64,000 bases of DNA from the NCBI GenBank assembly GCA_963422645.2, contig CAXXVO010000005.1, positions 160,001 to 224,000 of the forward strand. Reading direction: 5' to 3'. This DNA is from Alphaproteobacteria bacterium (GTDB lineage Bacteria > Pseudomonadota > Alphaproteobacteria > UBA828). Positions 1-64,000 of this stretch are shown one piece after another. Below the pieces are notes generated by a model. That model searched no databases, had not been told where the DNA came from, and worked only from the letters and a program-made list of their open reading frames with translations. The stretch's first letter is position 1. Each line of letters starts with the position of its first letter. A program made the translations under genes and the position numbers.

Positions 1-111
1 GGCGTTGATTGTGTCGGCCATGGCCTTTATGGCGACGCGGGCGTGGGCGGGCGAATCGCTGCCCTGGTCGAGGTGGGTGGTGTCGATCTTCCGGGTGGGC
101 CATGCGGTCAT
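1..111 (-). CDS. N-terminus of a probable phage tail/fibre-associated protein (runs off the window edge)
   Basis: ATG at 111 with an AAAGGA RBS, just downstream of the tail-tip gene. Reads MTAWPTRKIDTTHLDQGSDSPAHARVAIKAMADTINA with no stop to the edge. Not in the ORF track. Confidence 0.55.
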   Translation of the reverse strand, partial: MTAWPTRKIDTTHLDQGSDSPAHARVAIKAMADTINA

Positions 112-132
112 TGGGTTTCCTTTCGCGCCCAC

Positions 133-1736
133 TCAGCTCGCCGGCGCGGCGATATGGGCGCGGGCGAGGCCGAAGCAGAGGTACTTGACGGTGGGGAGTT
201 GCCCGCGCTCCCAGGTCCAGGTCCACTCGACCTGGACGATGCGTCCTGCAATCCTGTCCCCGGCGGCGTAGCCGGTCCAGGCGGCGGAGGCGAGGTCGTC
301 TCGGAAGTCGGCGGCGCGCACGCGCACCGTCGGCTGGACGGCGGCGTCGGAGTCCCAGGCGAGCACCGAGACGACGCCGTCCTGGCCGAGGTCTGCCGGC
401 ATGGAGGTGTAGACGGTGGGCTCGGCCGCCCAGGCCGCGCCGGGGAGCGCCCATCCGGTCCAGGCGTCCCAGGTGGTGAGGCCGCGCCAGGCGTAGTCGG
501 CGGCGCCGGTGGCGGGATCGGCCCAGGAGAAGTCGAGGGCCGCGCCGGCGAGCGTGCCGCGGGTCCATCCCTCGGCGCTGGGGCAGGCCCAGAACAGGCT
601 CTCGCCCCGGCGCTGGGCGCCGAGGCGCGCGGTGACGCGGCTCTCGGGGCCGTAGCGCCCGCCGGTGTCGAGGGCGCGGAAGGAGAATACCCAGTCGCCG
701 GCGGCGGGCTCGACGGCCTCCCACGGGCTTGCGGTGAGCCACCCCCGGTGGATCGCGCGCAGCTCTTCCCACGGCGTGCCCGGATCTGCGGGCCAGCCGG
801 GCGCGGGTCCGTATCTGATGCGGACGCCGAGCAGGTCGGGGTCGGGCGGCTCGGCCCAGCGGAAGCGCCGGGTTCCGTCGCCGAGGCGCTCGACGTGGGC
901 CTCGCCGACGGCGCCGGGGGGCGTGCGCAGGCCGCGGATCGTATATGCGATGCGGTGCCGCGGGCCGCCGCCGCGGGGCAGGACGACGATCTCGATCCAG
1001 CCCTCGGGCGGGCTGGTCCAGCGCGCCTCCGTGTCGCCGCCGTCGAGGCTGGCGACGGTGCGCATGGGCCGGCGCTCCCACGACGCGCGGACCTCGGCGC
1101 CGCGCCAGTCGCCGGCGACGGTGAGGGAGAGCGCGATCTCGACGAGGAAGGCGGCGCCGACGCGGATCAGGGTCTCGGTGACGGTGGCGTGCAGGACCCG
1201 CGGCAGATTGCGCCGTATCTGCGGCAGATCGACCGAGAGGTCGGCGGTGGCGGCAGCGTAGTAGGCGCCGAGCTCGTCGACGGCCTCGAGGCGCACCCGG
1301 TCCCCGGATCTGGGGCTGACGCCCACGACCTTCACCCTCGCCGGCCCGGCGCCTGCGGGATAGAGGCGCCAGAGCGTGTCGACGGGCTCGCCGATTCCGT
1401 CCTCCGGCGCGGGTGTCGTCCACACGCGGGCGGTTTCGGCGCCGTTCGCGCGCGCGTCGGAGCCGGGCGGGCCGGCATGGGCGCGCACGGTCTCGAGCGC
1501 CCCTTCGGGCCGGCGCAGCATCAGCCAGTCGGTCCCCGCCTCGCCGGCGATCCGCACGGCGCGGTCGAGGGTGCATCCGTCGTCGTGCAGGGCGACGAGC
1601 CGGCCCGTGCGGCCGCCGTCGAGCAGGCCGTGGCTGAGGTGGACCACGTCGCCGCGCCTGATGGAGAGGCCTTCCGGCCCCGTCTCCCAGGCGATCCGCC
1701 GCCGGTGGTAGCGCTGGCGCGCGGCCTGGAGATTGT
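133..1736 (-). pseudogene. Phage tail-tip / host-specificity (TipJ/gpJ-like) protein, C-terminal part, 5'-truncated by IS21
   Basis: The frame stays open upstream of the called GTG up to the IS end (NLQAARQRYHRRRIAWETGPEGLSIRRGDVVHLSH). Has FN3-like Trp/Pro-rich beta segments (RRFRWAEPPDPDLLGVRIRY; GDWVFSFRALDTGG). No N-terminal part on the other side of the IS. Confidence 0.65.
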
Positions 1737-1852
1737 TGTTAAGCGTGGAAAAGTGACCCCCTATTGGGGGTGATCGGCGTCCAAAATTGACCCCCTTGGA
1801 TTTGTGTCCATGAACACACCTCGTCGTTTGGACGGACGGGGTGGTGGGGGAG

Positions 1853-3367
1853 ATGCTGGTTGTGGAAACGATCGCGAAGATCCGTCGGGATCATCTGGTG
1901 AAGGGCGTTCCGATCAAGAAGCTCGCCCGGGATTTGAGGGTTTCCAAGAACACGATACGCAAGGTGGTGCGGGGCGATGCGACCTCGCACAGCTACGAGC
2001 GCAAGATCCAGCCGATGCCGAAGCTTGGGCTGTGGGTGGAGGAGCTTGAGCGCCAGCTGAAGGCCAACGAGAAGAAGGCACGCAAGGATCGGCTGTCTCT
2101 TCTGCGGATTCATGAAGACCTTGTGTCGCTGGGCTACAAGGGCGGCTATGACGCGGTTCGCCGCTATGCCAGGGCCTGGCGGCGCCGGTGGCGGCTGTTG
2201 TCGCCGGCGCAGGCCTATGTGCCGCTGATCTTCGATCCCGGCGAGGCCTACCAGTTCGACTGGAGCCACGAGTACGCGCGTCTGTCGGGCGCGACGACCA
2301 GGGTGAAGGCGGCGCACATGCGGCTGTGCCACAGCCGGATGTATCTGGTCCAGATCTTTCCCCGCGAGAGCCAGGAGATGGTCTTCGAGGCGCACGAGCG
2401 TGCCTTCCGCTTCTTCGGCGGGGTCTGCCGGCGGGGCATCTACGACAACATGAAGACGGCGGTGAGCACGATCTTCGTGGGCAAGAAGCGGGACTACAAC
2501 CGCCGCTTCCAGGAGCTGTGCTCGCACCATCTGGTGGAGCCTGTGGCGTGCACGCCAGGGGCTGGCTGGGAGAAGGGGCAGGTCGAGAAGCAGGTGGGTG
2601 ACCTTCGCGGCCGCCTGTTCGTGCCCATCCCGCGGGGCCGCTCCTACGCCGAGATCAACGAGTGGCTGATGGATCGGTGCATCGAGGACGCCAAGAAGCA
2701 TCCGCATCCGACAATCCCGGGCAAGACGGTGTGGCAGGTGTTCGAGGAGGAGCAGCCCTTCCTGATGGCGTATCGCGGCCCCTTCGACGGCTTCCATGCC
2801 AGCGAGGTGTCGGTCTCGAAGACCTGTCTGGTGCGCTTCGACAACAACCAGTACAGCGTCGCGGCCCGCGCCGTCGGCCGGCCGGTGGACGTGCGGGCCT
2901 ATGCCGATCGGATCGTCATCCGCCAGGACGGCGAGACCGTTGCCGAGCACCCCCGCAGCTTCGGGCGCGGCCGGTTCGTCTACGATCCGTGGCATTACGT
3001 GCCGATCCTGACGCGGAAGCCCGGCGCGCTACGCAATGGCGCGCCCTTCAAGGACTGGCAGTTGCCCAACGCGCTCGGCCGCCTGCGAACCCGGCTCGCG
3101 GGCCACGACGACGGCGACCGGCAGTTCGTCAAGGTGCTCGCGGCGGTGCTGGAGGACGGACTGGAGGCGGTTGAGGCGGCCTGTGCCGAGACGCTCGACT
3201 GCGGTGCCTGCAGCGCCGACGTGGTGCTCAACATCCTCGCCCGGCAGCGCCAGCCGGCACCGCCGGCAATCATCCCGACGCCCGAGGGCCTGCAGCTTCG
3301 CCACAAGCCGGTAGCCGACTGTCAGCGCTACGACAGCCTGAGGGAGGCCGGTCATGGAGCGTCATGA
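1853..3367 (+). CDS. istA: IS21 family DDE transposase IstA
   Basis: N-terminal HTH ([17 protein letters not shown]), [17 protein letters not shown] and WEKGQVE motifs. Confidence 0.95.
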
Positions 3368-4082
3368 TGTGCTGGAGATGATGACCCAGCTGAAGCTCGC
3401 AGGTATGCGCGCCGCTTACGACGACATCCTTGCCGACGGGCTCAAGCGCCGCCATCCGGTGCAACAGATCATCGGTACGCTGCTGCAGGTCGAGATCGCC
3501 GACAAGAGGGCCCGCTCGATCAAGTACCAGATGGCCTCCGCCAAGCTGCCGACGGTCAAGGAGCTGGCCGACTTCGACTTCGCCGCCTCGCCGGTCAACG
3601 AGCCCCTGATCCAGGAGCTCGCCGGCGGCGGCTTCCTCGAGGGCAAACGCAACATCGTGCTGGTCGGCGGCACCGGTACCGGCAAGACCCATCTCGCCGT
3701 CGCCATCGCGCGGTCCTGCATCCGCAAGGGCGCGCGCGGCCGGTGCTACAACGTCGTCGACCTGGTCAACCTCCTCGAGGCCGAGCTTCGCGCCGGACGC
3801 CAGGGCCGCACTGCAGACCAGCTCGTCCGCCGCGACTTCGTCATCCTCGACGAGCTCGGCTACCTGCCCTTCGCCCAGGCCGGTGGGCAGCTGCTCTTCC
3901 ATCTGATGAGCCGGCTCTACGAGCGCACCTCGATCGTCATCACCACAAACCTCGCCTTCGGCGAATGGCCATCCGTCTTCGGCGACCCCAAGATGACCAC
4001 AGCGCTGCTCGATCGCCTCACCCATCATTGCGAGATCATCGAGACCGGCAACGAGAGCTGGCGCTTCAAGAACCGCTCCTGA
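3354..4082 (+). CDS. istB: IS21 helper AAA+ ATPase IstB
   Basis: Walker [10 protein letters not shown], Walker B ILDELGY, TTNL and LLDRLTHH motifs; overlaps the istA stop. Confidence 0.95.
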
Positions 4083-4266
4083 CCCGCCGCCGGCCTCCCT
4101 TGCGGCCCGGTTGCCCCGGTGGGCCAACAGGGACCCCCCACGCGGCTTCGCTCCGCGTAGCGCAGGGCGCCACACGAAGCCGCGCGCGCTCAACGCCGCC
4201 AACCCCTTGACCTTCCGCCTTCTTCCCGGCATCTTCCGGATTCGCAATGACTTTCGTCCCCCTACA

Positions 4267-4482
4267 CACATAGCCGTAGTCATACCAGCAGTCGCGGCGG
4301 ATGTGGTTCATGAATTCGTTTACGACGTCGTCGTACTCGGCCCAGGGGAAGGCGACGATTTCACCGTCGTCGTACCTGTCGTGCACGCTCTTGATTGGCG
4401 CAGAGCCTTCCGCTTAGAGCTTGGGCAAGAAGGCGACCAAGTCTCGGATATCCTGCGCCGTCGGCTGCGGCGTCCTCGTCAT
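4267..4482 (-). pseudogene. Decayed DUF6508-like gene (internal TAA, 3' end disrupted)
   Basis: AGGAG RBS and ATG at 4482: MTRTPQPTAQDIRDLVAFLPKL*AEGSAPIK...FPWAEYDDVVNEFM...CWYDYGY. In-frame TAA at 4414-4416. Family recalled from motif similarity only. Confidence 0.45.
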
Positions 4483-4629
4483 TGGTTTGCTCCTATCAAC
4501 TCGCGTTGTTGCTTGCCGACACCGACGTCCCTGTCTCGTCTCGCCGTTCTCGACCATCGGCGTCCGCCTGCGCGTCCATGACGACGCGCGCCCGAAGTGC
4601 GGGCTCCATCGGACTGACCATGACCGTTC

Positions 4630-5523
4630 TTATTCTTCTGGGGAGATGTCGGGGAACACCGTCGCATTTTCGTGTATCAAGCGGGTGGGCTGCACCCACC
4701 AACCGGGACGCTCGCGGGCGATGGCGCCTGCCGCGTCCACTGCTGCCGCCTCATCCGCGAACAGGCCGAAGCAGGTGCCGCCCGAGCCGGTCATACGGGC
4801 GAGCAGGCAGCCTGTCGCCGCCACAAGGCGCGCGAGTACCCGGTCGATTTCGGGCACCTGGGCACGAGCCGGCAGCTCAAGATCGTTGCGCCGGGTGCGC
4901 AGCAGAGTGGCGAGCGCCGTCGCATCCGCGGGGGTCTCGCAGAAGCGATCCGCAGCCGAGAACGGCCCGCCCCGCGCGGCGAAGACGGGCCCGGTGGGCA
5001 CCGGCACGCCGGGATTGACCAGCAGCACGCCGCAGGGCGGCAGCGGCGGCGGTGCGCCCAACGCTTCGCCGATGCCGGCCATGTACGCGGCGCGCGAGTC
5101 CAAGCAAACGGGCACGTCGGCGCCGAGGCCGAGCGCGATCTCCCGAAGATCGTCCGTGTGCTCGGGGCCGAGCCGCCACAGCCGGGCGAGGCCGCGCAAT
5201 ACAGCCGCGGCATCGGCCGAGCCGCCGCCGAGGCCGGCCGCGACTGGCAGGCGCTTGTGCAGCGCGATCCGCACGCCGGCGGGTCGGCCGAGCCTCTCCG
5301 CCAGCGCCGCCGCAGCCCGCGTAGCCAGATTGTCGCCGGCGTCCAAGGCATCGGCGAAGGGTCCGCTCACGTTGAGAGCGAGGGCGTCGGCCGGCGCGAT
5401 CTCCAGTGTATCCGCGAGGGCGGCGAAGGTGACGAGGCTATCCAACTCGTGATAGCCGTCGGCCCGCCGGCCGGTTACGTGGAGGTAGAGGTTGAGCTTG
5501 GCCGGCGCCTCGACCCGGATCAC
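4630..5523 (-). CDS. ispE: 4-diphosphocytidyl-2-C-methyl-D-erythritol kinase
   Basis: APAKLNLYLHV..RRADGYHELDSL, PVAAGLGGGSADAA and MTGSGGTCF (GHMP kinase motifs). Confidence 0.95.
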   Translation of the reverse strand: MIRVEAPAKLNLYLHVTGRRADGYHELDSLVTFAALADTLEIAPADALALNVSGPFADALDAGDNLATRAAAALAERLGRPAGVRIALHKRLPVAAGLGGGSADAAAVLRGLARLWRLGPEHTDDLREIALGLGADVPVCLDSRAAYMAGIGEALGAPPPLPPCGVLLVNPGVPVPTGPVFAARGGPFSAADRFCETPADATALATLLRTRRNDLELPARAQVPEIDRVLARLVAATGCLLARMTGSGGTCFGLFADEAAAVDAAGAIARERPGWWVQPTRLIHENATVFPDISPEE

Positions 5524-5533
5524 CGCCGGTCCT

Positions 5534-7339
5534 CTACTGTGATGCTTCGGCCTCGGCTCCGGCGGAGAGACCGTCCGCGATCTTGCGCCGGACCTGGGCG
5601 GCCAGATCGTCCTCCGGATCGAGGGTGAGCACGCGCCGCCACTGGAAGCGCGCCTCGTGCAACCGGCCCACCTGCCAGTAGGCGTCGCCCAGGTGGTCGT
5701 TGATGATGGGATCGCCCGCCACCAGCTCGACCGCCCGCTCCAGCTGGCGCACGGCCTCCTCGAAGTCGCCCAGCCTGTAGGCCGCCCACCCGAGGCTGTC
5801 GACGATATAGCCGTCGTCGGGCCGGAGCTCGACGGCCTTCTCGATCATGGTCCTGGCCTCGTCGAGATTGCGCCCCTGCTCCACCCAGGTATAGCCGAGA
5901 TAGTTGAGCACCAGCGGCTGATCCGGCTCCAACTCTAGCGCGTGCTTGAAGTCGGCCTCGGCCTTGGGCCACTCGCCCAGGCGTTCGAACGCGATGCCGC
6001 GCACGTAGAAGAGGCGCCAGTGGCGATACTCGACCGTCTCGATCCGCTCGACCGCGATGTCGTAGGCGGCAGCGGCCTCCGCGTATTGCTCGTCCCTCCT
6101 GAACACATCGCCGAGCGTGGTGACGGCGTCCGTGCGCTCGGGTTGCTCGTCCGCCAGCCGTCTCAGCGTCGCGATCGCTTCATCCTGCCGGTCGAGATCC
6201 GCGAGATCGCTCGCAGCGCGGAGCTGCGCCGCCCAGGCGAAGTCCGATTCGGCCGGGATGGAACGGTAGGCGTCGACTGCGGCCTCCAGGCGCTCCGCAT
6301 CTTCGAGAATTTCGCCAATCAAGAAGCGGGCCGCATGCAGATCGTCGCGGAGGAAAAGCGCAAGGCGCGCGTAGATCAGCGCGGCTTCGCCGTTGTCCCG
6401 GTTCGGTACCGAGGCGGCCACGCCGAGCAGAGCCTCCGCCAAGCCCTCGCGCGCATCGGAGACGATAGGCGGCACCGTCTCGCCGGCATCGACCGCAGCC
6501 AGCACGCGCTCCACCCAGATGATGTCCGGATTCTGTTCACGGTACTCCTGGTAGATCGCGCGGGCATCGACGATGCGCCCCGCCCGCATCAGGAGGCTGC
6601 CGAGCGCCGCCACCGGGCGGTGCGAGCCCGTGGAGTTCACGACCGCTTCACGCAGGAGGGCCTCGGCATCCGCCTCTCGCCCGGCGAGATCGTTAATCAG
6701 GCCGGCATGGAGGTTGAAGAAGGGCCGGTAGGCATCACGATCCGCGAGCGGTGCCAGCGCCGTCAGCGCCTCCGTGTCTGAGCCGGTACCGGTGTGTATC
6801 CACGCCTCGGCGAGCGGTATCAGGAGTGCATAGACGCTCTCCCGCTCGATCGCATCGATGCGCTGAAGCGCCGATTCGTCGTCGCCCTCGCGCGCGTCCC
6901 GCAGCCCGAGAAGGAATTGCGCCAGACGTCCGCTCGCCCCGATATCGAGCAGGCGCTCGGCCAGCGCGGCTGCAACGTCAATCCGGCCGTCGGCAACCTG
7001 TAGAGACACGGTGCGGCGCAGGAGAGAGGGATTGTCCGGATCCGCAGCGAGGACGCGCTGCAAGTGCCGGGCTGCCGCCGCATAGTCGCCGCGGCCATGG
7101 GCGTAGCGGCCGACGAGATAGCTGCCGAACTGCGAGGCGGCGGCCCGGTGGGCGCTCGCTGCGGGCTCCGGCGGCAAGGGTGGATCGTGCTCATCGGCTG
7201 CGATCGGCCCTGCAATGCTCGCCCCGCCGATCAGTCCGGCGGCCAGGGCACCGCTCAACCAGGCGACCGCGCCGCGACGCCCGCTGCCCGGGTCCTGCCG
7301 TCGCCGGGCGGCGCCCGCCCTTGCTTCACATGTTGGCAT
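5534..7339 (-). CDS. Tetratricopeptide repeat protein (conserved upstream of ispE)
   Basis: Multiple TPR motifs ([30 protein letters not shown]). Start is approximate. Confidence 0.85.
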
Positions 7340-8966
7340 AGTTGGGGCCGCCCCCGCCTTCGGGCACCACCCATTCGATATTCTGCGTGGGGTCCTTGAT
7401 GTCGCAGGTCTTGCAGTGCACGCAGTTCTGCGCGTTGATCTGCAGGCGTGGCGGGCCGTCGGCGTCCTCCACGATCTCGTAGACACCGGCCGGGCAGTAG
7501 CGCTGCTCCGGCGCGTCGTAAAGCGCGAGATTCACCCCTATCGGCACGCCGTCGTCCTTGAGCGTCAGGTGCGCGGGCTGGTCCTCCTCGTGATTGGTGT
7601 TCGAGAGGTAGACCGAGCTCGGCTTGTCGAAGGAGACGACGCCGTCCGGCTTGGGGTAGGCGATCTTCGGCGCATCGGCGGCCTTCTTCAGGCTCTCGTG
7701 GTCTCGGCCGTGGCGGAGCGTCCAGGGCAGCACGCCGCCGGTCCAGAGCTCGATGAAGCTGATGGCGGTGCCGGCCACGAGCCCCCAACGAAATGCCGGG
7801 CGGCAATTCCTGACCTGCTTGAGCTCCTTCACCACCCAGGAGCGGCGTAACGCCGCCGGGTAGGAGTCGAGTGGCCTGGTGCCGTCGTCGGCCTCGCCCA
7901 ACGCGGCGAACACCGCCTCGGCCGCGAGCGCGCCGCTCTTCATCGCGTTGTGGCTGCCCTTGATCTTGGGCACGTTGAGGAAGCCCGCGGCACAGCCGAT
8001 CAGCGCGCCGCCGGGGAAGACGGTCTCGGGAATCGACTGGTATCCGCCCTCGTTGATCGCGCGCGCGCCGTAGCCCCGTCGCTGGCCCCCTTCCAGCACG
8101 GGGCGGATCAGGGGATGGGTCTTGAAGCGCTGGAACTCGTCGAAGGGCGAGAGGTGCGGGTTCTCGTAGTCGAGCGCCACGACGAAGCCGATCGAGACCA
8201 GGTTCTCGTCGAAGTGATAGAGGAAGGAGCCGCCGTAGGTGCGGCTGTCCAGCGGCCAGCCGAAGGTGTGCTGGATCAGGCCCGGCCGGTGCTTGCCGGG
8301 CTCGATCTCCCAGACCTCCTTGAGGCCGATGCCGTAGGTCTGCGGGTCCGAGCGCTTACGCAGATCGAAGCGCTCGGCCAGCTCCTTGGTGAGCGAGCCG
8401 CGCGCGCCTTCGGCGAAGAGCGTGTATTTCGCGTGCAGCTCAACGCCGGGCTCGTAGCTCGCCTTCTGGCTGCCGTCCCTGGCGATGCCCATGTCGCCGG
8501 TGGCGACGCCCTTGACCCGGCCGTCCTCGTGGTAGAGCACCTCGGCGGCGGCGAAGCCGGGGTAGACCTCGACGCCGAGCTCCTCCGCCTGCTGGCCCAG
8601 CCACCGGCACAAATTGCCGAGGCTGATGATGTAGTTGCCGTGGTTGCGCATTTGCGGAGGCAGGAAGGCGTTCGGCATCCTGATGCCGCCCTTCCTGGTG
8701 AGCAGGCGGAACTCGTCGCTGCCGGCCCGCGTGTTGAGCGGCGCGCCCTTCTCCTTCCAGTCCGGGATCAGCTCGTCGAGCGCGCGCGGCTCGAAGACGG
8801 CGCCGGAGAGGATGTGCGCGCCCACCTCGGAGCCCTTCTCCAGCACGGTGACGCTGATCTCGCGGCCGGCCTCCTCGGCGAGCTGGCGCAGGCGTATCGC
8901 GGCGGCGAGTCCGGCGGGACCCGCACCCACGATCACCACGTCGAACTCCATCGATTCCCGGCTCAT
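7326..8966 (-). CDS. Electron transfer flavoprotein-ubiquinone oxidoreductase
   Basis: FAD motif [17 protein letters not shown], and C-terminal CPAGVYE...[13 protein letters not shown] 4Fe-4S motif. Confidence 0.95.
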
Positions 8967-9099
8967 GCGCGCTCTCGATTGTCGCGGAAAAAGCCGGGTA
9001 CGCAAGCGCCCCCAGCGCGCCGCCGCACAGCGATTGAGCATAACATTTTCGAGTTGCGCCGGTACCCGGCGCGCGGCGCGCTATGGCAAAATACGACCC

Positions 9100-10080
9100 A
9101 TGACCCTTCTCCCCATGCTCGCGCTGGCGCTCGTGATCGCGCTTTCAGGCGTGAGAGCAGAGGGGGTGGGCTTCCGCGACATCTACGTCGAGGCCGACGG
9201 CGAAGCGCTGGTCACCGCGCTCTGGTATCCGGCCGAGGCGGCAACCGGACAGATGACCATCGGCCCGTTCACCATGGATGCCAGCCGGGGAGCCCCGGTG
9301 GGCGGCGGGCGCTACGGCCTCATCCTGCTATCGCACGGGACCGGGGGCGGGCGCCTGAATCACCGCGACACGGCGATCCGTCTGGCAGAAGGCGGTTTCA
9401 TCGTTGCGGCGCCGGAACATGCCGGCGACAGTTGGCGCGACAAGAAATTCAGCGGTACGTCGGAGAATTGGCGCCGGCGTCCGCGCCAGCTGAGCGCGGT
9501 TCTGGATCGTCTCCTCGGCGACACCGAGTTCGGCCCCCGCATCGACCCGGCGCGCATCGGGGCCGTCGGGCACTCGGCCGGCGGCTACAGCGTGCTCGCG
9601 CTGATCGGCGGCCGGGCGGACATGACCGTACTCGCGCGCCACTGTACGCAGCGTCGCGACGAGGACCCGCAGTTCTGCGGCTATGGCCGGCCCGGAGGGC
9701 ACGACGACGAAGCGATGCCCGATCTTGCGGACCGGCGGATCGGTGCCGTCGTGGCCGTCGCGCCGGTCGGCGCCCTCTTCGGCGACGGGGCGTTTTCAGG
9801 CGCTGCGGTGCCGGCGCAAATTCATCGTCTGGGAGGTGATCGGATCCTGCGTCAGCCTTGGCACGCGGAAAACATCGCGGCTCTGATGGGAGAGGTCGCG
9901 CACCTGGTGGTTCATCCGGAGGCCCACCACTTCGCCTTCATCACGCCCTTTCCGCCCGCGATGGCCAATGAAGTGGGCGCTGCGGGGCGCGATCCGGATG
10001 GCTTTGACCGGCGCGCGTTCCTGTCCCAAATCGACGAGCAGATTCTGAGCTTTTTCGACGACGCCTTGCCCGCGCCATAA
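9100..10080 (+). CDS. Secreted alpha/beta hydrolase (dienelactone hydrolase-like)
   Basis: Signal-peptide-like N-terminus, SHGTGG, nucleophile elbow GHSAGG, HHFAF. Confidence 0.8.
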   Translation: MTLLPMLALALVIALSGVRAEGVGFRDIYVEADGEALVTALWYPAEAATGQMTIGPFTMDASRGAPVGGGRYGLILLSHGTGGGRLNHRDTAIRLAEGGFIVAAPEHAGDSWRDKKFSGTSENWRRRPRQLSAVLDRLLGDTEFGPRIDPARIGAVGHSAGGYSVLALIGGRADMTVLARHCTQRRDEDPQFCGYGRPGGHDDEAMPDLADRRIGAVVAVAPVGALFGDGAFSGAAVPAQIHRLGGDRILRQPWHAENIAALMGEVAHLVVHPEAHHFAFITPFPPAMANEVGAAGRDPDGFDRRAFLSQIDEQILSFFDDALPAP

Positions 10081-10104
10081 CCGCGGTTGCGCCCGGCGTC
10101 AGGT

Positions 10105-11796
10105 CTACGCGACGTAGCCGTAGTCGCGGCGTGCGGCCTCCGGCGTGATGTAGCCTTCCGCCAGGTCTTCTTCCACCGCCTCGGGCGCGCGCTCCCTGGG
10201 CTCGCCGTAGCCGCCGCCGCCGGGCACGATGAGCCGCACCCGATCGCCCGGCCGCAGGCGGATGTTGGCGTACTTGGAGGACGACGCCTTGCCGTGGGTC
10301 TCGGTCACCGGACGCCAGTCGTCCGCGCCATCGGGCCGGATCAGGGTCGCGCCCACCGCACCTTCCTGGCCGCCGAAGAGGCCCCAGGGCTTGATCCGGT
10401 GCCGGTCGGTGCACTGGCTCGCGGTGATCTCCGCCGACAGAGTGCGGAGCGTCTTGCGATAGCCCAACCCGCCGCGATGGCGGCCCGGGCCGCCGGAATC
10501 CGGCGTCATCGCGAAGTCCTCGATATGGAAGGGGAAGCGGGTCTCGAACACCTCGACCGGGTTGAAGCGGCAGTTGCCGTTGATGGCGATGACGCAGTCG
10601 TTGCCATCGGCGTAGTCGCGCCCGCCCCAGCCGCCGGAGATCAGGTCGTAGCAGGCGAAGTACTCGTCGTAGTCGGGGTGATGGCCGCCGAAGACGAAGT
10701 TGCCGCCGGTGCCGCTCTCCGCCGCCATCGCGCGTTCGGGCACGCCTTGGGCCAGCGCGCCGATCACGATCAGCGCGAGCCTCGGGTGGGTCTCGGTGTT
10801 GCCCGCGACTTCGGGCGCCGGGTAGTCGACGTTGGCGACCGTGCCGGGCCGGGCCACGATCTTGATCGGCCTAAAGCATCCCGAGTTCTTCGGGATCGAC
10901 GGGTCGGTCATGTGGAAGAGGGCGTTGTATGTCGCCGACCATGTCACGCCGAGCGTGGCGTTGATCGGCCCCTTGGCCTGGTCGTCGGTGCCCGAGAAGT
11001 CGGCGATCAGCTCGTCCCCCTGGACGAAGACGTCGACTCGTAGCTGGTAGGGTTTGTCCTCGATCCCGTCGTTCTCGACGGTATCCTCGAAGTGGTAGCG
11101 GCCGTCGGGGAACTGCGCGATCTCGGCCCGCATGCGGCGCTCGGAATAGTCCATGAGGTCGCGGCAGGTCTCCTGCCAGAGGTCGCGGCCGTACTTCGCC
11201 ACCATCTCCTTGAGGCGCGCCTCGCCGACGTCCAGCGCACCGATCATGGCGCGCAGGTCGCCGTAGTTGTAGCGAGGCGTGCGCACGTTCGCGAGCATCA
11301 GCTTCCAGACCGCATCGACATCGCGGCCACGCTTCATGATCTTTACCGGCGGCACCCGGACGCCTTCGTGGAAGATCTCCGTCGCCTCGCCGGCGAAGCC
11401 GCCCGGCACCATGCCGCCGACCTCGGCGATGTGGCCGATGGCGACAACGAAGGCCAAGAGCTTGCCGTCGGCGAAGACCGGCTTGAAGAGCGTATGCTCG
11501 GGCACGTGCAGGCCGCCCCGGTAGGGGTCGTTGTGGACGATGACGTCGCCTTCCTCGATCTGGTCGATCGGGATTTCCTCGGCGCAGGTCTTGATCAAGA
11601 GCGGCATTCCGCCGATCTGGGCGGGGCAGAACTCGGCGACCGAGACCATCTCGCCGTCGGTGTCGGCGATGGCGCAGGTGAAATCGAGGCCCTCGTTGAA
11701 GATCGTCGAGTAGGACGTCTTCATCAGGGTGATCCCCATTTCCCGGCAGATCGACACCATCGAGGAATCGATGATGTTCATCGTCACCATGTCCAT
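10105..11796 (-). CDS. Hydantoinase B / oxoprolinase family protein
   Basis: SYSTIFNE.LDF, HNDPYRGGLHVPE, GHIAEVGGMVPG, DSGGPGRHRGG and PGGGGYG motifs. Confidence 0.9.
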   Translation of the reverse strand: MDMVTMNIIDSSMVSICREMGITLMKTSYSTIFNEGLDFTCAIADTDGEMVSVAEFCPAQIGGMPLLIKTCAEEIPIDQIEEGDVIVHNDPYRGGLHVPEHTLFKPVFADGKLLAFVVAIGHIAEVGGMVPGGFAGEATEIFHEGVRVPPVKIMKRGRDVDAVWKLMLANVRTPRYNYGDLRAMIGALDVGEARLKEMVAKYGRDLWQETCRDLMDYSERRMRAEIAQFPDGRYHFEDTVENDGIEDKPYQLRVDVFVQGDELIADFSGTDDQAKGPINATLGVTWSATYNALFHMTDPSIPKNSGCFRPIKIVARPGTVANVDYPAPEVAGNTETHPRLALIVIGALAQGVPERAMAAESGTGGNFVFGGHHPDYDEYFACYDLISGGWGGRDYADGNDCVIAINGNCRFNPVEVFETRFPFHIEDFAMTPDSGGPGRHRGGLGYRKTLRTLSAEITASQCTDRHRIKPWGLFGGQEGAVGATLIRPDGADDWRPVTETHGKASSSKYANIRLRPGDRVRLIVPGGGGYGEPRERAPEAVEEDLAEGYITPEAARRDYGYVA

Positions 11797-11916
11797 GCTG
11801 TGCTCTCCCCGCGTTGGGCCGCGTGCGCCACCGCGTGCTTCCAAACCGACATTACGGTCTTGCCGGCCGCTTGAGAAGGCGCGCGTTCGCTGGAAGGCGA
11901 AGGCTATACTCCCGCC

Positions 11917-12714
11917 ATGGCGCGATTCGCCGTGGTCTTTCTCCTCATTCTCACCGTGACGGCGGCAGGCGCCGCGAGCGGGTCCGCGGTCCCGCTGCCG
12001 GCGGGCCTTGCGCTCGACGCGGAAGCACGGGTGGTCGAGGTCATCGACGGCAGCACGGTCCTGCTCGATGACGGTGAGACGGTGCGCCTCGCCGGCATCG
12101 AGCCTCCGAAGCACATCGCCGGCGACGCCGCCTCCGACATGGAGCCGCTCGTGGAGACGTCACGGCAGACGCTCGCCCGTCTGGTTCAAGGCCGCCGGGT
12201 CGGCCTGGCAGTGGGCGGCGTTCCGCGGGACCGCCACGGCCGGCTGCGGGTGCATTTGGTGCGGAGCGACGACGGAACCTGGATTCAAGGTACGCTGCTC
12301 GCGGCCGGACTCGCGCGGGTCCATAGCCTCGTCGACGACCGTGCGGCGGCCGCCGAGATGCTCGTCATCGAAGATCGCGCGCGTGCTGCGCGTCTCGGTA
12401 TCTGGTCGCAGCCTGGCTATCGGGTGCGCGCTGCAGGCGAGGCGGACGGCGGGCTCCACAGCTTCCAACTGGTCGAGGGGCGGGTCAGGGCGGCAGCAGT
12501 GGTTCGGGGGCGCGGCTACCTCAACTTCGGTGACGACTGGCGTGAGGACTTCACCGTCTCCATCGGGCCGCGCGATCGCCGGCGGTTCGAGTCGGAGGGC
12601 GTCGCCATCGAGGACTACGAGGGGCGTCTGGTGCGCGTGCGCGGCTGGGTCGACTCGTTCAACGGCCCCATGATCGAGGCCACTCATCCCGAGCAGATCG
12701 AGGTGCTCGAATGA
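11917..12714 (+). CDS. Thermonuclease (SNase-like) family protein with C-terminal OB-like domain
   Basis: VIDGSTV..VRLAGIE, DRHGRL and ARAARLGIW motifs; signal peptide. Confidence 0.85.
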   Translation: MARFAVVFLLILTVTAAGAASGSAVPLPAGLALDAEARVVEVIDGSTVLLDDGETVRLAGIEPPKHIAGDAASDMEPLVETSRQTLARLVQGRRVGLAVGGVPRDRHGRLRVHLVRSDDGTWIQGTLLAAGLARVHSLVDDRAAAAEMLVIEDRARAARLGIWSQPGYRVRAAGEADGGLHSFQLVEGRVRAAAVVRGRGYLNFGDDWREDFTVSIGPRDRRRFESEGVAIEDYEGRLVRVRGWVDSFNGPMIEATHPEQIEVLE

Positions 12715-14198
12715 TGAGTCTTCGCCGCGCGGCGGCTGCGCCGGCGGCTCTGGCGATGGGCCTCGCGCTGGCCACAGTGGCGCCGCTTCTGCTCGGCGGA
12801 TGCAGCGTCAATCCGGCGACCGGCGACGAGCAGTTCACCGCCTTCCTCTCGCCCGAGGAAGAGCGAAGGGTCGGTGCCCAGGAGCATCCCAAACTGGTGG
12901 AGGCGTTCGGCGGCCTCTACGACGACCCCGCGCTCCAGCACTATGTGTCGAGCCTCGGCAGGCTGCTCCAGCAGACCTCGGAGCAGCCCGAGCCGCCCTT
13001 CACCTTCGTCGTCCTCGACAGCCCCGAGGTCAACGCCTTCGCTCTGCCCGGCGGCTACGTCCATGTCACGCGCGGCCTGATGGCCCTCGCCAACGACGAG
13101 GCGGAGCTCGCAGGCGTGATCGCCCACGAGATCGGCCACGTGACGGCCCGCCACAGCGCCGAGCGATACAGCCACGGCCTCGTCGCCGGCCTCGGCGCGG
13201 CACTCCTCGGCGCGGTCATCGACAACCAGACCGTCTCGGATATCGTGAACCTCGCTGCCGGCGCCTACGTGCAAGGCTATTCGCGCTCCCAGGAGCTCGA
13301 GGCCGACACGCTGGGCGTGCGCTATCTGAGCCGCAGCGGCTTCGACGCGACGGCGATGTCGAGCTTTCTGGAGACCATGGGGGCCGAGGCCGCGCTTGCA
13401 CGCAAGATTGCCGGGGAGCGCGGGGAGGGAGCGCAGGGGGGCCTCTTCGCGAGCCATCCGCGCACCGCCGACCGGGTGCGGGCAGCGGCCGGCACCGCGC
13501 AAGCCGAATTTGGCGGCGAGCGCGAACGCGACCCCTACCTCCGGCGCATCGACGGCATGATCTACGGCGATTCCCCCGAGGAGGGGTTCGTTCGCGGCCG
13601 GGCATTTGCCCATCCGGTGCTGCGGATCGCGTTCACGGCTCCGCCGGGTTTTCACCTGCGCAACGCGCCGGAGGCGGTGGTGGGAACGCACCCGTCAGGG
13701 GCCACGATGCGCTTCGACGAGGCCACGCTGGCGGGCCCGTCGATCAGCACCTGGCGCTATCTTCGAGGCGTCTGGGCAGCAAAGGTGCCGCTGACCAAAA
13801 TCGAGAGAACGCAAGTCGACGGCATGGACGCGGTGGCCGCGAGCACGCGCGTCCGCACCAGGTCGGGCGTGCGCGACGTGCGGCTGGTCGCCATCCGGGC
13901 CGCGCCCCAACGGGTCTATCGCTTCTTCTTCGTGACGCCGCCGCAACGGACGAGAGAATTCTCGACCCCCTTCCGGCAGATGATCGCGAGCTTCCGGCGG
14001 CTCGGCGTGGAGCAGGTCGCGAACCTGCGCCCGCTCAGGCTGCGTGTCGTCGAGGTCGCGCCCGGCGATACCGTGGAATCGCTCGCGGCCCGCATGCCCT
14101 TCAACGAGTTCCGCGCCGAGCGCTTCCAGGTGTTGAACGGCTTTCGCCCCGGCGCGCGCCTTCAGCCGGGCCAGCTTGTGAAGATCGTCACCGAATAG
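12711..14198 (+). CDS. M48 family zinc metalloprotease lipoprotein with C-terminal LysM-like domain
   Basis: Lipobox LGGC, NAFALPGG, HEIGH, YSRSQELEAD, SHP; C-terminal VAPGDTVESLA. Confidence 0.9.
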   Translation: MMSLRRAAAAPAALAMGLALATVAPLLLGGCSVNPATGDEQFTAFLSPEEERRVGAQEHPKLVEAFGGLYDDPALQHYVSSLGRLLQQTSEQPEPPFTFVVLDSPEVNAFALPGGYVHVTRGLMALANDEAELAGVIAHEIGHVTARHSAERYSHGLVAGLGAALLGAVIDNQTVSDIVNLAAGAYVQGYSRSQELEADTLGVRYLSRSGFDATAMSSFLETMGAEAALARKIAGERGEGAQGGLFASHPRTADRVRAAAGTAQAEFGGERERDPYLRRIDGMIYGDSPEEGFVRGRAFAHPVLRIAFTAPPGFHLRNAPEAVVGTHPSGATMRFDEATLAGPSISTWRYLRGVWAAKVPLTKIERTQVDGMDAVAASTRVRTRSGVRDVRLVAIRAAPQRVYRFFFVTPPQRTREFSTPFRQMIASFRRLGVEQVANLRPLRLRVVEVAPGDTVESLAARMPFNEFRAERFQVLNGFRPGARLQPGQLVKIVTE

Positions 14199-14232
14199 CC
14201 TGAGTCCTGTCCGGGCCTCTGCTGCGGCACGC

Positions 14233-15336
14233 CTACTCCGCTGCCGCCTGCCAGCCGATCTCCGCACGGAGCCGCGGCATGAGCTCGGTCGCGGTGAGCT
14301 CCATGTGGCGCCGCCACAGGTCCTTATGGACCCAGTCGTGGTGCGAGACGATCAGGGTCTCGAAGGGGCCGGTCTCGTCGCGGAATTGGGCGATCTTCTT
14401 GGCCACCGTCTTGGGGCTGCCGGCGGTGACGATGGTGTCGATGCAGTACTCGGGCGTCACCTCCTCGTCGGGCATGTCGGGGTCCGACTTAAGCATGTGG
14501 ACGAAGCCGCCGGCGCTGGTGACACCGATGATGTATTTGAAATACCAGTGGAAGGCGTTGTCCTCGCGCCTGAGGTACTGGCGTGCCTCCTCGTCGGTCT
14601 CGGTGATGAGCAGGGTGCGGCCCGCCTTCCACTTGGAAGGATCGGGTGCGCGCCCGAGCTTCTTGCGCTCGTCCAGATAGTCGCGCCAATGGCCCTTGAG
14701 CACGGCGTCGGGGACGAAGTTGGCGGAGATGCACATCCAGTCCCGCCGGGCGGCGAGGCGGATACTGCCGGAGCCCCGGCTCATCGCCGGGATCATCACC
14801 GGCGGATGGGGCTTCTGGTAGGGCTTGCCCATGGCGCCGACGCCGATGTCGGACAGCACGTTGTCCTTGATCTCGAAGTCCCAGTACTTGCCGTGGAATT
14901 CGTAGGGCGGGTCCGAGGCCCAGATGCCGTGGATCATGTCAATGGACTCGACCAGCATCTCCATGCGGTCGAGGTCGGCGATCTTGAACATCTCGAAGTC
15001 GGGCGGCGTGGCGCCGGGCCCGATTCCCATCAGGAAGCGGCCCTCGGAGATGTGGTCGAACTGCGCCGCCTGGCCCGCCACGATCGCCGGGTGCTGATAG
15101 GGCAGGCAGAGGACGCCGGAGCCGAACTTGATCCGCTCGGTCTGGGGCACCAGGGCGGCGAAGAGCATGAGCGGCGACTGGATCGGCTCGGAGGGAAGCG
15201 CGAAATGCTCGCCGAGCCAGACCTCGTCGAAGCCGACCGCATCGGCGCACTTGATGATCTCGAAATCTTCCTTCAGCAGCGTGTGATAGCCCCGCCGAAA
15301 ATCCTGGATCGGGTGCATGAACATGCCGAGCTTCAT
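14233..15336 (-). CDS. LLM class flavin-dependent oxidoreductase
   Basis: MKLGMF, GFDEVWLGEH, QFDHISEGRF (luciferase-like fold). Confidence 0.88.
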   Translation of the reverse strand: MKLGMFMHPIQDFRRGYHTLLKEDFEIIKCADAVGFDEVWLGEHFALPSEPIQSPLMLFAALVPQTERIKFGSGVLCLPYQHPAIVAGQAAQFDHISEGRFLMGIGPGATPPDFEMFKIADLDRMEMLVESIDMIHGIWASDPPYEFHGKYWDFEIKDNVLSDIGVGAMGKPYQKPHPPVMIPAMSRGSGSIRLAARRDWMCISANFVPDAVLKGHWRDYLDERKKLGRAPDPSKWKAGRTLLITETDEEARQYLRREDNAFHWYFKYIIGVTSAGGFVHMLKSDPDMPDEEVTPEYCIDTIVTAGSPKTVAKKIAQFRDETGPFETLIVSHHDWVHKDLWRRHMELTATELMPRLRAEIGWQAAAE

Positions 15337-15426
15337 GGTGCGCCTCCCTGGCGGCGTTCTCCTCGCGTGGCGCTCATTATGGTAAGGCCGCCCGCCTGCG
15401 TGCAATGGGCGGGCGGCGTGTGAGTG

Positions 15427-16161
15427 TCAGCCGTCCTCGTCGACGAGCTTGGGCAGAATCTTGGTCTCGGCGCGCGCGACGTCCTCGGGAAAGTCGATCT
15501 CGATCCAGGGCAGGCCGGTCACGTCTTCCAGGCCGAAAGGCGGGCTGGCGGCACGGAGGACGGCAGCGATGGCGTCCTCCATCGGGCGTTCGCTGCCACC
15601 CTCTTCGATCATCCGCCCGGCGGTCTCGACGAGCGTGTTTGCCGTCCGCTCGCTGAGGCGGAAGAAGCCGACCGATTCGCCGTAGGCGTCGAGCGCCGGA
15701 TCGATGGTCTTGCCGAAGTCGGCGGGCGCACCGTCAACGACGCCGACCTTGACCGGCTCGTCGCCCGGCTCGAAGGCGCGGTCCACCAGCAGGCAATCGG
15801 CGTGGTGCGTCTCGGCCAGGGGTTCGAGCACGCGGCGGTCGTAGAGCACGTCGCCATCCATCAGGAGGACCGGGCCGCCTGCCGTGAGCGCGGCCCGCAC
15901 GCGCCAGAGCGTGACGATGCTGCCCTGCTCGTAATCCGGGTTGTAGATGGTCGAGACATCGGTCTGGCCCAGCGCCCCCAGCGCGCGCTCGATCGCGAGC
16001 GCCTCGTGGCCGATGCCGATGACCGCGTCGTTCACGCCGAGCGCGGAGAGGATGGCGAGGTGGCGCTCCAGCAGAGTGCGGCCGCCGAAACGCAGCAGCA
16101 CCTTGGGCTCCTCGATTGCCAAACGCCGGCCGACACCGGCGGCGAGCATGACGGCACGCAT
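15427..16161 (-). CDS. Phosphocholine/sugar cytidylyltransferase (NTP transferase) family protein
   Basis: MRAVMLAAGVGRRL..PKVLL, MDGDVLYD, WIEIDFPED. Confidence 0.85.
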   Translation of the reverse strand: MRAVMLAAGVGRRLAIEEPKVLLRFGGRTLLERHLAILSALGVNDAVIGIGHEALAIERALGALGQTDVSTIYNPDYEQGSIVTLWRVRAALTAGGPVLLMDGDVLYDRRVLEPLAETHHADCLLVDRAFEPGDEPVKVGVVDGAPADFGKTIDPALDAYGESVGFFRLSERTANTLVETAGRMIEEGGSERPMEDAIAAVLRAASPPFGLEDVTGLPWIEIDFPEDVARAETKILPKLVDEDG

Positions 16162-16212
16162 GGTTGAATGTCCGGCGTTGTCACGACCCCGTTTCGGGCT
16201 ATATGACGCCCC

Positions 16213-16896
16213 ATGGTCGAACGCAAGATCGGCGCAAGTGACGGGGGCAGCGGCGAGGATGCCGAGCCTGCCAAGGCGAAGCCACGCGTGGCCTGGGATC
16301 AGCGGCTCGCCCGCTGGATGGTGCGGCCGCTGGTGCACACGCCGGTCACGCCGAACCACATCACCACGGTCAGGCTGCTCCTCGGGCTCGCGGCCTGCGG
16401 CCTCTTCGCGGTGGGCACGCGGCCGGAAATTCTCTACGCCGCCGGGCTCTTCATGCTCTCGAACTTCGTCGATCACATGGACGGCGAGCTGGCGCGGCTT
16501 TCCGGCAAGTCCAGCCGCTTCGGCTATCACTACGACAACTACTCCGACGCCTTCATTCATGTGGCGCTCTTCTTCTGCATCGGCTTCGGCCTGCAGGACA
16601 GCTGGATCGGCAGCTGGGCGCCCTATCTGGGCCTCATCTCCGGAGTCTCGGTCTCGGCGCTCTTCCTCATGTTCTGGCGGATCGAGCAGCGCGCCGGCAC
16701 GCGCCAGGCGCGGCAGCCGATGTTCAAGGGAATCCACCTGGAGGACGCGATGTATTTCATCGGTCCGATCACCTGGGGCGGCGGCCTGATCGTGCTGCTG
16801 CTCGCCGGCGTTGCTCTGCCGCCGATCTACGTGGTCTGGCTTGCCTGGAAGGAGCGCAGGCTGCTGTTCGGCAAGCCGCCGGAGGTGCCGTCATGA
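16213..16896 (+). CDS. CDP-alcohol phosphatidyltransferase family protein
   Basis: TPNHIT and the signature DHMDGELAR..GKSSRFG..YDNYSD. Confidence 0.9.
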   Translation: MVERKIGASDGGSGEDAEPAKAKPRVAWDQRLARWMVRPLVHTPVTPNHITTVRLLLGLAACGLFAVGTRPEILYAAGLFMLSNFVDHMDGELARLSGKSSRFGYHYDNYSDAFIHVALFFCIGFGLQDSWIGSWAPYLGLISGVSVSALFLMFWRIEQRAGTRQARQPMFKGIHLEDAMYFIGPITWGGGLIVLLLAGVALPPIYVVWLAWKERRLLFGKPPEVPS

Positions 16897-17879
16897 CCAC
16901 GCTGGTGACCGGCGCGACCGGCTTTCTCGGCTCCGCCGTCGCCCGCGCGCTGCTCGATGCCGGCCACGCGGTGCGCGTGCTGACGCGGCAGGGCGCCGAT
17001 ACGCGCAACATCGATGGCCTCGACGTGGAGCGGGCGATCGGTGATCTGAATGAGCGCGCTTCGCTGGAGCAGGCCGCGCAGGGCTGCGACACGCTCTTCC
17101 ACGTGGCAGCCGACTACCGGCTCTGGATTCCCGACCCGCCGGCGATCTATCGAACCAACGTGGAGGGCAGCCGCGACCTGCTGCGCGCCGCCGCCGCCGC
17201 AGGCGCCTCGCGCATTGTCTATACCTCGAGCGTCGCCACCCTCGGCCTCAACGCGGACCATTCGCCGGCCGACGAGGCGACGCCCGTGACCGAGGCCGCG
17301 ATGATCGGCCACTACAAGCGTTCCAAGTACCTGGCGGAGGAGGCGGTGCGCGCGCTGGTCCGCGACGAGGGGGTGCCGGCGGTGATCGTCAACCCCTCAG
17401 CCCCCATCGGCCCGCGCGACATCAAGCCGACGCCCACCGGGCGAATCATCGTGGATTTCGCCACCGGCCGGATGCCGGCCTATGTCGATACCGGCCTCAA
17501 CGTGGTCCACGTCGACGATTGCGCCGCCGGCCACCTGCAGGCGCTCGCGCATGGCGCCGTGGGGGAGCGCTACATCCTGGGCGGCGAGGACATGACGCTG
17601 CGGGAAATTCTCGAGTGCCTGGCGAAGCTCACGGGTCGCCCGGCGCCGCGCATCCGGCTCTCCCACCGGCTGCTCGCGCCGGTGGCCGCCGCCGGTGAAG
17701 CCTGGGCGCGTGTCGCGGGCGGGGAGCCGCGGCTCACCCGCGACAGCCTGCGCATGGCGCGCAAGATGATGTTCTTCTCGTCCGCCAAGGCCGAGCGCGA
17801 GCTCGGCTACAGGGCGCGCCCCGCGCAAGAGGCATTGGCCGATGCGCTCCGCTGGTTTCAGGCCAACGGCTACGTCTGA
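16893..17879 (+). CDS. hpnA: HpnA-like NAD-dependent epimerase/dehydratase (hopanoid-associated sugar epimerase family)
   Basis: TGATGFLG, FHVAADYRLW, YKRSK, PIGPRDIKPTPTG. Confidence 0.8.
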   Translation: MTTLVTGATGFLGSAVARALLDAGHAVRVLTRQGADTRNIDGLDVERAIGDLNERASLEQAAQGCDTLFHVAADYRLWIPDPPAIYRTNVEGSRDLLRAAAAAGASRIVYTSSVATLGLNADHSPADEATPVTEAAMIGHYKRSKYLAEEAVRALVRDEGVPAVIVNPSAPIGPRDIKPTPTGRIIVDFATGRMPAYVDTGLNVVHVDDCAAGHLQALAHGAVGERYILGGEDMTLREILECLAKLTGRPAPRIRLSHRLLAPVAAAGEAWARVAGGEPRLTRDSLRMARKMMFFSSAKAERELGYRARPAQEALADALRWFQANGYV

Positions 17880-18004
17880 GCGTGCCTGCCCCCTCCCGCC
17901 GGGATCGATCCTTGCCGCACCCCTCGGGATGACGCTAGAACCGCTGGCACTGCCCTCCGGGCCGCCATGCCGCGGCACTCATCAAACCTGACGGGATCAC
18001 GGGA

Positions 18005-18973
18005 ATGGAATACGGCTTCAACGTACCCAACGGCGGGCCGCTGGCCGTGCCGGAGCACATCGGAACCATCGCCCGGCACGGCGAGAAGCAGGGCTACCGG
18101 ATCCTCGCGATTCCGGACCACATCGTGGTGCCCAAGGGCATCGACTCGCCCTACCCCTATTCGCCCGACGGCACGCTCAACTTCCCCACGCTGCTTGCCG
18201 GCGAATGCCTGGAGCCAATTGCGCTCATGGCCTACCTCGCCGGCATCACGACCGAGATGCGGCTGCTCACCTCGGTGATGGTGGTGCCTTATCGCCAGCC
18301 GGTGCTGACGGCGAAGCTGCTCTCCACCATCGACTTGCTCTCGGGCGGGCGTGCGGTCGTGGGTGTCGGCGCCGGCTGGATGGCCGAGGAATTCCCGCCC
18401 GTGGGTGCACCGCCCTTCGAGGCCCGCGGCCGGGCGACTGACGAGTACCTGCGCATCTACAAGGAGCTCTGGACCGCCGATGCGCCCAGGTACGAGGGCG
18501 AGTTCACCTCCTTCGACGACATCCTCTTCCACCCGAAGCCGGTGCAGAAGCCGCATCCGCCCATCTGGGTCGGCGGCGAGAGCAAGCCCGCCAAGCGCCG
18601 CACCGTGCGCTACGGCGACGCCTGGTACCCGATCGGCTGCAACCCGCGCTTCCCGATGGACACCCTGGGCCGCTTCGCCGCCGGCCTCGACGATCTGCGA
18701 GCGATGGCGGAGGCGGAAGGCCGCGACCCGGCCAGCATCGACGTCGCCTTCTGGGCGGTCTGGTACGGCGCCAGTGAGGAGCCGATCATGACCGATACGG
18801 GCGAGCGCATGCTGCTCTCGGGCTCGGCCGACGACATGGCCGGCGACATTCAGGCGATGCGCGACCTCGGTGTCCGCCATCTGCTGCTGCAGATGCTGCG
18901 CCCGACCATCGAGGAGACCCTCGACGCCATCACCCAGTTCGCCGAAGAGGTGCGCCCCAGGGCCGATGGCTGA
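18005..18973 (+). CDS. LLM class (F420-dependent-type, TIGR03619-like) oxidoreductase
   Basis: PDHIVVP...YPY, TIDLLSGGR.VVGVGAGW, PKPVQKPHPPIWVGG. Confidence 0.85.
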   Translation: MEYGFNVPNGGPLAVPEHIGTIARHGEKQGYRILAIPDHIVVPKGIDSPYPYSPDGTLNFPTLLAGECLEPIALMAYLAGITTEMRLLTSVMVVPYRQPVLTAKLLSTIDLLSGGRAVVGVGAGWMAEEFPPVGAPPFEARGRATDEYLRIYKELWTADAPRYEGEFTSFDDILFHPKPVQKPHPPIWVGGESKPAKRRTVRYGDAWYPIGCNPRFPMDTLGRFAAGLDDLRAMAEAEGRDPASIDVAFWAVWYGASEEPIMTDTGERMLLSGSADDMAGDIQAMRDLGVRHLLLQMLRPTIEETLDAITQFAEEVRPRADG

Positions 18974-19040
18974 AGGCGCACGCTTGACCTCGGCCATGGG
19001 CGCCCTTAGCTAAGCAGCGGCACTGCATCGGTCGATTGCG

Positions 19041-19553
19041 ATGGCCATACGCCCGATCATCACTGCGCCCGACAAGCGGCTGAAGGAGCGCTCGGCGCCG
19101 GTCGAGGTCGTCGACGACGAGGTGCGCGCGCTGCTCGACGACATGATGGAATCGATGCACGCCGCAGACGGCATCGGCCTCGCCGCGATCCAGATCGGCG
19201 TGCCCAAGCGCTGCATCGTGACCGACGTGCATCTGGCGGACGAGCCGCCCGCGCCGCTCAAGCTGGTCAATCCCAAGGTCGTGTGGCGCTCGGACGAACG
19301 CGTGAACCGCGAGGAGGGCTGCCTCTCCTTCCCCGACCACTATGCCGAGGTGGAGCGGCCTGCGTCGGTGACGGTGGTCTATCAGGACGAGACCGGCGCG
19401 GCGCAGGAGATCACGGCGGTCGGCACGCTGGCCGTTTGCCTCCAGCACGAGATCGACCACCTGGAGGGGGTGCTTTTCGTGGACTACCTGTCGCTGGTCA
19501 AGCGCAGCATCATCCTGCGCAAGCTGACCAAGGCGCGCCGCGCTGCCGGTTGA
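19041..19553 (+). CDS. def: Peptide deformylase
   Basis: [13 protein letters not shown] and QHEIDHL motifs. Confidence 0.97.
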
Positions 19554-19605
19554 GGCGACGCCTGAGGCTGCCGCAGCGAGTCGGGCCTTCCCCGCGCCGG
19601 AACGC

Positions 19606-20553
19606 ATGCAGCCATTGAGGCTGGTGTTCATGGGAACGCCGGCCTTCGCCGTGCCCACCCTCGACGCCCTCTGCGCGAGCGGCCACTCCATCGCTGCCGT
19701 CTACACCCAGCCGCCGCGTGCCGCCGAGCGCGGCCGCAAGGTGCGGCCAACGCCGGTGGCAGTGCGCGCCGAGGCCGCCGGGGTTCAGGTGATAACTCCG
19801 GCAAGCCTGAAACCCGCAGACGCGCAGACGGTGTTCGCGGCGCTGGATGCGGACCTCGCGGTCACGGTCGCCTATGGTTTGATCCTGCCGTCTGCCGTGC
19901 TGGCCTCGCCCCGGATGGGCTGCATCAACGCCCACGCCTCGCTGCTGCCGCGCTGGCGGGGTGCTGCGCCGATTCAGCGGGCGATCATGGCGGGCGACGG
20001 GGAGACCGGCGTCACCATCATGCGCATGGACGAGGGCCTCGATACAGGCCCCATCCTGATGGCCGAGCGGGTGCCGATCGGGCCCGAGACCGCGGGCGGT
20101 ACGCTGCACGACAGGTTGGCCGCCCTTTCCGCCCGGCTCGTGGTGGAGGCGATCGAAGCGCTCGCTGCAGGCACGCTGGCCGAGACGCCGCAGCCGAGCG
20201 AAGGCGCCACCTACGCGGCGAAGCTCGAAAAGCACGAGGCCGCCATCGACTGGCGCGCACCGGCGGCGCATTTGGAGCGCACGGTGCGCGCACTCGCGCC
20301 GAGACCCGGCGCCTGGTTCTCCCACGATGGTGAACGCATCAAGGTGTTGGCGGCCGAGAGGGTTGCCGGTGCGACGGATGCACCGCCGGGGACGATCATC
20401 GACGATGGGCTGACCGTCGCCTGCGGCGACGGCGCCGCGCTGCGCCTGACCCGCCTTCAACGCGCCGGCAAAGCGGCGATGGATAGAGACGCCTTCTTGC
20501 GCGGGCGGCCGATCACGGCCGGAACACGCTTGCCATGCCCCGCTACAAGCTGA
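19606..20553 (+). CDS. fmt: Methionyl-tRNA formyltransferase
   Basis: [26 protein letters not shown]; follows def. Confidence 0.96.
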
Positions 20554-21284
20554 CCCTCGAGTACGACGGCACCGGCTTCGTCGGCTGGCAATACCAGGGC
20601 GACGGGCGCTCGGTGCAGGAGGCGCTGGAGCGCGCGGTCGAGCGCTTCTGCGGAGAGCAGGTACGCGTGCACGGCGCGGGCCGCACCGATTCCGGCGTTC
20701 ACGCCCTGGGCCAGTGCTGCCACCTCGATCTCGCCCGGCAGGCAGAGCCCGACGAGCTGCGGGATGCGCTCAACGCACATCTGCGGCCCGCGCCGGTCGT
20801 CGTCCTCGACGCGGCCGACGTGCCGTCTGACTTTGATGCGCGGCGCGATGCCACGATGCGCGTCTATCTCTACCGGATCGTCAATCGCAAGACGCCGCTC
20901 GCGCTGGCGAAGGACCGCGCCTGGCATGTCGCGCGCCCGCTCGATGCCGACGCCATGGCCGAGGCCGCGCGCCTGCTGCAAGGCACTCACGACTTCACGA
21001 CCTTTCGAGCGGCCAAGTGCCAGGCGACCTCTCCGGTCCGCACCCTGAAAAGCCTCGCCGTCTCACGAAGCGGAGACGAGATCGCGATCCGGGCCTGGGC
21101 GCGCTCCTTCCTCCACCACCAGGTCCGCGCCATGGTGGGGACGCTGGTCGAGGCAGGCGAAGGCCGGCGGACTCCGGCCGACGTGGGCGCGGCGCTCGCG
21201 GCCTGCGACCGGCGCATGAGCGGCCCGACGGCGCCGGCCTACGGCCTCTATCTCGAAGCGGTGATCTATCCGCCGGCGTCCTAG
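20535..21284 (+). CDS. truA: tRNA pseudouridine(38-40) synthase
   Basis: [29 protein letters not shown]. Confidence 0.96.
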
Positions 21285-21420
21285 ATCGTTTCCGTTTCGC
21301 ACGGAAACGATCTTGCAGTATTTTCGCTCACGGCAGCCGGCCTACGGCCGGCGCCTCCGCGTCGCGCGGCCACGCGCGCGGGAGCGCACGATGTGCGCCG
21401 CAGGAGCGGGGGGCCGCGGT

Positions 21421-21467
21421 CGCGGCCTGTCGCGCGTCCATTAAAGACGGACGCGCTCCAGCCGGCG
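21421..21467. repeat. 47-bp palindromic direct repeat, copy 1
   Basis: 42/47 identical to 22021-22067; contains the hairpin GCGCGTCC..GGACGCGC. Confidence 0.85.
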
Positions 21468-21477
21468 GTACCGCGCG

Positions 21478-21921
21478 CTACTTCTTGACCCCGAGCACGT
21501 CCCGGGTGCCGGCAATGCCGGTGCGGTAGATGCCTTCGACGAATTCGAGGCATTCCGCCTTGGTCTTGCCCTTCTTCGGCACAAAGCGGCTGGTCCATTC
21601 CACCTGGCTGCGCCGCGACGTGATGGGCTTCACCTTGATGGTGGCGGTGTAGTCGGAGAACGGCACCATATCGTCGGGATCGGCGGTGATCCTGTAGATC
21701 TGCGTGCGCGTCGCCGTATCGTATTTCAGCAGCGTTTCGTCGAGATTGCCTTTCACGCCCTTGACCTTGAGCGTGCGCACCGTGCCCTTCTTGTTGAGCG
21801 TGCTCCGCGTGATGGTGCCCGCCATGATCACGGTCAGATTGTTGAAGGCCCCGATCTCGCCAAAGACACGGTCGGCCGGTGCGCTGATCTCCTCGACGAC
21901 CTTCGCTCGCGTGTAAGCCAT
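21478..21921 (-). CDS. SRPBCC (polyketide cyclase/START-like) family protein
   Basis: ISAPADRVF...GTVRTL...ETLLKYD...Y...YTATIKV...VEWTSRF pattern; GGGAG RBS. Confidence 0.8.
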   Translation of the reverse strand: MAYTRAKVVEEISAPADRVFGEIGAFNNLTVIMAGTITRSTLNKKGTVRTLKVKGVKGNLDETLLKYDTATRTQIYRITADPDDMVPFSDYTATIKVKPITSRRSQVEWTSRFVPKKGKTKAECLEFVEGIYRTGIAGTRDVLGVKK

Positions 21922-22020
21922 GCCCGCTCACTCCCATTCTCATTTGAGACGGCCCGCGATGGTGGACGTAAAGCGCGGCTAGCGCAACGCGCGATGGAAG
22001 CGATGATCGATTTCGCCTGG

Positions 22021-22067
22021 CGCGGCCTGTCGCGCGACCGTCAAAGACGGACGCGCTCTAGCCGCCG
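22021..22067. repeat. 47-bp palindromic direct repeat, copy 2 (overlaps the stop of the upstream small ORF)
   Basis: CGCGGCCTGTCGCGCGACCGTCAAAGACGGACGCGCTCTAGCCGCCG, exactly 600 bp from copy 1. Confidence 0.85.
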
Positions 22068-22345
22068 CCGCGCTGGAAGGAGATGTCGAGCCGGGCGAGG
22101 TGAGCGGCGGGATCGTCGTAGCCGCTGTAGCGGAAGCGCGCGGCGAGGACCGGCAGCGCCAGCAGGCCGATGCGGCGTTCGGGCCTGGACGAAAGCGTGA
22201 TCTCCAACGTGCCGGTCCCTTCGCGGACCGTGATCGTGTCGCCGTCATCTGCGATCCGGGCGCCCGCGAGCGCGCGGCGCAGCGTGCGCCGGAACTCGTG
22301 GCGCTCGATCGCCATTTCCTTCTCGACGGTCAGGGTCTTGGGCAC
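22058..22345 (-). CDS. Small hypothetical protein at the end of the aor operon (AorE-like by position)
   Basis: 95-aa ORF co-oriented after the moaD-like gene; ends FQRGGG. Confidence 0.65.
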   Translation of the reverse strand: MPKTLTVEKEMAIERHEFRRTLRRALAGARIADDGDTITVREGTGTLEITLSSRPERRIGLLALPVLAARFRYSGYDDPAAHLARLDISFQRGGG

Positions 22346-22398
22346 GAGCGCGGCCAGAACTCGGAGTTGCGACGGGGATTGGTGCCGGCTTCGCCGGC

Positions 22399-22650
22399 TC
22401 AGCCACCGGCCACGGGCGGCCAGATCGCCAACGTGTCGTTCTCGCTCAGAGCGTGGGAGCCGCGCTCGCTCGGCTCCACGTAGATGCCGTTCACCAGCAC
22501 GATGGAGCAGTACTGGCGGGGCAGGTTGAACCTCGCGAACACGTCCTCGGGCGTGGTCCCGCCGTCCAGGTCGAGCTCGACCTGGTTGTCCACGGCGCCA
22601 GCAGGGAGATAGTCGCTCAGCAAGGCGTAGAGCTTGACGGTCACCTTCAT
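22399..22650 (-). CDS. MoaD/ThiS family sulfur carrier (AorD-like)
   Basis: MKVTVKLYA..., VLVNG, C-terminal IWPPVAGG di-glycine. Confidence 0.9.
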   Translation of the reverse strand: MKVTVKLYALLSDYLPAGAVDNQVELDLDGGTTPEDVFARFNLPRQYCSIVLVNGIYVEPSERGSHALSENDTLAIWPPVAGG

Positions 22651-22706
22651 GGCGTCGTCATTGCCGGTATCGCCGCCATCGCACCCGTCAACGCGTTCGG
22701 CGCCGC

Positions 22707-23954
22707 TCACACTTGGCTGTGGGCGACGTAGGCCTCCATCACGCGGTGCGGGTTCTCCAGCAGCCTTCCCTTCCAGTCGCCGAGCGCCGTCTCGTTCTGG
22801 ATCAGGCCGCGGATCACGCCGACGTGGTCGGTGAGCCCGATGCCGAGCGCGCCGACGAGGTGGTCGCCGTCGAATTCCAGCCGGAGGTACTTGTAGCCGT
22901 TCTCGTCCACGGCGACGCCGCTATCGCCGCCGGCGACGCCTTCCCAGCTCCCGAACGAGCTTGAGACGAGTCCGACCGTGGCGAGCACGTTCATGTTGAG
23001 GCTGCCCTTGTAGTGCGCGTGGCGGCCCAGCATGTTAAGTGCCGCGATGCGGCCGTGCTCGGTCGCGGTCGGCTGGATCGCGTGCACCGAGTATTCGCCG
23101 GTGGAGAAATCGAGGCCCTGGGCCACGTCGCCGGCGGCGAACACGCCCTTGGCGCTGGTCTCCAGATGCTGATCGACGAGCACGCCGTGGTCGGTCTCGA
23201 TCCCGCTCCCCTCCAGGAAGCCGATATTGGGTGCGACGCCGACGGCGAGCACGACCAGATGGGCGTCGATCCTCTCGCCGTTGTCCAGCACCACCGCCTT
23301 GTCGCCGCCAGCGCCGGTGGCGGCCTCGATCCCGGCGACCCGCGTCGAGGTGAGCACGCGGATGTTCTTGGCCCCGCACCAGCGTTCCAGCATCCCCCCT
23401 GCCGTCGCGTCCATCATGCGCGAGACCATGCGCTCTTCCATCTCGACCACGGTGAGATTGCCGCAGCGCTTCGCAAGCGCCTCCAGGATGATGCAGCCGA
23501 TGAAGCCCGCGCCGATCAGCACGACGTTGGCGTCTTCGTTGAGCAGGTGCGCGATCCCGCGGCAGTCTGCGAGGGTCCAGCAGTTGTGCACCCCGGGGAG
23601 ATCACGACCGGGCACCGGCGGGCTGAGCGGGGTCGCGCCGGTGGCGATCAGCAGGCGGTCGTAGGAGACCGTCTCGCCGCCGCTGAGGGTGAGCGTGCCG
23701 TCAGCCGATGCCACGAATTCCGCCCGCCCCTGCCGATACTGGATGCCGAGGCTTTCGTAATGCCCGTCAGTCTTGCGGAGATAGGTCCCGCTTTGCTCGA
23801 TCATGCCCTCGAGGACGTAAGGGATCGCCATCCGCGAATAGGGCGGCTCCGGCTCGTCGCCGATGAGGACGATGTCTGCGCCCCGGTCTCCCTTGCGCAA
23901 GGTTTCGGCAGCGACCACACCGGCCGGGCCGGCACCCACAATCACATGCTGCAT
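22707..23954 (-). CDS. FAD/NAD(P)-dependent oxidoreductase (AorC-like)
   Basis: [30 protein letters not shown]. Confidence 0.88.
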   Translation of the reverse strand: MQHVIVGAGPAGVVAAETLRKGDRGADIVLIGDEPEPPYSRMAIPYVLEGMIEQSGTYLRKTDGHYESLGIQYRQGRAEFVASADGTLTLSGGETVSYDRLLIATGATPLSPPVPGRDLPGVHNCWTLADCRGIAHLLNEDANVVLIGAGFIGCIILEALAKRCGNLTVVEMEERMVSRMMDATAGGMLERWCGAKNIRVLTSTRVAGIEAATGAGGDKAVVLDNGERIDAHLVVLAVGVAPNIGFLEGSGIETDHGVLVDQHLETSAKGVFAAGDVAQGLDFSTGEYSVHAIQPTATEHGRIAALNMLGRHAHYKGSLNMNVLATVGLVSSSFGSWEGVAGGDSGVAVDENGYKYLRLEFDGDHLVGALGIGLTDHVGVIRGLIQNETALGDWKGRLLENPHRVMEAYVAHSQV

Positions 23955-24126
23955 GTTGGCTCCCGCTTGGCTCTTTTCGCCGCTCCTGCGGCACGCGCAC
24001 CGGCGCGGCCCGGCCCGGCAAGTTTCGTCTCGATCAGTCCCGTCAGCCCCGATGCAAGCCGGGGGGCCGGCGCCCTTGTCAGTGCGCGCGGCCCCCCGCT
24101 GTCACGAGAATGACGGATGAAACGGG

Positions 24127-25971
24127 TCAGAGCGCGAGGCGCTCCACCGTCTCGTTGCTGGGGACGCCGTCGTCGGTCCAGCCGCGCACCTCGTAGTATT
24201 CCGGCAGCATCTTGTCGAGGCCGTTGGTGAGCCCCTCTGCCGGGCCGGTCTTCGCCGCGTCCTTGAGCAGACGCGCGGGCAGGTTGTCGTCCTTGCCCGT
24301 GAAGCCCGCCGCACAGTTGTACTGCCGCTCCAGGTTCCAGACCCGCTCACCGACCTCCAGCAGCTTCTCCGTCGTCCAGTCGCCCTCGCAAGCCGCGTTG
24401 ATCTGCGGCGCGATGTCGTCGAGCGACCAGGCGAAGGTGGTGAAGACGCAGAGGCCGGAAGAATCGACCGCCGAGGTCGCGTCCTGGAAGGCCTTGACCA
24501 AACCGGCCTTGCCCTCGGTCACGTGCGGGTCGGTCTTCTCCGGCACGCCCAGGATCTCGGACGAGACGGTGTAGGCCCGCAGGTGGCAGGCGCCCCGGTT
24601 TGCGGTGGCGTAGGCGAGGCCCATGCCCTGGATGCCGCGCGAATCGTAGGCCGGGAACTCCTGGCCCTTGACCGACATCGAGAGCTCTGGCCGGCCGTAC
24701 TTCTCGCAGAGCCGCTTGGAGCCGAGGCCGATCTCGGCGCCGAAGCCCTCGCCCTTGCCGGTGAGCTCGGCGAGATCGGTCAGCGCCTTGGCAGAGCCGA
24801 ACTTGCACTCGATACCGCCGGTCTGCTCGTCGCCGATGGCGCCTTCCTCGTAGAGCTCCATGGCGGCGCCGACGGTGGCGCCGAAGGAGATCGGGTCGAT
24901 GCCCTGCTCGTTGCAGATGAAATTGGCGAAGGTCAGCGCGTCGAGATCGTCCACGCCCGTGGCCGCGCCGAGCGCCCAGGCCGCCTCGTACTCGAGGCCG
25001 CCGGAGGCGATCTGATACTCCGGCCGCTCTGCCACCGTGTAGTGGGTGCGCTCGACCGTGGAGATGCGCCCGCAGGCGATGGTGCAGCCGAAGCACGCGG
25101 CGTTGGTCACCAGGTTGGGCTTGCCGTCGGCGCGGGGCTCGGCCATCGCCTCGGCCGAGATGTTCTTCGCGCCATCGAACTGCACGTCCCGATGGTTGTG
25201 GGTCGGCAGCGCGCCGACTTCGTTGATGACGTTCATCAGCACCTGGGTGCCGTAGGCCGGCAGGCCCTGGCCGGTGACGGCGTTGTCCGCAAGGGTCTGC
25301 TTGCCTTCGGACGTCGCCTGCATGAAGGCGCCGGCATCTTCGACGCTGACGCCGAGGGTGCCGCGAAGCGCCACCGCCTTGAGGTTCTTCGACCCCATCA
25401 CGGTGCCGACGCCGGAGCGCCCGGCGGCGCGGTGCATGTCGTTCACCACACAGGCGTACTTGACGCCCTTCTCGCCGGCGATGCCGATGGAGGCGACACG
25501 GATCAGCGGATCCTGGTGCTTGGCCTTGATGCCCTCCTCGGTATCCCAGACCGACTTGCCCCAGTACTCGCTGGCGTCGATCAGCTGGGCGTTGTCGTTC
25601 TCCACCAGGAGGTAGACCGGGTTCGGCGACCGGCCTTCGAAGATGATCATGTCGAAGCCGGCGTTCTTCATCTCGTTACCGAAGAAGCCGCCGGAGTTCG
25701 AGCACGCGATCGCACCGGTGAGCGCGCCCTTGGTCACGACCGAGTAGCGCCCGGCCGTCGACGCGCAGGTGCCGGTCAACGGGCCGGTGGTCATGATCAT
25801 CTTGTTGTCAGGCGAGAGGGGATCGACCCTTGGGTCGGTCTCCTCGACCAGATACTTGGTCGCGAGCCCGCGTTGGCCCAGATACTTCTGGGCCCACTCC
25901 ATGTTCAGCGGCTCGTTCTTGCAGGTGCCCTCAGTGAGGTTCACCCGCAGCACGTTCCTTGCCCATGCCAT
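24127..25971 (-). CDS. Aldehyde:ferredoxin oxidoreductase, tungstopterin subunit (AorB-like)
   Basis: LRVNLT, SNSGG.FG, RAAGRSGVG.VMGSKNLKA, CFGCTIAC, EYEAAW and RGACHL motifs. Confidence 0.93.
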   Translation of the reverse strand: MAWARNVLRVNLTEGTCKNEPLNMEWAQKYLGQRGLATKYLVEETDPRVDPLSPDNKMIMTTGPLTGTCASTAGRYSVVTKGALTGAIACSNSGGFFGNEMKNAGFDMIIFEGRSPNPVYLLVENDNAQLIDASEYWGKSVWDTEEGIKAKHQDPLIRVASIGIAGEKGVKYACVVNDMHRAAGRSGVGTVMGSKNLKAVALRGTLGVSVEDAGAFMQATSEGKQTLADNAVTGQGLPAYGTQVLMNVINEVGALPTHNHRDVQFDGAKNISAEAMAEPRADGKPNLVTNAACFGCTIACGRISTVERTHYTVAERPEYQIASGGLEYEAAWALGAATGVDDLDALTFANFICNEQGIDPISFGATVGAAMELYEEGAIGDEQTGGIECKFGSAKALTDLAELTGKGEGFGAEIGLGSKRLCEKYGRPELSMSVKGQEFPAYDSRGIQGMGLAYATANRGACHLRAYTVSSEILGVPEKTDPHVTEGKAGLVKAFQDATSAVDSSGLCVFTTFAWSLDDIAPQINAACEGDWTTEKLLEVGERVWNLERQYNCAAGFTGKDDNLPARLLKDAAKTGPAEGLTNGLDKMLPEYYEVRGWTDDGVPSNETVERLAL

Positions 25972-25983
25972 GACGAGTCCTCC

Positions 25984-26463
25984 CTAGGCCTCGGCCTGCG
26001 CGCCGGCGTCGGTCTTGGACGCCCACTGACGCATCCGATCGAGGCCGGTCCAGTTCGCGTCCACATAGGTGATCGCCGCGGTCGGGCACGCCTTGGCGCA
26101 CTCGGGATCGCCGCCGCAGAGATCGCACTTGATCACCTTGCCGGTGGAGGCGTTGTAATTCACGGTCCCGAAGGGGCAGGCGATGGTGCACACCTTGCAG
26201 CCCACACAGAGCGAATCGGAGACCACCTTGGCCCCGGTCGCGGCGTCGAGCGTGATCGCATCGACCGGGCAGGCCTGCATGCACCACGCCTCGTCGCACT
26301 GAGTGCAGGTGTAGGGGACCATCCGCCCCTGATCATGGAAGTTGAACACCTTGATGCGAGACTTGGCGGGGTTGAACACTCCCTCGTTCACGTGGGAGCA
26401 GGCCAGCTCGCATTGCAGGCATCCGGTACACTTGTCCGGGTCGATATGAAGCGATTTCAGCAC
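25984..26463 (-). CDS. 4Fe-4S dicluster electron-transfer subunit (AorA-like)
   Basis: Four Cys clusters: CTGCLQCELAC, CTQC...CMQACP, CVGCKVCTIACP, KCDLC...CAKACP. Confidence 0.92.
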   Translation of the reverse strand: MLKSLHIDPDKCTGCLQCELACSHVNEGVFNPAKSRIKVFNFHDQGRMVPYTCTQCDEAWCMQACPVDAITLDAATGAKVVSDSLCVGCKVCTIACPFGTVNYNASTGKVIKCDLCGGDPECAKACPTAAITYVDANWTGLDRMRQWASKTDAGAQAEA

Positions 26464-26599
26464 GTTCGTAACCCCCCTACGCGCCAGTCAGGCGCTCACT
26501 GCCACTCTAGGTACACACTACACCACAAGACGCCCGCCTTGCACCGGGCGATGTAAGCGTTGGCATGACAGACGGTCATAGGACTCATTCCCGAACCGC

Positions 26600-27073
26600 C
26601 TAGCCTGCCATCGCCTCGGCACCCGCGGCGATGGCCTTCACGATATTGTGGTAGCCGGTACACCGGCAGAAATTGCCCTCCAGATAGGCGCGAATCTCCG
26701 CTTCGCTCGGCTTCCCGTTCTTCTTCACCAGGTCGAGCGCGCACATCACCATGCCGGGCGTGCAGAAGCCGCACTGCAGCGCATGGTGCTCCTTGAACGC
26801 CGCCTGCATGGGATGGAGGGTATCGCCGTCGGCCACGCCCTCGATGGTGAGCACGTCCGCGCCGTCCGCTTGGACCGCCAGCACGGTGCAGGCTTTCACG
26901 CACTCGCCGTCCACATGCACGTTGCAGGCGCCGCATTGGCTCGTGTCGCAGCCGACATGGGTGCCGGTGAGGCCGAGATCGTAGCGCAGGAACTCGACGA
27001 GCAGGGTGCGGGTCGACACCTCGCGGGCGACCTCCTCGCCATTGACGCTCATCTTGATCTGCGCTTGGGGCAC
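26600..27073 (-). CDS. CoxS/CutS-type (2Fe-2S)-binding subunit (orphan in this window)
   Basis: [31 protein letters not shown]; GTG start with a GGGAG RBS. Confidence 0.9.
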
Positions 27074-27244
27074 GTTCGCTCCCCCGACCCTTTGGTCACA
27101 TCCGGCGGGAAGAATAACCGCGACCGCTATGGCGGACAAAGCGTTTGTGCCGCGTGCCCGCGCGGCCCCGAGTCGGTGGCACTGCCCCGGCACTGCCGGT
27201 ATAGGATGGCCGGCACGTGAATTGCGGGCAGGCGAGGCGCAGGC

Positions 27245-28777
27245 ATGAACATCGCAGCGCTACTGGCGAAGACGGCCCGGGCTCTGCCCGCGCGGCCGGC
27301 GGTCTCCCTCGGCGACGCCGTGGCGGCGCGTTACGGCGAGCTCCACGGGCGTGCCGGGGCGATCGCGGGCGCGCTCAAGGCGGCGCAGGGGCTCGAACCC
27401 GGCGAGCGGGTGGCGATCTTCATGGCGAACCGGCCGGACTATCTGGAGGCGCTCTTCGGCATCTGGTACGCGGGCCTGGTCGCGGTCCCGGTCAACGCCA
27501 AGCTGCATCCGCGCGAGGTCGCCTACATCCTGGGCAACTCGGGAACCCGGCTCTGCATCACCGACGAGGGCCACGCAGACGGGATCGAGAGCGTGCGCGG
27601 CGAGGTGCCGGGCCTTGCTGCGCCGCTGGTGGCGGGCTCGGACGACTGGCGTGCCATGCTGGGGCACAACCCGGAAGGCCCCGCCGCAGCCCGCCCCGAC
27701 GACCCCGCCTGGCTCTTCTACACCAGCGGCACCACGGGCCGGCCCAAGGGTGCCACCATCACCCACCGCAACCTGCTGATGATGACGCTGAGCTATTTCG
27801 CCGATCTCAACCAGATCACGCCCGAAGATTGCGTGTTGCATGCAGCGCCGCTCTCCCACGGCTCGGGCCTCTACGCGCTGCCCTTCATCGCCAAGGGCGC
27901 CAGCAACGTAATTCCCGAGAGCGGCGGCTTCGAGCCGGCGGAAGTGCTGAGCCTGATCGAGCAGCACCCCGGCCTCAGCATGTTCGCGGCCCCCACCATG
28001 GTGGTGCGGCTGCTGGACAGCCCGGCGCTCAGCCGCGCCGACACCGCCAACCTGGACCTCATCATCTATGGCGGCGGCCCGATGTACGTCGCCGACGTGG
28101 AGCGCGCGCTCGCGGCCTTCGGCCCCAAGCTTGCCCAGATCTACGGCCAGGGCGAGGCGCCGATGACCATCACAGCGCTGTCCCGCGCCTGCCACGCCGC
28201 GAGCGACCAGCCGCGCTACCGCGAGCGCCTGGGCTCGGCCGGGATCGCACGGACGGATGTCGAGGTGCGGGTCGTCGACGAGGAGGACCGCCCCCTCCCC
28301 GCGGGCGAAAGCGGCGAGATCGCTGTGCGCGGCGATGTCGTGATGCCGGGCTACTGGGAGAACCCGGAGGCCACCGCGAGCGCGCTCAAGGGCGGCTGGC
28401 TGCACACCGGCGATGTCGGCCGCTTCGACGAGGATGGCTTCCTCACCCTGCTCGACCGCGCCAAGGACATGATCATCTCCGGCGGGACCAACATCTATCC
28501 CCGCGAGATCGAGGAGGTGCTGCTGCGCGATGAGGCGGTGCGCGAGGCTGCGGTGATCGGGCGCGCGCACCCCGAGTGGGGGGAGGAGGTGGTCGCCTTC
28601 GTCGTGCCCCACGACGGGCAAAGCGTCACCGAAGACCGGCTCGACCGGCTCTGCCTGGAGAGCATCGCCCGCTTCAAGCGCCCGCGCGCCTACCGCATCG
28701 TGGACGGCCTGCCCAAGAACAACTACGGCAAGGTGCTGAAGCGCACGCTGCGCGAAGAACTGGAGGCGGAAGCGTAA
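27245..28777 (+). CDS. AMP-dependent acyl-CoA synthetase/ligase
   Basis: [35 protein letters not shown]. Confidence 0.92.
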
Positions 28778-28793
28778 ACGTTCCTACTTCCGC

Positions 28794-30134
28794 TCAGTTC
28801 GGCGCGTAGGGGTTCTTGCCCGCGCGCAGCATAAGCCGGATCGGCACGCCGGCGAGGCCGAACTCGGCGCCGATCCCGTTCACGAGATAGCGGCGGTAAC
28901 TCTCCGGCAGCGCCTGCGGCTTGCTGGCGAAGAGGGCGAAGGTCGGCGGCCTGGCCTTGACCTGGGTGATGTAGCGGAGCCTCAGCCGTCGGCCGGACGC
29001 GAGCGGCGGTGGATGATGGGCGACCGCCCCTTCCAGCCAGCGGTTGAGCGCGGCGGTGGGCACGCGGCGGTTCCAGGTGTCGAAGGCGGTGAGCACCGCC
29101 GGCATGATTGCCTTCGTCCCCGCGCCGGTCAGGCCCGAGCAGGTCACAACCGGCACTCCCTTCACTTGTGCGAGGGCGGCCTCCAGCCGGTCCTGAACCG
29201 CCGCGCGGGTGGCGGCGCGGTTTCGCACCAGGTCCCACTTGTTGTGGAGGATGACAATGGCCCGGCCTTCGTCCGCCACACGGGCGGCGATGGCCATGTC
29301 CTGACGGCCGGCGGGCTCGGACGCGTCCAGCACGACCAGCACCACCGCCGCCCGGCCGAGCGCACGCTCGGCGTCGCGCGAGGAAAGCTTGTCCAGCGCC
29401 GCTACGGTCTTGGCGCGGCGGCGCATGCCGGCCGTGTCCACCAGCTCGACCGCGCGGCCTTCGTAGGACCAGCGCACCGCGATGGAATCCCGTGTAAGCC
29501 CCGGTTCCGCGCCGGTGATGACCCGCGCCTCGCCCACCAGCCGGTTGAGCAGAGTCGACTTGCCGACATTGGGTCGGCCCACGATGGCGAGCCGGAGCAC
29601 GGCGTCCGCGCCCGGTCCCGCGCCTGCGCCCTGCGGCGTCTCGGAATCGAAGGGGCTGAGCGCATCGTAGAGGTCCGCGAGCCCCTCGCCGTGCTCCGCC
29701 GAGATCGGGATCGGCTGTCCCAGCCCGAGGGCATGACTTTCGGCGATGCCGCCGTCGGCCGCGCTGCCCTCGCACTTGTTGACCGCGAGGACGATCGGCA
29801 CCTGCAGCCGCCGGAGCTGATTGGCGAAGAACTCGTCGGCCGGCGTCACACCGGCGCGGCCGTCGATCAGGAGCAGCGCCGCGTCGGCGTCGGCCAGCGC
29901 GCGCGCCGTTTGCGCCATCATGCGGCCGGCCAGCGTCTCCGGAGACGCCTCTTCGAGCCCGGCGGTGTCGATGGCGCGAAAGCGGAGGGGGCCGATCCGC
30001 GCCCAACCCTCGCGCCGGTCACGGGTCACGCCCGGCGTGGGCGCGACGAGCGCCGCGCGCCTGCCCACCAGCCGGTTGAAGAGCGTCGACTTGCCGACAT
30101 TGGGTCGGCCCACGATGGCGACGGTGAAGGCCAC
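28794..30134 (-). CDS. der: Ribosome biogenesis GTPase Der (EngA)
   Basis: Two GRPNVGKS P-loops, DTAG x2, NKCE/NKWD, C-terminal KH-like domain. Confidence 0.96.
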   Translation of the reverse strand: MAFTVAIVGRPNVGKSTLFNRLVGRRAALVAPTPGVTRDRREGWARIGPLRFRAIDTAGLEEASPETLAGRMMAQTARALADADAALLLIDGRAGVTPADEFFANQLRRLQVPIVLAVNKCEGSAADGGIAESHALGLGQPIPISAEHGEGLADLYDALSPFDSETPQGAGAGPGADAVLRLAIVGRPNVGKSTLLNRLVGEARVITGAEPGLTRDSIAVRWSYEGRAVELVDTAGMRRRAKTVAALDKLSSRDAERALGRAAVVLVVLDASEPAGRQDMAIAARVADEGRAIVILHNKWDLVRNRAATRAAVQDRLEAALAQVKGVPVVTCSGLTGAGTKAIMPAVLTAFDTWNRRVPTAALNRWLEGAVAHHPPPLASGRRLRLRYITQVKARPPTFALFASKPQALPESYRRYLVNGIGAEFGLAGVPIRLMLRAGKNPYAPN

Positions 30135-30142
30135 CGGAGACC

Positions 30143-31495
30143 TCAGCGGAACGCGATCAGATCCGCGTCGTCGGTCACGATGAAGAGTGTCCGATCGGCG
30201 ACCACGGGCGGCTGGCGCACGGCGCCCCCGGCGTTGCGCCCGCCGAGAACGCGACCGTCGTAGGGTGAGATCGCGAGCACCCTGCCGTCCGAACCCGCCA
30301 CAACCAGGCGATCGCCGACGAGCACCGGGCCGGTCCAGAAGATCGCATCCTCCCGCTCCTCCGGGTCCTCGTAACGCGGCAGCGGCCGCACCCAGAGGAT
30401 GGCGCCGCTCTGGCGCGCGAGGCAGAGGAGCTCGCCGTCTGCGGTCAACACGAAAATGAAATCGCCGGCGACCCACGGCGTGTCGAGCCCGGCGATGTCC
30501 CGCTCCCAGAAGCGCCGTCCGCTTCGCTCGTCGATGGCGACCATGCGCCCGCCGTGGCCGATCGCGAACACCACGCCCCGGTCGATCACGGGATTGCCGT
30601 CGATGTCGTTGAAGGTGGCGATGGCCCCGATGCGCACGCCCTGGACCGAGAGGATGTCGGCCCAGATGGTGCGTCCGTTCTCGACCCGGAGCGCCGTGAG
30701 CTCGCCGGACGAGAAGGGTGCCACGACAACGCCGCCTTCCGCCGCCGGGCTGGCGCCCCGGAGAAGTCCGGCACTCTCCACGATCGCTGCGTGGCTCCAT
30801 TGCAAGGCGCCGCTGCGGGCGTCCAGGACCCAGAGCCGGTTGTCGTGGCTCACGGCGAAGACGCGGCCGCCGTAGACCACGGGCGGCGCGCGCACGGGCA
30901 CGCCGATCGAATGCCGCCATTGCAGGGCGCCGGTCTCCGCGTCCAGCGCGAGCACGTGGCCGAGGCCCGTCGTTGCGAACAGCCATCCGCCTGCCACCGC
31001 AAGGCCGCCGCCGAACGCGCCTTCGTCATCCTCTTCCGGCAACATGTTGTCGGTCCACACCCTGGCTCCCGTTTCGGCATCGAACGACGAGATCAGGCTC
31101 TGCGAGTCCATGGTGAAGACCCGCCCGCCGGCAATCACGGGAGTCGCAAGAGCGGGCCCGTCGTCGTCGGTCCCGCTGCCGATCCTGGCCCGCCAGCGTA
31201 GGGCGAGGGTGTCCGCCGCGGCGAGATGGTGCATGGCGTGGTGCGGGTAGCCGCCCGACTGGGGCCAGTCCTCATTCACATAGGGCGGTGGCAGACGCAC
31301 CGTAAGCGCCTCGGTGCCGGGGTCGGGCTCCAGCTGCCGTTCGACGGAGATCACCGAGAGTCGCTCGCCGGGAACCGGCGGAGGCTCGCCTTCGCCCATC
31401 CATTCCGACACGGTGTCGCAGCCGGCGAGCGCGAGCAGGAGGCAGAGGCCGAGCAGGGCGCTTCGCGCGGCCCCCGCAGGTGCGGCGCACCTCAT
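30143..31495 (-). CDS. bamB: PQQ-type beta-propeller lipoprotein (BamB-like)
   Basis: Lipobox LAGC, repeated A.DA.TG...W blades, position between yfgM and der. Confidence 0.8.
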   Translation of the reverse strand: MRCAAPAGAARSALLGLCLLLALAGCDTVSEWMGEGEPPPVPGERLSVISVERQLEPDPGTEALTVRLPPPYVNEDWPQSGGYPHHAMHHLAAADTLALRWRARIGSGTDDDGPALATPVIAGGRVFTMDSQSLISSFDAETGARVWTDNMLPEEDDEGAFGGGLAVAGGWLFATTGLGHVLALDAETGALQWRHSIGVPVRAPPVVYGGRVFAVSHDNRLWVLDARSGALQWSHAAIVESAGLLRGASPAAEGGVVVAPFSSGELTALRVENGRTIWADILSVQGVRIGAIATFNDIDGNPVIDRGVVFAIGHGGRMVAIDERSGRRFWERDIAGLDTPWVAGDFIFVLTADGELLCLARQSGAILWVRPLPRYEDPEEREDAIFWTGPVLVGDRLVVAGSDGRVLAISPYDGRVLGGRNAGGAVRQPPVVADRTLFIVTDDADLIAFR

Positions 31496-32226
31496 TCCGA
31501 CGTGCTCCCGCCGGCCGAGCCATCCGCTTCAGCGTCATCCCAGTCGGCCGACTGGGCATCGCCCGCCAGTGCCGCCTCCAGGTCCCCGCCAAGGCTCAAC
31601 AGCAGCTCCGCCGCCCGCTGGCGCTGGCCGAGCGGCGCCCCCGGGTCGCTCACGAGCTCGGCGAAGAGCCCGCGCGCCGCCTCTTCGTTGCCGGCGCGCA
31701 TCTCGGCGATGGCGGAGAGTTCCGTCGCCAGCGGTCGCCAGGGCGATTGGCCCGCGAGCAGGGACGCGAGTCGCTGATTGACCTCCGCAGCGGACGCGCG
31801 GTCCACCAGCCGCTGTGCGGCAAGCAGTGCGCCCAAATCGCGATAGAGCGGGTCCAGCCGGGAATCCGCAGCCATCTGGTCGTAGACGAAGATGGCGCCG
31901 CTGATGTCCCCGCGTCCGGCGCGGGCGTCGGCTTCCGCCAGCCGGGCGAGCGCCGCGTAGCCGGACTCGGAATCGGCGGCGAGCGCAGCAAGCAGATCTG
32001 CGGCCTCCCCACTGCGCCCCGCCTCGATGCCGGCAACGGCGGCCGCGAACTGCCGCCCCTCGGCCTCGCGGGCGCTTTCCTGGGCGTCGGCGAGCACCAC
32101 GTAGACGACCGCGCCGCCGAGCGCCGCCACGCCCACGCCGAGCAGCCAATAGCGCCACCGCCGCCACAGCTTGAGATAGCGTTCGTGCCGAAGGTCCTCG
32201 TCGACCTCTCGGAAGATATCCGCCAC
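31492..32226 (-). CDS. YfgM-like TPR ancillary translocon protein
   Basis: MADIFREVDEDLRHE...W, one TM helix, synteny with bamB-der. Confidence 0.85.
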   Translation of the reverse strand: MADIFREVDEDLRHERYLKLWRRWRYWLLGVGVAALGGAVVYVVLADAQESAREAEGRQFAAAVAGIEAGRSGEAADLLAALAADSESGYAALARLAEADARAGRGDISGAIFVYDQMAADSRLDPLYRDLGALLAAQRLVDRASAAEVNQRLASLLAGQSPWRPLATELSAIAEMRAGNEEAARGLFAELVSDPGAPLGQRQRAAELLLSLGGDLEAALAGDAQSADWDDAEADGSAGGSTSE

Positions 32227-32283
32227 GCGCGTGCCTCCGTCAGCGCCGCCGCCAAGCCATCCCGCGAGGCGCGGGAGCCCGGC

Positions 32284-32841
32284 TCAGGCGGCCTCGCGCC
32301 ACTTGATCGAGCAGCCCATGGACGGCAGCTGCTCCTCGGGCCCGCGCCCGGTCTTGGCAACCTGAAGCATGGCTTCGAGGAGCTCACGGCGCGCGTCGGG
32401 CACTGGGTCCATCCGGGAGACGTCGAGCCGTCCCCGGTACTGCAGGCCAAGGTTGCTGTCGAAGCCGAAGAAGTCCGGCGTGCACGCTGCGTCGTAGGCG
32501 CGCGCGATCTCCTGGGTCCGGTCGATGAGATAGGGGAAGCCGAACCCGTGCTGGGTGCCGAAAAGCCTCATGTTCTCGAATGAATCGGCGGGATAGGCTT
32601 CGGTGTCGTTCGGCATGATGGCGACCGCGCCGATGCCCCGGTTCTTGAGTTCGTCCACGTCCCGCACGATTCGGTCGATGATGGCCTTCACGAAGGGGCA
32701 ATGGTTGCACAGGAACATCACCAGCGTGCCGCGCTCGCCGGCGCAGTCCGCGAGCGTATAGGTCTTGCCGTCGGTGCCTTCCAGCCGGAAGTCGATCGCC
32801 TTCCAGCCGAAATCGCAGACGGGCGTGGTCATCGCCGCCAT
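32284..32841 (-). CDS. Thioredoxin-like (AhpC/TSA-type) protein
   Basis: FLCNHCPFV, AACTPDFF, YRGRLD, PSMGCSIKW. Confidence 0.9.
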   Translation of the reverse strand: MAAMTTPVCDFGWKAIDFRLEGTDGKTYTLADCAGERGTLVMFLCNHCPFVKAIIDRIVRDVDELKNRGIGAVAIMPNDTEAYPADSFENMRLFGTQHGFGFPYLIDRTQEIARAYDAACTPDFFGFDSNLGLQYRGRLDVSRMDPVPDARRELLEAMLQVAKTGRGPEEQLPSMGCSIKWREAA

Positions 32842-32975
32842 GGGCGCAGTCTCCTTGCCATCAGGCTCCGCCGCGTGGGCGCAAAGCGCGAACGGTGGTG
32901 TAGAATCACAAACATCGCCCGAAAACGCAACGAAACGAACGAGGTGCCGGGCGACAATAGGGGAAGGCAGCGGCC

Positions 32976-33329
32976 ATGAGCGAGCGAATTCGAGGGTATC
33001 GAGCATTCTGGGCCTACTACGTATCCGAGCACAGCCTGCCGGGAACGCGCCAGATGCACTTCGTCGGCACGACGGGTTCCGTCGCCTTGGTCGTGGTGGC
33101 GGGGGTGATGAGCGAACCGCTATTGCTGATTGCTGCGGTGTTCTGCGGCTACTTCTTCGCCTGGCTCAGCCACCTCCTGATCGAACGCAACCGGCCGGCG
33201 ACCTTCACATACCCATTCTTAAGCCTGGCCGGCGACTTTCACATGTGGGCGCTGATGTGGCAGGGCCGTATGGACGGCGAGGTCAAGCGACTCGCAGCTA
33301 CAGGCGATCCTGGGCAGCCGGCTATGTAG
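32976..33329 (+). CDS. DUF962 (Mpo1-like) membrane protein
   Basis: FWAYYVSEHS...RQMHFVGT, GY.FAWLSH..IERNRPATF.YP. Confidence 0.85.
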   Translation: MSERIRGYRAFWAYYVSEHSLPGTRQMHFVGTTGSVALVVVAGVMSEPLLLIAAVFCGYFFAWLSHLLIERNRPATFTYPFLSLAGDFHMWALMWQGRMDGEVKRLAATGDPGQPAM

Positions 33330-33379
33330 GAGCGCCGGCGCGAAGGCCCCGTTTGAGGCGAAGGCGGATCAGGATGGGA

Positions 33380-33823
33380 TCAGGCTGCGTCGGAGCGCGG
33401 CCTGATAGCCACGTAGGCCATGCGGTAGTGCTCAGGGCAGTAGGGCTTGTCGAGCAGCGCATGCTCGCCGCAGAAATGAAAGTCAGGCTCGCCCGGATGA
33501 CCGGTGGGCCATTTGCATGCCGCGTTGCCGACGGCGAGAGGCGGCTGCGGCGCCCGCGGCTTGATCTGGGTCACGATCCCCGCGGAGCCCGTCGCCGGCT
33601 TCCGCCCATTCGCGCTCTTGGTGCCGTTTGTCGGCCTCGGCGTGCTCGGATAGCTTTTACCGCGCCTGATCGGCGACGGACGCGGCGGCAGCTGCAGCCG
33701 ATGCGCCTTGCCGACAACGGCGTTCTTCGACATCCCGACAGCGCGCCCGATCTCGGCAGTCGTGAGTCCTTCGTTCCACAGCCGGGTCACGGTGGCGACC
33801 CGCTCCGGCGTCCAGGCTGTCAT
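33380..33823 (-). CDS. gcrA: GcrA family cell-cycle regulator
   Basis: WTPERV..VTRLWNEGLTTAEIG..VGMSKNAVVGKAHRL; C-terminal CKWP.G.PG...FHFCG...PYCPEH. Confidence 0.88.
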   Translation of the reverse strand: MTAWTPERVATVTRLWNEGLTTAEIGRAVGMSKNAVVGKAHRLQLPPRPSPIRRGKSYPSTPRPTNGTKSANGRKPATGSAGIVTQIKPRAPQPPLAVGNAACKWPTGHPGEPDFHFCGEHALLDKPYCPEHYRMAYVAIRPRSDAA

Positions 33824-33856
33824 AACCGTCCCTCCGTCTGGTGCCGGGCCCACACC

Positions 33857-33920
33857 GGTCCAAATCTAGGAGTAATTTTGCCCTAAACGCCCAATATACA
33901 GTACCACACACAAAATGCAA
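33857..33920 (-). promoter_or_regulatory. Putative sigma70 promoter of gcrA overlapped by two NrdR-box-like motifs
   Basis: Minus strand TTGCAT-16bp-TATATT (33920-33893). Boxes GGTCCAAATCTAGGAG (33857) and GCCCAATATACAGTAC (33889) are 32 bp apart. Confidence 0.45.
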
Positions 33921-34120
33921 GGCTCGCTCGCTCGGTGATTCGCACTGGGGCCGAGATGTGGACCGGTCGCGTGGGCGCGCCGGGTCTTGCACGACGACCC
34001 GATCTTTGGCTAACTCTGCGAATTAGGGAGGAAAAATAAGAAGGGCAGACCCGCGATAGGGAGGAACGCGATGAGACGGGTGGCGGCTCCTGACAGGCGC
34101 GGGCTGAGGCGAGGGCTGCC

Positions 34121-34804
34121 GTGAGCGTGTTTCGCCGCCGCGAGAAGCTGAGCCGACTGGCTCGGCTGCGCCGGTTCGTATGGCCGAGCATGGGCTGGGG
34201 CCGGGTCCTCCGCTACTGGACCTTCAAGCTCAAGCGCCTGCAGGGCTCGCCCTACGCCATCGCCTGCGGCTTCGCCTGCGGCGCGGCGGTCTCGTTCACG
34301 CCCTTGATTGGCTTCCATTTCATCCTCGCTGCGGTGCTCGCGTGGGCGCTGCGCGGCAACGTCATCGCGGCGGCGATCGGCACTGCGGTCGGCAATCCGT
34401 GGACCTTCCCCTTCATTTGGGCGGGCATCATCTGGCTCGGAACCTGGATCCTCGGCTACGAGCGCGGGCAGGAGCTACCCGCGGATATGACGATTGCCAC
34501 CATTTTCGAGGAGCCGGGCACGGTGCTGCTGCCCATGCTGGTGGGCGGCCTGCCGGCAGCGGTGGTGGTGTGGATCGTCTTCTACTTCCCGATCCGACGG
34601 GTGGTGGGCAACTATCAGCACCATCGCCAGGCAAGGCGCCTGCGGCGCCGGCGCATACTCGACGAGGAACGCGAAGCCAGATTGGCCGCCACGCGGCAGG
34701 CGGAGGACGACATCTCAATCCCTGAGGCAGTCCCGGGGGACGCCGAGCCGGCCGCCGCGAACGTAACCCATCTCGACCAGGTGTTGGTGGACCGCGGCCG
34801 CTGA
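34121..34804 (+). CDS. DUF2062 domain membrane protein
   Basis: [12 protein letters not shown]...[18 protein letters not shown]; conserved upstream of acpS. Confidence 0.88.
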
Positions 34805-34850
34805 TGACGCGCGTGTGGTGAACGCCGCTGCCGATCCGCCGGCGTGGCCG

Positions 34851-35255
34851 ATGATCGTGGGCCTCGGCGCCGACATCGTCGATATTCGCCGGATTGCGGC
34901 CACGCTCGACCGCTTCGGCGCGCGCTTCACCCACCGCGTTTTTACCGCAGTCGAGCGTGCCCGCGCCGAACGCCGGCTGAGACCCGAAGAAACTTATGCC
35001 CGCAGATTCGCCGCCAAAGAAGCCTGCGCGAAGGCGCTCGGCACCGGGCTACGCAAGGGCGTCTTCTGGCGCGACATGGCGGTAGTCAACCTTCCCACCG
35101 GCCAGCCCACGATCGAGCTCAGCGGCGGCGCGCTCAAGCGCTTGCAATCGCTCACGCCTTCGGGCATGAGATGCCGGATCGATGTGACATTGACCGATGA
35201 GCCGCCGATCGCCCAGGCCATCGTGGTGATCACGGCAATCCCAACCATCGACTGA
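34851..35255 (+). CDS. acpS: Holo-[acyl-carrier-protein] synthase
   Basis: [27 protein letters not shown]. Confidence 0.95.
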
Positions 35256-35313
35256 CGCAACAAGGGCAGCGGGCGGCCCGGGTCGCGATCAGCTGGAACC
35301 GAAGCGACCGGAC

Positions 35314-36081
35314 ATGGGGCGCGCCAAGACCGAAAGCAAGGGCTCGGCCAAGAGTAGATTCAGCGGCTTCTGGGACACCATCCGGACTCTGATCTACGCG
35401 GTGCTCGCGGCGCTGATCGTCCGCACCGCCGCCATCGAGCCCTTCAACATTCCATCCGGCTCGATGATCCCGACCCTGCTGGTCGGCGATTATCTGTTCG
35501 TGTCGAAGTACGCCTACGGCTACAGCACGCACTCGCTGCCGTGGAGTGTCGATCTGTTCGACGGGCGGATCATCGACAGCCCGCCCGATCGGGGCGACGT
35601 CGCGGTCTTCAAGCTGCCCCGCGACAACTCGACCGACTACATCAAGCGCATCGTCGGGCTCCCCGGCGACCGCATCCAGGTGCTCAAGGGGGTGCTCCAC
35701 ATCAACGGCACGCCGGTGATTCGCGAGCGCGTCGACGATTACAGCTACACGGACCGCTATGGCCGTGAGCGCGTGCTCCGCCAGTATCGCGAGACGCTGC
35801 CGAACGGCGTCTCCTACATGACACTCGACGCCACGCCCACGGGCGGCCTCGACAATACGCAGATTTACACCGTGCCCCCCGATCACTACTTCGCCATGGG
35901 CGACAACCGGGACAACTCGCTCGACAGCCGCGTGCCGTCGGTCGGGTTCATCCCGTCCAAAAACTTTGTGGGGCGGGCCGAGTTCATCTTCCACTCGCTG
36001 GAGGATGGAACCAGCATCGGGGAGGTCTGGAAGTGGCCCAGCGCAACACGCAGCGAGCGGGTATTCAAGGCGATCGACTAG
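35314..36081 (+). CDS. lepB: Signal peptidase I
   Basis: IPSGSMIPTL, YIKRIVGLPGD, MGDNRDNSLDSR. Confidence 0.96.
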   Translation: MGRAKTESKGSAKSRFSGFWDTIRTLIYAVLAALIVRTAAIEPFNIPSGSMIPTLLVGDYLFVSKYAYGYSTHSLPWSVDLFDGRIIDSPPDRGDVAVFKLPRDNSTDYIKRIVGLPGDRIQVLKGVLHINGTPVIRERVDDYSYTDRYGRERVLRQYRETLPNGVSYMTLDATPTGGLDNTQIYTVPPDHYFAMGDNRDNSLDSRVPSVGFIPSKNFVGRAEFIFHSLEDGTSIGEVWKWPSATRSERVFKAID

Positions 36082-36113
36082 CGCCCAAGGGCGGGGCAGG
36101 GAGGCCGAAGAGG

Positions 36114-36818
36114 GTGGTGGAAGACGCCGCCCGATCGGCGGAGTCCCTTGAAGGAGCTCTCGGTCATCGCTTCGAGCGCCCGGCGCTGCTCGCGCTCGCG
36201 CTCAGCCATCCGAGCGCGGGCACGCAAGCCGGCAGCAACCAGCGCTTGGAGTTCCTGGGCGACCGTGTGCTTGGCATGGTCGTGGCGGCGATGCTGTACG
36301 AGGCCTTCCCGCGCGAGGCCGAGGGGGCCCTTTCCCAACGCCATTCCGCGCTGGTCCGCCGCGAGGCGTTGGAGGGCGTGGCCCGCAGCCTGGAACTCGG
36401 CGACCGGCTCACTCTCAGCCGCAGCGAGGACGGCGCTGGCGGGCGCGACAATCCTGCCAACCTCGCGGATGCCTGCGAAGCGGTCATCGGCGCCCTCTAT
36501 ATCGACGGCGGTCTCGATGCCGCCGAGCGCTTCATCCGCCGCTATTGGGCGCGGGCGATGAATGCCGATCCCGAACCGCCGCGCGATGCCAAGACCCGGC
36601 TCCAGGAATGGACGCAATCGCGGGGGCTCGGGCTTCCGGCCTATCGCACGCTGTCGTCCACCGGCCCCGCCCATAGTCCGCTCTTCGAGGTCGAGGCGGA
36701 GGTCGCCGGGCTCGGCAAGGCAGTTGCCGCCGGCACCACCAAGCGCGCGGCAGAGCAAGGCGCGGCCGGCGCGCTGCTCGCGCGCATCGCCGGTCCAGGG
36801 AGAAAGGGCGATGGCTGA
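36114..36818 (+). CDS. rnc: Ribonuclease III
   Basis: NQRLEFLGDRVL, LADACEAVIGA, dsRBD (DAKTRLQEW). Start is approximate. Confidence 0.95.
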   Translation: MVEDAARSAESLEGALGHRFERPALLALALSHPSAGTQAGSNQRLEFLGDRVLGMVVAAMLYEAFPREAEGALSQRHSALVRREALEGVARSLELGDRLTLSRSEDGAGGRDNPANLADACEAVIGALYIDGGLDAAERFIRRYWARAMNADPEPPRDAKTRLQEWTQSRGLGLPAYRTLSSTGPAHSPLFEVEAEVAGLGKAVAAGTTKRAAEQGAAGALLARIAGPGRKGDG

Positions 36819-37713
36819 GACCGGCACCCGAGCGGGGTTCGTCGCCGTGCTGGGGGCGCCCAATGTCGGCAAGTCCACACTGGTTAACCGGCTCGTGGGC
36901 GCCAAGGTCGCCATCGTCTCGCCCAGGGTGCAGACCACGCGCAGCCGGTTGCGCGGCATTCGCGTGATCGACAACGTGCAGCTCGTCTTCGTCGATACGC
37001 CCGGAATCTTTGCTGCCAAGCACCGCTTCGAGCGCGCGATGGTCCACGCCGCCTGGAGCGGCGCGCACGACGCCGACGCCATCCTGCTGCTGGTGGACGC
37101 GCGGCGCGGGATGACCGGCGACACCAGGGCCATCATCGACCGGCTCAAGGAGACCGGGCGCGAGACCCTGGTGGCGCTCAACAAGATCGATCTGGTGCCC
37201 CGACACGCGCTGCTGCCGCTCGCCGCGGAGGTCGAGAGAACCGGGCTTGCGGCCGAAATCTTCATGGTCTCGGCGCTCGACGGCGACGGGGTCGAGGACC
37301 TGCTGGAGGTGCTCAAGGACCGGATGCCGCCGGGCCCCTGGCTCTATCCCGAAGACCAGCTCACCGACATTTCGGAGCGCCTGCTGGCGGCGGAGATCAC
37401 GCGTGAGCAGCTCTTCCTGCAGCTGCGCCAGGAGCTCCCCTATGCCATTGCGGTGGAGACCGAAGGCTGGACCAGCGCCCGAAACGGGGGCGCACGGGTC
37501 GAGCAGGTGATCTACGTGCAGCGGGAGACGCACAAGGGCATCGTCCTCGGCAAGGGCGGGCAGCGAATCAAGGCGATCGGCACGGCCGCGCGCACCGAGC
37601 TCTCTCAGATCCTCGGCCGCCCGATCGACCTGAAGCTCTTCGTGAAGGTGAGGCAACGCTGGCTCGAGGACCCCGAGCGCTACCGTGACATCGGACTCGA
37701 ATACGACGTCTGA
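36811..37713 (+). CDS. era: GTPase Era
   Basis: GAPNVGKS, QTTR, DTPG, NKID, KH motif VLGKGG. Confidence 0.96.
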   Translation: MAETGTRAGFVAVLGAPNVGKSTLVNRLVGAKVAIVSPRVQTTRSRLRGIRVIDNVQLVFVDTPGIFAAKHRFERAMVHAAWSGAHDADAILLLVDARRGMTGDTRAIIDRLKETGRETLVALNKIDLVPRHALLPLAAEVERTGLAAEIFMVSALDGDGVEDLLEVLKDRMPPGPWLYPEDQLTDISERLLAAEITREQLFLQLRQELPYAIAVETEGWTSARNGGARVEQVIYVQRETHKGIVLGKGGQRIKAIGTAARTELSQILGRPIDLKLFVKVRQRWLEDPERYRDIGLEYDV

Positions 37714-37806
37714 CAGCGCGCGAACACGGAGCGCCACACCCCGCTTAATCGCGGCACGCTCGTGTGCCACAGTAGGGCTCGCACTCTGGGACAGGGAGGG
37801 TGCGGG

Positions 37807-38684
37807 ATGACAACGGGCGGCACAGAGCGGCCCAGCGGCGTTCGTTACGAGCCCAATGATAGACCGCCGCCGGCGCTCGCCGGTGGGCTCGGCCTGCAGC
37901 TCGCTATCCTCTGCATCGCCGGCGTCGCACTGACGCCCGCAATCGTGGTCCGCGCCGCCGGCGGGACAGAGTCTTATCTCTCGTGGGCGGTCTTCGGCGC
38001 CGTCCTGGTCAGCGGCATCACCTCGGTCCTGCAAGCGGTCCGCGTCGGGCGGATCGGGGCCGGCTACGTCCTCGTCATGGGCACCTCCGGGGCTTTCATC
38101 GCGATTTGTGTGGGCGCGATTGCCCAAGGCGGGCCGGCGATGCTCGCCACGCTGGTGGTGATCTCCTCATTCTTCCAATTCCTGCTCGCGTGGCGGCTTT
38201 CGCTGCTCCGGCGAATCCTGACACCAACGGTCTCGGGCACTGTCATCATGCTGATACCGGTGACGGTGATGCCGATCGTCTTCGACATGCTGACCCACGT
38301 GCCTGAGGGCACGCCGGCGCTGGCCGCGCCGCTCTCGGCGCTTGTGACGGCGTTGGCGATCTGCGCTATCTCGCTGAAGGCGCAGGGTGTGCTGCGCCTC
38401 TGGGGGCCGGTGATCGGCATCGTCGCCGGCTGCGGGGTTGCCGGGTACTTCGGCCTTTACGATGTCCGCAGCATCGCTGCGGCAACATGGGTCGGCCTGC
38501 CGCAAGGCGGATGGCCGGGCTTCGACCTCGACTTCGGGCCGGTCTTCTGGGGACTGCTGCCGGGTTTCGTGTTCGTGACCCTGGTCGGCGCCATCGAGAC
38601 GGTGGGCGACGGCATCGCCATCCAGCGGGTCTCCTGGCGCAAGCCGCGGGCGGTGGACTTTCGCGCAGTGCAGGGCGCGGTCGG
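37807..38684 (+). pseudogene. NCS2 (xanthine/uracil permease) family gene, 5' part, interrupted by the serine-recombinase element
   Basis: YEPNDRPP...GLQ, TPAIV, SGITSVLQ, ETVGD; breaks at DFRAVQGAV. Confidence 0.88.
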
Positions 38685-40335
38685 GACGCCCTGAACGCAA
38701 AAGGCAACCTTCGCCTTCGGTGCTGTGGTTGCCGGGTTTCGACGGGTCTGGACCGCCGCCTGGCGATCCCGAGATTGGGATTGAATGGCGAATGGTGATT
38801 TTGTCCTCGGTGACCAACACCTCCTTCACGATGAGCCGGACGATGCGCTGCCGTTCGGCGATGTCCAGGGTTTCGGCGGACGAGTGCAGCCGCGCCAGAA
38901 AGCCGGTCAGCGTCTCGGCGAGCCGGAGATAGGTCTCGCGATCCTTCGCCCGATCGACGGTGGATTGCAGTTCGCGATTCAGAGCCTGATCCTGACGACG
39001 GAGCTCGGGCGTTCTGTCGCGCAGTTCATCGATTGTAATCAACTCCTCCTGATAGGCGTTGACCAGGCGGTCGATGCTTTTTCGGACCCGGATCAGACGG
39101 TGCCGCAGGTCGTTCTCGCGCTGCTGGTTTGGATCGGAAGCGCGGGCCGCCTGTAGTCGCCGGTCGATCTCGGCGCCGATCAGTGCTGGATCCTCGAGCA
39201 GGCGGACCACTTCGCCCCAGACGACGTCATCGAGCAAGTCCTGGCGCACCGGCCGACTGTCGCACACCGGTCCGTTGAGATGGCGCCAAGAGTCAGAACC
39301 CAGGCAGCGATAATAGGAGATCTTGCGGGCACTCGTCTGGGCCGATGTGCGAGACAGCGCGTAGCCGCATTTGCCGCACGAGACCAGTCCCTGGAGCACG
39401 CTGGGCGTCTTCGTGCGACGCGGCGCGTGGATCTTGTTCATCTCCAGCCGCTCTTCGGCCAGGGCGAAGGTCTCTTCGCTGACGATCGCCGGCACCGGGA
39501 TCTCGATCCACTCCTCACGCGGTTTTTCGTGACCGCCGGTCGTGCCGCTGGCCACGCCGCGGCGCAGGCGCAGAGGACGTGTCACACATTTACGCGGCAT
39601 CTGGCGGGTCTTGCCGAAACAGGCTTTCCCCTTGTACGCCGGATTGCGGAGCATCGCCCACACCGTCGAGCGTTCCCAGCGCGAGCGCCCGGTGGAGGTG
39701 GGTACCGCGCGCTCATTGAGCCTGCAGGTGATCGCGCCGATGCTCATGTGATCGCAGGTGTAGCAGCGGTAAACCTCGCGAACCACCGACGCCTGCGGCT
39801 CGACGATTTCGTAGAACGCATCGCTGTCCGGGGTTTTCTTGTGGTAGCGGTAGCCATAGGGCGCGCCGCCGAGGACGGCGATTTCGCCGCGTCGCGCCCG
39901 ATGTCGCTTGCCGCGCCGGGAACGCTCCAGGATTTGCGCGCGCTCGTATTCCGCAATCATGCCCTGGAACTGGACGAGCAGATGATCTTCCGGGGTTTCC
40001 ATCGACGGCGCTCTCAAGAACACGGTCTCGACGCCCTGACGGGCCAGCTCCTCGATGATCAGAACCTGGTAGGCATAGCGCCGGCTCATACGGTCCGGGG
40101 CATGGACCAGCACCGTGTCGATGCGCCCTTCCGCGGCGAGATCCCTGACCCGCTCGAGCCCCGGGCGTTCGAGAACGGCGCCGGTATAGCCGTCATCTTC
40201 AATGATCATGTCGGGCGCGACGCTGTAACCGTGGTCCTCGGCGTAGGCGATCAGGGCCTCGGTCTGGCTCGCTATCGTGTTGTCATCTCTCTGCCGCTCG
40301 CCGGAGACCCGCGCGTAAATGGCTGCGATCTTCAT
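38167..40335 (-). CDS. Large serine recombinase (resolvase, recombinase and Zn-ribbon domains); the last ~170 aa are read-through into target DNA
   Basis: YARVS catalytic serine, DDGYTG..ERPGL, DRMSR, CGKCG...YYRC...C and a coiled coil. No stop codon inside the element. Confidence 0.92.
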   Translation of the reverse strand: MKIAAIYARVSGERQRDDNTIASQTEALIAYAEDHGYSVAPDMIIEDDGYTGAVLERPGLERVRDLAAEGRIDTVLVHAPDRMSRRYAYQVLIIEELARQGVETVFLRAPSMETPEDHLLVQFQGMIAEYERAQILERSRRGKRHRARRGEIAVLGGAPYGYRYHKKTPDSDAFYEIVEPQASVVREVYRCYTCDHMSIGAITCRLNERAVPTSTGRSRWERSTVWAMLRNPAYKGKACFGKTRQMPRKCVTRPLRLRRGVASGTTGGHEKPREEWIEIPVPAIVSEETFALAEERLEMNKIHAPRRTKTPSVLQGLVSCGKCGYALSRTSAQTSARKISYYRCLGSDSWRHLNGPVCDSRPVRQDLLDDVVWGEVVRLLEDPALIGAEIDRRLQAARASDPNQQRENDLRHRLIRVRKSIDRLVNAYQEELITIDELRDRTPELRRQDQALNRELQSTVDRAKDRETYLRLAETLTGFLARLHSSAETLDIAERQRIVRLIVKEVLVTEDKITIRHSIPISGSPGGGPDPSKPGNHSTEGEGCLLRSGRPDRALHCAKVHRPRLAPGDPLDGDAVAHRLDGADQGHEHETRQQSPEDRPEVEVEARPSALRQADPCCRSDAADIVKAEVPGNPAAGDDADHRPPEAQHTLRLQRDSADRQRRHKRRERRGQRRRALRHVGQHVEDDRHHRHRYQHDDSARDRWCQDSPEQRKPPREQELEE

Positions 40336-40489
40336 GGTCGTCTCCTATGTCCTGCGCTCGGACCGGGATTTTGTGAGTTTGATCGGGCACCAGGATCGCG
40401 TAGGCGTTGTGGAGTTTGGCGTCGAGCAGACGATCGAAGGCATAAGCGAGGTGAACCGTGGGCCGAGCGCCCAAGCGACGTTCAGCCAT
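40283..40489 (-). CDS. Small hypothetical protein of the LSR element
   Basis: 68 aa, overlapping both neighbours (VHLAYAFDRLL..KL..AYAILVP). Confidence 0.6.
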   Translation of the reverse strand: MAERRLGARPTVHLAYAFDRLLDAKLHNAYAILVPDQTHKIPVRAQDIGDDHEDRSHLRAGLRRAAER

Positions 40490-40811
40490 GCCGATCCGCG
40501 TCCGATAAAAAGCGTCTCAGCGCCCGCGCGACGATCTCCCCGATGGAGTGGCCGCTGCTCCTGGCGTGGGCTCGCAAGGTCTCCGCCAGAGTGCCTGGAA
40601 TCTTGATGGTGATCGGGATCAGCTCTTCGGTCGGCTCGGCCGGCTGGCCCATGGCGCGCGCGTCCTGGACGTAGCGATAGGACTGACGCTGCGACAGCCC
40701 GAAGCGCTGCGACAGCCGTGCCACGGCTTCGCTCGCCGTGGCGCCCTGGGCGAGCAGCGTGTAGGCGGCATTGAGCCGCTCGACCTTCTGGGATCTTGTT
40801 GACCGGATCAT
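40482..40811 (-). CDS. HTH plus ribbon-helix-helix-like DNA-binding protein of the LSR element
   Basis: LSQRFGLSQRQSYRYV (HTH-like) and ITIKIPGTLAETLRAHA...SIGEIVARAL (RHH-like). Confidence 0.72.
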   Translation of the reverse strand: MIRSTRSQKVERLNAAYTLLAQGATASEAVARLSQRFGLSQRQSYRYVQDARAMGQPAEPTEELIPITIKIPGTLAETLRAHARSSGHSIGEIVARALRRFLSDADRHG

Positions 40812-40822
40812 TTGCCATAAGA

Positions 40823-40852
40823 ATATTACCGTTTGCGGCGCAAGTCAGTCAA
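40823..40852 (-). promoter_or_regulatory. Putative sigma70 promoter of the LSR element operon
   Basis: Minus strand TTGACT-18bp-TAATAT just upstream of ATG 40811. Confidence 0.5.
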
Positions 40853-40918
40853 GGGACGGTCTCGCCATTCCACAATCTGACGTTCGAAGCGGAAGTTACC
40901 TTTTGCGTTCAGGGCGTC

Positions 40919-41809
40919 AGCGCGGACGGTGTTGGCAACCTGTTCTCCGGCCTGATGGGAACGGTGCCCAACACCACCTATTCCACCAGCATATCCGTCA
41001 CCGCGCTCACCGGCGTGGGCGCCCGCAGCGTGGGCGTTGCACTCGGAATCGCTTTCGTCGTGGTGGCGTTCATTCCCAAGGCGCTCGCCGTCGTGCTGGC
41101 GATACCGGGGCCGGTTGCGGCGGCCTACATCACCGTGCTGTTGGGGCTGCTCTTCGTGGTCGGCATGAGGATCGTCATCCAGGACGGGGTGGACTACCGC
41201 AAGGGCCTGATCGCCGGCGTGTCCTTCTGGATCGGGGTCGGCTTCCAGAACGGCGTGATCTTTCCCGAGCACGTCTCGGGCATCGCCGGCGGGCTCCTGG
41301 AGAACGGCATGACGGCCGGCGGCATGGCGGCGATTCTGCTCACGCTCTTCGTGGAGCTGACGGCACCCCGCCGACGCCGCATCCAGGCGCCCTTCGAGGT
41401 CGCGTCGCTGCCGAAGATCAGGGAGTTCCTGCAAACCTTCGCTTCCCGCAGCGGCTGGGGCGAGGCGATGGCCCATCGCCTGGATGCTGCCGCCGAGGAG
41501 GCGATCCTGACGCTGCTGCGGCACGAGGAAGAGGAAGAGGCGGAGGGAGCGCCGCACCGGAAGCGCCGCCTGCTACTCACCGCCCACAAGGAAGGCGGCG
41601 CTGCGGTGCTGGAATTCATTGCCGCACCCGGCGAGGAGAACGTGGAGGACCGGATCGCGCTGATGGGCGAGTCCTCCGACGATGCGCCCGAGCGGGAGGT
41701 GTCGCTACGCCTCCTGCGCCACCTCGCGTCCTCTGTCCACCACCAGCAGTATCACGACACGGATATCGTCACGATCCACGTGGAGGCCAGGGCGCCCCGC
41801 GCTAGCTGA
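40919..41809 (+). pseudogene. NCS2 permease 3' part fused to a degenerate HATPase/RsbW-like C-terminal domain
   Basis: Resumes at (S)ADGVGNLFSGLMGTVPNTTYS...TGV; then a soluble tail (SLPKIREFL...RLDAAAEEA...VSLRLLRHLASSVHH). Confidence 0.85.
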
Positions 41810-42629
41810 GGAACGCGTCGATCAGGCGATTAAATCGTTCTGGATTCTCCATGAACATGAAGTGATTGCCGCCGTCTGCCTCCTCGAAGATTTCGAGCTG
41901 CGAGCCGGCGATCTGCCCCTTCATCCAGACCTGTGAACGCCAGTCGATCAGGCTGACCCGGCCGCCGACGATCAGCGTCGGCAGCGCGATGCGGGGGATC
42001 AGGTCGCGCCAGTCCTGCGTCGAGTGATTGAGCAGCAGCGTGGCTGCGTGGCGGCGCGGCATCTTGCGGTTCTGCTCGATGACCCACGCCACCCGCTCGG
42101 CCGGAAAGCCGCCGGTGAACATGCTGCCTATGAGGCCCTTCGTGGTCCCCACGCCCTCCTTCCCGGCGAGGGCGGCGATGGTCTCGTAGAGGCTCGTGCC
42201 GTCGAAGATCGCACCGGCGTCCTGCTTCTCCTGCTCGGACCACTCGTTGCGCGCGGTAATGCCCGGCATCTGGTCGACGAGGACGAGCCGCTCCAGCCCC
42301 GCTTCGCCGAAGAGGTCGATGTAGCACCAGATCACGGAGCACCCCATGGAGTGGCCGAGCAGGCTCACCCGCTCCAGCCCGAGCGCCTCAATGGCATTGC
42401 GAAGGTCCATGGCGAGACGCTGGATCTTGTAGCCGTGCTCGGGCTTGTCTGATTCGCCGTGCCCGCGCATGTCGAAGGCGATGACCCGGCGCTTGGCCGA
42501 AAGCCCCTCCACCTGAGCCTCGAACTGCGCGGCGCTCTGCGACCAGCCGGGGATCATGACGAGGGGCGCGCCGCTGCCTTGCTCCACATAGTGAAGGCGG
42601 ATCCCGTCGTTCGTCGTGACATGCGGCAT
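41802..42629 (-). CDS. Alpha/beta hydrolase (non-heme haloperoxidase/arylesterase-like)
   Basis: IPGWSQ, DMRGHGES, GHSMG, NHFMFMENP. Confidence 0.9.
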   Translation of the reverse strand: MPHVTTNDGIRLHYVEQGSGAPLVMIPGWSQSAAQFEAQVEGLSAKRRVIAFDMRGHGESDKPEHGYKIQRLAMDLRNAIEALGLERVSLLGHSMGCSVIWCYIDLFGEAGLERLVLVDQMPGITARNEWSEQEKQDAGAIFDGTSLYETIAALAGKEGVGTTKGLIGSMFTGGFPAERVAWVIEQNRKMPRRHAATLLLNHSTQDWRDLIPRIALPTLIVGGRVSLIDWRSQVWMKGQIAGSQLEIFEEADGGNHFMFMENPERFNRLIDAFLS

Positions 42630-42644
42630 GGTTCCGTCTCCCCC

Positions 42645-43850
42645 TCAAGCTGCCCTTCTTGCCGACACGCCGAGCCGCTCGCGGCGGGGCAGGCAGGCGT
42701 AGAATAGCGCGCCCACGAAGGCGAGCACGGCGATCAGGATAACCGCGGTGCCGTAGTGTTGCTCGGCATCGTAGATCGCACCTGCGCTGAACGGCCCGAG
42801 CAGGCCGCCGAGCCCATAGGCGATGGCAATGCGGCCGAAGACCCGCGGCAGCGCCGCCGCCCCGTAATAGCCCGCGATGGTCACGGGGTGAGCGCTTGCG
42901 AGAACGCCGAAGGCCAGCCCGACCGCAGTGATGGCGGTAAGCCCCATGATGACGCCGGGCGCGAAGAAGAGCGCCAGCAGAAACACGCCCATGACGAGCC
43001 CGACACCCACAAGCACGCGTCGGCCCGTCAGCGCATCGACGAGAAGACCGCCGACCAGCCCGCCGGCAGCGTAGCCTGCGCTGGAGAGCATCGGCGCGAA
43101 CTGGGTCTGGTCGGAAGATGCTCCCCAGGCGGCCATCATCGTCGCCGCGTGGCCGATGGCGGCGAGTGCGACGAAAGCGGTGCAGAGGAAGCCGAAAAAG
43201 ATCGCGATCACCACGCGAGGCCGGTGGGTCAGTATGTCCTGGAACAGCCCGGTCGTGCCGGCCGCCGGCGGTGTCTTGCCGGAGAGCGTGATGAGCGCAG
43301 CGGCAATCGCAATGGCCAGAAAAATCGCTGCTGCCGACACGCCAAAGGTCATCTCCGGCCCCGTCCCGGCGATCAGGGTGGCCAGACCGGGTGACCAGGC
43401 GATGCCGCCCACGGCGACCGCCGACATGTTGATGCTCATGGCGATGCTGGGTCTCACCGGCCCGTCGATGCTCGCCGCGGTCATAGCGACGAAATAGACG
43501 ATGCCGACGGCAAAGCCGAAGAGAAGGCCGTAGCCGACATAGAGTGCCGCGACCGATTGGCCGAAGCCCGCGAGCGCGAGCCCGGCCGCGGACAGCGCGC
43601 CCATGACCAGGGTGAGCTGCGGGAGCGTAAACCAGTGCAGCAGCCGGTGCATCACGAAGCAGCCGATCGTCGCGGTCAGCAGGCAAAGCGATTGTGCGCC
43701 GCTCACCGTCGCGCGGTCGGCGTCCAACTCGGTTTCGAGCGGCGCCACGAAGACGCTCCACGCGTAGAGGATCCCGGTCGAGAGATTGATCAGGACTCCC
43801 GCAGCGAGCGGAAAGTACGGGCGCAGCGCCGCCCCCAGTCGCGATTCCAT
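42645..43850 (-). CDS. MFS transporter (oxalate/formate antiporter-like)
   Basis: GILYAWSVFV.PLE, YGLLFGFAVG, about 12 hydrophobic segments. Confidence 0.85.
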   Translation of the reverse strand: MESRLGAALRPYFPLAAGVLINLSTGILYAWSVFVAPLETELDADRATVSGAQSLCLLTATIGCFVMHRLLHWFTLPQLTLVMGALSAAGLALAGFGQSVAALYVGYGLLFGFAVGIVYFVAMTAASIDGPVRPSIAMSINMSAVAVGGIAWSPGLATLIAGTGPEMTFGVSAAAIFLAIAIAAALITLSGKTPPAAGTTGLFQDILTHRPRVVIAIFFGFLCTAFVALAAIGHAATMMAAWGASSDQTQFAPMLSSAGYAAGGLVGGLLVDALTGRRVLVGVGLVMGVFLLALFFAPGVIMGLTAITAVGLAFGVLASAHPVTIAGYYGAAALPRVFGRIAIAYGLGGLLGPFSAGAIYDAEQHYGTAVILIAVLAFVGALFYACLPRRERLGVSARRAA

Positions 43851-43906
43851 CGGCGCTCCACGGTCGGATGCGCCACGGTGGTCTAAGCGGGTGGCGCGCG
43901 GCCAGC

Positions 43907-44350
43907 CTATGGGCGGCGATCCGGCCCGTCCAGTGGTGGGCTCGCCGCATCGGCGTTCGCCCGCGCGCGCCGGCCAAGCCAGAACACGGCGATCCAGATC
44001 GGCAGGCTCAGCACCACGGCGACGATGGCGATGCCGGGCGGGCCGAACAGACCGGCGGGGAGCGACGCCGCCACCGTGGCGGCCCCGAGGACGACGCCCC
44101 CGATCCACGCCGCGCGCGCGTGCCCGAGCCGCCCCAGCCGCCGGCAGGCCAATGCCAGCGGCAGGCCGCAGACCGCGGCCACGATCAGCGACGGCAGGGC
44201 CATAAGCGCCGCCGTCGCCCCCTCGCCGGGCGCCATTGCAGTTGACCCGAAGCGGACCGCGGCCGACACCAGCAAGCCTGCCGGCAGCCATAGCAGCGCT
44301 GCGGCGTAGAAGGCGGCTTGCGAGCGCCGGCGCGGGGAGCGATCCGCCAT
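43907..44350 (-). CDS. Hypothetical membrane protein
   Basis: GAGGAG RBS; about 4 TM segments; follows the cytochrome c gene. Confidence 0.6.
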   Translation of the reverse strand: MADRSPRRRSQAAFYAAALLWLPAGLLVSAAVRFGSTAMAPGEGATAALMALPSLIVAAVCGLPLALACRRLGRLGHARAAWIGGVVLGAATVAASLPAGLFGPPGIAIVAVVLSLPIWIAVFWLGRRARANADAASPPLDGPDRRP

Positions 44351-44358
44351 GCTGCCGT

Positions 44359-44820
44359 CTACTCCTCCCCGTGGGACGTGGCTTCCTGCCGCGTCATGTC
44401 TTCCTGGTGGCTGCGCATGAGCTCGGGCCAGGTGCTCTTGATGAAGGCGAGGACATCGCGAATTTGATCGTCGGTGAGCAGATGACCGAAGCCCGGCATG
44501 CCGCTCTCGAAATCTGACACGCCACGCATGGCCAGCGTCGCCTCGCCGCCCAGCTTGGTGTAGTCGAAGAGCAGCCGGTCGCCGTGATGCCAGGTGTGGC
44601 CGGTCTCGTCGTGAGGCGGTGCCGGATAGAGGCCGTCGGCGCCTCGCCTGCGCCAGTCCGGCGCGCCTTCCAGCTCGGCGCCGTGGCACGAGGCGCAGTG
44701 TTCGGCATAAAGCGCGGCGCCCTGTGCGAGGTCGTCCGACGCCCCGGCGACCTGCCCGACCGACAGCCAGCCGGCGATGGCCGCCGTCGCCACGACGATT
44801 GCTGGTGCTGTCAACCGCAT
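44359..44820 (-). CDS. Monoheme c-type cytochrome (copper-cluster associated)
   Basis: Signal peptide, CASCH, APPHD.TGHTWHH, MPGF. Confidence 0.9.
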   Translation of the reverse strand: MRLTAPAIVVATAAIAGWLSVGQVAGASDDLAQGAALYAEHCASCHGAELEGAPDWRRRGADGLYPAPPHDETGHTWHHGDRLLFDYTKLGGEATLAMRGVSDFESGMPGFGHLLTDDQIRDVLAFIKSTWPELMRSHQEDMTRQEATSHGEE

Positions 44821-44827
44821 GCCGCCC

Positions 44828-47134
44828 TCAAACCCGCGCCGCGCGGAGGCGGAGCGCATTGCCGATGACCGACACCGAGGAGAGGCTCATCACGGCGGCG
44901 GCGATCATCGGCGAAAGCAGGATGCCGAAGGGGGGGAAGAGCACGCCGGCGGCAATGGGGATGGCGGCGGCGTTGTAGACGAAGGCGAGGAAGAGGTTCT
45001 GGCGCACGTTGCCCATGGTCGCCCGCGCCAGCCTGCGGGCGCGCACGATACCGCGCAGGTCGCCCTTCACCAGGGTGATGCCGGCACTCTCCATCGCGAT
45101 ATCGGCGCCGGTACCGAGCGCGATACCGACATCGGCAAGGGCCAGAGCCGGCGCGTCGTTCACCCCGTCGCCGGCCATGGCGACGGCCCGGCCCTGTTGG
45201 CGGAAGTGCTCGACGAGCGCGCCTTTCTCCTCCGGCCCGAGCCCGGCGTGCACCTCGTCGATACCCAATGCGGCGGCGACGGTCTCGGCCACACGCGGGC
45301 TGTCGCCGCTCGCCATGACGATGGTGAGGCCCATCCCCTCGAGGGAGCGCAGGGCCTCGGGCGCGCTTTCCCGCACCCTGTCGGCAACCCCGATCACGCC
45401 TGCGAGGGCGCCGTTCACCGCGACATACATCGCAGTCTTGCCCGCATCTTCCAGCGCCTCGGCCTGGCGGGCGTGCTCCGCGAGCGGGATACCCTGTGCC
45501 TTCATCATGGCGGCGTTGCCGAGTGCGACCGCGTGGCCCTCGACCCGGCCGAGCACGCCCCGGCCGGCCACGGACTCCACGTCGCGCGCCGCGAGATACG
45601 GCGCGCTTGCGGCTTCCGCCGCTTCGACGACCGCCTCGGCGAGCGGGTGCTGCGCGCTTCGCTCCAGCGCCGCCGCCAGAGCGAGCAGCCGCGCCCTCTC
45701 GACGTCGCCCAAGGGGATGACGTCGGTCACGGCCGGCCGCCCTTCGGTGAGCGTGCCGGTCTTGTCGACGACCAGCAGGTCAGCCTTGGCGAGGCGCTCC
45801 AGCGCCTCGGCATCGCGCACCAGCACGCCGGCCTGCGCGCCGCGCCCAGCGGCCACCATGATCGACATCGGCGTTGCCAGCCCGAGCGCGCAGGGGCAGG
45901 CGATGATCAGCACGCTCACGGCCGCGCTCAGCGCGTAGGCCAGCGCGGGCGAGGGGCCCGCCACCAGCCAGCCGATGGCCGCCAGCAGAGCGACGGCGAC
46001 CACGGCCGGCACGAAGACGCCTGCGACCCGGTCCGCCAGCGCCTGGATCGGCGCGCGGCTGCGCTGCGCCTTCGCCACCAGCGCGACGATGCGGGCGAGC
46101 GTGGTTTCGGCCCCGACCCGCTCTGCCCGCATCACGAGGCTGCCGGACTTGGCGAGCGTGCCGCCGGTGAGCGGATCGCCCGGCTCTTTCTCCACCGGGA
46201 GCGGCTCGCCGCTGATCATGCTCTCGTCGAGGGTGGCGCGGCCCTCGGTCACGATGCCATCCACGGGCACGCTCTCGCCCGGGCGGACGCGGAGCCGGTC
46301 GCCGACGCGGACTTCGTCGAGCGGCACGTCGGCCTCGCGCCCTTCTTCCAATCGGCGTGCCGTCTTCGGCGCGAGGCCCATGAGCGCGCGGATGGCGTCG
46401 CCCGTCCGCTCTCGGGCAGCCGTCTCCATCACTTGCCCGGCCAGCACGAGCACGAGGATCACCGCTGCCGCCTCGAAGTAGGCCGGCGGCTGCCCGCTCG
46501 CGCCGAGCACTGCGGCAGGAAAGGCGCCGGGCGCGAGCAGGCCTGCGAGGCTGAAGAGCCATGCGGCGCCGGTGCCCAGCGCGATCAGCGTCCACATGTT
46601 GGGGGAGCGGTTGCGCACCGAGGCGAGGCCGCGCAGGAAGAACGCGCGCGCGATCCAGAGCACCGGCGTCGCGAGAAGGAACTGTAGGGCGATGAAGAGC
46701 CGCGGCCCGATCCAGGAATCGAAGGGAATGCCGGCGTGGCTCCCCATCTCCAGCGCGAAAACGGCGGCCGCGAGCGGCCCGGCAAGCCAGAGCCGGCGTT
46801 GCAGGTCGCGAAGCTCGGGCGAGGGCCCTGCGTCGGCCACCGGCATCATCGGCTCCAGCGCCATGCCGCAGATGGGGCAGTCGCCCGGTGAAGCCTGCAC
46901 GATCTCGGGGTCCATCGGGCAGGTGTAGAGGCTGCCCTCGGGCGCAGGCTCGGGCGCCGGGCGCTCGCCGAGGAATTCTTCAGGCGCTGCGGTGAATCGC
47001 TCCCGGCAGCGGGCGCAGCAGAAGTAGAAGGTCTGACCCCGGTGCCGGGCCGTGTGGCGGGCGCCGACGGGCTCCACGCTCATCCCGCAGACGGGATCGC
47101 GCGCCGTCGTCTCCACCGCTGCACCTGGTTCCAC
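44828..47134 (-). CDS. copA: Cu(I)/Ag(I)-translocating P1B ATPase with YHS and heavy-metal-binding domains
   Basis: DPVCGM (YHS), YTCPM..CPICGM, CPC, DKTGT, GDGVND, YN...P and MSLSS motifs. Confidence 0.92.
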   Translation of the reverse strand: MEPGAAVETTARDPVCGMSVEPVGARHTARHRGQTFYFCCARCRERFTAAPEEFLGERPAPEPAPEGSLYTCPMDPEIVQASPGDCPICGMALEPMMPVADAGPSPELRDLQRRLWLAGPLAAAVFALEMGSHAGIPFDSWIGPRLFIALQFLLATPVLWIARAFFLRGLASVRNRSPNMWTLIALGTGAAWLFSLAGLLAPGAFPAAVLGASGQPPAYFEAAAVILVLVLAGQVMETAARERTGDAIRALMGLAPKTARRLEEGREADVPLDEVRVGDRLRVRPGESVPVDGIVTEGRATLDESMISGEPLPVEKEPGDPLTGGTLAKSGSLVMRAERVGAETTLARIVALVAKAQRSRAPIQALADRVAGVFVPAVVAVALLAAIGWLVAGPSPALAYALSAAVSVLIIACPCALGLATPMSIMVAAGRGAQAGVLVRDAEALERLAKADLLVVDKTGTLTEGRPAVTDVIPLGDVERARLLALAAALERSAQHPLAEAVVEAAEAASAPYLAARDVESVAGRGVLGRVEGHAVALGNAAMMKAQGIPLAEHARQAEALEDAGKTAMYVAVNGALAGVIGVADRVRESAPEALRSLEGMGLTIVMASGDSPRVAETVAAALGIDEVHAGLGPEEKGALVEHFRQQGRAVAMAGDGVNDAPALALADVGIALGTGADIAMESAGITLVKGDLRGIVRARRLARATMGNVRQNLFLAFVYNAAAIPIAAGVLFPPFGILLSPMIAAAVMSLSSVSVIGNALRLRAARV

Positions 47135-47165
47135 TGCAAACCTCGTGTGGACTTCGCTTCCCGGG

Positions 47166-47196
47166 AATGTAGAGAGTCCAGTTGCTGGAAGGTCAA
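47166..47196 (-). promoter_or_regulatory. CueR-type promoter/operator of copA
   Basis: Minus strand TTGACC-19bp-TACATT, with the dyad TCCAG-caa-CTGGA in the spacer. Confidence 0.8.
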
Positions 47197-47209
47197 GGAG
47201 ATGCGGCTC

Positions 47210-47240
47210 TTGACCTTCCCGCCACAGGAACCTTTATGAC
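47210..47240 (+). promoter_or_regulatory. Second CueR-type promoter/operator driving cueR and cytochrome c
   Basis: TTGACC-19bp-TATGAC, with an ACCTTCC...GGAA dyad. Confidence 0.7.
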
Positions 47241-47258
47241 CATGGAGCGGAGGTGGCC

Positions 47259-47663
47259 ATGAAGATAGCTGACGTGGCCGAAGCAAGCGGGCTCTCGGCA
47301 AAGACGATCCGCTACTACGAGGAAATCGGCCTCGTGCGACCGATGCGGGGCGAGAACGGGTACCGCGCGTTCGTCGAGACCGACGTGCACAAGCTGACCT
47401 TCCTCGCCCGCGCCCGCTCCCTCGGGTTCTCGATCAAGGAGTGCCGCACGCTGCTCTCGCTCTACGAGGACCGCGCGCGTGCCAGTTCGGACGTGAAGGC
47501 CCTGGCCGAGGCGCATCTGCGCCGCATCGACCACAAGATCGCCGAGCTCGAGGGGCTGCGCGGCACGCTCGCGACCCTGGTGGCACGCTGCCACGGCGAC
47601 GAGCGCCCGGACTGTCCCATTCTGGACGACCTCGCAGGCCCGTTTGTGGGAGACGGACAATGA
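47259..47663 (+). CDS. cueR: Cu(I)-responsive MerR-family regulator
   Basis: KTIRYYEEIGL..P.R.ENGYR; metal loop CHGDERPDCPI. Confidence 0.93.
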   Translation: MKIADVAEASGLSAKTIRYYEEIGLVRPMRGENGYRAFVETDVHKLTFLARARSLGFSIKECRTLLSLYEDRARASSDVKALAEAHLRRIDHKIAELEGLRGTLATLVARCHGDERPDCPILDDLAGPFVGDGQ

Positions 47664-48142
47664 AGAAAAGACACAATACTCGCCGACCTCGCGGGTCCGC
47701 TTCCTCGAGCCGAACCAAGCGGAAGAAGCTGACGGACAGGCTTTACCTTGTCGCGATTGCGGCTGCGGTGGTTGTGGGCGTTGTGGGATGGCTGCAATGG
47801 TTCGACGACGACCACGACCAGCACGGCGATGTGGGTTCGGCGTTGACCATTCCTGCTTTCACGGCCGAGGCGGAGGCCGGCCAGGCGCTCTTCGAGGAGA
47901 ACTGCGTGACCTGTCACGGCCAGAACGCCACCGGCTCGGACCAGGGGCCTCCGCTGGTCCATCGGATATACGAGCCGAATCATCATGGCGATCTGTCATT
48001 CCGCCTCGCCGCACGGCAGGGCGTTCGCGCCCATCACTGGAAATTCGGCAACATGCCGCCGGTCGAGGGCGTCTCGGACGACGACGTCATCAAGATCACG
48101 CGCTACGTGCGCGAGCTGCAGAAGGCAAACGGCATCTATTGA
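47660..48142 (+). CDS. Membrane-anchored monoheme c-type cytochrome
   Basis: TM anchor, CVTCH, GPPLVH.IYEPNHH, HHWKFGNMP. Confidence 0.88.
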   Translation: MKKRHNTRRPRGSASSSRTKRKKLTDRLYLVAIAAAVVVGVVGWLQWFDDDHDQHGDVGSALTIPAFTAEAEAGQALFEENCVTCHGQNATGSDQGPPLVHRIYEPNHHGDLSFRLAARQGVRAHHWKFGNMPPVEGVSDDDVIKITRYVRELQKANGIY

Positions 48143-48337
48143 GCCGGCGCTCATGCGTTCCATGTTCACGCGGTCGGCACGTGCGAGCCGCGCTTCAAGT
48201 CGGCAGGCGGTCACTTCAATCCGGGGGGCGCGAAGCACGGGATTGACAGTGCCGAGGGGATGCACGTCGGCGACATGCCCAACATTCACGTCCCTGACTC
48301 GGGCGCGCTGGAGATCGAGGTGCTGAACACGCAGCTG
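48143..48337 (+). pseudogene. sodC: Internal fragment of a Cu/Zn superoxide dismutase
   Basis: AGAHAFHVHAVGTCEPRFKSAGGHFNPGGAKHGIDSAEGMHVGDMPNI. No start codon or signal peptide and no C-terminal H...R..C part. Confidence 0.8.
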
Positions 48338-48455
48338 CATCACCCAATAGCACTGCCTAAGAGGCGTGGAGAGCCGGCGCACCGCCCCGACAGCCCGCCG
48401 TCGCGGCTCTCTGCGTGCTTGTGGTGCATGCGCCGGGTCCGCTAGGACTCGGGCC

Positions 48456-49532
48456 ATGAGCGAGCGTGGCAATCCGGCCTTCGGCTTCACCGTGGGTCCG
48501 GTGATGCCTGCGGAGCAGGATGGTGCCGCCGGCGACCGGCAGCGCTACCGCGAGATGCTGGACGACTGCCGGTTCGGGCAGGCACTGGGTTTCGGCAGCG
48601 TCTGGGTGCTCGAGCACCACTTTACCGACTACTACCCCTCGCCCTCGCCGCTGCTCTTCCTGAGCCACGTCGCGGCGGCCTGCCCCGGCTTGGGGTTGGG
48701 CACCGCGGTCATCGTGCTGCCCTGGTACGAGCCGGTGCGCTTCGCCGAAGAGGTGGCGATGCTGAGCCTGATGACCGACGCCGACCTGCATCTCGGCCTC
48801 GGGCGCGGCGTGGCCAGGATCGAGTACGACGCGCGCGCCATCGACATGGCGCACTCGCGCGAGCTCTTCCGCGAGCACTGCGAGATCGCCAAGGGGCTGC
48901 TGAGCGGCGCGCCCTTCCGCTACGAGGGCGCACACGCCACCATCCCGCGCGAGGTGTCGCTGCGGCCGGGGCCGGCCAGCGAGCGCATCCACCTCTATGG
49001 TGCCTGCAACAACCCGGGCACTGCTGAGCGCATGGCGGAGATGGGTCTCGGCCTGCTCTGCACCTCGGCCTCGCCCTTCCGGCAGAACGCCGAGTCAATC
49101 GCGGCGTGGAAGGCGATCGCCGCGTCCAAGGGCGGGGATGCCGACGCCAACATCCCGCTCTGGATCCACTGCTTCATCGCGGACAGCGAAGCGCGCGCCA
49201 AGGACGAGGCGATCGCTTTTCTCGCTGCCTTCTTCCGCGCGGTGGTCCAGCACTACGAGACCCACGCCAACCCGTGGAAGGACGTGCCCACCTACGAGCG
49301 CAACGTTCAGCAGATGGAGCGGATGGAGGCGATGGCGGACCCCGCCAACCTGCCGCCCTTCCTGGAGCACCAGCTGGTCGGCACGCCCGAGCAGGTGGCG
49401 GCCCAGGTGCGGCGCTATCGGGAGATTGGGATCACCCAGTTCGCGATCAACACGGCGCAGCCCAGCCGGCCCGCCGAAAGCCGCCACCGCTCCATGGAAC
49501 GCTTTGCCCGCGAGGTGATCCCGCTGGTCTGA
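48456..49532 (+). CDS. LLM class flavin-dependent oxidoreductase
   Basis: GFGSVWVLEHHF, P.RFAEEVAML, LGLGRG, LVGTPEQV. Confidence 0.87.
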   Translation: MSERGNPAFGFTVGPVMPAEQDGAAGDRQRYREMLDDCRFGQALGFGSVWVLEHHFTDYYPSPSPLLFLSHVAAACPGLGLGTAVIVLPWYEPVRFAEEVAMLSLMTDADLHLGLGRGVARIEYDARAIDMAHSRELFREHCEIAKGLLSGAPFRYEGAHATIPREVSLRPGPASERIHLYGACNNPGTAERMAEMGLGLLCTSASPFRQNAESIAAWKAIAASKGGDADANIPLWIHCFIADSEARAKDEAIAFLAAFFRAVVQHYETHANPWKDVPTYERNVQQMERMEAMADPANLPPFLEHQLVGTPEQVAAQVRRYREIGITQFAINTAQPSRPAESRHRSMERFAREVIPLV

Positions 49533-49546
49533 GCGTTCGGCTCCCT

Positions 49547-51637
49547 TCAGACCCGGCCGGCGATGGCGAGGATGAAGGCGTAGGTCATCGCCACTTCGAT
49601 TAGCCGGCGGAAGCGGCCGGAGGCGCCGCCGTGGCCGGCCTCCATGTTGGTGTGCAGCAGGAGGGGATGGGCGTCGGTCTTGAGCCGGCGCAGCTTCGCC
49701 ACCCACTTGGCCGCCTCCCAATAGGTCACGCGCGGATCGGTGAGACCTCCGGTCGCGAAGATCGCGGGGTATGCCTTAGCCGTCACGTTCTCGTAGGGCG
49801 CGTAAGCCGCGATGGTGCGGTAGGCATCTTCGTCGTCAATGGGGTTGCCCCATTCCGGCCATTCGGGCGGCGTCAGTGGAAGGTACACGTCGCACATGGT
49901 GTTGAGGACGTCGACGAAGGGCACCTCCGCCACGATGCTGGCGAAGAGCTCGGGTCGCAGGTTCGCAATCGCCCCCATCAGCATGCCGCCGGCGCTGCCG
50001 CCGTGAGCGGCGATCCGCCCCTTCGCCGTGTAGCGCTCGGCGATCAGGTGCTCGGCGGCGGCGATGAAGTCGGCGAAGGTGTTGATCTTCTTCGCGAGCT
50101 TGCCATTGAGATACCAGCCGTAGCCGCAGTCCGAGCCGCCCCGGATGTGAGCGATGGCGTAGACGAAGCCGCGATCCACGAGGCTCAAGCGGTTGGTCGA
50201 GAACGCGGCCGGGATCGCATGGCCGTAGGCGCCGTAGCCGTAAAGCAGGAGCGGCGCCGTGCCGTCGAGCGGGGTCGTGCGACGATAGAGCAGCGAGACC
50301 GGCACCTCGGCGCCGTCGTGGCTCACGGCGGTGAGCCGGCGGGTGACGTAATCGGCGGGGTCATGCCCGCTCGGCACCTCCTGGGTCTTTCGCAGGCTCC
50401 GGGTGCGGGTGCGCATGTCGTAGTCGAAGGTCTGCGTCGTCGTTGTCATCGAGCTGTAGACGAAGCGGACCGTCTCGGTCTCGAACTCGTAGCCGGGCAG
50501 GAGCGAGAGGTCGTAGGCTTCCTCCTCGAAGGCGACGGTGTGCGCCTCGCCGCTCTCCAGGTCGGTGATGACGATGCGGGGCAGGCCGCCCACACGCTCC
50601 AGCCGCACGTGATGGCCGACGAAGAGGAGTTGGGCGCGCACGTATGTGCCGGCCTCGTGGGGCAGCCAGTCGCGCCACGCCGCGCGTTCCGGCGCCTCCA
50701 GCGACGCGGTCATGATCTTGAAGTCGGTCGCACCGTCGGCGTTGGTCAAGATGTAGAGGCGGTCGCCCCGGAAGGCGACGTCGTACTCGATGCCGCGCTC
50801 GCGGGGGGCGATCCGGCGGGGCGCGCTCTCGGGCGCCGCGGCCTCGATCAGATGGACCTCGGAGGTGGTGTGGTCGTGGGCCGAGATCAGGACGAAGCGT
50901 CTGTTCTCGGACTCGCCGAGATCGACGAAGAAGCCGGGGTCGGACTCTTCGTAGACCACGGGGTCCGCCTCCGGTGTGCTGCCGATGCGGTGACGGCGCA
51001 CCTGGTAGGGGTGGTGGTTCTCGTCGAGCACGGTGTAGAAGACGGTCTCGCCGTCGGCCGCCCAGATGACTTCGCCGTGGGCGTCCTCGATCGGCCCGTC
51101 GATGACCGCGCCGGAGGCGATGTAGCGGACGAAGAGGCGGTAGCGCTCCGAGCCGTTGAGGTCGAGGGTGTAGGCGAGGCGGCGGTGATCGTGGCTGTGC
51201 TCGCAGTCCCCGATCCTGAAATAGGCCTGGCCCTCGGCCTCGCGGTTGCCGTCGAGCAGCAGCACCTCGGCTGCTTCGCCGTCCCGCGGAGTACGGCAGT
51301 AGAGCGGATGCTCGCCGCCCTCCACATAGCGGCGGTAGTAGGCCCAGTCCCCGTCGGGCGCCGGCACCGACGAATCGTCCTCCTTCATGCGCCCGCGCAT
51401 CTCGCTCACCAGCGTCTCCCTGAGCGCCTTGTGGGGAGCGAGGAAGGCGTCCGTGTAGACGTTCTCGGCCTCCAGGTAGGTGCGGATGTCGGGATCGAGC
51501 GTCTCGGGCTCGCGCATCACGCGCTGCCAGTCGGGATCCTTGAGCCAGGCATAGTCGTCGTTGCGCGCGATGCCGTGCAGCGTTGCCGTGAGGGGCTTTC
51601 GGGCGGCGACGGGGGGCTTGGGGTCGGGCGCGGTCAT
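49547..51637 (-). CDS. ptrB: Oligopeptidase B (S9 prolyl oligopeptidase family)
   Basis: DDYAWLK, GYGAYG, GGSAGG catalytic Ser, DPRV, AGHGG. Confidence 0.93.
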   Translation of the reverse strand: MTAPDPKPPVAARKPLTATLHGIARNDDYAWLKDPDWQRVMREPETLDPDIRTYLEAENVYTDAFLAPHKALRETLVSEMRGRMKEDDSSVPAPDGDWAYYRRYVEGGEHPLYCRTPRDGEAAEVLLLDGNREAEGQAYFRIGDCEHSHDHRRLAYTLDLNGSERYRLFVRYIASGAVIDGPIEDAHGEVIWAADGETVFYTVLDENHHPYQVRRHRIGSTPEADPVVYEESDPGFFVDLGESENRRFVLISAHDHTTSEVHLIEAAAPESAPRRIAPRERGIEYDVAFRGDRLYILTNADGATDFKIMTASLEAPERAAWRDWLPHEAGTYVRAQLLFVGHHVRLERVGGLPRIVITDLESGEAHTVAFEEEAYDLSLLPGYEFETETVRFVYSSMTTTTQTFDYDMRTRTRSLRKTQEVPSGHDPADYVTRRLTAVSHDGAEVPVSLLYRRTTPLDGTAPLLLYGYGAYGHAIPAAFSTNRLSLVDRGFVYAIAHIRGGSDCGYGWYLNGKLAKKINTFADFIAAAEHLIAERYTAKGRIAAHGGSAGGMLMGAIANLRPELFASIVAEVPFVDVLNTMCDVYLPLTPPEWPEWGNPIDDEDAYRTIAAYAPYENVTAKAYPAIFATGGLTDPRVTYWEAAKWVAKLRRLKTDAHPLLLHTNMEAGHGGASGRFRRLIEVAMTYAFILAIAGRV

Positions 51638-51787
51638 GGAGGAGCTCTCAAGCGGGCGACCGAGGACTCCTAGTCCAACTCGCAAGCTGCAACCACCCTG
51701 CGGGTCGGTCGAGCCCGCGCGACGCCTTCGCGGCACGGTGGCAATCGATTATGGTCGGGCCGCGCCGCAGCAGGGACCGGCCGAGAC

Positions 51788-53080
51788 GTGAGTTCAGACC
51801 AGACCGCCATTTCGGTGCCCGAGGGATACCGCCCGCTCGACGTGGACACCCTCGCGCCCTATCTCGCGGAGCAGCCGGCGCTCTGCGCGCGCCTCGGCGG
51901 CGATCCTTCGAGTTGGCGGGTGGAAGAAGTCGGCGACGGCAACCTGAACCTGGTCTTCATCGTGCGCGGCCCGGGCGGTGGGCTCTGCGTGAAGCAGGCG
52001 CTGCCTTACGTGCGGCTGGTGGGGGAGAGCTGGCCGCTGCCGCTGGATCGCGCCTTCTTCGAGCACGAGGCGCTGGTGGAGCACGGCCGCCATGCACCGG
52101 GGCTCACACCCGAGATCTACCGCTTCGATCCCCTGCTCATGCTGACGGCGATGGAACTGCTGGAACCTCACATCGTCATGCGGCGGGGCATGATCCAGGG
52201 CATCCGCTACCCGCGCGCTGCCACCGACGTGGCCGAATACATGGCGCGGACGCTCTTCTTCACCTCCGATCTCGGGACGAGCGCGGCAGAGAAGAAGGCG
52301 CGCGTCGCTCTCTTCTGCGGCAACGCGGCGCTCTGCAAGCTCACCGAGGACGTGATCTTCACCGAGCCCTACATGGTCCACGAAAACAACCGCTGGACCT
52401 CGCCGCAGCTCGACGACCTCGCCGCGGCCTTCCGGGCCGATGCCGCGCTGAAGCGCGCCGTCTCCCGCCTCAAGTGCAAGTTCATGGGAAACGCCGAGGC
52501 GCTGATTCACGGCGACCTGCACACCGGCTCGATCATGGTGACGCAGGACGACACCCGCGTGATCGACCCCGAGTTCGCGTTCTACGGGCCGATGGGCTTC
52601 GATACCGGCGCCTTCGTCGGCAACCTGCTGCTCAACTACTTCAGCCAGGACGGCCACGCGACCGAGGCCGACGACCGCACCGCCTACAAGGCATGGGTGC
52701 TGGAGACGGCCGAGACCTTCTGGCGCACCTTCGCCGAGTGCTACGGCGCCCTCTGGGCCGAGCGTACGGGCGATGCGTACCCGGCTGCGCTTTTCGCCGG
52801 CGAAGAGGGTGCTGCTTCGCTTAGCCTCGCGCGCGACGCGGCCATCGCCGCGCTCTTCACCGACACGCTTCAGTTCGGCGCAGCCAAGATGATCCGGCGC
52901 ATCCTGGGGATCGCCCACAACATCGATTTCGAATGGATCGAGGATCCCGACCGCCGCGCCGCCTGCGAACGGCCGGCCCTCCTGCTCGGCCGGGAGCTGC
53001 TCGTGAACACCGCCGCGTATCGGACGATCCAGGCCGTCACTGGCGCAGCGCAGGATTTCCAGGCCCGCACCGGTGCGTGA
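51788..53080 (+). CDS. mtnK: S-methyl-5-thioribose kinase (or 5-deoxyribose kinase)
   Basis: EVGDGNLNLVF, KQALPYVR.VGESWPL, HGDLHTGS, IDPEFAFYGPMGFD, RRILGIAH. Confidence 0.92.
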   Translation: MSSDQTAISVPEGYRPLDVDTLAPYLAEQPALCARLGGDPSSWRVEEVGDGNLNLVFIVRGPGGGLCVKQALPYVRLVGESWPLPLDRAFFEHEALVEHGRHAPGLTPEIYRFDPLLMLTAMELLEPHIVMRRGMIQGIRYPRAATDVAEYMARTLFFTSDLGTSAAEKKARVALFCGNAALCKLTEDVIFTEPYMVHENNRWTSPQLDDLAAAFRADAALKRAVSRLKCKFMGNAEALIHGDLHTGSIMVTQDDTRVIDPEFAFYGPMGFDTGAFVGNLLLNYFSQDGHATEADDRTAYKAWVLETAETFWRTFAECYGALWAERTGDAYPAALFAGEEGAASLSLARDAAIAALFTDTLQFGAAKMIRRILGIAHNIDFEWIEDPDRRAACERPALLLGRELLVNTAAYRTIQAVTGAAQDFQARTGA

Positions 53081-53138
53081 CGGGACGTTGCCCGCTACCA
53101 TCACCCCAACGACAAACGACAGGAAAGGGAGACCAGCC

Positions 53139-53486
53139 ATGACCATCGAACGCCTCGACAAAGGCCCCCGCATGAGCCAGGCGGTTGTGCAGGGCGACCG
53201 CGTGTATCTCGCCGGCCAGGTGGCCGACGACACCAGTGAGGACGTCGCCGGCCAGACCCGGCAAGTCCTCGCCAAGATCGACGCCCTGCTGGCCAGGGCC
53301 GGCTCGTCGAAGGAGCAGATTCTCACCGCCAACGTCTGGCTCTCGGACATCCGGACCTTCGGCGAGATGAACAGCGTGTGGGACCCCTGGGTCTCCAAGG
53401 AGAACCCGCCCTGCCGCGCCTGCGTCGAGAGCAGGCTGGCGACGCCGGACTACACGGTCGAGATCATGGTGGTGGCCGCGCGCTAG
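53139..53486 (+). CDS. RidA/YoaB-type enamine deaminase family protein
   Basis: RMSQAV, YLAGQV, MNSVWDPW...PPCRACV. Confidence 0.9.
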   Translation: MTIERLDKGPRMSQAVVQGDRVYLAGQVADDTSEDVAGQTRQVLAKIDALLARAGSSKEQILTANVWLSDIRTFGEMNSVWDPWVSKENPPCRACVESRLATPDYTVEIMVVAAR

Positions 53487-53523
53487 CAGCCGCCGCCCCC
53501 GCTGAGGGGCGCAGGAGGGAGAC

Positions 53524-54849
53524 ATGAGCGAGGCGATGGCAACCGCCGGCGCGAACCGGCGCTACGACATCATCCCCTGGGCAGCGCAGAACGCGCTGGA
53601 CCCGGTGATCGAGATGGAGCGCGGCGAGGGCGCCTACATCTATGACACGGGAGGCAAGCGCTATCTCGATTTCTCGTCGCAGCTGGTGAACGTCAATCTC
53701 GGCTACCAGCACCCCAAGGTGATCGCGGCGATTCAGGAGCAGGCTGGCAGGCTTTGCTACATCGGCCCGCACCACACCACCGCCGCGCGCGAGAAGCTCG
53801 GCCGCAAGCTTGCGGAGATCGCGCCCGGCGATATCCAGACCGCCTTCTTCACCGGGAGCGGCAGCGAGGCGACCGAGATCGCCATGATGATCGCGCGCCT
53901 CGTCACGGGGCGGCGCAAGATCCTCGCGAAGTACCGCTCCTACCACGGCACCACCTCGGGCTCGATGTCGGCGAGTGGCGACCCCAGGCGGCTCGCCGTG
54001 GGCTACGACCACCCCAACATCGTCCGCTTCCTCGACCCCTACTGCCACCGCTGCCCCTTCTCGCTCTCCTACCCCGGCTGCGGGGTGCAGTGCGCGAAGA
54101 GCGTGGAAGAGGTGATCCAGCGCGAGGGGCCGGACCAGATCGCTGCGGTCATCGTCGAGCCGATGACGGCGGCGAGCGGCGGGATCAAGCCGCCGCCCGA
54201 GTACTTCCCAATCCTGCGCGAGATCTGCGACCGCTACGGCATCCTGATGATCGCGGACGAGGTGATCTGCGGCTTCGGCCGCACCGGGCGCTGGTTCGGC
54301 ATGGAGCATTGGGGCGTGGTGCCCGACCTGATGGCGGTCTCCAAGGGCATCACGTCCGGCTACATCCCGATGGGCGCGGTGCTGATGCGGCCCCACGTTG
54401 CCGCGCACTTCGACGACGACTGGTTCCCGCTCGGCTCGACCCAGACCGGCAACCCCATCGCCTGCGCCGCTGCCTGTGCCGCGCTCGATGCCTACGAGAA
54501 CGACGGGCTGATCGAGAACGCAGCGCGGATGGGCAAGGTGCTGGCGTCGGGGCTGGAGGACCTCAAGGAGGGGCATTCGTGCGTCTCCGACGTGCGCTCG
54601 CTCGGCCTGCTGGGCGCGATCGAGCTAACCGCCGATCCGGCGACCGACGCGCCTTTCTCAACCGCGCCGAACCACGCGGCGCTCAACGACCTGATGAAGC
54701 GCCGGATGGTCGAGCACGGCCTGGAGGCCAGGACCTGCCTCAACGGCCTCCTGATCGGCCCGCCGCTCTGTATCGACGCCGAGCAGATCGGGGACGCCAT
54801 CGGCATCTTCGACACGATCCTGGACGAGGTCGACGCCGCGCTCGGCTGA
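53524..54849 (+). CDS. Class III (omega) PLP aminotransferase
   Basis: YLDFSSQL, GSGSEA, SYHG, DEVICGFGRTG, AVSKG. Confidence 0.92.
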   Translation: MSEAMATAGANRRYDIIPWAAQNALDPVIEMERGEGAYIYDTGGKRYLDFSSQLVNVNLGYQHPKVIAAIQEQAGRLCYIGPHHTTAAREKLGRKLAEIAPGDIQTAFFTGSGSEATEIAMMIARLVTGRRKILAKYRSYHGTTSGSMSASGDPRRLAVGYDHPNIVRFLDPYCHRCPFSLSYPGCGVQCAKSVEEVIQREGPDQIAAVIVEPMTAASGGIKPPPEYFPILREICDRYGILMIADEVICGFGRTGRWFGMEHWGVVPDLMAVSKGITSGYIPMGAVLMRPHVAAHFDDDWFPLGSTQTGNPIACAAACAALDAYENDGLIENAARMGKVLASGLEDLKEGHSCVSDVRSLGLLGAIELTADPATDAPFSTAPNHAALNDLMKRRMVEHGLEARTCLNGLLIGPPLCIDAEQIGDAIGIFDTILDEVDAALG

Positions 54850-55181
54850 GGTAGCGCGAGTCTGTCCTTGACGGACTCGGGGCGACCCGTCGGCTGACGC
54901 CGCGCGGAGGGCGGCGGCCGGGTACGGCCGCTGAGTCCGTGCATTCCGCCTGCGGCGCAGCTGGCTAGGCAGAAGTACGAACCCAAGCTGTCGAGAGTCC
55001 CCTATGTTCTCCCGGTATGTGTGACGTCTTGCATTGTAAATTCTTAGGCTTCAACAGCAAAAATTGTATTGGAATTCACTTGTGAACGTTTGCAATTGTC
55101 TTGCGAGAGACAGGAAATGTCGCTCGCGAAGAAGATCACCGCAAATGCTGGCTCCTTCTCGACGCATTTCCAACGAAACAC

Positions 55182-55197
55182 TGGCAAGTGTGTCGCT
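55182..55197 (+). promoter_or_regulatory. Putative sigma54 (-24/-12) promoter
   Basis: TGGCAAGTGTGTCGCT has GG-N10-GC spacing and lies about 27 bp before the ATG of a small ORF, in an AT-rich intergenic region. Confidence 0.55.
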
Positions 55198-55223
55198 ACT
55201 CGACCGATGAAGGAGGAGTACCC

Positions 55224-55325
55224 ATGTTCGATTTCGGCTTCAATGACCCGATAGTCCGCAGTGCCTTGACGGTTTTTGTCGGTGCAATCTCGTTTATGGC
55301 CCTGCTGTCATTTCTCCTCGTCTAA
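55224..55325 (+). CDS. Small single-pass membrane protein (33 aa)
   Basis: Strong RBS AAGGAGGAG; MFDFGFNDPIVRSALTVFVGAISFMALLSFLLV*. Confidence 0.6.
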   Translation: MFDFGFNDPIVRSALTVFVGAISFMALLSFLLV

Positions 55326-55458
55326 CGGCTGTCACAGACAAAGAGAATCCTCCGGAATCCGAATGGATAATGGTCGCCACTTCGGGAGAACTGTGCCTGC
55401 GCCGCATCGTGATCCGGTGCGGCAAGGGCGCGGGCTGCCCATCCGGCGGACGAGCCGG

Positions 55459-56295
55459 CTACTGCTTGATTGCGCCCAGCGTGAATGCGCGGGCGAGGTG
55501 CTTCTGAATCAGGAAGCCGAAGAGGACGATGGGGAGCGCGGCTGCGACCGCCAGCGCCGCCTGCACGCCGTAGACCCCGGTGTGATGGTGCAGATAGATC
55601 GGTACGGTGACGATCAGCTTGTCGCTCAGCGTGACCGTCAGCAGGAACTCGTTCCAGGTGAGGATGAAGATGAAGAGGCCGGTGACCACCATGCCGCCCC
55701 GGATCAGCGGCACGGTGACGACGAGGTGCGCGCGCAGGCGGCTCATGCCGTCCATCATGCCGGCCTCCTCGATGGCGGCCGGCACCTCGTCGATGAAGCT
55801 CTTCAGCATCCAGAACGAGAAGGGCACGCCGAAGGCGGTATGGACCAGGATGATGCCGATGTGGGTGTCGCGGAGACCCACCGAGGTGAAGAGGAAGAGC
55901 GCCGGGATCGCCAGCGTGATCGGCGGCACGGCGCGGACGGCGAGGATCCCGATGGCAAGCCGGTTGCTGCCCGCGCGGTAGCGTGAGAAGCCGATTGCCG
56001 CGAGCAGCCCGATGGCGAGCGCGAGCGCGGTGGTGCCGCCGGCGATGATGAAGGAATCGAGCATGGCGCTGAGCCCGGTGCCGCGCGCGGTGACGTAGTT
56101 CATCTCGAAGCGCTGGTAGAGGGGCGCGTAGTTCCCGAGCGTGAGATCGCGCGGCACCCAGGGCGGCGGCACCGCCGCCCACTCGCCGAAGGGCTTGAGC
56201 GACGTGGACACCATCCAGAAGACCGGGAAGAGCGCAAAGATGAGCGCCGCCGCGAGGCCGAGCGCGTGATAGGGCCGGAGGCGGGAAGAGGTCAC
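55459..56295 (-). CDS. Carbohydrate ABC transporter permease (MalG-type), orphan
   Basis: LFPVFWMVSTSLK, EAA loop IEEAGMMDG, FILTWNEF. Start uncertain (56295 or 56346). Confidence 0.88.
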   Translation of the reverse strand: MTSSRLRPYHALGLAAALIFALFPVFWMVSTSLKPFGEWAAVPPPWVPRDLTLGNYAPLYQRFEMNYVTARGTGLSAMLDSFIIAGGTTALALAIGLLAAIGFSRYRAGSNRLAIGILAVRAVPPITLAIPALFLFTSVGLRDTHIGIILVHTAFGVPFSFWMLKSFIDEVPAAIEEAGMMDGMSRLRAHLVVTVPLIRGGMVVTGLFIFILTWNEFLLTVTLSDKLIVTVPIYLHHHTGVYGVQAALAVAAALPIVLFGFLIQKHLARAFTLGAIKQ

Positions 56296-56410
56296 GGACG
56301 GGTACCGGGTCGAAGCGTAAGCCAGAGTCCCTGCGGCCCCTGCCACTCGGCGATGGCCGCTCGCTCGGGCAGGCGCCGCCTGGGCGGCAAATGCGGCACA
56401 GAAATGCGAG

Positions 56411-57001
56411 CTACTGGTTTGCTGACTTCTTCTGCTTCTCGACGAGTTTCTCCTCCGGGGTCCGGCCCCGGCCGATGTGAAACTTATCCACGAAGAGCGG
56501 CCTCTTCGCGCCTTCCCGGTACCAGCTCATCACCATGGGGATCTTCGCCATTCTGAACAGGCCGATCTGCGGGCAGCGGCGATCGGTTTCGCGGGCAAGC
56601 TCCTTCACCCGCTCGGTCTTTTCCCGCGTCTTCACGTGGAGGTCGAAATTGATCTGCTCGTACTTGGGCTGCAGGTGCAGATCGAAAAAGAAGCCGCGGA
56701 TGTCGATGAGAGAGCGGATGTCCGTGCGCAGGTCCTGATACTTGAAGCCCTGGTCGCGGGCCACCACGGTGATGGTGATGGACGTGCACGAGGCCAGAGC
56801 AGAGAGCTGGGCATGGACCGGGGTCCAGCCCCGCGACTTCCCCTGCAGCTCGGGCGGGTCGCCGATGTCGAAGCCTTCGGGCTCGTCGAACATGATGGAG
56901 GGCTGGCCGTCGAAATAGCCCTCAACGCGCATCTGCTCGAAGGATTGCGTGCTCACATCCGAGATGCCGATGTAACCCGGATAGCGCGCCTCTCTCTCCA
57001 T
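56411..57001 (-). CDS. OsmC/Ohr-like family protein
   Basis: DEP..., P...LSALASC, RRCP; GGAAGGGAG RBS. Confidence 0.7.
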   Translation of the reverse strand: MEREARYPGYIGISDVSTQSFEQMRVEGYFDGQPSIMFDEPEGFDIGDPPELQGKSRGWTPVHAQLSALASCTSITITVVARDQGFKYQDLRTDIRSLIDIRGFFFDLHLQPKYEQINFDLHVKTREKTERVKELARETDRRCPQIGLFRMAKIPMVMSWYREGAKRPLFVDKFHIGRGRTPEEKLVEKQKKSANQ

Positions 57002-57180
57002 CGGGTGCTCCCTTCCTGCGCTTCGTGCGGCCCGGGAGCTTACGCGCCGCCAACACGGGCGGCAAAGCCGGTTGGAGCGAGCCCGGAGGGAACGCACGCA
57101 ACGATTGGCGCCCGGTGGAAAGCGGCGTAACCATTGGTGCGGACGGTGCGTCACGACTGGGCGGCAGAGAGGGACCCGAC

Positions 57181-57645
57181 ATGGCCATGGAACAAGCGAC
57201 CCCCGAGGCGACCGACGAGGAGTGGCAATACCAGCTTCGTGTCGACCTTGCCGAGGATGCGGCCGCAGCGGTGCGTGCCGGCGCGGAGCATCCGGGGCTC
57301 GGGCCGGTGCGGGACATCCTCGCCGCCCACGATGCGCGGCTCGTGTGCCAGTACGACGCCTTCGCCGGCTACTGCGCCGAGGCCGAGGCGCAGGGCGTCG
57401 AGCACTATCCCCTCTACGCCTGGACCAGGGCGGTGATCGCCGATCCCGCCAAGCAGGCGAAGTACGTGAAATCGTTCTCGATCCACATCGGCGGCGCGGA
57501 GGTCTACGCCAGGGAGAAGGCAGACCCGCTGGCGGCGGCGCTCAAGCCGCTGGTCGGCGCGGGCGTCGTGACCCGGCTCGCCAGGCACGACACCAATCCG
57601 GCCAACAGCCCGCAGATGCCGGAGAAGTACCGCCCCGGCTCGTGA
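57181..57645 (+). CDS. Hypothetical protein
   Basis: GAGGG RBS and coherent codon usage; WQYQLR..., CQYDAFAGYC.EAE..G...YPLY.WT, DTNPANSPQ. Confidence 0.75.
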   Translation: MAMEQATPEATDEEWQYQLRVDLAEDAAAAVRAGAEHPGLGPVRDILAAHDARLVCQYDAFAGYCAEAEAQGVEHYPLYAWTRAVIADPAKQAKYVKSFSIHIGGAEVYAREKADPLAAALKPLVGAGVVTRLARHDTNPANSPQMPEKYRPGS

Positions 57646-57967
57646 CGGGACTCAGCCGTCCGCGGCGAGTTTCTCACGCAGGTAGGGGATCAGGCCGCCG
57701 GCCTGGAGCATGCCGCGCTCGGCGGTGGAGTAGGGGGCGATGGGGAGCGCCCCGCCCCGGCTCAGGTTGCGGACCTCCGCAGTCTCCCAGTCGATCTCGA
57801 TCTCGTCCCAGCGCTGGGCGAGGCCGGTGATGCCGGGGCAGGCGATCTGGGGGAAGCCCTCGGCGATCTCCTCCCGCCAGTAGCCGGTGGCGAAGGAGTC
57901 CGCGATCACGGCGCGGACACCCAAGCGGCGCAGCCCGATCATCGGCGCGAAGTGAGGGTGGCCGTAA

Positions 57968-60126
57968 CCCAGGTTGGCACTTTTTGTGTTCTGCTGTCGT
58001 TTATCGCTTTGATATGGCGCAATATTTTTCTCTGCCGATTCCAACATGGCACTACATTTTGTGAGATTCTGTCAGCTCGTCAGGCGGGTCCTCGTGCGGT
58101 GGATGGCGGGGTCAACACCCGCCGCCGAGGAGATTTGGGCGACCTCGGCGGCCGGGCGCGTGTCCTGGCGGTTGACGATCAAGGTGCCGTCGGTCTGGCG
58201 CAGTCGCGTGGTGATCCGCACCCAGGTCCGCATGCCCTCGCGGATCGATGCCCAGCACTTGTGGATGCCCCGCGCGGCCAGTCGGGTACGGATCAGATGC
58301 ACGGCGTGATAGGCCAGCACGGCGATCAGCAGGTGGGCCGCGATGCGACGGTCGAGCTGGTGCCAGATCGGGCGAAGGCCGAGCTCGGATTTCAGGCTGC
58401 GGAAGGTGGCCTCGATGTCGGTGATGCGCCAGTAGGTCCGCAGGATCGTCTCGATATCCCAGTCGACGTGGCTGGTGCGCAGCACATAGGCGCCGGCGCC
58501 CTCGTCGGCCTCGTCGTATTGCGGCCTGCGCTTGAAGCGCACGGCGGCGGCGTTGGGGCCGGTTTTCGCCTTCTCGACCGTGACCTCGTAGTGTCTGGCG
58601 ACGGTGGAGAAGCGCTGCTTGAGACGGCCAATGCTCTCCAGCACCCTGTCGTAGCGCTTGAGGCGGCCCTTGACCGGCAGGCCGCTATGGAGCCTTTCCA
58701 GCGCCGCCTCGAAGCGGTTCCGCCTGAGGCCGATGATCGCGTTCTCGGCCTTCTTCTTGCCCTCGCTGACGACGTAGAGCCGCGCCTCGCCGTCCTCGCT
58801 GGCAAGCCGCCAGGCGCGCACCTCGTGCCGCGCGCTGGTGATCAGCAGAGCCTCGGGCCCGCCCTCGGGCAGCGGCGGCCTGGCGCCGCGGCTGACCGCG
58901 ATCCAGTCGTAGCCCTGCTCGCCCAGCCACGCGACGTTCTCCTCGGTGGCGATGCCCGCGTCCATGACCACCGTGGGCTTCGGCGCCGTGCCGCCGCACA
59001 CCGCCTCGAGCCTGACCAGCGCGTCCTCCAGCGTGCCCGGCTCGCTCACGTTGCCCGGCAGGATCTCGCAACTGCGCGGGAAGCCTGCGCCGTCGAGCGC
59101 CAGCGCCAGCGTGATCAGCGGACAGTCGTCGCGCTTCTGCTTGGAGCGCCCGAACCTGGGAAGCTGGCCGTGGGTGTGGCCGTGGTAGTGGACATTGGTG
59201 AGATCGTAAAAGGCGATCGTTTCGGGCAGGTCGAGCAGCGCGCGCTCGCGGTTGAACAGCTCCCGCTGAATGGCGGCCCGGTGGCGCCAGAGCAGGTCGC
59301 CGATGCGGTAGAGCGTCTTGCGCCGCAGCGCCTTGCGGTCGCCCTCCAGCCCCAGGAGCTCGGCGGTCGCGCTGTCGCGGCGCAGCCAGCGGCTGGTGTC
59401 ACGCTCGCTGGCGGGATGGACCATCCTGGCGACGATCAGCGCGCTGGCGATGCGCCCGTCGCGGCCCTTGATATCGAGGCCGTGGAGGATGTCGGCGAAG
59501 CCGAGGTCGTCGAGGGCCTTGAGGCACAGGCGCTCGCAGCCGACCGTGCGCGGGTTCTCGTGCTCCAGGGTATCGAGGTCGACGGTGGCGATGTCGGGCT
59601 TGCGCGCCTCTTCCTGTATCGCCTCGGGGCGGAACCCCCTGGCCCTGAGCTTGGCGACGATGTCCTCGGCTGCGGCCTGCACGTCCGGCGCGGCTTCGAG
59701 CAGCGGCGGGCGGCCGTTGAGCAGCGCCTCGGCGAGTCCGGCAACTTCGCGCCATTTCTCCTTCGGCACCGGATAGTCGGTGCCGAGGTTGAGAAGCGTG
59801 CGCTGCCTGACCTTGTCGCCGATGCGCTGCGAGAGCACGAGGCGATGGCTGCGGACCGGCTTGCCTTCGGTAGTGTGGGTCTTGGTTGCCCTGATGAACA
59901 TGTCGCCCGGCACGTTTTGGTCGTGGCGGGTTCAGATATGTCGGCTTTGGTGGTGGGGTCAAGGGAAATCCTGCAAACCCACCATTCCCTGGCACTACAA
60001 AGGGAGTTCGAGACGGCAATCGCAAATGTAGGGGCGTGCCCTTCTCGTCAACGCTATATCTGGTGTGTCAGCCGGAAAAACCTGGCCAATTCGGCCCCGA
60101 ACAAACGGAAAAAGTGCCAACTTGGG
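57968..60126 (-). mobile_element. IS1634-family insertion sequence
   Basis: 17/18-bp IRs CCCAGGTTGGCACTTTTT / AAAAAGTGCCAACTTGGG; GTAA target duplication at 57964-57967 and 60127-60130. Confidence 0.92.
58072..59901 (-). CDS. IS1634 family DDE transposase
   Basis: MFIR...RQRTLLNLG, FYDLTN, FGRSKQKRDD, VMDAG, IEATFRSLKSELGLRPIWH. Confidence 0.92.
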   Translation of the reverse strand: MFIRATKTHTTEGKPVRSHRLVLSQRIGDKVRQRTLLNLGTDYPVPKEKWREVAGLAEALLNGRPPLLEAAPDVQAAAEDIVAKLRARGFRPEAIQEEARKPDIATVDLDTLEHENPRTVGCERLCLKALDDLGFADILHGLDIKGRDGRIASALIVARMVHPASERDTSRWLRRDSATAELLGLEGDRKALRRKTLYRIGDLLWRHRAAIQRELFNRERALLDLPETIAFYDLTNVHYHGHTHGQLPRFGRSKQKRDDCPLITLALALDGAGFPRSCEILPGNVSEPGTLEDALVRLEAVCGGTAPKPTVVMDAGIATEENVAWLGEQGYDWIAVSRGARPPLPEGGPEALLITSARHEVRAWRLASEDGEARLYVVSEGKKKAENAIIGLRRNRFEAALERLHSGLPVKGRLKRYDRVLESIGRLKQRFSTVARHYEVTVEKAKTGPNAAAVRFKRRPQYDEADEGAGAYVLRTSHVDWDIETILRTYWRITDIEATFRSLKSELGLRPIWHQLDRRIAAHLLIAVLAYHAVHLIRTRLAARGIHKCWASIREGMRTWVRITTRLRQTDGTLIVNRQDTRPAAEVAQISSAAGVDPAIHRTRTRLTS

Positions 60127-60326
60127 GTAACCGAAATTCTCGGCGCCGACGACCACGTCGCCGGGCTCGACCTTCTCCGCGAAGCCGGGATCGAAGCGGC
60201 GCATAGCGCAGGCGGCGAGCGCGTCAGGGTCGGTGAGGCGGATGTTCTCGACGCCCACGATCTGGTCGACGTCGAAGTCGGCCTCCTCGAAGACGTAGGC
60301 AACGCGGCCGCGAAGGGGCGCGAGGC

Positions 60327-61601
60327 TCATGCGCCCGCTTGCGTGAAGTAGGGGCGGGGGTCGGCGATCCGCCCCTCCAGCGCCGATGCCGCCACCGCCG
60401 CGGCATTGCAGAGATAGATTTCCGAGTCCGGGCTCCCCATGCGCCCGGTGACGTTGAGCGTGCCGGTAGAGACCGCGCGCTGGCCTGCGGTCATGGTGGC
60501 GATGCGACCGTAACAGTAGTCGCAGGACGACGAGGTGACGAAGGCGCCGGCCTCGATCAGCGTGGTCAGCAGGCCTTCGCGGGCAGCGTTCGCCATGATC
60601 GCCTGGCTGGTGGGCACGATGTGGAGCTGGAAGCCCGGCGCGATGCGGCGGCCCTTGAGCACCGCCGCGGCGGCGCGCAGGTCCTCCAGCCGGCCGGAAG
60701 CGCAGGAGCCGAGGTAGCCGGCCTGGACCTCGAGCCCGGCATGGTCCGCGAGGTCGGCGGTGGCGGCCGGGTTGGGCGGCACCACGACAATGGGGGCGAG
60801 ATCGGTGAGGTCGACCTCGTGCAGCGCGGCGTAGGTGGCGTCCTCGTCGCTCGCCTGCGGCTCGAAGGACCCGGGCACGTGGACGCGGGCGTAGTCGAGC
60901 GCGAGCCGGTCGGGGTTGCAAATCGCGGTCAGCGCGCCGGTGAACATGGCGAGCCCGGTGATGGTCTGGCGCCCTTCCAGCGAGATGTCGCCGAGCGCCG
61001 GGCCGCCCAGCTCCAGCACCTGAAAGCGGCAGGAGCGGGGGCCGAGCACGCGCACCAGATGGTGGAACACGTCGCGCGCCATCACGCCGGGGGCGAGCCG
61101 GCCGGTGAGGTTGACCCGCGTGGTCTCCGGCACGGTGAAGTCGATCCGCTCGCGGACGAAGGCCTCCAACAGCTGCGTGTGGATGCCGATGGCAAGCGTG
61201 CCGAAGGCGCCGAGCTGCGCGATGTGGCCGTCGAAGTGGACGACGAAGCCGCCGGGCACCGCGTAGCCCGCCTCCGCCGCCACCTGATGGCCGATGCCCT
61301 CGCGCTCGTGGAGCTTCACCCCGTTCTCGGCGCACCAGGTGCGGGTGACGATGTGCAGCTCTTCTTCCTCGGGTGTGTTCGCCGGCACCATGTGATCGAT
61401 GAAGAGGGCGTAGCGCTCCGGCTCGGCCACGCGTTCGATGCCGAACTCCTCCTTCATCTGCTTGAAGATGAGGTCGAGATAACCGGGGAAGTCGTAGCCC
61501 AGCACGTGGTCGGGCTTGACCTCGACTTCCGTGCCGGCCGGCACCGGCGCACCCGCCCTGCTCGCGCGCCCCATGATCTTTTCGGCGATCGTATAGCCCA
61601 T
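60327..61601 (-). CDS. Divergent LeuC/HacA-like aconitase-family large subunit
   Basis: MGYTIAEKI, DH, GIGHQ, LGSCASGR, CDYCYG 4Fe-4S ligands, GRMGS. Confidence 0.88.
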   Translation of the reverse strand: MGYTIAEKIMGRASRAGAPVPAGTEVEVKPDHVLGYDFPGYLDLIFKQMKEEFGIERVAEPERYALFIDHMVPANTPEEEELHIVTRTWCAENGVKLHEREGIGHQVAAEAGYAVPGGFVVHFDGHIAQLGAFGTLAIGIHTQLLEAFVRERIDFTVPETTRVNLTGRLAPGVMARDVFHHLVRVLGPRSCRFQVLELGGPALGDISLEGRQTITGLAMFTGALTAICNPDRLALDYARVHVPGSFEPQASDEDATYAALHEVDLTDLAPIVVVPPNPAATADLADHAGLEVQAGYLGSCASGRLEDLRAAAAVLKGRRIAPGFQLHIVPTSQAIMANAAREGLLTTLIEAGAFVTSSSCDYCYGRIATMTAGQRAVSTGTLNVTGRMGSPDSEIYLCNAAAVAASALEGRIADPRPYFTQAGA

Positions 61602-61673
61602 CGCTCCCCGCCCGTGCCGCTCTGCGTAGCGGATGGTAGCACCATCGGGCGGCGCCGCGCAGAGATGCGCCCG

Positions 61674-62663
61674 TCAGGACTTATCCAGGCGGAAGAGGAG
61701 CAGGAGCGTGCGCTGGAGGAAATTGAAGTTGTCGTCGGAGAGGATGTAGACGAGCGTTGCGCCGTCCACGTCGCGGGTCACGGCCAGGCCTTCGTAGTTG
61801 TCCACGGTGAGCGGCGGTGCGAAGCGGGCGAGGAGCTCGCCCTTCAGCACGGCACCGCCTCCGATGGCGCTGGCGGGAATCCGCTCGAGCCGCGCCTTGA
61901 ACCCGCCGAGCAGCTTGAAGTAGCGCGACAGCACGAGCACGTCGCCGTTCGGTAGTAGAGCCGCATCGGTCGGCTTGAAATCGCGCGCGGTGCGATAGCC
62001 AAGCGGCTCGATTTCCTGGCCGACGAGCCAGCCGGCGCGGGAGCCGCCGGTGCGGTTCAGGCTCTCCGCCAGCATGAGGATGCGTCCGTCGGGAAGCGGC
62101 GTCAGCGCTTCCAGCCCGCCGTTGGGCGGGGCGGCCGCGATGCCCTTCGGCGTCGGGAAGGGCGCGGGGCGACCCTGCAGGCCGCCGGTCTCCGCCGCAT
62201 AGCGCCAGACGCGGTGACGTCCTTCGAAGCTCACCAGCCAGTCGCCGCCCGGCAGGCGCTCCAGCGCCTCGGCGTCGCGCCACTCGCCCGCGGCCGGGCG
62301 GCCCTTCGTGTCGAGGAGCGGTCCCAGCGCGGCGTCTACCAGGTCCACGAGGCGGCCGTTGCGGTCGCGCACGATACGGGCGGTGAACCAATGGCCGCGG
62401 TCGGTGACGGCGGTGAGCCGCCCGTCTGCCGTGGCGCTGAGGCCGGAGAGGCCGCCGAACGCCGCTTCGTCGCTCCGCAGATCCAAGCCGCCGAGGAAGT
62501 GCAGGCGGCCAACGTCCTGCACGGCGCGGTCGGTCGTGTCGAGGGCGATCGGGCGCGTGGAGAGCGAGATCGAAGCAGCGAATGCGTCGCCGAACGCCAG
62601 CGCGAAGGCGCTGACGATGACGGCGGCGACGAGGGCGCGCGCCAGCGAGCGGCAGCTCGTCAT
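61674..62663 (-). CDS. Esterase-like activity of phytase family protein (beta-propeller)
   Basis: FGGLSG, VTDRG, DAEAL, N.GLEAL, DNYEGL, LSDDNF...QRT. Confidence 0.87.
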   Translation of the reverse strand: MTSCRSLARALVAAVIVSAFALAFGDAFAASISLSTRPIALDTTDRAVQDVGRLHFLGGLDLRSDEAAFGGLSGLSATADGRLTAVTDRGHWFTARIVRDRNGRLVDLVDAALGPLLDTKGRPAAGEWRDAEALERLPGGDWLVSFEGRHRVWRYAAETGGLQGRPAPFPTPKGIAAAPPNGGLEALTPLPDGRILMLAESLNRTGGSRAGWLVGQEIEPLGYRTARDFKPTDAALLPNGDVLVLSRYFKLLGGFKARLERIPASAIGGGAVLKGELLARFAPPLTVDNYEGLAVTRDVDGATLVYILSDDNFNFLQRTLLLLFRLDKS

Positions 62664-63922
62664 GCCGTGGCCTTCGCCCGTGCGAGACGCGCGTCGGCAC
62701 GCCATACGCCGACGACGGCTGCCAAGCCGATGCCTGGGCAGACCAGCATGGTCCACCACGCGGATGCCCAGTCGCCGACCGCCTCGGTCACTGCGGCCAG
62801 CAGAGGCGGGCCGAGCATGCTGCCGAGTGCGGCTCCCTGCGCCACGAAGCCGCTCGCCGTGGCGACCTGCTCCTGACCGGGCGCATGCGCCGCGCCGCCT
62901 TCGAGGCAGGCGGCAGGCAAGAGGCCGCCAACCAGGGCGAAGCAGAGCGCGAGCGGGATCTTGGCGACGTCGGGCGTGAATGACGCGAAGAGCGCTGCCG
63001 CGCACACTCCCATCGCGACGTAGGCGGTGCCGATCAGCAGCCAGCGCGCGGCGCCGCGGTGCATGAGCGCCGCGCCGGCGACGGCACCGAGCGCGGTCAT
63101 GGAGACGATGAGCGCGGTGAAGAGCGCGGCACCGGCGAGCGAGCGGCCCTGGGTCTCGATCAGGAAGGTCGGCAGCCAGGTCATCAATGCCAGCCACTGG
63201 ATCGAGAACAGCACGAAGCACGTGCCGAACAACCAGGGCCCCGGCCGCGCCAGCGTCGCGCGCACGCCTGCACCGAACCGCCAGGGCCCCGGCCGCGGGC
63301 GTGTCACTCGCCCACCCGCGTCGTCGATGGCCGCGCCGACGACCGTCAGTGGACGCCAGCGCCGCGGCGCCGTCCTCCAACCGAAGACGAGCAAGAAGAG
63401 AAGAACGAGCCCGGCGTTCAGGAACCAGAGGCCGCGCCAGCCGATCGAGGCCAGCAGCGCCGTCGCGATCACCAGGGAGAGGGCCATGCCGATCGGCATG
63501 TAGGTGCCCCAGGCGCCGAGGGCGAAGCGGCGCACGTCGGTGCGCGTCGCGGCGACGATCAGCTTGGGCGCGGCCACCGTCAGGGCGACGAAGCCGAAGC
63601 CCTCGGCCACGCGGGTCACGAGCAGCAGCGTCCCGTTTCCGGCGAACCCGCCGGCAAGGCTCGCGAGCGCCATCACCGCGCCCCCTGCGAGCACCATCCG
63701 CCGGGCGCCCAAGCGGTCGATCAGCAGCCCGCCGGCGACGCCGAACGCGGCGCCGATACCGTAGAACGACGACGCGATCAGCCCGGCAATGACGCGGGGC
63801 AGCCCGAGTTCGGCCTGTAACAAGGGCAGCGCGGGCGGCACCTTGCCGACCTGCAGGCCCACGATGTAGCCGGCCGCGAGCGCAAGCGCCACGATGTCCC
63901 AGCGGGTGCGCTCGGACGTCAT
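62660..63922 (-). CDS. MFS transporter (CynX/NimT-like)
   Basis: QVGKVPPALP, DRLGARR, RVAEGFG, WGTYMP, about 12 TM segments. Confidence 0.87.
   Translation of the reverse strand: MTSERTRWDIVALALAAGYIVGLQVGKVPPALPLLQAELGLPRVIAGLIASSFYGIGAAFGVAGGLLIDRLGARRMVLAGGAVMALASLAGGFAGNGTLLLVTRVAEGFGFVALTVAAPKLIVAATRTDVRRFALGAWGTYMPIGMALSLVIATALLASIGWRGLWFLNAGLVLLFLLVFGWRTAPRRWRPLTVVGAAIDDAGGRVTRPRPGPWRFGAGVRATLARPGPWLFGTCFVLFSIQWLALMTWLPTFLIETQGRSLAGAALFTALIVSMTALGAVAGAALMHRGAARWLLIGTAYVAMGVCAAALFASFTPDVAKIPLALCFALVGGLLPAACLEGGAAHAPGQEQVATASGFVAQGAALGSMLGPPLLAAVTEAVGDWASAWWTMLVCPGIGLAAVVGVWRADARLARAKATA
63225..63320. repeat. 48-bp in-frame tandem duplication inside the MFS gene
   Basis: AGGRVTRPRPGPWRFG / AGVRATLARPGPWLFG. 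Confidence 0.8.
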
Positions 63923-64000
63923 GCGTGCGTGGGCCTATGGCGCGGGACCAAGGGTCGATGACAATTGCGGCTCCGGTCTCCCGCTAAGAGAGCGACGCCG

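Follow-up and report, generated by a model that had tools for sequence, protein, structure and literature searches.

The window analysed here, a stretch of 64,000 nucleotides, contains at positions 38685-40918 a mobile element of 2,234 bp that interrupts a permease gene. The features of the locus are the following:

37762-38682, plus strand: 5' part of the permease gene (Xan_ur_permease), from its open reading frame, Pfam and the loci of relatives
38683-38684, no strand: left junction dinucleotide GG, the core native to the target (empty site gtc-GG-cgc in the sequencing run X4)
38685-38714, no strand: left terminal inverted repeat, on the 3' side of the large serine recombinase (LSR) gene, kept across the family
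38685-40335, minus strand: LSR, about 550 codons within the element, start at 40335
40283-40489, minus strand: orf68, 68 aa, overlapping the LSR start, with tblastn matches in 78 of 80 related loci
40369-40371, no strand: TTT site within orf68, empty here and carrying IS110-family insertions in three other copies
40482-40811, minus strand: RHH/CopG-like small DNA-binding protein, 109 aa, with a weak Pfam RHH_1 match and tblastn matches in 78 of 80 loci
40823-40852, minus strand: putative promoter of sigma-70 type lying upstream of the RHH gene, TTGACT-18-TAATAT, by consensus match
40826-40918, minus strand: sequence coding for a C-terminal LSR tail, in frame with the LSR only across the joined ends
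40889-40918, no strand: right terminal inverted repeat, the RHH-side end, its boundary identical in all five genomic copies
40919-40920, no strand: right junction dinucleotide AG, two extra, element-borne bases (the X4 joint skips 2,236 and not 2,234 bases)
40921-41809, plus strand: 3' part of the permease gene, from its open reading frame, Pfam and the loci of relatives

According to an inverted-repeat pair analysis, the terminal repeats measure 30 nt each and are 90% complementary, their outer 20 nt being perfect. The largest of the three genes encodes an enzyme with catalytic resolvase, recombinase and zinc-ribbon domains (Pfam Resolvase 7.4e-32, Recombinase 3.4e-20, Zn_ribbon_recom 4.3e-10), whose sequence matches in the PDB comprise SPbeta YokA (5.6e-12), the TP901-1 integrase and the N-terminal domain of TnpX. 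Its N-terminus reads MKIAAIYARVSGERQ, the alignment begins at position 1 of the Resolvase profile, and the N-terminal serine is presumably, by analogy, the nucleophile. The RHH_1 match of the 109-residue protein (E 6e-4, 20.1 bits) lies slightly below the 20.5 cut-off, and its counterpart in NZ_CP126035.1 is labelled as CopG family, while orf68 matched no Pfam family; both products are probably regulators or directionality factors. The promoter search returned two sites where 0.1 were expected. The LSR reading frame has no stop inside the element, but exits through the left repeat and in this copy continues to 38167, a property that had escaped the original prediction.

The break in the permease falls between positions 263 and 275 of the Xan_ur_permease profile; a weak Pfam match to HATPase_c_2 was also noted on the permease tail. 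In all 14 orthologous loci from genomes of the same genus (six reverse-oriented rows among them were read by eye), exactly 2 nt lie between the sequences that flank the element here, AG in five and GG in nine. The ancestral state is given by the public run X4, which carries the same organism label and in which a 618-nt contig leads from 38683 directly to 40920 without a single difference, the empty site reading GTC-GG-CGC between flanks that likewise show 0 differences. Since the flanks are identical to this empty site, the insertion must be recent, must have added 2,236 bp and must have brought the right-hand AG with it. The same contig identifies the original dinucleotide as GG, which the relatives alone, split between AG and GG, could not settle. 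These results bear out much of the original prediction, namely a cargo-free, IS-sized element of RHH, orf68 and LSR driven by the last of these, junctions reading gtc-GG-[IR] on the left and [IR]-AG-cgc on the right with truly different dinucleotides, a permease restored across the 38682/40921 join once one dinucleotide is removed, insertion without target duplication and a multi-copy habit; the palindromic site proposed for the joined ends is compatible with the data.

Five copies of the element occupy five sites in this genome, with identical ends and 0-2 differences per 2,234 bases, and this makes the element more than a chance arrangement. Two of them, both on contig C8, lie within fragments of reverse transcriptase (RT) genes and have matched AT|AT junctions, the flank of copy C8a giving an RVT_1 match with E 1.6e-14. 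The other three occupy look-alike sites with the pairs GG|AG, AA|AG and, for the third, TG|AT or TG|AG; the look-alike hosts are the permease gene, a gene for an IS66 transposase and two others. Three or four copies stand outside RT genes. The copies C6 and C19 are identical and both have AG on the right, as does copy C10. RVT_1 has only three matches genome-wide, all flanking elements, and no free RT target was found in the assembly, both of the RT-motif sites detected there being occupied.

Empty sites could be read for several of these hosts. Those of IS66, the target of copy C19, number more than 100 and run from the left flank, including AA, directly into the right flank, without the AG that C19 has at its right end. 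The gene referred to as X, which is empty in the relatives L108 and L109, reads ...gtttg followed directly by cggcgct, the occupied form here being TG ... AT. A further gene, Y, reads GG|AG where three relatives have AG, which places the native dinucleotide on the right; its left half was absent from the assembly by BLAST, and only loose ends were seen in runs X1 and X5. At every look-alike insertion with a known empty site, 2 bp are gained besides the 2,234-bp element, the native dinucleotide of the target standing at one junction and an element-borne one at the other.

The family to which the element belongs is widespread. A total of 519 relatives were found, from which 80 related loci were kept, 60 of them evaluable for their target; the closest relatives have an LSR 83-88% identical. 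These elements usually insert into the sequence that codes for the GTPQGGV-I-SPLLAN motif in the RTs of group II introns, with AT as its core: under a loose definition this motif is restored across the join in 51 of the 60 evaluable loci, spread over many phyla, and under a strict one in 43. The RT gene may have either orientation (sense with the LSR at 25 sites, against it at 20). The RefSeq gene order in NZ_CP126035.1 is RT, CopG, recombinase, RT, and three related elements have RNA domains of group II introns nearby. The family format is that found in the window, that is, about 2.2 kb, end repeats of the form xAC[GT]CCC..ACGCAAAAGGTAAC, and the genes RHH, orf68 and LSR. Such elements represent a clear case of a mobile element living on another mobile element, and they aim at a protein-coding motif that is hard for introns to change. 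No account of an LSR element aimed at intron RT genes was found in the article texts searched; supplementary tables, such as those of the LSR database by Durrant et al., may list att sites of this family.

The copy in the window does not lie in the PQGG-x-x-SP coding motif but in the Xan_ur_permease gene. When the positions of the genome were ranked on a position matrix built from 45 RT sites, the look-alike sites came at 8.9e-5, 1.2e-4 and 9.3e-4 of genome positions. The matrix replaced a fuzzy genome search with two short target motifs, which in this GC-rich genome gave hundreds of chance matches. Judged by its sequence, the permease site is a look-alike of the RT target and the insertion an off-target landing. 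The picture in this genome is one of usual targets exhausted and of an element that begins to disrupt host genes.

The matched core of phage-type integrases is not what the junctions display, since three of the five copies have unequal dinucleotides and the empty sites reveal the extra 2 bp as foreign; unequal cores occur also in 18 of the 43 strict-motif RT sites of other genomes. The reading considered probable is that of a live, or very recently live, copy of an element with an LSR as its only enzyme, which passes through a circle with a palindromic attP and then undergoes an exchange that tolerates unmatched cores. The element would excise as a circle whose joined ends form the attP ...GGCGTC-NN-GACGCC..., and the LSR would make the usual cut, staggered by 2 nt, at the central dinucleotide of both attP and target and, unlike Bxb1-type integrases, reseal them despite differing cores. 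Replication would resolve the resulting heteroduplex junctions, so that one end could take a dinucleotide, here AG, along to successive sites. Several observations weigh against this reading. In PMC5062993, phage serine integrases are described as needing identical central dinucleotides and Bxb1 as not recombining when these are mismatched, and base pairing of the core is held to drive ligation (bioRxiv 10.1101/2024.08.23.609471). In addition, the native dinucleotide stands on the left in all three events with a sure empty site, an outcome that simple segregation would give one time in four. The cores of gene X differ at both positions (TG versus AT), a double mismatch that is hard to reconcile with pairing-dependent ligation of any kind. 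As flanks have been swapped between copies here, some of the unequal pairs elsewhere may stem from exchange between copies and not from integration. No back-joined (circle) joint is listed among the contigs of four public runs, a result that counts neither for nor against a circle, since rare variants drop out of contigs.

It could be argued instead that the two bases simply belong to one end, the element consisting of repeat to repeat plus NN and leaving the target dinucleotide on its far side, with neither mismatched pairing nor heteroduplex. The sites with sure empty counterparts (permease, IS66 and gene X) would all fit, as their left junctions have the native dinucleotide and their right ones the extra pair, and AG is common to the right end of three copies. 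This is nevertheless unlikely, because serine recombinases cut symmetrically with a 2-nt central stagger (bioRxiv 10.1101/2024.08.23.609471), gene Y has its native dinucleotide on the right, and the RT sites of other genomes, read by residue plausibility, show it on both sides (RHH side in four, LSR side in two). A shifted crossover at GTC, a triplet common to left flank and right repeat, was discarded: it needs an AG empty site where X4 has GG, and the junction letters at the IS66 site, once checked, do not fit it either.

Quite improbable is the proposal that the LSR does need matched cores and that the unequal dinucleotides arose later by point mutation, gene conversion or flank exchange. 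Exchange of flanks between copies does occur, both here (the left flank of C10 and the right flank of C8b come from one gene) and in the related loci L014, L015 and L018, and the right flanks of C6 and C10 share AGCGCG. Yet the two permease flanks adjoin each other in 14 of 14 relatives and in X4, and those of IS66 do so in more than 100 copies, so flank exchange cannot explain these two events; moreover, with only 0-2 differences per 2,234 bases between copies, it is very improbable that three separate changes all fell within the 2-bp cores.

An IS of the multi-target kind originally predicted, with hardly any preference for a site, finds an echo in the five different sites of this genome, three or four of them outside RT genes, but is very hard to believe of a family with 51 of 60 evaluable loci in a single RT motif and with non-RT sites that resemble this motif far beyond chance. 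Two narrower suggestions made with it fared no better. The left arm of the target, which had been likened to the repeat arm, resembles the canonical target (top 1.2e-4 on the matrix) and not that arm in particular, and the supposed likeness to the rhizobial y4bA repeats was not confirmed: on pNGR234a (NC_000914.2), which is taken to be the plasmid carrying the y4 genes, no close relative was found, the best match (E 7e-9) covering the catalytic domain only, and a literature search for y4bA found no biology paper.

Should exchange across unmatched cores, the favoured reading, be true, it would matter for the risk of off-target events and for how integrase tools are designed. That the central dinucleotides match is regarded as a fixed rule of serine recombinases, and orthogonal integrase tools rest on it; the natural insertions described here, for which exact empty sites exist, have junctions outside the prediction of that rule.

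The open end of the LSR gene suggests a further consequence of the circle, which would complete the gene by adding about 31 conserved residues as a tail. In the element of the window, the frame is closed solely across the joined ends, by a 31-codon tail followed by a stop, and a stop is found 30-32 codons beyond the joint in 64 of 66 elements. Variability over the three codon positions of the tail is 0.97/0.81/1.36, the third being the most variable, a periodicity typical of coding sequence. A frame so conserved over the joined ends speaks, indirectly, for a circular form. As a guess, the tail may bias the LSR towards integration. A more tentative scheme, to which somewhat more doubt than belief attaches, combines an LSR that completes exchange across unmatched cores, the ends "remembering" the dinucleotide of their prior home in the manner of the coupling sequences of tyrosine-recombinase conjugative transposons, with a tail-less form made from the integrated copy and a full-length form made from the circle, the two forms acting as an excision/integration switch without a separate directionality factor. 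An LSR gene completed only in the circle would offer a simple and testable control of direction.

Tn4451/Tn4453 (TnpX) and Tn5397 (TndX) likewise use an LSR as transposase. Circle formation by Tn4451 creates a promoter for tnpX, to which a circle-completed gene would be a parallel. The core of Tn4451 is a fixed GA, whereas the cores described here are variable and can be unequal. Unlike Tn4451 and Tn5397, the present element has only 2.2 kb, no cargo and an RT coding motif as target, and a palindromic joint results from its long, near-perfect end repeats. The targets of the clostridial transposons reportedly resemble the joint of the circular form, to go by a 1997 title of Crellin and Rood. 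LSRs of the TnpX/TndX type excise and integrate without other element-encoded proteins (PMC2475636). DUF4368, reported for 63% of the TnpX/TndX multi-targeting clade by Durrant et al. (bioRxiv 10.1101/2021.11.05.467528), gave no Pfam match in this element up to E 0.01.

Phage serine integrases (Bxb1, phiC31, SPbeta SprA) share the three-domain enzyme, the short sites and the 2-bp core, and like this element they integrate at a conserved coding motif; unlike it, they move an entire phage and have an attP that is no perfect palindrome of their own ends. IS607, with its small serine transposase TnpA, is also IS-sized, moved by a serine recombinase and free of target duplication. It has no terminal inverted repeats, the small recombinase it encodes has its DNA-binding domain at the N-terminus, and its insertions occur at GG with 2 bp of identity (PMC6188088), whereas the element in the window and its relatives have 30-nt terminal repeats, a large three-domain enzyme and mostly non-GG cores.

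The insert splitting the Xan_ur_permease gene (profile positions 263/275) is 2,234 bp long (window 38685-40918) and ends in inverted repeats of 30 nt (90% complementarity), whose outer 20 nt pair perfectly. Left and right are used here in window orientation, the left end being the recombinase 3' side and the right end the RHH side. The insert carries three genes:

Minus strand, RHH-like gene, 109 aa, Pfam RHH_1 match (E 6e-4, slightly below the cut-off)
Minus strand, orf68, 68 aa
Minus strand, large serine recombinase, domains Resolvase, Recombinase and Zn_ribbon_recom

A sigma-70-like promoter is predicted, purely by consensus match, immediately upstream of the RHH gene. The recombinase has sequence matches in the PDB to SPbeta YokA, TP901-1 integrase and the TnpX N-terminal domain, and its frame meets no stop within the element and exits via the left repeat, meaning that its tail varies between copies. 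The junctions read gtc-GG-repeat on the left and repeat-AG-cgc on the right, as originally noted. In public runs X1 and X5, contigs with loose ends join foreign sequence to points within the element (window 39861 and 40033), one of which adjoins an internal copy of the repeat tip, GACGCCCTGA (window 40028-40039); these joints may represent truncated copies or deletions at an internal pseudo-end.

Of the 519 relatives that a search of one genome per species turned up, the best 80 (61-88% identical) belong to Alpha- and Gammaproteobacteria, Acidobacteriota, Binatia, Gemmatimonadota and others. These 80 are 2.2-2.3 kb long and share the end repeats, the recombinase frame entering the repeat in each, with RHH present in 78 of the 80 loci and orf68 likewise. 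Their flanks are similar across phyla and encode the group II intron reverse transcriptase (RT) motif GTPQGGV-x-SPLLAN. Sixty of the 80 loci were evaluable, having both ends and enough flank (11 without a box pair and 9 too close to a contig end were left out), and the motif was restored across the join in 51 of them by a loose pattern and in 43 by a strict one. The original prediction of a general multi-target IS was thus not upheld, the family's own target being the RT motif and the non-RT sites look-alikes of it. The RT runs in the same sense as the recombinase in 25 sites and in the opposite sense in 20, in keeping with a joined-end site and a core (AT) that are both palindromic. The RT target has independent backing too: group II intron RNA domains adjoin three related elements, the flank of one copy in the host genome (C8a) matches RVT_1, and the RefSeq annotation of a Bradyrhizobium plasmid reads RT, CopG, recombinase, RT. 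One Pseudomonadales MAG chromosome (L014-L018) carries five or more copies of a related element, with some flanks reverse-complemented at other copies, a pattern suggestive of repeated intron targets or of inversion between the copies.

The host assembly contains five copies, each at its own site; their ends are identical and they differ by 0-2 bases. Their junction dinucleotides are:

C6 (window copy): left GG, right AG
C8a: left AT, right AT
C19: left AA, right AG
C10: left TG, right AG
C8b: left AT, right AT

The flank of C8a is itself an RVT_1 match, and the only 3 such matches in the genome all flank the two C8 copies. The assembly has no unoccupied canonical site; there, a position matrix built from 45 RT sites scored at most 12.9, versus 41 for the restored C8a site. 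The look-alike targets have the following matrix ranks, given as fractions of all genome positions:

Permease: gtGCAGGGCGcGGTc-GG-CgCG...GGCAAC, 1.2e-4
IS66 transposase gene: gcGCAGGGGGccGag-AA-CTtCGCC..., 8.9e-5
Gene X: 9.3e-4
Gene Y: 1.2e-2

Permease orthologues align across the join, as had been expected, with exactly two bases between the flanks in 14/14 same-genus loci (AG in 5, GG in 9). Moreover, a 618-nt contig of public run X4 (same organism label, other study, earlier year) passes from 38683 directly to 40920, leaving out 2,236 bases and showing 0 differences, while runs X1 and X5 contain the occupied left junction. The insertion is therefore polymorphic among near-identical strains, with GG as the native core and the right AG foreign, which bears out the mismatched junction dinucleotides first proposed. 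At the IS66 site, more than 100 near-identical copies of the target IS have the left flank, including AA, meeting the right flank without AG. The empty gene Y site reads gagcgtc-AG-cgcgcagc in three relatives (a count excluding two more loci, listed in the opposite orientation); its right junction here is AG, also found in X4, the run lacking the permease insertion, and its left junction is ...GGGGAGC followed by gtcGG and the repeat (loose ends in X1 and X5). For gene X, two relatives (L108 and L109) read ...gtttg and then directly cggcgct, and here the C10 left flank (TG) supplies its left part and the C8b right flank (AT) its right part, indicating that two copies swapped flanks after insertion.

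In every well-defined event, the site gained the element plus two bases, with the target's own dinucleotide at one junction and a different one at the other. The identical copies C6 and C19 both have AG on the right, the dinucleotide native to the older gene Y site. The best reading of these junctions is circle excision followed by resealing of unmatched cores. The element would leave as a circle carrying a palindromic site, a staggered cut would be made at the central dinucleotide, the ends would be rejoined although the cores are unmatched, and the heteroduplex would be sorted out by replication, so that a dinucleotide could travel with one end of the element. This reading runs counter to what is established for Bxb1, whose recombination is blocked by a mismatch (PMC5062993).

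Flank exchange between copies was considered as a source of the unequal cores and ruled out for the permease and IS66 events, the flanks being contiguous in both. Among the 43 strict-motif RT sites in other genomes, 25 have equal dinucleotides (AT, GT, GC, AC, AA, AG), in agreement with an I, V, A, F or L codon there, and 18 have unequal ones; part of these 18 may reflect flank exchange, and residue plausibility can place the native pair on either side. Mutation after insertion is very unlikely, the copies being separated by only 0-2 differences in 2,234 bases. Crossover within an identical overlap fails at both sites, as the GTC that the right repeat shares with the permease flank needs an AG empty site, that of X4 being GG, and no overlap fits at IS66.

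In their way of working, the TnpX/TndX transposons come closest to this element, but it falls outside their clade, having no DUF4368, no cargo, other ends and another target. It is also unlike IS607, and the suggested likeness to y4bA repeats found no support. No description of this element family was found in the literature searched. The window copy contributes an off-target insertion whose empty site is known exactly, evidence for recent mobility, and unequal cores.

When the recombinase frame was read over the joined ends in silico, a stop followed after 30-32 codons in 64/66 elements, with a conserved tail (..YLLRSG..NAKGNFxFER.I.GWR....LDLR.K.*), whereas integrated-state tails are 1 to 203 codons long. 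Past the repeat, variability by codon position was 0.97/0.81/1.36 (36 distinct elements), the highest value at the third position being a coding signature. Since neither the catalytic nor the DNA-binding domains need the tail to be complete, our guess is that it acts as a modulator, perhaps of direction.

C19, C10 and C8b are interrupted at one shared TTT within orf68, 34 nt upstream of the recombinase start, by 1, 3 and 2 head-to-tail units, respectively, of a 1,768-bp IS110-family element (426-aa DEDD transposase). This element has about 50 near-identical copies in the host genome, none of them in the window, and forms unusual tandem arrays of 2-5 units at several loci (e.g. C11:48110-56956, C16:27174-32482, C10:44758-50068). 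The genome also contains over 100 near-identical copies of an IS66-family element with a 501-aa transposase (e.g. L123, C22:7600-10600), and is saturated with mobile elements. At L004, L005 and L008 (C10:43074; C8:727381-733151), two copies have swapped flanks, the left of one and the right of the other forming a single gene in relatives, and another target gene lacks its left half in the assembly; from both it follows that the copies drive rearrangements. The RT fragment hosting C8a (L010 1-300; C8:632800-633100) is fused to the apparent start of a phage-type integrase gene, as read by eye, which points to nested insertions. Finally, the permease C-terminal part (window 41390-41750) gives a weak HATPase_c_2 match (26.1 bits vs a 27.4 cut-off) and may be an unusual permease-kinase-like fusion.
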